Shown here: positions 1-50,062 of the stretch, in pieces
Position numbering within the stretch: the stretch's first letter is position 1
Layout of the letters: every line of letters starts with the position of its first letter
Assembly (NCBI RefSeq): GCF_006345805.1
Contig: NW_021834352.1
Coordinates: forward strand, 1-50,062
Direction of reading: 5' to 3'
DNA length: 50,062 bases
Origin: Octopus sinensis
Lineage: Eukaryota
Program-made: the position numbers and the translations under genes
Notes under the pieces: model-generated
Told to the model about the DNA's origin: nothing
The model's database searches: none
What the model saw: only the letters and a program-made list of their open reading frames with translations

Positions 1-125
1 AATTAAACACTCACTCAAACAAAATCACAGTCACACACAAACACACGCGCGAGCGCACACGCACACATGCACACAAACACACTCTAACACACACACAAAC
101 ACATACACAAACATACACTTACACA
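1..125. repeat. Degenerate (CA)n microsatellite
   Basis: Interrupted cacaca/acacaaac runs. Confidence 0.8.
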
Positions 126-269
126 CACAAGAACTTAGCATTTCTCAAAAATGATTTGCGTAAGATGTGTCATATATTAGGATGCTTTGAAAATATACAT
201 AACTAAATGAGATTGTATCGGTGTTAAAGCTATGAAAAATTTGAGCAAGCGTAGCTCTGCAGTGAAGCA

Positions 270-495
270 ACTGAGTGTTAAAAAGTTTGCTTCCACACAA
301 TATGGCTACGGTCACAATCACACTCGTGGCATCTTGGGGTAATTGTTGTCTACGTTAGCCTTTAGCCGAGCAAGCCCTATTGCCTGCGTTCGGTAGATGT
401 AAACAGATATAAGCCCATCGCATATGTGTCTTTGTGTATGTGTTTGACGCCCACCACCACTTGACAACCGGCATTGGTGTATTTGGGTCCTCAAA
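270..495 (+). mobile_element. Decayed tRNA-derived SINE (family with microsatellite middle)
   Basis: Head-like gtgttaaaaagtttgcttcc, then cttgggg..tagcc..gagcaagcc..ggtagatgtaaac..aagcccatcg and cttgacaaccggcattggtgt; collinear with the reverse complement of 13020-13340; matches recalled octopod SINE consensus. Confidence 0.6.
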
Positions 496-631
496 CCAAG
501 CTGTTCAACAAAATATTTCTATAGAACAAGTACCACGATTTAACACTATATTGAGATGCTGGTGTCAATTCGTTCCACTAAAATTCTACAAGGGGCTCCA
601 ATTTACTAAAAAAGAATATAAAACAAATAGA

Positions 632-1082
632 TAGAGAAGACGGGAGAGGTATGCAGTAATAAATATCTGGAAGATCCTGGAAGGAATTGTGCCAAATTTT
701 GGCATTGTAAGCTACACCAATGCTAGAACGGGACGACACTCATAGTGCCAAAGATCCCAGCACTGTCATCACGCTTCAGGACCAGCTTCTGCAACAGCCT
801 GGGTTTCATGGGCCCACAGCTTTTTAATATTCTCCCAAAGAGGCTGGGGAAATTGCACAAAGTAGATGTAGCGGTTTTTAAATCAAAGCTGGACATCTTC
901 CTGTCGAGATTCCCAGATGAACCTACCTCACGGCAAGAGGTGCAAACGAGAGTAGCTATATCAAACTCCATTCTTCACCAAGTGCCACCTATTAGACGAG
1001 GTTCTTCGTAATAGCAGTGTAGCACAAAATGGCGGTGCATCAGCATGGCCGCAGCTCTGAGCTGCAACTAGAGAAAAAAAAA
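632..1082 (+). mobile_element. 5'-truncated LINE 3' end (CR1/L2-like ORF2 C-terminus, 3'UTR and A-rich tail)
   Basis: 635-: RRERYAVINIWKILEGIVPNFG; 1-nt frameshift near 740; then GPQLFNILPK..FKSKLDIFLSRFPDEP..RVAISNSILHQ, stop at 1011; 3'UTR ggcggtgcatcagcatggccgcagctc; A-run ~1073-1082. Confidence 0.8.
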
Positions 1083-1132
1083 TTAAAAGGAAAATTTAAA
1101 ATTAATATTTACTGAGAATGCTAGATCTCGTC

Positions 1133-1282
1133 CACTACAGAATCGGACGAGATCGACTCCTCCCAAAAGTAACGAAACGCTGGATATTTGTCTTAACCCA
1201 AAAGATTGTAAGTGTAAGTGGTTTCGCTTCCTAACCGAATGAAAAAAGAGCGCTTCTTAACATATCCCGAATGTCTCCAAGG
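1133..1282 (+). repeat. 150-bp dispersed direct repeat, copy 1
   Basis: Aligns without gaps to 2226-2375 with about 20 substitutions by eye. Confidence 0.9.
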
Positions 1283-2225
1283 TAAGGTAGATTCTCCAAA
1301 ATTTCAAATGAAGACCTTTTTACAATTTAATTAGTTATGGGGCTTCTTTGTGGTAGACCCCTATTCTTTTCATTTGAAACGGAAAGTAGTTAGCAAGTAA
1401 AAATATGCATAATCTAGAACACTGGAACCGTTACACTACTAAATATATGTAAATTGATGTTGCATCGACTCCATCAGAATTTGAACACTATAATATAGTA
1501 CATACATCAACAGTGCTAACATCAGATTTTATGGCCGCATAAGAACGATTATCAGACAATGTATGAATAATCTATTCTTCAAGCTTCTTTATGGGATAAT
1601 GTATAAAATTAAATTTAATTAACTTACATTGGGGTTTGATGTTTTTAAATAATTTAATCGCTGGTTATTATTATACATAAGTCGTGTATGAAACAACGTG
1701 GTAATGGAAGTTGATTAAATATTCTATTCAAATGGTTCTGACTGATAAATTGATGATTAATTACATTTCATTTTAATTAATTTCGGCCGCACACAACTAC
1801 ACAAATATATATGTGTAAGATTTTGTTTTAAATATATGCGCCGCAACCCTCATAAAGCAAATCTCTTTCGGGAAACGCTGAAAATAAGCCAACAAAAACT
1901 TATCTGCATATAATTTCGACGTAAAATTCCATGAAATTATGAAAAATGTAAGAAAATGAAGAAAAAAATAAATGACCAGCCGGCATATAACAAAATGATT
2001 CATGACCTTCTTTGGCAGTACACAGACACACATACACACTCACTCACACAACCACACCCATATGTACACAATATATTTTATATATACATATATACATACA
2101 TAAACATACACACATATTTGTGCAACGTATCTACAGCAGCTACAGCACGTCCACTATCACAGCAAATGCCGCCATAAATCTCACTTTCGAAAGAAGTGAA
2201 GAGGTCAACAACATCGATGTTCACT

Positions 2226-2375
2226 CACTACAGAATCGGACGATATCGAGTCCTCCCAAAAGTAACGAAACGAGGGGTATTTGTCTTAACCCCAAATACT
2301 CAAAGTGTAAGTGGTTCACCTTCCTAACTGAATGAAAAGAGAGCGCTCCCTAACATAGCCCCAATGTCTCCATGG
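2226..2375 (+). repeat. 150-bp dispersed direct repeat, copy 2
   Basis: cactacagaatcggacga..aatgtctcca shared with 1133-1282. Confidence 0.9.
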
Positions 2376-2625
2376 GGTCTCACAATCCGTTTTCATCCCA
2401 GGTAGATCTCGGATACCTACGTGGATTGGATACTTGGCCCGACCGACTTATGGTGTACTCAGAGATGAAACTAGGTTTACACAAGTAGATCTTGCTCATG
2501 ACGCTGTTATTCTTGTTGATATGACAGATGAAATACAATGAGAAAAAAAATGTTTTCAAGTTGACAGATAATTGAATTTGACATATGTCATTAGAGAAGA
2601 CAACACATTTATTCGTTTCAGTTTT

Positions 2626-2812
2626 TGGTGCAAGACCATTAATTTCAGGGGCGGATTTAAGTCGATTTCATCAACCCTGCTGCTCAACCGGTATTTATTT
2701 CACCGATTCTGAAAGGACGAAAAGTAAAATCTACCTCCGTTAATTGGAACTCAGGATGATATATTTGTAGGCAATTTGCTGGGCGTGCCACAGATTCAGC
2801 CGGCTTGCTAAC
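2626..2812 (-). mobile_element. Decayed CORE-type tRNA SINE
   Basis: aagtcgatttcatcaaccc..accggtatttattt..gaaaggacgaaaagtaaaatctacctc..ggaactcag; similar to other copies at 24018, 32843 and 33083. Confidence 0.65.
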
Positions 2813-3755
2813 ATTGATATTTTACATCTTATAACAATCGTGATGCTTTAATGTCTGTTACAAAAATTCGCACATATACAAAAGAAAAAAGTAAAGCCAT
2901 GAAGACTTGTACTAAACCAAAGTAATGCGGCGCTTATGGAAATATAAACTATAAATCATGAATGAATCCGTTCAAAATATTGTCACCTTTCGCTATGTGC
3001 AGCAATATTTAAACAAAATATTTATCATTCCGATATGATTTCAGTAAAATAATTCGCTTAATATGAACCTTATTCTTATTAATATGCGGTAGTGATTGAA
3101 GGGTCAATTATGAAACGAAACATTACATTTGCGGTGATATATTGACAGACTGAAATGAAAAGAGACAGAGATATGGAGAAAAAAGGGGACATTTACACAC
3201 ATACATGTATTCGAAGTCACAAATGCATACATATACACATACATATGAGTGTGTATGTATATACATATGCTAAAGCACACACATATACATATGCTTGTGT
3301 GTGTATGCATGTGCGTACATGTATACATGCATATAACATTTTCATTGGGCAGTTTCCTGGAAAGACTGCAATAGTAGGCCACATAGAACGTTAATATATA
3401 TATAAAAGGAATGAGATTCCGCGAGACATATATTTCCACATCATGTTGTGCAACAAATTATTGTATAGTCATTCGTACCTCCGCATCCTCGATTATTGGG
3501 ATGATATACAATTATTCTAGAACAAGCGGGTTGTTAAACAAAATAAATATATTGATTCTTTTCAAGACATCCAAGGAATTATCTCATATATTACAATTGA
3601 TTACTGCAGTTTCAAAAAAACCATTTCATAGAAAGAATATACATACTTACACACGCACACAGACACATGTATGTGTATATAGGTACGTATATAGACACCT
3701 ATGCGTTTATATTATACGTATGCATATGTATTAACATATCCACATACACGTACAC

Positions 3756-3802
<47 letters not shown>

Positions 3803-5339
3803 GAGAGAAAGATGTATATATGTATATATATATAAATACATATATTTGTATATATGTTCATATATATGTAATTATGTATGTACACATCTGTTATATATGC
3901 TGTGTGCATGTATGTTGCTTGCAATAAAATTTTATGTGCAAGAATATCGACCAATGTATATATTTGAGTATAATCTTTATTTCTTCTATAACTTTAGAAG
4001 TTTTTGCAACATGAAATTTTTTTTATCTTCCTTTGATTTACAGAAATTTTTTTTGTACGCTTCTAGTTTCTTTTTTTTTCTTTCATTTTATCAAAGTAGA
4101 TATATAGAAACGAAATTTATTTCATAATACAATGCTTATATTATTTTTTACTTCTCATTTGTTCTCGGAAAAAGTAACTATAACAATCATATAAAGAATG
4201 TTATGATTTTTCAAAAATATTTTTGCTGATGTGAATATATATATATATTTTCATCTGTACAATGCAACTTCAATCGATCCGATATACTTTCATTTAATTA
4301 AAGACGGATTATTCATATATAAATATGTCACTATGAAATATTGCCATATTTGTCTTCTATATGTTCGTATATAACTAAATTTCTATATTCAGTAATGCAA
4401 TACGGCCAAGCTGTTCAAGCATTTTCCAGTATTCACTGGTACATACTTTGCATTTTCATAGATATTTTACTGCTCTCGTTTATGGAACCGCTATCTTACG
4501 TTACACAAATATGAATGAATATTTTCACTAGAAAGTTGTTAACACAAACATTTCCGTACGGTAGTACATAACGACGTATGTTCATCCATAAAATTCTATC
4601 TACCCAACTATCATTTTCTCTCTTTCTCTCTCTCTTTCACTTCCTGTCTCTCGATGTGTTTACACACACACGCAACTTGATACATCTCTAATTTGCCTCT
4701 ACAAGTTATGCTATTGAATATTTACTTTTAAAATATAAATAGTCTATCGCAAGAAATTTTTAAGCTTTAATTCGGAAGAGCGTAATAATACACAATACGC
4801 ATGAACCACAAACTTTGGGATCGTCTGACGTAAGAGCAAGAATTATTCACCGAGCCAAAGTGTATATTTTCTATCCTTTTTATAGAACTAGCGTAATTCC
4901 AGTTCCTTTCCGTCTGATTCACCATAGCAAGATCCTTGTCTTTCACCTCACCACATTGCAAGGGTTAACCCTTCGTTTTCTTCCAGAATGAACGTGCTAT
5001 GCTGTTCAAGATCTATAACGGACGTAAAATACAGGACAGAAGGAGGGTTCGTTGTCAGTTGGGAATATAAAGGAAATATCACGCAAACCGATTTGTGAGA
5101 TATACGACTATTTCGGTCCTTTGTTTGGGAGGAAGTTCCCTGAAAGTCCCACTAATGTATGTTGTCTATATTCTTTTTATAATCCCGAACACTATCAAAG
5201 AGATTTTCTCTCGTATTGATTTGTAGACGATTGATCCTGTGGTTACTTGGACTCTGTCCGAGGTTTCAAGGTTTAAATCCTCAAATTCTTTCCTTTAAGT
5301 CTCAATAACATTTTTCTTATGACCGTCCGTTCTTTTTGT

Positions 5340-5462
5340 TTAACACATTACTATTGCTGCTATTGTTGTTGCTGTTGCTGTTGTTGTTGTTGTTGTTGTT
5401 GAAGTTGTTGTTGTTGATGATGATGTTGATGTTGTTGATGATGATGATGATGTTGTTGTTGT

Positions 5463-5497
<35 letters not shown>

Positions 5498-5546
5498 GTG
5501 ATGGTGATGATGATGATGATGATGATGATAATGATGATGGGGATGT

Positions 5547-5588
<42 letters not shown>

Positions 5589-5630
5589 GATGATGACGAT
5601 GATGATGATCATGATGATGTTGTTGATGTC

Positions 5631-5664
<34 letters not shown>

Positions 5665-5665
5665 T

Positions 5666-5706
<41 letters not shown>

Positions 5707-5720
5707 TTTATGATGTTTTT
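5340..5720. repeat. (GTT)n/(GAT)n compound trinucleotide array
   Basis: Direct reading; produces the poly-L/M and poly-S/T pseudo-ORFs. Confidence 0.95.
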
Positions 5721-5789
5721 TTCTGCTGTTGTCGATGGACTTGTGGGAATGTTTCTAAAATAGACTATAGTTATGATTTTGTGTGTTTT

Positions 5790-6000
5790 TGTGGTTTTCT
5801 TTGAGTAGGGATCTATAATCCCCTTGTGTTTCGCCTTTCTAATTTGAGAGCCATGTGCAATATTTAGGCCTTTCTGCTTTCTTCAACTTATTTTTCATAA
5901 AATCTGTGGGAGGCAGTGAAGTCTGGTCGAAACTCATGTTGCCTGAGGCGTTGTTATTGGTTTGGAAACCGGGGAGTTGTTTGCTTTTACTTGGGAACAT
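5790..6000 (-). pseudogene. Possible internal LINE ORF2 fragment (linker between endonuclease and RT)
   Basis: Broken minus-strand frames give RYVPK..ASHRFYEK*VEESRKA and RKAKHKGIIDPLLKEN, reminiscent of the CR1-like linker ending in IGPLL; heavily decayed. Confidence 0.3.
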
Positions 6001-8089
6001 ATCTTTCCTGTTGTCTTGATTTTGTTGTAGCGTCAACAACTTTTCCATATATTGTAGGTGTAGATGTGGCTGTAGTGTTGTCTGCAATATTGGTTTATTG
6101 CAGAAGCTATTGTGCAGGGTAGTACAACCACAGGTACTTTGACTTTCCGAACTTGACCACCACTCATATGAGCTCCTTGTCCTGCATGTAAATTTGTTAG
6201 GGATTTTGTGGAAGTTATTTGATGTCAGTGACATTGCAACTTTCACCCTGACTACTGACAACATTTCGTTCAGGATCGATTTCATGGCGTGTATATCAAC
6301 ATATATCACTACAGATATAATTAAATTGAAATAATTTCTTCTGCGGATCATATGTATCAACACAAGTTTTCAAATTCACTTTGCTATGAAATATTGCTAC
6401 AAGAGATCCAAATAACCCTTATCTCTTTACAGGCATATTTCAGAAATACTTCCGCATCCGCTAGTGCCGGATATTCAAGTTAACAGTTTTGGTAACACAT
6501 CTAGAAGTTACATTTTATTTTTCGCTTTTAGTGTGTGATATCCGCTGTTTCACGAGAGGGTGAAATAAGGAAATTAAGTTTGACGAGGCATTTTCTGAAA
6601 TATCTCAGTCGTGACTCAATCCCCTCACATTTCGTTGGGTGAATTTTAGCGAAATATTTTATTTGTTTATTTGTTAATTTAACCGATATATTTGTTGCTG
6701 GTGGTACTGGCAGTGGTAGTGGCAGTGCTGGAGTTGATAATTGTCGCGGTGTTAGTAGTGTTAGTGGTTGTCTTGATGGTAGTGCTGATCATCGCTTCAT
6801 TGATTCTTTTGATAAAAGTCTTTTCGGTTTTTGTTTGTTTTGATATTTGTTGCTCTGTGTTGACTCTCCTTTGTTGCTGTTGGTGGTGCCTTCGCTGCTT
6901 TCTTTGTAAAAAAATCTTCATTTGCATTTCTTCTAGAAATTTGTTGTTGTTGCTGTCTTTGCTGTCGTTATTTGTAGAGGCTTCAAGAAGCTCTTTGTTA
7001 AATTTTCCATTTCCTGTTTATCTTTAAATTAGTTCCAACAGAAATTTACGATGTCGTTCGTTTTCAAAGCGGTGACATAACCTGTCCTGTTCACACTTTC
7101 TTTCAAAGCGATCTGGTATGCACTTCAATCTCTTCGACCTTTATTTCTCTCTTTCTATCCTTCTTTCTCTTGCACTTTCTATTCTCTCTCTCTCTTTGTT
7201 CTTCTGTGTCTCTGTTTCTTTCTCTTTCCCTTTCTCTCTTTCTCCCTCTCTCTCTCTCTCATGAAAAGCTTCACTGTGTCGCGTCCTCATGGATGGCGAT
7301 AATAATTTTCATAACAAAAGCTGACTTAAATCGAGTTTTCTCAAAATGTACGAAAAAGTACGAAAACAAAATTAGCAGTCAACTTTAAATATTTCATGTT
7401 CAACGAAGATATACATTTCAAAAATAATAGTTTAAAATGAGAAAGCTGCCATAAATCCGATTTACAAAATATGACGTGAGAAATAAGACATAATTAAATG
7501 AGAGTAAGGAAAAAGTAACTGGCAATGAAATAGTCAATTATTTATTCTAACAGTTATTCTCTAACATTGATACGGAGTTAGGTTATAAGAATAAATTGAA
7601 AGAATTTAGTAATTTTGGTGGGCGGGTTATCATTTGAATATTACTAAAAAAATGTAAAAACTAGGCTATAATATAAATAAGATCATTCGTTTTAGTCGAA
7701 AATAATTTTTTTTGTTAATAGAAAATTTATGATGAAATCCAATCGTTTATCAAATTTGGTACATTGACTGAGTTGTTCAAAATGGTGGTTATTGAAGATT
7801 CTTACAGAAATTCAGTGAAATAAAGAGACGACGTGATAAAATCATCGTAATTAACATATGAAATGAAGAATAATATCAGTAGTATAAAAAAAGCAAATTG
7901 ATGCATTAATATCGATGATTAAGGCAAGTGCAAAGACAAGTGAAATATTAATGATGAAAAACATATGTGAAGGTAAATTCTACGAAGATACTGCGAAAAC
8001 GAAAACCGAAATTTGAAAATATTACATCAGCATAAAAAGACAATTGTTACGAAAAAGTAACTTTTCAGAATTTAGTAGTGCATAATTTA

Positions 8090-8457
8090 GTAGCAGTAGT
8101 AGTTGTTGTATTGGTGGTGGTGATGGTGGTGGTGGATGTGGTGTTGCTGTTGGTAGTGGTAGTGGTAGTAGTATTAGTAGTAGTAGTAGTGGTGTGGTAG
8201 TAGTGATAGTGGTGATGGTGGTGGTGGTGGAGATGTTGATGATGAGGTTGGTGTTGGTGTTAGTGGTTGTGGTTGTGATGGTGGTGGTAGTAGTAGTAAT
8301 ATCATTATTATTATTAGTAGTAGTGGTGGTGGTGGTGGTGGTGGTAGTCATAGACATGGTAACCTCGAGAATTTTGCAATGTGGTTGTAGTGGCGACGTC
8401 GAGAGAACAGTAGTAACAACAACAGCAGCGGCAGCTATTGTAGTAGTAGTAGTAGTG

Positions 8458-8544
<87 letters not shown>

Positions 8545-8550
8545 ACAACT
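8090..8550. repeat. (GTA)/(GTG)/(GCA)n compound trinucleotide array
   Basis: Direct reading. Confidence 0.9.
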
Positions 8551-9038
8551 GGAGCGATAGACGTAGTGTCCTGGAGAAGGTTGTGATGTAGCAGATGTTA
8601 AGTGAAACATGATATGTTAGAAAAGTAAATAAAAAAGAAAGATATCCAAAATTTAAAATGAACTTAAGACAAAAAGATTGGCGTGATGACGGAGGTGCAC
8701 ACACAACAGGAAGCCAAAATGAGATGAGACTCTAGATTATTTATTTTCAAATGACTTTCAATGCTTAAAAATTATCCGCATAGTACTGTTGCATTAGACA
8801 TTATTGTTAAAAGGTATAAAACAAAACCAATAAAAGACAATACGAAAACCAAGAAAAAAACAACAAAATACAACGAAGAAATGTAAAAAATAGAGTATAG
8901 TGTATGGAAACATAAAAAATAGAAGCGAAAATTTGAAAAATAAATGAGAGAATATATAAGAATTATTTGAAAAGATGAGGTGGAAAAAACAAAAATAAAC
9001 AAAACATAAAGTAAACTTGGCCTGACTAGATGTACACG

Positions 9039-9073
<35 letters not shown>

Positions 9074-9198
9074 TATATATACATACATAAAAAATGATTT
9101 GTGGATAGAAAAGTGTAACTCGGGCACATGCAAATCTCTGGGCAGACACGAGCATACACACGAGAATATGTATACATACAAACATATGTATATATATA

Positions 9199-9237
<39 letters not shown>

Positions 9238-9251
<14 letters not shown>

Positions 9252-9851
9252 GTATGTATATATCACGAAGCCACGCATTTATATAGACACACCTATATAA
9301 AGCGTACGATAAGCATTTAAGTCATTTGCGTGTTTGTGACTATGAATATTTCAATGTTAAAGATTTTGCATAAAAATGTATATCGTAGATGTGTTTGTTT
9401 ATAGCTGTGTGTGTATATATCCGAACTTTTTAATATAAATGGAAAATATCTGAAAGTAAATATGAAACACTAAACAAGAAAAAAAATGTTAGTTAAAAAA
9501 AAGCAAATTATTTTCTTACTGAAATTATTGGGAATAATTCAATGAAGAAATATTCAATCGGTGCCAAGGGCTAAGTACACAATCTACATAGAATGATCTC
9601 TCACCCACCCTGACACTGACGCACATACACACAAGCAAAAACAAGTGATACTGCGTGTAAGAGTGTGTCCACCATTTAAGCATATACTAAATCATGTTGC
9701 TAAATATATACGTGCGTGTGTGTGTGCGTACACGCGTATGTATGAATGTAAATACGTACACACACACATACATATATAATTATATTTATATGCATATATA
9801 TGTATATGTTCGTATATATGTATGTAAATATATAAATATGTATATATATAC

Positions 9852-9935
<84 letters not shown>

Positions 9936-10541
9936 ATATCACGAAGCCACGCATTTATATAGACACACCGATATAAAGCGTACGATAAGCATTTAAGTCA
10001 TTTGCGTGTTTGTGACTATGAATATTTCAATGTTAAAGATTTTGCATAAAAATGTATATCGTAGATGTGTTTGTTTATAGCTGTGTGTGTATATATCCGA
10101 ACTTTTTATATAAATGGAAAATATCTGAAAGTAAATATGAAACACTAAACAAGAAAAAAAATGTTAGTTAAAAAAAAGCAAATTATTTTCTTACTGAAAT
10201 TATTGGAATAATTCAATGAAGAAATATTCAATCGGTGCCAAGGGCTAAGTACACAATCTACATAGAATGATCTCTCACCCACCCTGACACTGACGCACAT
10301 ACACACAAGCAAAAACAAGTGATACTGCGTGTAAGAGTGTGTCCACCATTTAAGCATATACTAAATCATGTTGCTAAATATATACGTGCGTGTGTGTGTG
10401 CGTACACGCGTATGTATGAATGTAAATACGTACACACACACATACATATATAATTATATTTATATGCATATATATGTATATGTTCGTATATATGTATGTA
10501 AATATATAAATATGTATATATATACATATACATATATATAT

Positions 10542-10560
<19 letters not shown>
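9238..10560. repeat. Near-perfect tandem duplication, period ~675 bp
   Basis: tcacgaagccacgc at 9263 and 9939; ORFs 9694 and 10368 start identically; units bounded by (TA)n; only a few substitutions and homopolymer indels differ. Confidence 0.95.
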
Positions 10561-10581
<21 letters not shown>

Positions 10582-11574
10582 CGTATTTATGTGCATGTGT
10601 TGTGTGTGTGTGTGTGTGTGTGTGTGTAATTCTCTGTGTTTTTGCAAATATGGCAATGTATGTGTGTTTGAACGCGAGTGTGTGTGTGTGTGCGGATGTT
10701 GATTTGGTTGCCTGGAAACATGAGGCTGGACACCGACTTTGATTAAACAACACAAAATAGGATGTCTGCTAGACTGACAAAACACTAAGTTCAAATACAA
10801 CACATGATTTTAATCTCAAATCGTTTCAATTGATATAACCCCATACTAATTGAATCACTAACAGTCATTAACATAATGTTCACACCCACCTCCTTTGTCT
10901 CCTAAACAATCACGACCAATTATCCCTATCTCACATCATTGATTTCATTCTCCGCAAATTGCCCTTACATAAAAGTAACACAATGATATTTTATTCACTA
11001 CTATCTCCGAATATCTCTGACTTCGTACACTGTCACCTCCTTCAGACATTACACTTCGTATATACATTTTTTTTTCTAGGATACACGTCTGTTGACTCTA
11101 TAGCTTTTCGTTAAGTCACCGCCTTAGACACCGCCTAAGGTAGCTTTGACGAACGATACTTATTTTTTTAAGCATGGTACTAATTAGCAACCCGAAAATA
11201 GAGGAAGTGGGGCAAGTAATGGATTACATATTAGCTATATTCTACGACAACGCGTTTTCAAGTGCAGGTATAAAATTATTCATAAGTAATATTTATTAGT
11301 AATGTTTATTAGAAAAATCAGTGACAGAGATAAGCGGAGATAGTAATGAATAAAATATCATTCTGTTACTGCTGTGTAAGAACAATTTTCGATGAAAGAA
11401 AGCAATGATATGAGATAGGGATAATTGGCCGTGGTTGTTTAGGGGACAAATGCGTTGGGAGTGAACATGTCATGAACTTGATATGAAAACATTTCTGCCT
11501 GTCCAAATTAGTACAATCACATAAGCATATATGTCCATGCAAGGACAGAGCGTAGGCCTGCGTGTATGTATAAG

Positions 11575-11629
<55 letters not shown>

Positions 11630-13019
11630 AGAGAGAGAGAGAGACATAGATAAACATGCATTCTTTTACTTCTTTGAGAATATATATTCACATACAATAT
11701 ATATATATATATATATATACATACATATGTGTGTTTGTGTGCCTGTGTGTGTACATGGGTGTGGGTATATACACGTGCGTATGCATCGTAAGTATTCTAA
11801 GATATGGCACATATCATTCATCTAGCGTTTTGGAGCGCATGAATTTACTTGGCATACCGACGGTGCCAAAATTACTATGATCAATAAAGACTTATGAGTG
11901 CATTTTGTTTGCAGACTTAAATAAATTTCCAGAAAACTTCAAAGTGGAGACTTACTTAATATATTGCATCAAATCTAATAAAACATCTAATAAAGCACTA
12001 ATATATTGGAGCTGATTGCTCGTTGAGATGTCCACTTTTATTGTCCATTTATAGGAATAGTCGATTCAGCGACTATTAATCCGCAGAAACTTCACCTAAA
12101 TAGCCTCACGTATTTCTTTGTCGGCAATTGTGTCCAACTTGGCAGTCATATTAGTTATTGTTGAAAGCAATTTGTATGTCGTTCCGTCGAAAATTGGAAA
12201 TAATTCCCGCTGTCGTTTATTCTATGAATTTGAATGCACATATGTGTGAGTGTGTGTGTGTATGTGTGTATGTGTATTTGTGTCTGTGTATTCAAATGCA
12301 TTTACATATACAAACAGACATATATGTTTATAGAAATATTTAGCAATGCGATATTATACAACAGTTGTTCTACCTACCTGTCTGCTACACCTAACAAACT
12401 TAGTCTGCTTTCCGGAAAATAAATTCTGAAAGTAAGCAAATTTAGAAGTAATTCAACAATACATAGGGTTATTTCTCTCTTTGATACTAATTCTTTTGAG
12501 CACATACTACTTTTGTTTTTATTTAATCTCCTACAGTCATATTTTCCAATAAACTTCTACACAGTCTCCAATGATTGAATGACACAAGTAGCGAAATTAA
12601 ATTCAACGTACAAAGATGTTTTGATTCAAAACACAAACAAAGCTAGAAGCGCTTATTGAAACACAAATGCATTTATAATGTGTAAAACCTAAATCCAAAG
12701 CGCAATTACGTTCGTTAGAATCTCCCACGCTTGCCTATAAAATCAGATGCATTCATATTACCACATAAAAGCAGCTATAAAAGAATACCTACATGTGAAA
12801 TTGAAATAATTTAATTCCTTCCTTTCTAAAAATGTGGTAAATATTTTCAGCTACCTCTCACGACAAAATCTAGCGATGCTCTTGCTTGTAGGCATACATA
12901 CATATGCGTTTTATCCTTTATTTCTATCAGCCGTTAAACTACGGCCATGCTGCACGATCACTTTGGGAGAAATATTTTAGTCGAATAAATCAACGACAGA
13001 ACTTATTTTCTTTTCAAGA

Positions 13020-13340
13020 CTTATAACTAAATAAGTCGGTCCTTTTTGAAGAAGCACCAAGTTACGGGGACGTCAACACACCTTCGGCAATTGCCGAGTA
13101 AAGGTCGAAGAGAAACACAGAGAGAAGGACTCACATGCACACAATGACAAAACGCACACAAACAAATAAAAAATCTCACACACACACAAACGTATACGTG
13201 CTTCATTCGGTCTACAAAGTATTTTGTTACCCGAAAATATAGTAGATGACACTAAAGAAGTTTCCACACTGTGAGACTGAACCCGCAACAATATTGTTGG
13301 GAAGCAAGCAACTTATCCGATCAACAACGACTGCTCTGGT
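13020..13340 (-). mobile_element. Decayed tRNA-derived SINE (same family as 270-495)
   Basis: aagttacggggacgtcaacacacc..(CA)..tatagtagatgacact..gagactgaacccg..gttgggaagcaagc; reverse complement gives a tRNA-like head with B-box-like cgggttcagtctc. Confidence 0.65.
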
Positions 13341-13350
13341 ATGTATACTT

Positions 13351-13398
<48 letters not shown>

Positions 13399-14252
13399 AC
13401 ACTCACACCTATCTGAAACAGTTGAGAGATATTCTATATTGAGAAAAATGATGCAATCAGGATTTTGGATAAAGGTTTCTTAACGCTTTCATTCGTTTTC
13501 GAACGCGTCAAGATAAATTCAAAACCGAAATGGTAAAAGTAGAACGTTTCGTTGACTATTTATATGAATCAGCTGACTTTTTTTTTTGTTTTCTTTAGAA
13601 AGGGGCAGTGAGAGAGAGAGCGAGAGGGAGAGAAAAGCAAAGCGGGGGAAAATAAGTCGAGAGAAAGCTTTCAGGGCTATCAAAAAAGAGGACAAAAATA
13701 ATAAATTATGGAGAAAGGATAGACAAATAGAGAGATAGAGAGAGAGAGATGTTTCTTTTCTTCTTGGTATTGTCAATTCAGTGAAATTTCATTACAATTT
13801 TTTTTTCTTTCCTTTCATCTTTCTATCATTATCTATTTTTCCATTGCATACTTATCAATATGTTTGCAAATAAACAAATGTTGTCACAAGTGCTGGTGGC
13901 CTTTCAAAGGTGTCAATTTTAGGAAGTAGGATGGAACAAATAAGAAAAGTGGTGGGTGATGCGTTCATCACTGACAAATAAAAAAGAGTTTAAAGTTCAA
14001 ATTCCTATGAAAATTTATATTCTTGTACACTGTAGAGCTAAGTCCCATATTGTGTATAATTCTATGTTTTGCATGAACAAACATAAAATATTAGTATAAT
14101 ATTATAAATTAGGATAATAAAGTCAGAATCACGAATTCCTTTGCAAAGTATCTACATTAGATGTTTTTCCTAACGAGTTGTAAAATGCTTGCAGAATTCT
14201 TTCGCAGTTATATGTGTGTTCTATACGAACAGCAATTGTCAAAATCCCCTTG

Positions 14253-14299
<47 letters not shown>

Positions 14300-14653
14300 T
14301 GATCATTTATAGAGATACGTATCACGTTAACATTGTTTTTCTTTTTATAGGTAACTGGAGTGAGAGAGAGAGAAAGAAAATCAATGCGTGGGTGGATATG
14401 GATAGGAATTTCAAGACAAGTAAGAAAGACGAGAGAGAAAAATAATAATACAGTGAGAGGATAGATACATATAGAGAGGGGGAGGGTTATTCTCCCTTTG
14501 GTATGATCAGTTCACTGAAATTTCACTACGAAGCACGCTTCCTCTTTTGTTTCTTTTTCTTTCTCCAGTGCATACCTATCAACATATAACATATAACACA
14601 CACGCACACTGACAGACATATATATATATACACACACACATATTTATATACAT

Positions 14654-14690
<37 letters not shown>

Positions 14691-14815
14691 CATGTATATG
14701 TATATACACATGCCTATATATATATACGTATGTATGCATATATATATGTATGTGTGTATATATATATATATACATGCATATATGCATATATATGTATGTA
14801 TACACACACACATTC

Positions 14816-14846
<31 letters not shown>

Positions 14847-14850
14847 ATGC

Positions 14851-17010
14851 ACCACACGAAAGTCGGTATTTACATACAAACCGAACAACAACCAATGCAC
14901 ACCAAATAAAAGACACCAGGACCTCATACTTACACAAGTCAATCTAACAAAAGAAAACTACGGTACAACTGGAACACAAACCTCCATAATAGAAAACTCG
15001 CTTTGTTGAATATGATAAAATATTCCAAGAAAGCAGATATCTACGAGGGATGAATGATCTCAACAACAATTATTCTCCCACGGAAATTCCAAATCAAAAC
15101 AATATCTAATGAACCCAACAGACGGAGCACTATTAGGGAAAGGTTAGCACAATTCCATCTAAAATCAGAGATCGAACTACCAAACTTTAGAGCCTCCACT
15201 AATGAAGAAAAATATAAAAACATCGACGAGGAGATTCACAGGGACATAAGCAAACAAACCGAGGCACAACTCTTCGAAAACACCATAAATCTTTGGAAAA
15301 AACTCTGCGAAAACGAATTATGAAATTCTCTTCTACGCTAGGAAATAATCAATGGTTTCTTCCAAAGATATGAATCAGTGAAGATAATTCTATTCTACAG
15401 AAAATGATAAATTATAAACAACAAACAGAAATTGAACAACGCACAAATCTCCCCCAATTTTAACCACTTTTCAACCACAACACTCCTCATTATCTGTCTT
15501 ACACCATAAACAGAAATCACCTACTACCTCCATTTGTTAATCACCCAAAACTAAACAAGCTGACAGCCAACTCATTTATGAAATAGATTACATCAAATCT
15601 AAAGAACACCCATACACCAACATCATCCCAATATCAGGCATAACCATCTCATGGCAATGCAAAACAACACTAGGAAAGCAAGCACGCCACATAGCTGGCG
15701 CTACTACCCCATGACCCAAAATTTCCGGTCTCCACCGAACACAAGAACAGCACAAAATAACACTTGATCAAGAAACACCCCGCATACAAATAATTCCAAA
15801 TAAAAGTATACCTCACACAGAAATGTTACACACATCACTAACCAAAACTACCATAGGTACCGGCACACACATAACCTGAAGCAAGAACACCATTCCCCCG
15901 GACCAATCCCATACAACCTCACAGACATCTCATGCAAACGAACCTGCAACCCACATTTTTAGCTCCAGATCAGAGACACCAGAATACAGGTTGGAACCTG
16001 GTGATCAGGTTAAACCGAAGATAATTAACCTCTCAACTAAACCTCTTCCAATCACAAAAGTAAACATCTTCTCAAAAGACAAAACAGGCAATCGTTTGAA
16101 ATTAAAAAGGCTATTGAACAGCGTCAACCCAAACATACAGTTCTCAATGGAGTGCAACCAAAAGGAGCGCCCATTCTTAGATATACTAATTGAAAAAACC
16201 TAAAATTCGAAACGGACATATCTTATAAATCTACAGACGCCAAACATTATCTACAATTTAATTCATGCCACCCAAAACACAAAATAAACATCCCCTTCAA
16301 CCTTGCAAGAAGTATATTCAAAATAGTGTCAGAAAAATACCAGAGACTTTAGACTGCAATGGCTCACAGTTAAACTCATAGAAGATGGAATCAGACTTGC
16401 AATGCAAATCGACATAGAAAACTTTAGAAAACACAGCTTCCCCGAAAATATTGATGTACATATCCACATACAACCCAATAAACAAAGAAGCCTTTATCAT
16501 CATAAACCGAAATTTACCAATGCTACATAATGACCCACATGAAATCATTAAAATCCACAAACAACTGAAATCACTAAAAATGACAATCACAAGGGCACAA
16601 TTACTTTCTTAAATAACGGATGGAAAAGGGAAACAACCTTCTAGATAGCGCTAATCTTCTTGATGGATCAGAATAGATTTTCAAATAGGGACAATTCAAA
16701 ATCAAATCTGACTTTACTTCTGCTTCAGAAAACCTGATTAATGTTATAAGATGCTCGAGTCCCACCAAAACTAAATGGTATCCACGGGGTTATCACTCAG
16801 ACGCAGATGCACTCTGCACCGACAGCAGATTGCATTCCTAAGTTACGGAATGATACACTTTAGTGAAATTATTGAGAATGCGCAAAGATAAGGCTAATAC
16901 AATTTGTAATCTTTCTATTCTATCAATGTGCCATTGGAACACCGACACAAGTTAGATTAAATAAGGAAACCAACTTCATTGGAAAATATAAGCCAAAACC
17001 TAACGATTTC
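14851..17010 (+). mobile_element. Decayed Penelope-like element with RT core deleted; RT thumb and GIY-YIG endonuclease relics remain
   Basis: KIINLSTKPL (pre-RT motif); LLNSVNPNIQFSME..PFLDILI; TDISYKSTDAKHYLQFNSCHPKH.INIPFNLARSI; FKIKSDFTSASENLINVIRC; SLRRRCTLHRQQI; RLNKETNFIGKYKP; many stops and frameshifts; starts right after (TA)n. Confidence 0.85.
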
Positions 17011-18114
17011 TAACATTTTAAAATAAAGAAACTTACCCCATTGAAAAATATAACGCAAAGCTTAACCCCTTGTAACACTCTATTCTTTCTAAATCAAATC
17101 ATGTTAAATTAATAAAAACTAGTCATTCCCAACAATTTTGATTATCTCCGCCATACCGAAAAATATACATATGTATATATTTAGATATATACATGTACAC
17201 ATATCATTCGCACATGGTAGTATGTGAATGATATTCTGAAGGACAACATTTCGCAACCACCTTTAGGCTTTTTCTCTAACTCAATTCTTAACCAAATATG
17301 ATGATATTTACATTTATAAATTGGTCACATGATGAGCTGTATTGCGTTTTATGATAGTTCTCGATGACAGAAATCAATCCATATGAGTTATATGCAACAA
17401 TATGAAGTAGAAAAAACATTGAGTTAAAAATCGACGAAAACAAGGAGATTCACGCCTGAAATTGACTTTGAATCCAAATATAAATCTCCTTTCAAAAGAA
17501 AACTATATTTATATTTAACTATTTTGATCTCGTCTACAGGAATCATATCATGCTAATTATTTATTTCAAAATTTTAGTAAAATATGCTGAAGAGCCAAAT
17601 ATGCCGAAAAGGCAAATTCAGAACTTAATCATATTTTTAAATTTTCCTTTTTTTTATTAGCTCATATGATAGAACTGATGAAAATATTCAAAATTCAAAA
17701 GGTGTTTTATAAGATAAATATGCCAAATGTAATTAATAAGTAATATTGTTACTTATTACACTAGTAAGACGAAGAGCTTGCAGAATTGTTAACATTCCAA
17801 AATTGGAAACCAATATTCCCAAATGCTTGATTCAGTTTATTATTTAGGTAAGTTACAAAGAACTATCTCAATATCATAGAATACTCTATATTGTAATAGA
17901 TATATACTCTAAAAAATATCTTTCAGAAACGGTAGTGTGTGCATAATATTCTTAAAATCCAATCGCGACAAATTCTAGGCTTTGTCACTAACTCAGTTAT
18001 TTACAAAATTCCATAGTGTTTATACATTTTTAGATTGTTTACCTACTAAGCTACATTTTGAGATACAAATTTTTTTTTTATAGAAAATGTTGAGATTTGA
18101 AATGTGAGGTATAC

Positions 18115-18145
<31 letters not shown>

Positions 18146-19015
18146 TTTACGTATGTATGTATGTATGTATGTATGTATGCATGTATATGTATATGTACAT
18201 ATATTTATATAATCCCAAATGAATGCGAAAATCTCAACTCTGTAGGAAGGAAGAAAAACCAGTATATAAAATCGTTTCCTGCACTGCGTATAGTGAGATC
18301 CGAAACCAATATTTCCTATTTACCAGATTTTTGTTAATATACTTGAACCACCCTAGATGTAAAACAAATATTGATGTATTCGTTAATTAACATGTATATT
18401 TTACTTTATTTATGCCATGTTTAATGAATCGCAGTCCAAACAAGTTTTAACTATTAAAAATATTTACAATTTTTTTTCTACATATAAAGATTATATGTTG
18501 AGCATCTGAAAATGGTGATAATTATTATATTGTTCCATTAATATTCCAAAAATTGTACGAATGAATTCATATGTTTGAAATCAGTATATGTATTGCAAGG
18601 AAATTAAAAGATATGAGTATTAATCTAGTAGGTTAATTTCATCAGAAAAACCCGAATTAAACATTGTACAACATTGATATAAACCACGCGATAATCCAGT
18701 GGCTTTCAGTTACAGAACAATTCAAATCATGTTATGTATGCAATTAACAATTATTTACATTTTCGTCTTCCTGAAATTATTAGAGGTTGTATCATTTTCA
18801 ATGTATTATTTGAGGAAAAGAACTGCTATTTCTAGTACGAAGAGTGGTCATTTACAGGTTATCTTGCTTGAAGATATATAGTACGCGGCGTGATAATTAT
18901 AAATCAATGTCTATTTCATCTTCCCCGTATGTACACACTTCTACACACGCACACACACACAGACACACAGAGGCTTACGTTAATGCATACATATATTCAC
19001 ACACACACACACACC

Positions 19016-19048
<33 letters not shown>

Positions 19049-20557
19049 TATATATATATAGGTGAATATGTATATATATATATGTATATATTTGTGTGTG
19101 TGTGTGTGTGTGTGTGATTATATATATAATCGTGCCGAGAGAGACACGACATATACATTTCGCTTATTCACAAAATAACCAGTATGTAAATTTCGTAGAG
19201 AAGATAAATGGCGAGTACTTGATATAAAAATAGATAATATATGTGCGAGAATAAATGAGTCTAAGCTGCATTTCCAAGATAAAACGCTTAAAAGGACAGT
19301 GATTGATATATAATAATGATACATTTCCCAAAATAACTGATATAAACTTCTTAAAATAAGTACATAGAACGTTAAGTTTCCTGAACTTTTCATAGAGACC
19401 ACACAAATAACGTTTAATCGTTATGTGGCATAATCTTTTAAAACAAAATGGGTGAAAGTCTGAGATATTGTATTGCTGTACGCTGGTCGTGATTTCAAGA
19501 TCTTCCTTTAGGCTTTTGATGTGTGTCTGATCATAACATTTTGTTCTCTATTGTGCTAGTTCATCCAACGATTAAAAATAGCTTATAACCGAGTATTAGG
19601 TTCAATAGAATGACGTAAAATCGAAGGTGACATTAGCTAATATTTGCTTCATAGCACACGCAACGGCTACCAGTGCGTTAGGAGACAGGTTTAATTATTT
19701 CAATTATCGAATATCGACTAAATTTTGAAATTATAACTTTTGTGTAGGTAGCGTGCGTGCGTTTATGAAAAAGCAATCAAGTTATGCATCGTTGTTTAAC
19801 GTTATATAATATTAAATGAAACTTTATTTTCAGTATATTTTCTTCTCGGTGATATAATTGCCAAACTGGAGTTTCTAAAATCATCTTTGCAACATACGTA
19901 TCTCTATGTATAGGTATAAACACACATACACACTGACAACACACAAAACAAACATACACGTACACGCACAGACACACATGCTTGTATGCGCGTGTTTGTA
20001 TGTGTGCGTGTTTGTGTATAAAATACTATGTAAATTTTAGATGGTAGCCGTTTAATTTAAAGCGTCTCATTTATTTATGGTTAGCTGATATACACAGATA
20101 TTGCATTGTTAAATATTGAAAGAAGCCTAATCAATTATTAGTAGCCTTTAGTATTAACGTGGTATTCTTCACAATATATATTACCAGAACTGCAGTGTTT
20201 AAAGAATTGGTTTATATACGTCTTTCATAAGGATTATAGATAAGTGTTTTTGCTTTTTGGTGTACTAATAAAAATAGTTTTCTTTTATGAAAAATGTTAC
20301 TAACACTCTCGGCATTCTACTACACATAATAGACGTTACTATTTACATATACATAGACTCAGAAGATTTGAGAATGCACTGTATTTATATGATATTCTTT
20401 ATAAAATTGTATATTGTAATGTCAATGAAAACGCACTTAATATTAGTAAATAATTATAGAAATAACTCAAATGTTTACTTTCGTTTTTTCCCTCTTATTG
20501 GCAGTTGACTTATCTAATTCCTAAATAAGATGGACAGCGGATTGTCATACACATTGC

Positions 20558-20744
<187 letters not shown>

Positions 20745-21227
20745 TATAGATATAGGAATATAAATGATATTTAAACAATTAATTATTGTAAGCACTTAGA
20801 ATATAAATCGCGTTATGATAGAATCTCTTGCATACCTAATTCACAAACTCTCTAACTATCTATCCATCTCTGTCTATATATCTACATATCCCACCATCTC
20901 TCTATCTGTCTCTATCTATCTATATATCTTTATCTCTCTATCTATTACTATCTACCTTTATCTTCTCTGTATCTATATCTATCTCTGTGTCTATCTCTAT
21001 ATCTACCTCTATATCTATCTCTGTATCTACCTCTATAAATCACAACTCTATCCTCGTTACACGAGAAAAACCATTTCGAAGAAGACTTACTGATATGGTT
21101 CCTGATTGTTGCCACACTAGACCATTGTGGTGACTGGCAGGGAAAAAATGGTGTCACCATATGCACTCTATTAACACGTCTTTTTAGCCCTGCAACTATG
21201 AGGCAGACCCTTCCACATTTTAGACAC

Positions 21228-21276
<49 letters not shown>

Positions 21277-21418
21277 CAATTAAGATTGAAGTCAATTCTA
21301 ATGAATTCACTTGAATATGGTACTTAACTTAGATGCACCAGAAAACTATATGGTGTTAACCAATACAGTAGTGTGGGGTGATTATAAACGAGAATAGAAG
21401 CAACAAGAATGGATTGGT

Positions 21419-21509
21419 TTTTAGTACAATTGTTTCATACAAAGACAGGCTTTATTAAAAGTTGCAAATATTGCAGCAGATAAAAGTGTCCCGTACTCAT
21501 CAGCTAAAA
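21419..21509 (-). ncRNA. Type I hammerhead ribozyme (minus-strand copy)
   Basis: Exact reverse complement of 21930-22020; predicted cleavage between 21425 and 21424. Confidence 0.85.
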
Positions 21510-21929
21510 CACATATGAGTTCTCCAAACATGTTAGTGGGTGAGGCTACACTCATGAAGTATTGGAGATAATTTCATTAAAAGCAGATTCAGGTTGTAAA
21601 CAGACTTCCAAAGATCTTTAATGATGATGCACAGTCTTATCACAGGTCTTAAAAAAGCTTATTAGCTTCACAAAAAAGTTTAATCCATCCATCGTTTGTG
21701 AGTATGAAATACCTCCTCATATCTCTGGAAATTTACACCTACACTATGGATGGATTAAACTTCTTTGTGAAGCTAATAAGCTTTTTTAAAACCTGTGATG
21801 AAGACTGTGCATCATCATTAAAGAACTTTGGAAGTCTATTTACAACCTGAATCTGCTTTTAATGAAATTATCTCCAATACTTCATGAGTGTAGCCTCACC
21901 CACTAAGATGTTTGGAGAACTCATATGTG

Positions 21930-22020
21930 TTTTAGCTGATGAGTACGGGACACTTTTATCTGCTGCAATATTTGCAACTTTTAATAAAGCCTGTCTTTGT
22001 ATGAAACAATTGTACTAAAA
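21930..22020 (+). ncRNA. Type I hammerhead ribozyme with long stem II
   Basis: Stem I ttttag/ctaaaa; core CUGAUGA 21936-21942; stem II gtacgggaca/tgtctttgtat plus inner helices; GAAA 22003-22006; stem III C-aatt-G (palindrome CAATTG); GUA cleavage after 22014. Confidence 0.85.
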
Positions 22021-22050
22021 ACCAATCCATTCTTGTTGCTTCTTTTCTCG

Positions 22051-22081
<31 letters not shown>

Positions 22082-22814
22082 TATATATACAAGTATGTAT
22101 CTTTTGGCATGATAACACTGTTGTTCTGGAAAATCGACCAAAATTATGCGTATATGGTCGAAAGCCGGAAATATATCGGAGCATAGATGCCGATAAGGAA
22201 TAATTAAGTGAACGGTCAACTAAAGGCAGCATGTGTAACATATCTAATGCTTGATAATTTCGCACTAAACACAATTAAAGCTAAGCTTAAATTGACTCTG
22301 TACATACCATGAAGAACAAATGCAATGCAAGAATATAAAAAATAAATGTTTTCACTGAACGTATCTCATTGTCTCCTTTGACTGTAAGTACAAATCATGA
22401 AGTCTAACAGTACAGTAGAGTAGAATGGATGTTTAAAATGTTTGAATGTGAAGACAAACAAACGCATTCACACACACACGCACACACAAAAATGCACACA
22501 TATACACGATTATAAGCAGACACACACACTCATACGCACATACACAGTCACGTACACACGCGCGCATGCGCAAACAAACACATGTATGTATATACTAGTT
22601 TCAGAGCTGTACTCCATGCGGACCATCCACCGGGCTTTTGCCTAGGGCTAATTAGTCCTGCGGCCCAGAACAAGATTATACGATGATAATAAAGCATTTA
22701 TTGGTACTGTGTCTATAAGTTATTACGTTAAATTCAGTTTAAAGGAAATAAATTGTTAGCTCCAGATATCTGGAGTTCATTTAATATTCGAATAGAAGAT
22801 ATGTATACACACAC

Positions 22815-22816
22815 AT

Positions 22817-22896
<80 letters not shown>

Positions 22897-23020
22897 ATAT
22901 ATATATATATGTATGTATATATATATATATATGTATGTATATATATATATATGTATGCATATATATATATATATGTATGTATATATATATATATATATAT
23001 ATATCTATATATATATACAT

Positions 23021-23058
<38 letters not shown>

Positions 23059-23080
23059 AGAGAGAGAGAGAGAGAGAGAT
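22815..23080. repeat. (CA)/(TA)/(TATG)/(GA) compound microsatellite
   Basis: Direct reading. Confidence 0.95.
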
Positions 23081-23559
23081 AGGTAGATATATAGACAGAT
23101 AGATGGATAGATATATACATACACATGTATATGTATACACACATACAGACACATATATATATCACAGACCAAAGTGTACGTACGTCGCTATATATATACT
23201 TGTTAGAAAGAGCAACCGATCATCATTTAAATCAGATTCCATGGCTGAATGTTCAAGAAAAAATGGAGGACAAATTTTCAGTCTCAGGAACATCCTGATT
23301 TCAAAAAGGTATATGTCAACCTAGAACAGAGGTTCCGGTTACGCTAAGAAACAAAGATAGAAACAGTCTGAAAGAAACGAATATAAAAAATTGGGTGATA
23401 CATTTAAAGGTTCACAGGTTTTTGTCAGCTAATCGATGTAATCCTCAGTACATATAGTCTCCGTCATAAAAAAAATCTTGAACTGCCTTTCTTATTTTCC
23501 TATGTGTTATATAGATATTACTCTGGAAGGAGATCAGGCCAGGGCTTATGCACACTTGT

Positions 23560-23915
23560 TCTTACCATACTCATTTATGATCCACAGTTGTATGTCACTT
23601 ATCTCCAGCATTTACGAACCTTGAGTGCTTTCACCAGCACTGCATCATTACCATCCTCAGTATCAGCCAACGTTGAAGTCATTAAACAGGCAAAGGTCAC
23701 CTGTATCGTATTCATGCTACTAAAGACTCAGCTGCGCTAGACAGGGCATTACTTCAGGTGAATGATCATCGACTGCCCAAGATATCTACATCTGACACGA
23801 AGACAGAAGGGAACCTCAGAAATGATATACATCCCTTAATAACACACCTTAGTACCTGTCATATCGACTATCATCGGCGTTCCACCCTAGCTTAGATCTG
23901 TGACACATGTCATTT
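23560..23915 (+). mobile_element. RTE-clade LINE ORF2 C-terminal fragment
   Basis: NVEVIKQAKVTCIVFMLLKTQLR*TGH, then after a frameshift DHRLPKI, later CHIDYHRRSTLA; matches the RTE pattern NVEVL..A...SIE.ML...QLRW.GH..RM...R.PK. Confidence 0.8.
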
Positions 23916-24017
23916 AAACACCAAATATATTATGCTGACGGCTTCTTTAAAATAGGAGCAGGACAAAGGCGCAGGAGTGATATTCCAGTTTAGCCCCGTG
24001 TGGTTAATAAGGAAATA

Positions 24018-24197
24018 AGAAACGTTAGCAATCCGGGCGAAATGCTTAGCGGTATTTCATCTGCGGGTACCTTCTGAGTTTAAATTCCATCCAGGTCGAC
24101 TTTGCCATTCATTCTTTCGGGATCCACAAATTAACTACCAGTTGCGTACTGGGGTCGGTATAATCGACTGGCTTCCTCCCTCAGATTTTCCAGCCTC
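24018..24197 (+). mobile_element. CORE-type tRNA SINE
   Basis: gaaacgttagca..gggcgaaatgcttagcggtatttc..gagtttaaattcc (B-box-like)..gtcgactttgccattcattctttcggg (CORE-like)..accagttg. Confidence 0.75.
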
Positions 24198-24851
24198 GAA
24201 TTATACGAGTTCTAATGTAGTGAGGAAGAAGGAAATTGTGTGAGAAAACTATATTCTTATATTTGTGAATTTTCTTGTCAATGAATTTTTTTTTTTTTCA
24301 CAAATCCACATGCAAATTTTCGGTAATGCTAAAATGATTGATGGTTAGTATACCGATAAATGATTAGATGCTCTGGTGTCCTAATTAGAGACGATCAGTG
24401 CTGTGTCTGGATGTATATTCCGTGTAATTGTTCCATGTAATATTTTGCGCTTTCTCTTCGTTATATGTTCGTCTCCTTAAATCAAACAATAACGTTATTT
24501 AAGGAATTTCTTACGAAAATGTGAGTTTACGCTTCCATTTCATATTAGTCTCAGGTGAAGATTTAATTTAATTCTGAGGAAACGATTCGTAAGAAATTGA
24601 TAAATAAGTACCAACCTACTAACCAATCGCTGAAATTGACTTACCGTCACGGACAAAAATATAAATGTAAGTACACACACACAGACACACATATTAACGT
24701 ATACAAAGAGGCACACACTCACACATATATATATCCATAAATATAGGGATATATAGGAGTGTAAGAGAACCTGTGGTCTCTGTGTTTGTGTGTGCGCGTG
24801 TGTGCCCGTGTGTGTGTCTCTGTGTGTGTGTGTGTGCTCTTGTGTGCCCGT

Positions 24852-24892
<41 letters not shown>

Positions 24893-25417
24893 GGAGCATT
24901 CGGATCGGCTTTCGAACATGATCTAGCATCGAAAATTTCAAATTGACACAAAAGTGACGTCTATCTATTATAGGAGAACAAACATAAATTCTTGTTCGAT
25001 TGCCGGCTGCTAAAGATCGTAAACTTATTGATTGGTCTAGAACACATTAAATGAATTATGTATTTCATTTGCCGATAATCGATGGCCTCACATTAATTAA
25101 TACTCTACGCTCAGCTCCGTTCTAAATAATAGCCGATAGTATAGATTATCGATAACGTTATTTTTTCTTCTTTGTGTGTTTTATTAATCTACTTCCGACG
25201 ATTTTATGCAGTCAATGTGATAAAATTTTTGCTGTTTTCTATGTCAGTTAATGACGTCAGTGCATATAGGTATAGAAATTGCAAAACACATACGTAGATG
25301 AAAAACAGATAAATATAAAAAAAAAAGACGACTAGAAACACGCCGAAGAACACAAACTCGCAAACACGCACCTGCATGTATGAATGTATTTTAATATAAT
25401 CATATATATATATATGA

Positions 25418-25687
25418 TTGTCTCCCCTTCGTAAATGTATATAAGGACACATGGAAAAAATGTGTCAAAGCCATCAGGAGGCGTTCGATGCTTCCTAGGG
25501 CTATACAGCGGTGGTGTACCCTCTACTGTCACGTTCTTGTTAGATTGACAGTATACAACCATTCTATCGCCCCACCACCGTACATGTCTCTACGAGAGAT
25601 TTAGAAATTCAATATTTCTTATTTTGATAATCAGTGAATAGACTTCATTGAATTATAGATATATACAATTGCGAAGTCGAGACAAAG
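25418..25687 (+). mobile_element. Left part of a hammerhead-bearing retrozyme-like repeat
   Basis: 25418-25564 is a direct repeat of 29306-29452; gagacaaa at 25679-25686 is complementary to tttgtctc at 29305-29312; preceded by (TA)n. Confidence 0.75.
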
Positions 25688-27459
25688 ATCACCGCCCCCC
25701 CCTTTTTTTTTTTGGTTATTGTGGTGTGTTTGTTTCGAGTGCGTCATTGTGAAGAGATTGTGAGTTCGAGTTCGTTGGAGGACGTTGAAAAGTTTTTTGT
25801 TGGAGATTTTTGAAAATGCAAGAGCAGACTTATGCGAGAGCGGCAGGCAGAGGCCTAGTTGCCAGTGAACTGGAAATGGAAGAAGTGGTGGTCGAACAGA
25901 AAACTCTAGAGAAGTATTTCGACAGTTTGAAGAGGGAGGGTGACTGCGTGAGAGTCACACCCGTCGAGGAGGAAGAAAGCAACGTGGAGAAGCGTATGAT
26001 AACGTACAGGACATGGTGTGTGGCGTCGAAAAAAGTTGAAGTAGCAGAAACGGAAGAAGTAGAAAAGTGTCTGAAGGAAATTGAGTGTGAACCCACATTT
26101 TTCAAGAGGAAGGAAATATGCCACAGTGGTGGTATATTTTAAAACAGAAAATGAAGCAAAAAAGAATGCAACAAGAATTTTGAAAACGGATAAGTGGACT
26201 TTACTACCAAGTTACTGCGGAAGGAGGGCAGTGAGGATGAGAATTAGCAGAATTTCGCCCGAATTTAATATGGAGAGGTTGTTGGCGGCAGTGGTTTTCA
26301 ACTGCAAGGATAGTGTGGAGGTGTTGAAGGTGGAGAAGTCAACAGAGGTTAAGTGGTGGGGATATACGGTGCAGGTTCTGGCACACATAACCGTGCGAGA
26401 CCTGTACAACATCCCGGAGGAGTTGGTCTACCCTGATGAGACACGGCTTAGAGTCGTGGTAGAAGGAAGACCCCCAGTCTGTGCTATAATTGTAAATCAA
26501 GGGGCCACATGAAGGATGTGTGCCCGCTGGAAAAAACGAAAGCACCGGAGGCTGTAATAGAGGAGTGTAAAGATGCGTGTGTGGAGGAGGGAGAAGTGCA
26601 GGAGGAAACAAAAAAAACAGCTAAATGAGGATACGGAAGAAGAACGAGCAAGTGCAGAGGAGGAAAGAACAGAAGATAGGAAGAGACAAGGGTGGAATCA
26701 CCACCGAAAGTTCTAAAAAAGAAAAAAATCAAAAGCAAGATAACAGAAGAAAAGAAGAGAGAACATGCAAAGAGCAGGAAGTAAAAGAAGAGCGAGAGAG
26801 CAGCCAAGGACAGAGTTTGAACAAGAATGGGAGACAAGTGAAAGAGCAGTTGGAAGCGTGTAAAAAGGAAGAAGGTCTGCAGGAAAAAACCTGAAAGCAG
26901 TTGTGATGTATATCAAGAATACAGAAGTGGAAAAGAGACTTGCAGGTAGGAAAGCGTTGGTCAGGGTGAAGTTGAACCCAAAACTGTATGGTGACGATGT
27001 AAAAGGCGCAGTTATAGAAAAAGAAACATTCACAAAATTAAAAAATATATTTAATGCTATTTATATAGCGCATTATGTACGGTATGACAATTTACCAAAT
27101 GTAATAGACCAAATGGACTTAATAGAATATATGACGGACGAACGTCCAATAGAACTGAATTGTTAAAATTGTAACATTGTGAATTGTAAAAAGTAAAGTT
27201 GTATTTTGAACAGGAATATATGTAATGTTAAAATGTAAAATTGTAAGTTGTAAAATTATTGTATTTTGAACTGGAATATATGTAACTGTAAAATGTAAAA
27301 TTGTAATTTAAACGGAACTGCGAGTTGGGGGTTCGTAAGCCGTTCCATCTCATTACATATAAATTCATCTTTACTTCATAATTTATTTTTACTTTATGTA
27401 CCCCATGTCCCGTCTTGTAATGTCCCCCTCTTCGTGGCCTTTGTGGGTAATAAAGAATC
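25688..27459 (+). mobile_element. ORF1-only non-autonomous retroposon, unit 1 (L1/Tx1 ORF1-like)
   Basis: Starts atcacc-C run-T run; 5'UTR; one broken ORF; 3'UTR with tgtaaaat repeats and a hairpin; aataaa at 27449-27454; no RT or endonuclease. Confidence 0.8.
25816..27166 (+). pseudogene. Frameshifted ORF1/Gag-like nucleic-acid-binding protein, ~450 aa reconstructed
   Basis: MQEQTYARAAG start; putative RRM-like region (YATVVVYF); RVVVEGRPPVC followed by a CCHC knuckle (frameshifted here, intact in unit 2); E/K-rich region; C-terminal domain ending ERPIELNC*. Confidence 0.75.
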
Positions 27460-29211
27460 ATCACCACCCCCTTTTTTTTTTGGTTATTGTGGTGTGTTTG
27501 TTTCGAGTGTGTCATTGTGAAGAGGTTGTGAGTTCGAGTTCGTTGGAGGACGTTGAAAGGTTTTTTGTTGGAGATTTTTGAAAATGCAAGAGCAGACTTA
27601 TGCGAGAGCAGCAGGCAGAGGCCTAGTTGCCAGTGAATTGGAAATGGAGGAAGTGGTGGTCGAACAGAAGACTCTGGATAAGTATTTCGACAGTTTGAAG
27701 AGGGAGGGTGACTGCGTGAGAGTCACACCGTCCGAGGAGGAAGAAAGCAACGTGGAGAAGCGTATGATAACGTACAGGACATGGTGTGTGGCGTCGAAAA
27801 AAGTTGAAGTAGCAGAAACGGAAGAAGGAGAAAAGTGTCTGAAGGAAATTGAGGGTGAACCCACATTTTTCAAAAGAGGAAGGAAATATGCCACAGTGGT
27901 GGTTATTTTTAAACAGAAAATGAAGCAAAAAAGAATGCAACAAGATTTTGAAAACGGATAAGTGGACTTTACTACCAAGTTACTGCGGAAGGAGGGCAGT
28001 GAGGATGAGAATTAGCAGAATTTCGCCCGAATTTAATATGGAGAGGTTGTTGGCGGCAGTGGTTTTCAACTGCAAGGATAGTGTGGAGGTGTTGAAGGTG
28101 GAGAAATCAACAGAGGTTAAGTGGTGGGGGGATATACGGTGCAGGTTCTGGCACACATAACCGTGCGAGACCTGTACAACATCCCGGAGGAGTTGGTCTA
28201 CCCTGATGAGACACGGCTTAGAGTCGTGGTAGAGGGAAGACCCCCAGTCTGCTATAATTGTAAATCAAGGGGCCACATGAAGGATGTGTGCCCGCTGGAG
28301 AAGACGAAGGCACCGAAGGCTGTAATAGAGGAGTGTAAAGATGCGTGTGTGGAGGAGGGAGAAGTGCAGGAGGAAGCGAAAGCAGAGGAGGCACAAACGG
28401 AGGAGCAGCTAAATGAGGATACGGAAGAAGAACGAGCAAGTGCAGAGGAGGAAAGAACAGAAGATAGGAAGAGAACAAGGTGGAATCACCACCGAAAGTT
28501 CTAAAAAAGAAAAAAATCAAAAGCAAGATAACAGAAGAAAGAGAGAGAGAACACGCAAAGAACAGGAAGTAAAAGAGAAGGCGAGAGAGCAGCCAAGGAC
28601 AGAGTTTGAACAAGAATGGGAGACAAGAGTGAAAGAGCAGCTGAAGCGTGTAAAAAGGGAAGAAGGCCTGCAGGAAAAAACCTGAAAGCAGTTGTGATGT
28701 ATATCAAGAATACAGAAGTGGAAAAGAGACTTGCAGGTAGGAAAGCGGTTGGTCAGGTGAAGTTGAACCCAGAACTGTATGGTGACGATGTAAAAGGCGC
28801 AGTATAGAAAAAGAAACATTCACAAAATTAAAAAAGATTTTAATGCTATTTATATAGCGCATTATGTACGGTATGACAATTTACCAAATGTAATAGACCA
28901 AATGGACTTAATAGAATATATGACGGACGAACGTCCAATATAAAAGAATTAGATATATGTAATGTTAAAAAGTAAAATTGTTAATTGTAAAATTGTAAAA
29001 TGTAAAATTGTATTTTGAACTGGAATATATGTAATTGTGAAATGTACAATTGTATTTTAAACGGAACTGCGAGTTGGGGGTTCGTAAGCCGTTCCATCTC
29101 ATTATATATAATTCATCTTATTCATATTTTATTTTTACTTTATGTACCCCACGTCCCGTCTTGTAATGTCCCGTCTGAATTTGGCCATCGTGCCCATAAT
29201 AAAGATATAAT
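27460..29211 (+). mobile_element. ORF1-only non-autonomous retroposon, unit 2
   Basis: Tandem copy of 25688-27459 (period ~1770 bp, high identity); aataaa at 29198-29203; followed by atcacc. Confidence 0.8.
27584..28943 (+). pseudogene. Frameshifted ORF1/Gag-like protein with intact CCHC zinc knuckle
   Basis: CYNCKSRGHMKDVC = C-x2-C-x4-H-x4-C in track ORF 28121-28504; frameshifts mostly at different positions from unit 1. Confidence 0.8.
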
Positions 29212-29452
29212 ATCACCAGCTGACCGGTGTCTGCTACTCTAGGCCGATGAAGGACAATGATCCTGAAACACGTGTCCTTAGATGCAGCTTCGGCAGCCGG
29301 GGTGTTTGTCTCCCCTTCGTAAATGTATATAAGGACTCAGTGAAAAAATGTATCAAAGCCATCAGGAGGCGTTCGATGCTTCCTAGGGCTATACAGCGGT
29401 GGTGTACCCCCTACTGTCACGTTCTTGTTAGATTGACAGTATACAACCATTC
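29212..29452 (+). mobile_element. Right part of the retrozyme-like repeat, carrying the hammerhead
   Basis: Contains HHR 29231-29287; 29306-29452 repeats 25418-25564; ends directly at (TA)n. Confidence 0.8.
29231..29287 (+). ncRNA. Minimal type I hammerhead ribozyme, core variant CCGAUGA
   Basis: Stem I tctagg/cttaga plus ctgc/gcag; core 29244-29250; stem II agga/tcct with 6-nt loop; GAAA 29265-29268; stem III C-acgt-G (palindrome CACGTG); GUC cleavage after 29276. Confidence 0.8.
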
Positions 29453-29539
29453 ATATATATATATATATATATATATGAAGGTGCCTAGCTCGGAGAGTCT
29501 AAGCATACCAAGCCAAATGAGTTTAAAGCCAATCGGGAA

Positions 29540-29625
29540 CAGAGAGTTAATAAGATAAGTGCCATTTAAGCACTGGAATCGATGTAGTGTACGTGGCACC
29601 GAAATTGCTGGCCCTATACCAAGCA
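29540..29625 (+). mobile_element. CORE-SINE 3' fragment
   Basis: taataagataagtgccatttaagcactggaatcgatgtag..gaaattgctggccctatacc, similar to the 3' half of the other copies. Confidence 0.5.
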
Positions 29626-29932
29626 TCAACACCAATATAAGCACGATCACTCGCCCGCGCACGAACATACACAGAAGCACACACACAAAGACGGCACACA
29701 CACGTACACACACACACTCACATGTATGTTAAATATCGCCTCGACATTTCTGTGGCTAGAAACTCCTTAATCTAATAATCATTATCCGGCTATCCATCTA
29801 TCTATATTTCAGAGTTTATGAATACATGTATATGTATGTGTCAATGTATATAGATACATATATAATTTCGAACAATGGAGATGGTAATTTCATTTTAATA
29901 GATGGTTTTTAATTATTTCATCACTCCCCTTT

Positions 29933-30036
29933 ATTATAACTGATCATGCATAGGATTGTCAGTGTATTCGGAATGTACTGAATTATAACTGATCATGCAT
30001 AGGATTGTCAGTGTATTCGGAATGTACTGAATTATA
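29933..30036. repeat. Perfect 49-bp tandem duplication
   Basis: attataactgatcatgcataggattgtcagtgtattcggaatgtactga x2 plus attata. Confidence 0.97.
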
Positions 30037-30679
30037 TATATGTATATAATATATGCAGGAGTAGCCGGCGGTCCTCGGGTATTAAATACTCAGCAATGGT
30101 CTTAATAAGTTGTACCATTCTTTTCGTTGTACATCTCTTTGAATATTTTTTTGCGTTAAGTTACAAACACTGACATAGAGGAAGCAATGATTTTTTACAA
30201 GTGGCATTTAATAGTTGAACAACCAAATACCACAGCAGGCGCTCGCACTTCGGATAATGGTGGTGGAGGGAAATGCTCACAAATCGCTCAATATTTTATC
30301 ATCACCAGCATTTTATCCTATTAGATTGGTGTTGAAAGGATATTGTCTAATTATTGGATTGATGTAAACGGCGCGAACTAAGTAGGAAAAATTCTCTGAA
30401 AAGAAATTAACAATGAAAGGGAGAAAACTCTAAACTTTCCATTAGACACATTATAATGGGGAAACATTTGTCAGTGAAAATGATTTTAAAAATACAGTAA
30501 ATTCTTCGAAAAACACCCGTTCGCAACCTCGGTGGGAAATATATATTTTTTTATCTATAGGTTTCTTTCGTGTGCATTCAACGAATATCACTGCCAATAA
30601 CTTGGCTGCTATTTCTAGCGCGCACCGATGCCACATAAATGCTATTTGCGATAAAGGAGCAGAAATACCTGTTATGTGG

Positions 30680-30713
<34 letters not shown>

Positions 30714-30716
<3 letters not shown>

Positions 30717-30930
30717 AGGGTGCTGAAAAGGTCCTGGCTTTCGGTAGAAGAACAGGCAAAGGGATCAGTTAAATATGATTTTATCGAACCTATCCGATTC
30801 TCAGATTCGCACAGATATCACAGCTATCCTTCAGTTTTCCTGCGCCCTATAAAAGAACTCGTGAGCTTGGACTACCAACCAGGCTTTTCGTAATACCTTT
30901 CAAGGCAAGAACTTTCCAGCAGCCTTCATG
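30714..30930. mobile_element. Mariner-derived MITE
   Basis: Imperfect TIRs: tacagggtgctgaaaaggtcctggctt and aaggcaagaactttccagcagccttcatg; ~217 bp, non-coding. Confidence 0.65.
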
Positions 30931-30989
30931 TTTGTATATATTTGATATGTATGTGCAGGTTCTTGATTGTATGCGTGCGTGTGTGAGGG

Positions 30990-31095
30990 GACATCGCGTA
31001 AGGGTTAGGACACTACACTTACGAGCACGATGTCGCAGTCTCAAATCCTAGACAGGGTGGTGCGTTTGTTCTCGAACAAAACACTTTGTTTTGTC
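30990..31095 (+). mobile_element. Decayed tRNA-SINE head
   Basis: gggttagga..gtcgcagtctcaaatcctagacaggg..ctcgaacaaaacactt, resembling 37098-37215. Confidence 0.35.
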
Positions 31096-31262
31096 CTGCG
31101 ATAACACCGACAACTGAGCGGTCATTCAACTTCGATTTGATGGAGAGAATAAACTTATGTGCAGCACAAATATTTGATCCCTATAAACAAATAATTTTCG
31201 GGGGTCGTACTGGAAAAGCTTAACACCCTTACTTTGTTGTTTTCGGTGGGAGATTTCATCAT

Positions 31263-31305
<43 letters not shown>

Positions 31306-31314
31306 ATATATATA

Positions 31315-31500
31315 TGGTGTGCATCGTTGGCGATCTTCTTTCTCTGTCTTCCCTTCCTTCGACCTTTCCTTTTTGACGAAGAGGTCCGCTCGAAACGTTA
31401 CACCCTCCTTCTTTCTTTCCTTTCCTGAACGTCCAATAACTCTATACTTGTTCCACGTCCTCGTCTTGTTATGTTTTCTCTTAGTTCATGTTTGGATTAA
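31315..31500 (+). mobile_element. PLE pseudo-LTR remnant with degenerate hammerhead-like motif
   Basis: ttgacga-a-gag-gtccg-ctc-gaaacgtt at 31373-31399; no stem I pairing; flanked by (TA)n on both sides. Confidence 0.5.
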
Positions 31501-31798
31501 CTATATATATATATATATATATTCTTCAAAGTATACCATCAATTATTAAATCAAATTATTTGTTTGTGGTTAAATGACGATTCAATGATATATTTACATA
31601 AGCCCGTTTGGAAATGTGCATATAAGTTGGCGTGTATTTGCAAGTGTATAGTTATTGAATTGATATATACTACGCGGTGATTGATGTGTGTTATGAATGC
31701 ATATCATCGAAAATGAGGTCGTGTTCTCCGATATCGACACGCTACAGCGCTCATATATTCACGGTCGAATGTGTCGATACATATTAAGAACGAATATG

Positions 31799-31867
<69 letters not shown>

Positions 31868-32842
31868 ATTGCTTGAATATCTCTTGTTCTGTTCGCAAAC
31901 CGTGAATTACTATGTAGTAGTTTGGCATTGGCAATTTATTTTTTCTAATATCTATAAGCAAATTTGCGCTCGACGTTCATCGGCCCGGCGAGAAATGTTT
32001 GACAGAGGAGACAGACAGCGAGGTGAAAACACTGCGGTGTCTTAAAGTCTCCCAACACAAATGAATCGATGTGATCTTCGATGACGAAAGACATAAGCCA
32101 TTCGATATAGCCTTTCGAATCTTTCAAAATATCAAAATTGGCTCGATCCGTTATTGTTTGTATTCTCGATCTGCATGCATCACTTGTATTATCATATTAT
32201 GTTACATCAAAGCATACATCATTTATAGAAACTACGGCGCCAAGATCTGTTCATTAATTTGATTGTATTTTCGTTTTTATCGATAAGTGCTTAAAGTATT
32301 AGTATATTCATTTCGTTTGTTGAAACGTATCCAGTGTAGATATATTTAAACATGAACTTCATCTAATTTAATGTAGCATACTCATAAATATTTCACCAAA
32401 TGGCTGATTAACTCTTTCAGAATTTGTTTTCGTGTCCTGAAATGAATATGTTAACAGACAAAGAAAGGAAACATATAATTACACCGTTCAGGATGTGTTG
32501 TTCTCTAAATGTGATGTATACAAATAACGTCTCCATCTAGATTCGCTTACAAAATCCATGCGTCCACGAGTATGTATCTCTACTCAAAATCGCTGATGAA
32601 TATCTTATCCTGAGCTCTTTACATATTTTGAAGTGTTGCCATATCTTATTTGATACAGTACTGATGCTCGTCAGATTTACTTTAGCAAGAAGAAAATGAA
32701 ACGTAAAAATTAAAAGTCGAGATAATTAAAACTTGGTTAAATTTTTTCATTCACATAACAACGTAATGTCAATGAAATTTTTCCCTTCTCAGTATATTTC
32801 GACCGGAAGACTAGCGATTCGGCCAAAGCGCTGTATGAATAT

Positions 32843-33062
32843 TTTAAAATATTGGCTTAAAAATTGTTGGTTCAAAGCTAACGATTTCAGGCGAGGAGGG
32901 ATGTCAAGTAGATCGATTCCCGTGATCAACTGGTACTTTCTTTATCGGCTCTGAAGGAATGGAAGGTAAAGCTAATGTCAGCGAAGTTTGAACTTAGAAC
33001 ATGAAGACGGACGAAATGTTGTTAAACATGTTGGCCGGAATACTAGCGAGTCTGTCAACGTA
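32843..33062 (-). mobile_element. CORE-type SINE (first of a tandem pair)
   Basis: attggctt..caactggtactttctttatcgg..gaagtttgaacttagaac..gacggacgaaatg. Confidence 0.65.
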
Positions 33063-33082
33063 GAGCCTACATTTTAAAAATA

Positions 33083-33300
33083 TTGGCTTAGAATATTGGC
33101 GTAAGGCCAGCAATTTCTGGGGCGGAGCTAACTCGATTACATCGTCTCTAGTGCCCAGCTGGTACATAATTCATTGAACATCAAATGACAAAATGGCTAA
33201 GTCGACGGTGATGGAATGCGAACTCAGCTCGTAAGAACGAACCAAATGACGCTAAGCATTTTGCCTGGCGTGCTAACAATTCTGCCAACACGCTGCCTTA
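33083..33300 (-). mobile_element. CORE-type SINE (second of a tandem pair)
   Basis: aaggccagcaattt..cgattacatcg..aagtcgac..gctaagcattttgcctggcgtgctaacaattctgccaacacgctgcctt. Confidence 0.75.
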
Positions 33301-33897
33301 ACATATTAAAAATATTAACAGTCAGAGACATTTGGCTTAATTGTGGAGGATAGCATTTAGGAAGCTCTTTACACAAACAAGATCACCACGGAACAAATGG
33401 CAAAATATTAATAAATCATAGTTTATATAATATTAAATTCACTATATTGCAAACCTGCATTTAATGCCTCTCTTGGATTTCAGACCTTTGAAGGATAACT
33501 TGACATTTGAGCTTCCTTCTGTAATATAACATTAAAAGATCGTATATCACATGAAGTAAATATTAATCAAGAGTATGGCGGAAGATGGGGATAATTTACA
33601 ATCTATTCCCTTCGAAGACAGGGCCTGAAGTTTCAAGCAACGTATGATGCATAAACTGCGATAAATGTTGTGCGAATACGTTGCAGACGTTGTGGTAGGA
33701 AGAGCGATACAGCACACAAAATTGTATATTTGTTTACTGTCAACTGCTTACTTGCTACAGATGCCATAAAAGTAATCATGCCACATATTCGACGTTAGCA
33801 GTGATTAGGGAACCAGTACTTCATGCATCAATTTGATAGAAAGAGCAACCAAACTTCTTTAACCTTATACAATTTTGTTTTAACAGGAGAAACATTT

Positions 33898-34431
33898 GAT
33901 CGTTTCGGTTTCAACGGCAGTTTTTAACAGAATTTCTAAGTAACTAAAAAAATTTTAACTTCGTATACTCGTAGAACGTGTTTATTAAACATCTTTTACT
34001 CATGGCTTTAATGAGAAAACTCTATAGATTTTAAGATGTTTGGTCTTTAATTTCTTCAATTTCTGCAATTTCAACCAATCACTGGCGTCTATTGAGTTAA
34101 AAAGCATTCTGTGCCGTATGAATATGTCCCTCGTTTATTAAACAGATCTGGTTTATTTACATTTGTGAAGAAACAAAAATATACCCTTCCCCTACCCCTA
34201 CCCTAACCCTAATTAACCTTAACTTTTCACCTCAATAGACAGTCATTGATTGGTTGAAATTGCCGAAAAGCGAGAAATTTAAGACCAAATATCTTACAAA
34301 CTCTAGAATTTTCTCAATGAAGCCAAGAGAAAAAGATGTTTTATAAACACATTCTACCAGCATACGAAGTTTAAAAGTTTTTAGTTACCTAGAAATTATA
34401 TTAAAAACTGCCGTTCAAACCGTAAAGATCC
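33898..34431. mobile_element. Mutator-like foldback MITE with ~207-bp TIRs and 9-bp TSD
   Basis: Arms 33898-34104 and 34223-34431 are reverse complements; gaaacattt flanks both ends (33889-33897, 34432-34440); spacer contains ccctaccctaaccctaa. Confidence 0.85.
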
Positions 34432-34879
34432 GAAACATTTATAGAAAAGTTGTTTTTACATTGCATTTCATAAAGTAATAGCATTCAGAATACTGGTTTA
34501 ACATAAAACCCACATGGAAAAGCAAGAACTTTGTCTTCGAATTTTTACAACTATATGATTGTAACTCAGTAATGTAGAGTCTACTAATCTGATTATGAGG
34601 GACTGGTGCTGCAGATGTGAAATCATGCATGCATAAATTTCATCACTTTTTTTCTGCACGATGTAATAACATCTAACTGTTCAAGGAGACTTAACATTTA
34701 ACTAGCAACGACTACACTTGAACATCGACACTATATGGTGTCCTGCTGTTATCATGTACCTGCAGGAAAAAAGTTTAGTGTTCAACAACATTCATTCTGA
34801 CACGGGTTTCACGTTTGATTCCAGTTTTATCAACAGTGTAAACCTGGACAGCTAGATTTAGCAGTTATAGGGTGAGTTT

Positions 34880-35778
34880 TGTAGATGACCCATCGACTAG
34901 AACTGCAACTGCTACTACCTAGGAAAACGCTTATCCTGTTCACCACATGCAAAGAGATGACAGGCGACTGGCTATAAATGCAAAAGCTTATGCTATTAGC
35001 ATATTCCGCGAAACAATCAAATCATTTCTGCACAATGAACTTGGCATGATGATGGCTTCTTCCTTATGTGTACCAGTTCATTTGAAACCTCTCCAAAGAG
35101 CACCAGTAACATGTGGCATTGTTTAAAGCAGATCAAGCTGGTCCCCTTGAATGTTTTCTAACCCAGGATGAATGTTGTGTCGTCATTTTGAACCAGAGTC
35201 AAAGAGGTCACATAATGCCATGGCAGTTTCATTTGAAGGAAAGGTGATGGCCTCTGCTTTTTTTTTTCTGCAAGAAGCATTGTGCGTATTGAATATTTTA
35301 AAAAGGACCTCATTATCAATGGAAAGCAGTATGCCAAGTCGCCGAGGCAATTACGAAGGTCTATCAATACCAATCGCCAGGGAAAACTGAAGAAAGGTGT
35401 CTTGTTTCATAAGGAAAATCATGCAGGACACTACTCCGTGGTTTCAATGGTTAGTGTGCGTGAACTTGGTTTTAAAGAGATTGATCAATCTCCAAACCAT
35501 TCTCCTAAATTGGTCGTATCTGAGTATCATCCGTTTACGAACATGAAACTGACTTGGCTGCGAAACAGTATCACAGCCATGGCGACGTTATGTCTGCTGT
35601 TGATGACGTTTTAGACCAACAAGATGAAAGCTCTTTGAAAAACTGTATCCCAGTACTGCAACATCGGAGGCAGAAGTATTTCAACCTTAAGATGGACTAT
35701 TTAAAAAGTAAACCTAATTTGGTGATATTCCAATAAAATTTTGTTGCTCAGCCTATGAACTTTTCAACCGTAATCGCA
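34880..35778 (+). mobile_element. Decayed mariner (Tc1/mariner) transposase with right TIR
   Basis: DDRRL..LHNELGM (HTH); FLTQDEC..HFEPESKR; GKVMAS; RQGKLKKGVLFHKEN; PNHSPKL (cf. HPPYSPDL); LQHRRQKY; TIR-like gcctatgaacttttca. Confidence 0.85.
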
Positions 35779-36028
35779 TTTGTAGTTTATCTACTTAGTC
35801 AGGCACCGTAAGAGTAAAACAAAAAAAAAAGATTTACGTGTTTACTACCTCTCGGATATTGAAAGTTCTTTCCACGAGTATATACATCTACATACACATA
35901 CACACACATACACATATATAAAGGGAGAGAAAGAGAGAGAGAGTGCAAGAAAACGTGGCGTAGTTTATAATATATTAGTTACTTCGATTTACGTACGTTT
36001 CATTAACGAATAAAAAATGTTAAGTATA

Positions 36029-36110
36029 CGGTAATCCTCAATGTTCGTGGGTGTTATATTCCGCAACTTCCCGAGGCAAGCGAAAGTCCACGAAAGAGAA
36101 ACAGTACTGT
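36029..36110 (+). mobile_element. Possible pogo/Tigger-like MITE terminus
   Basis: TA then cggtaatcctcaatgttcgtgggtgttat; matching opposite TIR not seen. Confidence 0.3.
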
Positions 36111-36133
36111 ACTTTTATATATATATATTAGTA

Positions 36134-36187
<54 letters not shown>

Positions 36188-36204
36188 ATATATTACTAAT
36201 ATAT

Positions 36205-36975
36205 ATAATATCAACAATTGAGGGTAAAATTAATAATTATTAATCATTTCACCAAGTATTCAGTATGTAAAGGGACCATTATAGGCGAATTCCAAAATAT
36301 TACATTAATATATAAGGCTTAGTAAAATAAATTACTTTTGCACATACTGAACTCAATTAGAAATAGCAGCTAAAGAAATTTCTTCTGCTATTTCTAAACT
36401 TAAAGAAGATCTCTCTCAGATAGTGTTTGCCTAAACTAACTCACAAGTATGGGGGAAAATACATTAAAAAATCAAGTGCAAAGGTTATTTGAGAACGTAC
36501 GTTTCTAAATTAGTCAATTCGACATTTCTTTCTTCAGCTCAGAATTCCTTGAATCGGATTTGGGAACACTGAAAGTCGGAGCATACCCTTTCGGCTTCTA
36601 ATCACCTCAAGAATTCTGCTCGAACTAAAAGTGTTATCAATTCGAATATGCAAGCGAAGAATTTCGCTCTCGCCTTTCCACCAGCGTGGTTAAAATTGAC
36701 AAACCCATTTATTAACGGTGAAAACCGCAGCATTTACAGAGAAAGATGAATTATAATTTCAACAATTGAGGGTAAATTAATTAATGATTAATCAATTCCA
36801 CCAAGTATTCAGTATGTAAAGGGACCATTTAGGCGAATTCAAAATATTACATTATATATATAAGGGCTTAGTAAAAATAATTACTTTGCCACATACTGAA
36901 CTCATTAGAAATAGCAGCTAAAGAAATTTCTTCAGCTATTTCTAATACTTAAAGAAGATCTCTCTCTGATAGTGT
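36205..36975 (-). mobile_element. PLE-like remnant: ~222-bp direct repeats (36205-36426, 36753-36975) around a decayed ORF N-terminus
   Basis: Repeats roughly 90% identical by eye; minus frame SSRILEVIRSR resembles PLE ORF N-termini; next to (TA)n. Confidence 0.55.
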
Positions 36976-37097
36976 ATATCTTATCATTTTTATAATATGT
37001 ATATATATATTTCATAATAAATGCAAGACAATACTACTCATTCGTCTCCTGAATTTCGCTTTCCATACAGTAAGTGAAATTATTTGTTTACTCTTCT

Positions 37098-37215
37098 ATG
37101 GTGGAGGCGCAATGGCCCAATGTTAGAGCAGCGGACTCGCGGTCGTAGGATCGCGGTTTCGATTCGCAGACCGGGCGTTGTAAGTGTTTATTGAGCGAAA
37201 ACACCTAAAGCTCCA
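37098..37215 (+). mobile_element. tRNA-derived SINE head (young-looking)
   Basis: ggaggcgcaatggcccaatgttag (A-box-like)..gcggtttcgattc (B-box-like)..gagcgaaaacacctaaagctccac. Confidence 0.7.
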
Positions 37216-37239
37216 CTCTTCTATGGTAGCTATATCATA

Positions 37240-37325
37240 TCGACCGCTAAATGGAGGAGGAACTAAATCGAACTCGGCGGATTTGGAACTCGGATATGGG
37301 ACAGAGCAAATGCCGCCATGCAATT
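37240..37325 (-). mobile_element. CORE-SINE fragment
   Basis: aaatcgaactcggcggatttggaactcgg..caaatgccgcc. Confidence 0.45.
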
Positions 37326-38021
37326 TAAAATCAAGCATTATCTTACAGAGATAATCTGTATAGTTTCGGATAGCATTGAACTTGTTATATTATACCAAAC
37401 ATGTTCAAAATATATTCGACAAAATGCCACATATAACATTGTTATAGCTTAGGAAATTACATATTCAGCACTAGTTCAGTATTTCTATGTTTATGGATTT
37501 ATGAAACCATATATCCGTTATTTGAAAAAAAACAGGAAAAAAAAAGCACTGTAAACGGCTGTTAAAAATTACATTTTACATCATATGGAAATGTATTGAT
37601 AATGTAATTGAAGAGCTGTGCTTTGATATTGATTTTAACAAATGTTGATAAGTCAGAGTTGTTACGGAATAGAATAGAATGTTTTCTGGCAAACGTACCG
37701 ATAAGCTTCCTGCGTGCATCAAATCATGTTGAGGTCACATATGCAGGGTCAATGAAAATGCCAAACTCTGAAGTGTTAATTTAGCTTGAATTCAAAATTT
37801 AACGATCATGACAATGTGGATGATGGTGATGGAGATGATGGTGGTGGTGGTGGTGGTAGTGTTGGTCTTTCTGGTTTGCAAACAACACGAAGACATACAA
37901 GCGTTTAAAAGAGAATATTTAACCCACGCACTAAACACAAAATCATAAGCACATATGTATGAGTGTATGAATCCGTACGTACATACTTATGTGTGTATGT
38001 GTGTCTTTGCGTGTATATATA

Positions 38022-38530
38022 TACTAGCAGTATCGCCCGGCGTTGTTCGGGTTTGTAAGGGAAATAACTATATAAGCATTTTTAGAGAGTTACTTCCCTT
38101 ATAGATGCCAATTCGGGCTTTCTTAGCCATTTCTGTTTTGGTGTCTTCAAGCCATGAAGCCGTTGTTCTTAAAGAACGCTGGTCTCCTTGACAACGCTTT
38201 ACGACGTTGATTTCCTTACACTCCCTTCCCCACAGCTCATCACGAGGGAGGGAAGAAGGGGGAGAAGCAAACAGGTGCAGGTGTGACCATGGACGCCAAC
38301 TCCGCCGCCCTCGACACACGAAAAATTATGCATTAAAATGGAATGAAAAAAAATGAGTTAAATTATTTTTAAAATCATAGACTCATTGTAGACGCGCGCT
38401 AATACTCAGACGGGCTCGATATGAATCACAACTATAAGATACCCGAATTTGGTTAAACTGCACCGCAAAATGTGGGAGTAGTTAGGAATCTAAATCGAAG
38501 GAGACAGACACTCACACAACTACAGTTTTA
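38022..38530 (+). mobile_element. Non-autonomous Helitron-like element
   Basis: 5' tactagcagtatcgcccggcgttgttcggg with cccg/cggg subterminal hairpin; ends cagacactcacacaactacagttttatatata; no TSD; matches a recalled non-autonomous Helitron pattern. Confidence 0.55.
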
Positions 38531-38579
38531 TATATATATATTACACACACACACCATATATATATATATGTGTGTGTTC

Positions 38580-39133
38580 ACGAGGGGAAATTAAATATTA
38601 TCCACACTTCTGCCATAATATATCATTATTAATACCACACTGTTGTCTGCGCATGCGTGCTTATAGTTTATTCTGTAGTTGGCACGTGATCGAAGTTTCA
38701 GCCTGATCGCGCCATTACAATTCCCGAGCTTGCTGAGGTTCTCGTCAGTGGCGTCCTGCACTCGCCTTCTGGGTCACGCTTGTCTGGCCACTTTTAATTT
38801 TCTCATTCCATTCATAACACTTCTAGGGGTATTGCACTGTACGAGGATTGTGCTAAATGCCTCCGATGAACTTCAACACCTGACACACTTGTCGATCAGA
38901 CAATTCGAAATAATGGGTTTTGTTCACCATTGCTGCACAAGCTTACACTGTAAAGCCAGGAAGATAAATGGTGTGATCAGGGTCAAATTTCGATTACGTA
39001 GCTACAATGGTACCAAAAAAAGCACGCAGTCGCAGAAAGCAGTGTGACAATAATTAAGATGTTATGGTAAAAGACGCATAATTTTTGATTAATCCCGTTG
39101 AGCGGATGAATAGTTTTTGACATCCCATTGTAT
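38580..39133. mobile_element. Possible mariner-derived MITE with degenerate TIRs
   Basis: Left cacgaggggaaattaaatattatccacac versus reverse complement of the right end tacaatgggatgtcaaaaactattcatccgctc. Confidence 0.4.
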
Positions 39134-39273
39134 ATATATATCTATATATACATATACGAGCAAAACAACGCCCGTCCAATGGACGGTGCTCAGTTGTCAA
39201 TCACTATCAGTATATATATATATGTGTGTGTGTGTATATATATATGTATATATATATACATACATATATATAT

Positions 39274-39527
39274 ATAATTATACTCTCTCCATCGCACTTA
39301 CTGAGAAGTACTTGACACATTTGGGTCATCTTGACAACATTATCTCTCATAACCTCAATATATATATATGATTGATTGATTGATTGATTCTAGTTTCAGC
39401 TCACGAGCTGTGGCCATGCTGGGACACCGCCATTTGCTGTTGCTACATGGTTTTACTTCACGAATGCTTTTTAGCAACTGCCATTTGGTGCATGAGAGAG
39501 TTCGATGCAGCTGCCCTCAATACACAG

Positions 39528-39585
<58 letters not shown>

Positions 39586-39674
39586 TATATTGAGAGTTAT
39601 GAGAGATAATGTTGTCAAGATGACCCAATGTGTCAGGTACTTCTCAGTAAGTGCTATGGAGAGATTATAATTAT
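39274..39674. repeat. Inverted repeat with 87-bp arms (39274-39360, 39588-39674)
   Basis: ctctccatcgcacttactgagaagtacttgacaca.. versus ..tgtgtcaggtacttctcagtaagtgctatggagag. Confidence 0.92.
39370..39518 (-). mobile_element. Very short LINE 3' end (same family as 632-1082) with (ATCA)n tail
   Basis: Minus frame RAAASNSLMHQMAVAKKHS*; 3'UTR ggcggtgtcccagcatggccacagctc matches ~1031-1057. Confidence 0.8.
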
Positions 39675-39811
39675 GCTCCAGGTTCATTGATTATGTGAAT
39701 GAGGATTCCAACGTAGGTCTTATATCAGCATACGTATATATAGAAAAAAATACCAGAATGAGATAAATATCCAAGGGTGTGAAAGATTTCAGAACATTTA
39801 TAAATAAAAGT

Positions 39812-39857
39812 TCTTACGGCTGTTTCCGGGATATTTTATATATCCCATCATCATAGA
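39812..39857 (-). ncRNA. Degenerate minimal type I hammerhead
   Basis: Minus strand: tct-AUGAUGA-tgggatat/atatcccg-GAAA-C agcc G-UA-aga; C3>A and a broken stem III palindrome. Confidence 0.55.
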
Positions 39858-40629
39858 TGCTGTTAGATAATGGTTATAATAGTTATAATAGATAATATAT
39901 AAAATAGAGTTCAGGTATATATACAATTTCGAATTTAGTTCACGGACCCCAGTACTATCTTTGCAGACCATCAGGTGTCCGTGGAGCCTAGGTTTGGAAT
40001 CACTTCTTTAGTGATGTGGTAATGTGCATTTATATTGAACATAATAGGTCAAGGAATTACCATTTAATGTGCAATGCCGAGACGCTCGCAATATCTTGTT
40101 TGCTTATAAGATATCAAATAGAAATAACTATAAATCTGGAAGCGATTAGTAAGATTATTATTCCTATAGGTGGAATACGGGGTACTAACACCCCAGTTAC
40201 GAAGGCGGGTAGGGTTAGCAACTTTAAGATGATGTAAGCCAGTCTTGACTATAATTTATCACAGATATTTCTGATCCGCACTTGGATTTGTTCTTAGTGT
40301 CTAGCAGTAGACGCCAGAATTTTGAATGCAGAATTAATATCTGTTTCTGTTGAATATATTAATATATATTTTCAGTAGTCAGGAAATGGTGATATTAATT
40401 TATTTTAAAATATATCATATAGATACATATACACACGAGTGAGGCTGTGTGCATTTCAAATATATATGGCAACACATAACTGTGCATATATATATATATG
40501 AAAAAAAAATGTAATAACGCACAAGAGATTTGTATAATAAAATTTATGCAAATGTTAAGATCATAATGAAACAAAGAATGTATTACAATATTATATAATA
40601 TTATTTCTGTAATTTCAAATTATCAATGC

Positions 40630-40790
<161 letters not shown>

Positions 40791-42059
40791 CTATTTTTGT
40801 CTGTCTGTCCGTGTGTCTGTGTGCATGTATATATTCATACACATACACATCACATACGCATATATCCATACAACTATAGATCTAATCACAATTTCCTATT
40901 AAATATGCGACAGTATGTGCGCATGTTCGGGAAGAATACGAAAGCAGACACAGAGCGGGAGGGACAAAGTTATATTCGTGGCGTCTTCTTATACGTTTAT
41001 ATCTACTTGTAATTTTTTGAATGAAAACTTTAATTCAACATTTCATTTATTAGTCTAGTATATTCACCATGGCTGCTAAGTTTAGCATTCGAATCATTAT
41101 TTACGTTTTTTTGAAAAAAAAAATAACATTTCCCTTCTGGAGTCTACTTAATTCTGAAATAATGGACTAGAATTGATACTTGAATTGAATTTACATACTG
41201 TACATGTTTCAACATTACTTTCAGCAGTTCTAAGTATACTTAAAATGAACTTGCTTTTCTGTAGCTATTTCAATACTAATCCAGACATCTTACATTTGCA
41301 ATTAGTGATTTGTTGCTGCCATCTGAGGTGTCATCATTTATTTATATTACATTACACTACCGTTCAGAAATAGCTAAGTGCATTACCGTAATAAGCGTAA
41401 CGTTGTGTCGAAATGAAGATGTTGCTTTCAGGATTCTACAAAAAACTCATCTTAGCTGTTCTTCTATCTTTATACATAAAATCACGCAAGCTCATTCATG
41501 GCAGAAGATGAAGTAGCATGAAAATCTGGATTAGATGTTAACGAACTTAGTTCTCTTCACATTTCGGTAATTTTATAGACTTATATACAGTATTTTGGGA
41601 TTAATTTTCAGATACAATTTTCAACGTTCATATAGAAATACGAGCATAGACAGAGAGACGTGAGCACACGAACAAACACACACACGCTGGCGCGCACACG
41701 CACAGGTAGGCAAAGAAATAAGAACACACACACTCAGACAATCGTTTTCTTTCTCTTGGGCATCATCTAAATGTAATCTATGAAAGGCAAGTGAAATACG
41801 AATCGCAGTAACTGGCATTTGCGTTCCTGAAAGAAACCTCCTTCAAACTCCGATCGTTCCGGAAGTAGTAGTAGTGGTGGTGGTGGTGGTGGTGGTGGTG
41901 GTAGTAGTAGTAGCAGTAGTAGCAGTGGTAGTAGTAGTAGTAGTAGTAGTAGTAGTTAGTAGTTGCAGCAGCGACAGGAAAATAAAATAAATAAGAGGTA
42001 GTGGGATGAGGTGGAAGAGATGAGCAAAAGTAAATGAAGGAGAACAAGAACAATAATGA

Positions 42060-42418
42060 GGGGAAGACGAAGAAGTAGGAGAAGGAGAAGAAGAAGAAGA
42101 AGAAGAAGAAGAAGAAGAAGAAAACGAAGAGGAAGAAGTAGAAGAAGAAGAATTGAAGGAGGGGAGGAGACGAAGTAGAAGAAGAAAAAGAAGAAGAAGA
42201 AAAGAAGAAGAATTGAAGGAGGGGAGGAGACGAAGTAGAAGAAGAAAAAAGAAAAAAAGAGTAGGAAAAGAAAGAAAATAAAAAGAAGAAGAAGAAAAGG
42301 AAGAGGAAAAAATAAGAAGATGAAGAAGAGGGGAAGAAGAAGAAAAAGGAGAGAAGGAGAGAAGAAGAAGAAAGAAGAGAAGAAGAAGAAGAAGAAGAAA
42401 AAGGAGAAGGAAGAAGAA

Positions 42419-42451
<33 letters not shown>

Positions 42452-42530
42452 GAAGAAGAAGAAGAAGAAGAAGAAGAAGAAGAAGAGAAGAAGAAGAAGA
42501 GAAGAAGAAGAAGAAGAAAAGAAGAAGAAA
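42060..42530 (+). repeat. Polypurine (GAA)n array with internal 60-bp-period duplication
   Basis: Nearly all A/G; gaagaagaattgaaggaggggaggagacgaagtagaag occurs twice, 60 bp apart (~42143 and ~42203). Confidence 0.95.
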
Positions 42531-43314
42531 ATAACGATGATCTTGGGGATTAATAAGACGTTTATGATGACGTGAATTATTATGATGATGATGAAGACGG
42601 CGACGACGAGTGTAGAAATAAAAGTATAAACTAAAGGCCTCTAAAAGAAATGAATGTCCATGGATAATGGTGATATATGCTTGCTGGTTCTGGTGCAAAG
42701 GAACGCCAGTCTGTACTAAATTAAACAACAGTTTAAAAAATTGCAACGCGACTTCCCATTTCCTTTATAAAATAACCATTTCAGAATTGTAATCTAGACA
42801 GTAATGATGACTAAGTAAAGACAGGGGATTAAATAAAGGTAATATCTTTAGTAAATAATATCAACTATATTCTTTTCGATCACGCAGCATTAAACTTAAA
42901 TGGTGTATGCTAGAAGATTAATGCATTTATGAAAGTAAGTTAGGATGAGATATATTTGGCACAGCTGTTGAAGTACTTCATGAAACGATTTATCACATTC
43001 GGTTGTGAATAAGGAAATTACACACATTCACATAAGCAATCACATACGGACACACACCAACACGTATACTGCATATATGCGTGTGTATGATTGTGCGCGC
43101 GTGTTTTTACTTAAAATTTAAAGAAAACAAAAGACACAGACAGGTGTAGTAACAATAATCAAGTATACTAGCTTAAGGCTCATGAAGAATGGAAAATTAT
43201 TCTACGTTTCGAGCGTAAAAGAAAGGATTTAGATTAAGAAAATCGGGAGAAAGGATGATAACAAACGGAGAGAGATAAAAAATGTAGAGTGTAACGCTTC
43301 ACAAAGTGAACATT

Positions 43315-43441
<127 letters not shown>

Positions 43442-43747
43442 AGTAAATGAAGTTGAAAGCAGGTGTTATTCAAATGCCCTTACTTCGACATATGCCTCGA
43501 AGACAACATTATTTTGTTCCAAAGGAATAACGGTGTGAAATTATGTGATTTTCTCACCAGGAAAGAAAGAGAACCCGTTTCAACAACAAGAGATTACTAC
43601 AATTTTGATAACTCCATAAATGATAAACAGAACGCTATTAAACCGGAGTTTCTACCTTTCAGTAGGTCGCTACATCCTTGTTACTTGCGGGAATTTTGTT
43701 ACCCTGGTAACTGGAAACAAAGGATAATTCATTCACCCATTTATATA

Positions 43748-43960
43748 GGAGGAGAATTCACAAAAAAAACAAAAGACGAAGTCAGGTGGTGTAGATATCA
43801 AACCGATGTATTAGTTTAACGCTCGGGAAGTGAAAAGACATCAATGTTTGGAGCCGACGCTCTTCCACAGAAAGTAACAAGGAGAAAAAATAAAGAATGT
43901 TTAGTGGCTAGCAAATGCCGGACAGAGAGGTCACACAGGAGAGCTAGAAAGATAATAAAG
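43748..43960 (-). mobile_element. PLE pseudo-LTR remnant with decayed hammerhead-like motif
   Basis: Minus strand ctgtgga-a-gagc-gtcg-gctc-caaac; same architecture as 31373-31399. Confidence 0.45.
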
Positions 43961-44751
43961 TAGTGGTGATTCCAAAACAAATGTGCCGTACGTGTGCATA
44001 TGAGAGTGTGTGTTTGCGTGTGGAAGTGCGCTGCTGTGTATGTGTAAGTGTGAAGATATGGGGCTGGTCAATGTTAGTGTGTGGTGGTGTGATGTGATGT
44101 CTTGTGTGCTATGTTGGTGTATGGTGCAGTGGTGTGTGGTGTGGTGTGATGGTGTTGGGAGGTGGGGGGTGCAATAGTGGGGAGAACAAAGGTGCCGTGT
44201 GGTTTAGGCTGAGGGTAGGGATAGAGGTGGTATATGTGTGTAGACAGAGGCTAAAGGCAGAGGTGGTGTATATCGGAGTGAGTGTAAAGAGTGGGGTTAA
44301 GGTGAGATGGGAAAGGTAGGGAATGTGGTGTTGGAATGTGTAGAGTGGGGTGGGGTTACGAGTGAGGGGTGAAGATGAAAGAGGGAAAGAAATTAAAAAG
44401 TTAAACGCGCAAAAGTTATAATAGAAAAATTACTTACCAATAATCACCATATAATTATGCACTGAAACAACTGTAAGGATCTTAGTCAAAGCTTGTTTAC
44501 TCCATCTTCTTATATTATAATTCATCTATATAAACACTGCCGGTAATCACGAATAAACGGCAGACTTAATACGCAAATACAGAGCTTTTATCCACGAATT
44601 TGGTGTTGAGCACTCAACTTATCTTTCGGCATTTACATATGTGCATGTAAGTATGTATGTACGTATTTATGTATGCATGAATATGTATGTGCGTGTGCAA
44701 ATGTATACTGTAAATGGAAATATGCATATATTTGTATATATGTATGCATAT

Positions 44752-44827
44752 ATGAATAAATGGTCGAATATATGAGGTTATCATTTTGAACATGAATAAA
44801 TGGTCGAATATATGAGGTTATCATTTT
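44752..44827. repeat. 40-bp tandem duplication
   Basis: atgaataaatggtcgaatatatgaggttatcatttt x2. Confidence 0.95.
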
Positions 44828-45193
44828 ATAACAAACATACGGCTTCTATCTTTTTAAAATATTACTAAGAGTACTCACTGCTGTTATGCGAAAAGTCATA
44901 ATAATGAAGACAGTGACTTACTGAAGATTAAGTTAAACCACTCGTTTCTTAAGATTTTAATAATGCTATTTCGAAACACATTGCCTCCTGATTTCTTATA
45001 GAATTATTATTATAATTTAATTCTTGTGAATTACACTGAATTTAGATAAACATATCATTGCTTCTGTTTATACTTCAGTCAATTATGTTAAAAAGATTTT
45101 CTCATTGCTTATTACTTGTTTCTGTTGGAACAAATATATCTTATGAAACGCAGAACGGTTAATGAGTATTGCTTAGTGTTAATTCATTTACTT

Positions 45194-45198
45194 ACTAC

Positions 45199-45264
<66 letters not shown>

Positions 45265-45266
45265 CA

Positions 45267-45322
<56 letters not shown>

Positions 45323-45371
45323 ATCATCATTATTATTATTAATATTATTATTAGTATTATCATTATTATTA

Positions 45372-45415
<44 letters not shown>

Positions 45416-45498
45416 TATAATCATCATATTATTATTAATATTATTATTAGTATTATCATTATTATTACTATTATTATTATTATTATCATTATTATTAA

Positions 45499-45540
<42 letters not shown>

Positions 45541-45557
45541 AATTATCATTGTTATAT
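45194..45557. repeat. (ATT)n array
   Basis: Direct reading; gives the poly-I and poly-N pseudo-ORFs. Confidence 0.97.
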
Positions 45558-48152
45558 AACAACTTGTTGAACTTAAAGGAGAATTTCAGCAACAGCACAA
45601 CCAATCTCCAGCTCGTCTGCTTGTTTTTAATTCACACTAATAAGATAACATATAATAACTGCTTAATCTTCATTGATTTAAGGATAATGTTATCTTCTAG
45701 TCAGTAAGTATTAACTAATTTTCTTTTACATTTATTTTTTTCTTGGAAATATCACCTTTGCAATTTTACTTAAAATGAGAAGAGATTTCGTGTTCCAATG
45801 TTACCAATCTAGTCTAAATAATGTGATCAAATCCGTAGAAAAATATTTTTTCAAGGACATTGACATTATATATCAAGATAGGATTTGAAATATTTTAAAA
45901 GTGTCGTGCTGTATCGCCACGATGAGGACAAATATCCGTCAATTGTAAATAATATAAATCATGTGCATAATTCCTCATCTCTTAAAAATATAGAACACTA
46001 TTTATATAATACAATTTCAAATTTATTACTTTGTATATACAGTATATATATTGAAATGTATATTATCACTTCCTCCTTTTATGCTTCAGGTTAATTCTTT
46101 TCTTTCTTTACTAGTATTACATACAGGTATTATATTCTCGTGCAATGTGTCCCTACACATAATGGAGTGTGTACAATGCACCTTTTAATTTAATGATTTA
46201 TGGATGATATAAAAGAGATGCCCTCTTCCGTTATCAATCTTTTAGAGTAAACCTTTGCTGTTTTGCTGCGGTCATATCATTGCATTCATGGATAAACATC
46301 CTGTTTTCATTTCCTCAAACGCTAAATATTTGAAACACACTGTAAATGGCATGTACTCATCTATTTATCTATACGCTAGAAATAACTTCTCTGATTCTCA
46401 TTGTAAATCTATTGTCATAACTTTATCTAATATTTTCCAGGAAAAGATACAAAGATTCAAAAGATTTGTTTCTGTCTGCCTTCTAGTCTTATACCATCAA
46501 AAGCTTTGACAAAGAGACAACAAGAATTGACAGAAAGAATCCGTTTGACTGAGAACAAGAAAATAATTGGCGCTGATATTAAGGAAACCCTGCAGAAATA
46601 GAGAAGTGACGATAATAATTTCCGAGCATATAAAATTATATACGATACCACTGCGAAGCGAAACTCACATTTTCTTTCGACACATGAAGTAAACATGAGG
46701 AAATGATAGTTGCAATTTATTTTATAGTAAGATACGACGTCAAAGATAGCGACAGTAGAGATAATACAGGCAATTTATTTTGAATTAAAGACACGATAAT
46801 ATATTGAAAACATTTGAAATTATGGTAATATTGAACGCATTTGGTGTGCTGGGAAATATTGCAAACAAAACAAAAAGAAAAAGAAAAGAGAAAGCAGAAA
46901 AATTCATAAAATTTATTAAACAAGAATGAGATTATCTTTTGTATTAAAATTACATGACAGAAAGCAATTTTAACTCCCGAAAATATAATAGAATACTTGG
47001 AAAAAGACACCATCTCGTGCATGCTGCTATATCTGGAAATAGTTTATTTTATAATATTCTGTAAGGTGAGGTGAAGATTTGAACGAGGAAATGTCTTTCA
47101 TTTCACGACCTCAATTTTCTGCTCCGTACAGCAATTTCCGAACATTGTTGTTAGCAAGTATCCAAGGCGTCTGGCATCTTCACTGGAAACAATGGAAGTG
47201 CGAAATACCTAAGCATTAGATTACTTTAGCTTGAAAGCAGGATGAAATATATATCAATTACGAGATAAACAATGTAATAAACTGTTACAGAATTTAACTA
47301 ACCATTGAGTTATGCTGAGTACAAATACTTCAATAAGGAAAGAAAGGGGTTAAAAACAGTATATAGGTCAATCATATAATTTACTTAGTCATAGGTTCAT
47401 CTAAATTGAATATCTGAAATCCCTTTGCTTATTTGCGTAGAATTTTTTCAGTGAGTGCACAACAATCAGGCCTGTGCTTATCTGCAGATACACAGACGTA
47501 CATGCGCACGCACACACACACACACACATACACGCACGTACATACCTTCTTTCGCCATCCTTTTCTGATTCCCTTTTTGAGTCACACCCTCCTTCAACAA
47601 GTTTCCTCTCCATATCTCTCCCACTTTCTCTTTTCTCTTCACCTCTCTCGTTGCTCACATGTGACCATTGTTCATCATTCTTTTCCGCATGTGATCATCT
47701 GTCTTTTCCTGCGCGGTTAATCAAAACATCGAACTTCTTTATCACTTTGTCTTCTAGCTTATATATTTTCAAAAATATGTTTCTTCCAGCTTTCACTATT
47801 CTCCTCTTTTTCTGGTCTAACGACCCTCCATGTTTGTTTTCGTTCAGTTTCCTTGTATATCTCCACTGTCATGTTTTCGTTCCCAAATTTAAGCCTACAT
47901 AAATTTTAGTTTAGATTTCATGCGTGCAACTGTTATTGAAGACTCATATTGTTGTTGAATGCTCGAAATGAGGAGTAGATAGAAAGTCGACAAATGATGA
48001 AGGGTCATTTGTCTGATTTACTCAAACTGTTGTCCAGTTTTTCTCATCGTTTCCGTATTCCACACTTTCGTTTGCGTATTTAATGTTAGTTTTACCACGG
48101 TGATGTCCTCTACCCATAAAATGCATGTATATATATTTTATTCATTAATACT

Positions 48153-48200
<48 letters not shown>

Positions 48201-49856
48201 GAGATAGAACGTCCATAAAGTAATTCAATTAATAGCGAAAAATATCTATAGTATAATATAATTTGAAATATATCATAAACATTGTATAAAACATTTCTAT
48301 ACTAAATGATACCCATTAAAAAAATAATACACATTAAAATCATACACATTAAAACGACGCCGCACGTTTCGTGTCTATGAATACAAATCTATAATTTGTA
48401 TATCATGATATTTGCACCGTTATTTCCGTGTAAGTAAGTATATGTATAGATATATATGTGTGTGTGTGCGTCTGTGTGTGCACGTGTGTGTGTGTGTGTG
48501 TGATATTATAAGTGCAGAAAAATTACTTCAAAAAATCATCACAGAATATATAAGTCCTAAATAATAGTGTAATAATAGATAGACGTATAAATATATAGAC
48601 TATCGTTATCTGAAAGGTCTAAAAGTTTAAACTCTTAAACCTTTTAAATAATCATACATTATATATTTATACATCTATTTATTAATACAATATTATTTTG
48701 GACATATCTTCTGTGATGATGTTTTGATGTAATTTTCTTGTACTTATTGTACAGTTTAATGTATAATCACTCATATTAAATGTCAAAATGTTTTAATGTT
48801 TTATACATTTTCTACTAAAGAGCACTTATTAAAAATGCAGTATATTTTATTCTCATGAATATATTTGATTAATGATATATATATATATATAATATATTAT
48901 ATATATATATATAGATATATAGATAGATAGATAGATAGATAGATATATATATGCATACATACATATATTTTTGTGTATATATATACATAATTTCGACGCT
49001 CAAATGCATAGATGATACTACTCCTACGCACAACCATACATAAATGATTTGAAGTATACACATATAATGTCCGCTTCAGCTACGTACATTGGTATCTGAA
49101 GAAGCACTTACATTTCCTTAAGCTAATGTCTGTTATGTGTATTTATGTATGTATGTATGTATGTATTTATGTATCAATCTATCTTTATATACATAATATA
49201 TATTATATACTATATATATATATAGATATATATATGAGAGTTACAGAGGAGAAGTTGAACTCAGGCAGACTACAATTAGTACATATTTGTATAGCGTATA
49301 TAGTGTATATACGGAATTAATATGATAGAATTATCTAAAATATATATAGCAATACATTCAGAATATAAATATCTAGAAATATTTTTAAAATATATGAATG
49401 TTAACAATGCGCAAGGATAAATAGTATGTATAGATATATAAATGTAAGAGAGTAGAGATAAAAATATAGATGAAAATATAGATAAGAATAATGAAATAGA
49501 GAAAGACATTACTTTTAAAAATGGGATTAAACCATTTAATACATTTCTAGCGCAAACACTTTTCTATTCTTTTTCACTGATGACGGAGGCATTACTTGGA
49601 AGTAATTGTAAGATTCATATGTACTCTTTCAATGAAATCTAGAAACTGTCGTCGGAATACTTCATTTCCTTTAAATATCATACCAAAAATTATTTTTAAA
49701 CATCTTTTATTTCTATACCATAATTTATTTGGGATTTATTAAATAAGAGAATTGTATATTTCATTATTCTCATCTATATGTTTATCTATATTTTGTTTAA
49801 TCTATGCTCCATTATATTTCTATATCTACATATTTATTTGTCCTTGAATATTTTTA

Positions 49857-49897
<41 letters not shown>

Positions 49898-50062
49898 TGG
49901 TATCTTTATATTCTGAATGTATTGATATACGTTCTATAGAGAATTCTATATTCTATTAATGCTATATATATTTATGCAGTAATGTCTGCCTGAGCTGAAC
50001 TTCCTCATTGTATCTCTAGTACTTGTCTAGCGTCTCGGGTTCGACTCGAGCACGTCCATGTT

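What the first reader, a model, noticed from the sequence alone, without database searches (positions are those of the whole stretch)
25418..29452. Hammerhead retrozyme-like repeat interrupted, possibly site-specifically, by two ORF1-only retroposons
Seen: atcacc occurs at all three junctions (25688, 27460, 29212). Removing 25688-29211 joins 25418-25687 to 29212-29452, giving a ~364-nt monomer plus a 147-nt partial repeat inside (TA)n. The join restores a long helix closing the ribozyme: gagacaaa(25679)/tttgtctc(29305), cacc/ggtg, gctg/cagc, ccg/cgg, ctgc/gcag. This argues the two flanks were once contiguous. Known: Tx1-clade elements are often target-specific, including for other repeats, and animal retrozymes are short tandem repeats with type I hammerheads. 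Inference: a non-autonomous retroposon that targets a ribozyme-bearing repeat just upstream of stem I (a nested parasite), or a composite element in which the hammerhead supplies the RNA 3' end. I do not recognise this combination as described.
Basis: partly seen in the sequence, partly recalled or inferred. Interest (0 to 1): 0.88.

Follow-up and report, generated by a model that had tools for sequence, protein, structure and literature searches.

The report
Octopus LINE offshoot nested in hammerhead repeat
A short, strongly folded, hammerhead-ribozyme-type repeat sitting in a (TA)n microsatellite of an octopus-like genome has been split at one exact point by two dead, head-to-tail copies of a gag-only offshoot of an L1/Tx1-type LINE, and a distant relative of that LINE abuts the same point of the same kind of repeat in Octopus bimaculoides, which suggests a jumping gene that aims at another jumping gene.

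Summary
The layout is real. It reads (TA)n | X 25415-25564 | Y 25565-25687 | U1 25688-27459 | U2 27460-29211 | H 29212-29302 | X' 29303-29452 | (TA)n, with ATCACC at all three junctions.

H has the canonical metazoan type I hammerhead architecture, but its core reads CCGAUGA (U4 is C). It reaches only 13.5 bits against Rfam's cut-off of 34, so this copy is probably inactive.

The helix argument does not hold. Every helix named lies inside one flank: X-Y alone folds with z = -8.0.

U is an ORF1-only, frameshifted derivative of an octopus LINE. Homologous ORF1s in O. bimaculoides and in a Logan contig are followed by an ORF2. The O. bimaculoides ORF2s have APE, RT and zf-RVT domains and are closest to human L1.

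In O. bimaculoides an X-Y homologue (66-68% identity, 7 compensatory pairs) ends exactly where a LINE with only 25% ORF1 identity begins, and a second LINE follows.

Best reading (about 0.6): a retrozyme/PLE-type repeat hit repeatedly at one site by a target-specific L1/Tx1-like LINE lineage. This is a new target for a known behaviour. Tx1 clade membership, empty sites and a genome-wide census could not be tested.

The parts
25403..25414 (.). Left remnant of the (TA)n microsatellite into which the whole block is inserted
   Evidence: (TA)>=5 runs make up 3.4% of the window
25415..25564 (+). X (5' copy): first 150 nt of the structured domain of the hammerhead-type repeat; direct repeat of 29303-29452
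   Evidence: D5, 96%; 6/150 differences; homologue in L001, E 1e-16
25565..25687 (+). Y: rest of the structured domain. Its 3' end (GAGACAAAG) pairs with the start of X, and it is the point at which the LINE-derived units begin
   Evidence: X-Y alone: -94.1 kcal/mol, z -8.0; 79 consensus pairs, 7 compensatory versus L001; E 3e-12
25688..27459 (+). U1: 1772-nt ORF1-only LINE derivative. Starts ATCACC-G-C8-T11 and ends AATAAAGAATC. ORF1 remnant 25816-27166 is read in frames 1, 2, 1; its CCHC knuckle is disrupted by a 2-nt insertion at about 26480
27460..29211 (+). U2: 1752-nt second copy. Starts ATCACC-A-C5-T10 and ends AATAAAGATATAAT. ORF1 remnant 27584-28943 is read in frames 2, 3, 2; intact CCHC knuckle at 28250-28291
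   Evidence: (zf-CCHC 22.3 bits)
29212..29302 (+). H: hammerhead arm of the repeat. It begins with the third ATCACC (29212-29217), whose CACC pairs with GGTG at 29301-29304 at the base of the arm
29231..29287 (+). Type I hammerhead-like motif. Helix I 5' strand 29231-29243; core CCGATGA 29244-29250 (C at position 4 in place of U); helix II 29251-29264; GAAA 29265-29268; helix III ACACGTGT 29268-29275; C17 at 29276 (predicted cleavage 29276/29277); helix I 3' strand 29277-29287
   Evidence: Hammerhead_1 aligned 1-45/45, 13.5 bits versus cut-off 34; (0/100 shuffles); architecture as in PMC4209133
29303..29452 (+). X' (3' copy): partial second unit of the repeat, ending at the microsatellite
29453..29476 (.). 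Right remnant of the (TA)n microsatellite

Best explanation
The block is a nested pair of retroelements, and both are dead here.

Step 1 (inferred from the anatomy). A ~364-nt non-coding repeat of the animal retrozyme / Penelope-like terminal-repeat kind was inserted into a (TA)n microsatellite as a 1.4-unit partial tandem, X-Y-H-X'. The repeat consists of a hammerhead arm H and a strongly folded domain X-Y. Reverse transcription of a circular or multimeric RNA would give this layout.

Step 2 (inferred). The machinery of an octopus L1/Tx1-type LINE, acting in trans, nicked the repeat right after the end of Y (...GAGACAAAG^ATCACC...). It inserted a 1.75-kb ORF1-only derivative (U), duplicating ATCACC. 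The site survives insertion, so a second copy went into the same site. Alternatively, the reverse transcriptase jumped to a second U RNA. Either route gives ATCACC-U1-ATCACC-U2-ATCACC.

Step 3 (shown). All parts then decayed. Both ORF1s are frameshifted and the hammerhead core carries C4.

Shown: the anatomy; the homology of U's ORF1 to LINE ORF1s that precede an ORF2 (APE, RT and zf-RVT domains identified in L001); the structure of X-Y and its compensatory changes; and the recurrence of the same Y-end/LINE-5'-end junction in O. bimaculoides.

Inferred: the order of events, the target specificity and the trans-mobilisation.
For: Anatomy:
- Repeats and junctions.
- The X/X' divergence (4.0 +/- 1.6%) is close to the U1/U2 divergence (3.8-5.0%).
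- The ATCACC homology runs 6-7 nt past the last unit into H, where it is part of the hammerhead arm.

Hammerhead:
- It aligns full length to Rfam Hammerhead_1.
- It has a 6-bp, 4-bp and short palindromic helix architecture.
- No site of this quality appeared in 100 shuffles.
- The 3' half GAAAC-AYGU-C plus the helix I 3' strand is conserved in L001.

X-Y domain:
- z = -8.0 for X-Y alone and -6.1 for the circular monomer.
- 7 compensatory pairs between the window and L001.

U is LINE-derived:
- ORF1 has 346 relatives, and all ten checked for a source name are from Octopus or carry no name.
- In L001 the relatives are followed by Exo_endo_phos, RVT_1 and zf-RVT. The closest solved structures are L1 EN and L1 ORF2p.
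- L002 shows ORF1 followed by the start of ORF2.
- The window holds no ORF2.

Recurrence:
- In L001, Y ends at 9763 and the homology between LINE-A and LINE-B starts at 9764 with an identical 19-mer. Yet the two have 50% ORF1 identity and 69% 5'UTR identity.
- LINE-A's ORF1 is only 25% identical to U's, while X-Y is 66-68% identical. This argues for independent insertions at the same point.

Precedent:
- Tx1-clade families target other transposons and satellites.
- Tandem copies sandwiching a target-site duplication are read there as sequential insertion (PMC4494074).
Against: - There is only one independent second junction (L001 LINE-A).
- The similarity of the L002 leader to X is marginal (10/500 shuffles) and its similarity to Y is nil.
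- L001 LINE-B is preceded by AT-rich sequence that I could not show to be either a LINE 3' end or the repeat. That family is therefore either not strictly site-specific, or the 368 nt after LINE-A's ORF2 are its 3'UTR.
- No uninterrupted Y-H junction was seen anywhere.
- The 3' flank of the L001 array is lost in an assembly gap.
- The resemblance between the L001 19-mer and the start of H is not significant.
- The hammerhead is below Rfam's threshold, and no canonical CUGANGA copy was found in L001 or L002.
- The equal ages of X/X' and U1/U2 also fit mobilisation of the whole block as one unit.
Confidence: 0.6

Rival explanations
1. One composite element. X-Y is the 5' leader or promoter of the LINE lineage, and H-X' is part of the next unit or a terminal repeat. 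The whole X-Y-U-U-H-X' block (or Y-U-U-H-X with an upstream partial X, as in Penelope-like pseudo-LTR structures) was mobilised as a unit into (TA)n. The hammerhead trims the transcript.
For: - The block as a whole is bounded by (TA)n, the preferred target of several PLE clades (PMC8557442).
- X/X' form terminal direct repeats like pseudo-LTRs.
- X/X' and U1/U2 have the same divergence.
- Y directly precedes the LINE 5'UTR in two species.
- L001 also shows an inverted partial copy upstream, a PLE-like feature (PMC8557442).
Against: - U2 (window) and LINE-B (L001) start at exactly the same unit boundary without any X-Y in front. X-Y is therefore not part of the repeated LINE unit.
- X-Y is far less diverged (66-68% nt identity) than the adjoining LINE (5'UTR barely alignable, ORF1 25% aa identity). 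This is unexpected if they had been inherited together, although structural constraint on X-Y weakens the point.
- The ORF2 is of the APE/L1 type, not the GIY-YIG type of PLEs.
- H-X' followed by (TA)n would be a 3'-truncated unit under a leader model.
Confidence: 0.2
2. Template-switch chimera. During a single reverse-transcription event the enzyme copied an abundant retrozyme RNA, jumped to U RNAs and jumped back, with ATCACC as microhomology. No target-site recognition is involved.
For: - Head-to-tail LINE copies without intervening target occur in both loci.
- End-to-end template jumping and 5' additions are documented for non-LTR enzymes (discussed in PMC4494074).
- Retrozyme RNAs are very abundant in other invertebrates (PMC7229834).
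Against: - It needs three jumps at the same hexamer.
- It does not explain why a 25%-identical LINE family in another species joins the repeat at the same nucleotide.
- The junction is not at the hammerhead cleavage site (29276/29277), where a linear retrozyme RNA would end.
Confidence: 0.1
3. Coincidence plus local duplication. A LINE fragment landed by chance in an ordinary structured repeat, and the unit was later duplicated by unequal exchange. The hammerhead resemblance is fortuitous.
For: - Rfam gives only 13.5 bits, with a non-consensus core.
- ATCACC is a common hexamer (12 per strand in the window).
- Only two loci were seen.
Against: - 0/100 shuffles give such a motif.
- The 3' half of the hammerhead and the structured domain are conserved with compensatory changes across species.
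- The same junction nucleotide is used in L001.
- Unequal exchange on 6 bp of homology is unlikely.
Confidence: 0.07
4. LTR-like terminal-repeat element with a gag gene (TR-GAG type). X and X' are 150-bp LTRs flanking an internal region that encodes a CCHC protein.
For: - 150-nt direct terminal repeats start with TG.
- There is an internal CCHC-knuckle ORF.
Against: - The ORF is homologous to LINE ORF1s that sit upstream of APE/RT ORF2s.
- Two tandem internal units have their own boundaries.
- Reading the sequence next to X and X' shows no recognisable primer-binding site or polypurine tract.
- X ends in TTC, not CA.
Confidence: 0.03

Closest known systems
Target-specific Tx1-clade (L1-group) LINEs, e.g. 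Tx1L in Tx1D, Tx1-Mar in Mariner-N4_AMi, Keno in U2 snRNA genes, with their tandem 'TSD-sandwich' insertions (PMC4494074)
   Same: - APE + RT + C-terminal zinc-finger ORF2, and an ORF1 with a CCHC knuckle.
- Insertion at one fixed point of another repeated element.
- Head-to-tail copies separated by the duplicated target.
- Trans-mobilised non-autonomous partners.
   Different: - The target here is a hammerhead-bearing retrozyme/PLE-type repeat, which I did not find described as a LINE target in the papers searched.
- Clade membership was not tested by phylogeny.
- Specificity rests on two loci.
HAL1 ('half-L1'), ORF1-only non-autonomous L1 derivatives (Bao & Jurka 2010, cited in PMC4494074)
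   Same: The element keeps the 5'UTR, ORF1 and the 3' end of a LINE but lacks ORF2, so it must use a partner's ORF2 protein.
   Different: - It is molluscan.
- Its ORF1 is of the knuckle-bearing type, possibly with two RRM-like folds (weak model), not the mammalian coiled-coil/RRM/CTD type.
- Only two decayed copies were seen.
Animal non-LTR retrozymes / PLE pseudo-LTR repeats with type I hammerheads (PMC7229834, PMC4209133, PMC8557442, bioRxiv 10.64898/2026.07.22.740005)
   Same: - The unit is 150-450 nt and non-coding, in tandem or partial-tandem copies.
- Helix I is 6 bp, helix II 4 bp, and helix III is short and palindromic.
- The RNA is highly self-complementary.
- It is inserted in (TA)n, as PLEs prefer.
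- PLE remnants lie nearby in both loci.
   Different: - The core has C4.
- The score is below the Rfam threshold.
- Only 1.4 units are present.
- No homology to a PLE terminus was shown.
- Circular RNA is untested.
R2 and other LINEs that live in a transcribed repeat and use a self-cleaving ribozyme to free their RNA (own knowledge: Eickbush & Eickbush 2010; Ruminski et al. 2011)
   Same: The LINE is inserted at one site of a multicopy, transcribed, structured RNA gene or repeat, with a ribozyme close to the junction.
   Different: - In R2 the ribozyme is HDV-like, belongs to the LINE itself and sits at its 5' end.
- Here the ribozyme is a hammerhead, belongs to the host repeat and lies just downstream of the insertion.
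- No evidence of co-transcription was obtained.

Membership tests
Type I hammerhead ribozyme (Rfam RF00163) | Conserved core CUGANGA ... GAAA ... UH, with three helices in type I topology | tested here: inconclusive
   All core positions are present except U4, which is C (29245). Helices I, II and III have 6, 4 and 2-3 bp. 0/100 shuffles match.
Type I hammerhead ribozyme (Rfam RF00163) | Score at or above Rfam's gathering cut-off (34 bits) | tested here: not met
   13.5 bits, E = 1.4 in a 136-nt search. No hit in the 5-kb or whole-window searches.
Type I hammerhead ribozyme (Rfam RF00163) | Self-cleavage | not testable with these tools
   Needs in vitro transcription of this copy and of a U4 version or a family consensus.
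Animal non-LTR retrozyme | Non-coding unit of about 150-450 nt in tandem copies, each carrying a type I hammerhead | tested here: inconclusive
   A 364-nt unit is present as 1.4 copies with one hammerhead-like motif. No array or second hammerhead is available.
Animal non-LTR retrozyme | Highly self-paired RNA | tested here: met
   z = -6.1 (circular monomer) and -8.0 (X-Y). 7 compensatory pairs versus L001.
Animal non-LTR retrozyme | Expressed as a circular RNA | not testable with these tools
   Needs RNase R treatment with divergent RT-PCR, or RNA-seq.
Animal non-LTR retrozyme | Sequence relation to the terminal repeat of a Penelope-like element | tested here: not met
   No similarity between the unit and the PLE next to it in L001, or the PLE remnant in the window. 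Only two PLE copies were available, so this is weak.
L1-group LINE (L1/Tx1) | ORF2 with an APE endonuclease, reverse transcriptase and a C-terminal zinc-binding domain | tested here: met
   Met for the relatives in L001: Exo_endo_phos 3.3e-13, RVT_1 2.2e-11, zf-RVT 8.7e-11. The best solved relatives are L1 EN and L1 ORF2p. The window units themselves lack ORF2.
Tx1 clade | Placement of the RT inside the Tx1 clade in a phylogeny with reference elements | not tested
   No reference Tx1 or L1 element sequences were available in the tools.
Tx1 clade | Target-specific insertion (a given flank in more than 20% of copies, the criterion of PMC4494074) | tested here: inconclusive
   Two of three 5' ends that do not follow another copy of the element abut the Y end (window U1 and L001 LINE-A; not L001 LINE-B). 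A genome-wide count was not possible.
HAL1-like ORF1-only derivative | LINE 5'UTR + ORF1 + 3' end, with no ORF2 | tested here: met
   The 1.75-kb units hold only ORF1 (25816-27166 and 27584-28943) and about 290 nt of 3'UTR. The relatives carry ORF2.

The most novel reading that the evidence does not exclude
The LINE lineage may not merely park in the hammerhead repeat but live off it. Copies nested at the Y/H boundary of retrozyme arrays would be transcribed from the retrozyme's promoter and cut out by the flanking hammerheads. This would yield a LINE (or ORF1-only) RNA with a structured X-Y leader and ribozyme-made ends, and possibly a circular form. It would be a hammerhead counterpart of R2 in rDNA, with the ribozyme borrowed from the host element.
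Probability: 0.15. Interest if true: 0.85.

Novelty: new variant of a known kind. Interest (0 to 1): 0.6.

Why it matters
Target-specific LINEs are known for rRNA and snRNA genes, microsatellites and a few DNA transposons. A lineage aimed at a hammerhead retrozyme/PLE-type repeat would add a parasite-of-a-parasite layer to the least understood class of animal retroelements.

It would also give a natural marker for where retrozyme DNA is accessible. It would offer an APE endonuclease with a defined, structured target that can be assayed.

It would provide a concrete test of whether ribozyme-bearing repeats can serve as transcription and processing platforms for other elements. For octopus genomics it defines a new ORF1 family (346 relatives) now annotated only as 'CCHC-type domain-containing' or 'uncharacterized' proteins.

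Tried and rejected
- Rfam at the gathering score on the window and on L001: nothing.
- Self-BLAST of the block against the window: no other copy of U, X, Y or H.
- The search for homologous proteins: three searches returned only P0001, P0081 and P0015, so the word index is lossy. The look-up of P0001 found no locus.
- Ten window ORF variants are not in the protein collection, so the source contig and the species could not be identified.
- Metagenome scans with a conserved repeat pattern and with ORF1 peptides: nothing. One of these calls failed for lack of conserved columns.
- A strict CUGANGA hammerhead scan of L001 and L002: none.
- Four similarities seen by eye failed shuffling tests and were dropped as evidence: L002 with the Y end; U's 3'UTR with L001 15216-15392 and with 15025-15100; the start of H with the L001 19-mer.
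- I therefore no longer claim a TSD sandwich in L001, only an identical 19-mer at both LINE starts.
- Twin priming of a leader-bearing LINE RNA as the origin of the L001 inversion was rejected. It would need one RNA spanning two LINEs.
- The LTR/TR-GAG reading was rejected (see rivals).
- The ORF1 structure model is poor (pLDDT 55). Its tandem-RRM-like matches are only a hint.


Full report
**What is there.**

The block reads, on the + strand:

| Part | Coordinates | Notes |
|---|---|---|
| (TA)6 | 25403-25414 | left microsatellite remnant |
| X | 25415-25564 | structured domain, first part |
| Y | 25565-25687 | structured domain, second part |
| U1 | 25688-27459 | LINE-derived unit |
| U2 | 27460-29211 | LINE-derived unit |
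| H | 29212-29302 | hammerhead arm |
| X' | 29303-29452 | 96% identical to X |
| (TA)n | 29453-29476 | right microsatellite remnant |

- ATCACC starts at 25688, 27460 and 29212.
- U1 and U2 align over their whole length. They differ by 3.8-5.0% in substitutions and by 18 gaps, so they are two old copies, not an assembly artefact.
- Taking out 25688-29211 leaves 514 nt, which is one 364-nt unit (H-X-Y) plus 150 nt.
- No other copy of any part exists in the 50-kb window.

**The hammerhead.**

- Rfam finds nothing at its own thresholds, nor at E<=10 in a 5-kb search.
- In a 136-nt search, Hammerhead_1 aligns end to end at 29238-29282 with 13.5 bits against a cut-off of 34.
- Read directly, the motif is:
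  - helix I, 6 bp (UCUAGG/CUUAGA), extended by CUGC/GCAG;
  - core CCGAUGA;
  - helix II, 4 bp (AGGA/UCCU);
  - GAAA;
  - helix III, the palindrome ACACGUGU;
  - C17 at 29276.
- This 6-bp, 4-bp and short palindromic design is the one described for canonical metazoan type I hammerheads, which act as dimers (PMC4209133).
- The one departure is C for U at core position 4. One such change is within what 2-4% decay would give.
- A descriptor that leaves position 4 free finds no site of this quality in 100 dinucleotide shuffles of the window.
- I conclude that this is a decayed copy of a real hammerhead-type motif. It is not proven to cleave.

**The helix argument.**

- The reconstructed monomer folds well: -118.9 kcal/mol, and z = -6.1 as a circle.
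- TTTGTCTC/GAGACAAA pairs the start of X with the end of Y. The left flank alone (25415-25687) forms that 24-bp closing stem, at -94.1 kcal/mol and z = -8.0.
- CACC/GGTG, GCTG/CAGC, CCGG and CUGC/GCAG are all inside H.
- What argues for an interrupted partial tandem is the X/X' direct repeat.

**What U is.**

- Each unit has three parts:
  - a ~125-nt leader;
  - one long reading frame broken by frameshifts (U1 frames 1, 2, 1; U2 frames 2, 3, 2);
  - about 290 nt of 3'UTR ending in AATAAAGA.
- Pfam sees only a CCHC knuckle.
- The pieced translation has one close relative in the indexed search, an Octopus bimaculoides protein at 55% identity.
- A full HMMER search with that protein finds 346 relatives. 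Of the ten I looked up, eight carry Octopus names and two carry none. None of the long ones I scanned is fused to an RT.
- Genomic context settles the matter.
  - In L001 (O. bimaculoides CM046605.1), two family members are each followed by an ORF2 with Exo_endo_phos, RVT_1 and zf-RVT domains.
  - The closest solved relatives of that ORF2 are the L1 endonuclease and human L1 ORF2p.
  - In L002 (a Logan contig), ORF1 is followed by the start of an APE-type ORF2.
- The window holds no ORF2.
- U is therefore an ORF1-only, HAL1-like derivative of an L1-group LINE.
- Whether the lineage belongs to the Tx1 clade proper was not tested.
- A low-confidence model (pLDDT 55) suggests two RRM-like units before the knuckle.

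**The comparison that matters.**

- L001 carries a homologue of the repeat:
  - an inverted partial copy at 9434-9627 by BLAST, extended by eye to 9378 (monomer positions about 292 to 47; 66% identity, E 1e-16);
  - then a direct copy at 9628-9760 by BLAST, running to 9763 by eye (positions 225-361; 68% identity, E 3e-12).
- It starts at a (TA)5.
- RNAalifold on the window and L001 X-Y sequences predicts 79 pairs. Seven of them are kept through changes on both sides, so the RNA structure has been conserved.
- The direct copy ends at the end of Y (...CTAGACAGGC). At the next base, 9764, the homology between LINE-A and the downstream LINE-B begins.
- That homology opens with a 19-mer that is identical in both LINEs. 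Yet they share only 50% of ORF1 residues and 69% of the next 170 aligned leader bases.
- LINE-A's ORF1 is 25% identical to U's.
- So two very distant members of one LINE lineage, in two genomes, begin at the equivalent nucleotide of homologous repeats, and both loci carry two LINE units in a row.
- The repeat is much less diverged than the LINEs. I therefore read the two junctions as made independently, which implies site preference.
- Tx1-clade families that target other transposons and satellites are established. So is the reading of tandem copies sandwiching a target-site duplication as sequential insertions (PMC4494074).

**Limits.**

- This is one extra junction, not a census.
- LINE-B is preceded by AT-rich sequence that I could not identify.
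- The end of the L001 array is lost in N gaps.
- L002's leader resembles the start of X only marginally (10/500 shuffles), and does not resemble Y.
- The 19-mer's likeness to the start of H is not significant.
- No uninterrupted Y-H junction was seen.
- The equal divergence of X/X' and U1/U2 is compatible with nesting soon after insertion. It is equally compatible with movement of the whole block as a unit.
- Attempts to reach more copies failed.

**Verdict.**

- The nested, site-preferring reading is the best supported, at about 0.6.
- It is a new target for a known LINE behaviour, combined with a known kind of ORF1-only derivative.
- I found no description of LINEs targeting hammerhead repeats in the papers searched.
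- All copies in the window are dead.
- The more exciting idea, that the LINE exploits the retrozyme's transcription and ribozyme, has no direct support here.

Noticed in passing
window 15054-16760 (+): Decayed Penelope-like element remnant. It has short ORFs with RT-like motifs (e.g. ...RPFLDILIEKT, 15991-16203) and a GIY-YIG-region match at 16653-16757 (58% over 36 aa to the PLE in L001). It shows no detectable similarity to the X/Y/H repeat.
   Followed up: partly
L001 6807-8696 (+), and up to about 9366: A Penelope-like element ORF (RT plus GIY-YIG, both weak in Pfam) lies just upstream of the same (TA)5 at which the inverted retrozyme-like copy begins. A PLE, a hammerhead-type repeat and two LINEs thus share one microsatellite site.
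   Followed up: partly
L001 9378-9763: Inverted-plus-direct arrangement of the repeat, with about 68 nt of overlap between the arms (positions 225-292). It resembles the inverted 5'-truncated copies described for PLE insertions. It folds as a long hairpin (z = -9.4).
   Followed up: partly
L001 9764-9782 and 15393-15411: An identical 19-mer, TTTTTCAAACAGCTGGTCG, sits at the start of two LINEs that are otherwise only about 50-70% alike. It could be a conserved 5' terminus or target-derived sequence; this is unresolved.
   Followed up: partly
window 27164-27310 and 28953-29054; 27311-27346 and 29060-29095: The 3'UTR of U carries TGTAAAATTGTA-type short tandem repeats whose copy number differs between U1 and U2. 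They are followed by a conserved hairpin (AACGGAAC...GTTCC), possibly the element's 3' recognition structure.
   Followed up: no
window 29933-30030: A perfect 49-bp x 2 tandem duplication, 480 nt downstream of the block.
   Followed up: no
window 29671-29812 (-): An Rfam SCARNA7 match at 27 bits (cut-off 65), driven by a (GT)n tract. It is spurious.
   Followed up: yes
whole window: The window is very rich in microsatellites, with 81 runs of (TA)>=5 (3.4% of bases) plus long (GT)n/(CA)n tracts. G+C content is 34%. The only named protein relatives are from Octopus, so the window is most likely from an octopod genome whose species could not be identified.
   Followed up: partly
L002 136-165: A CCTGATGA hammerhead-core-like heptamer lies between the leader hairpin and the LINE 5'UTR, but no GAAA or helices follow. 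It is probably chance.
   Followed up: partly
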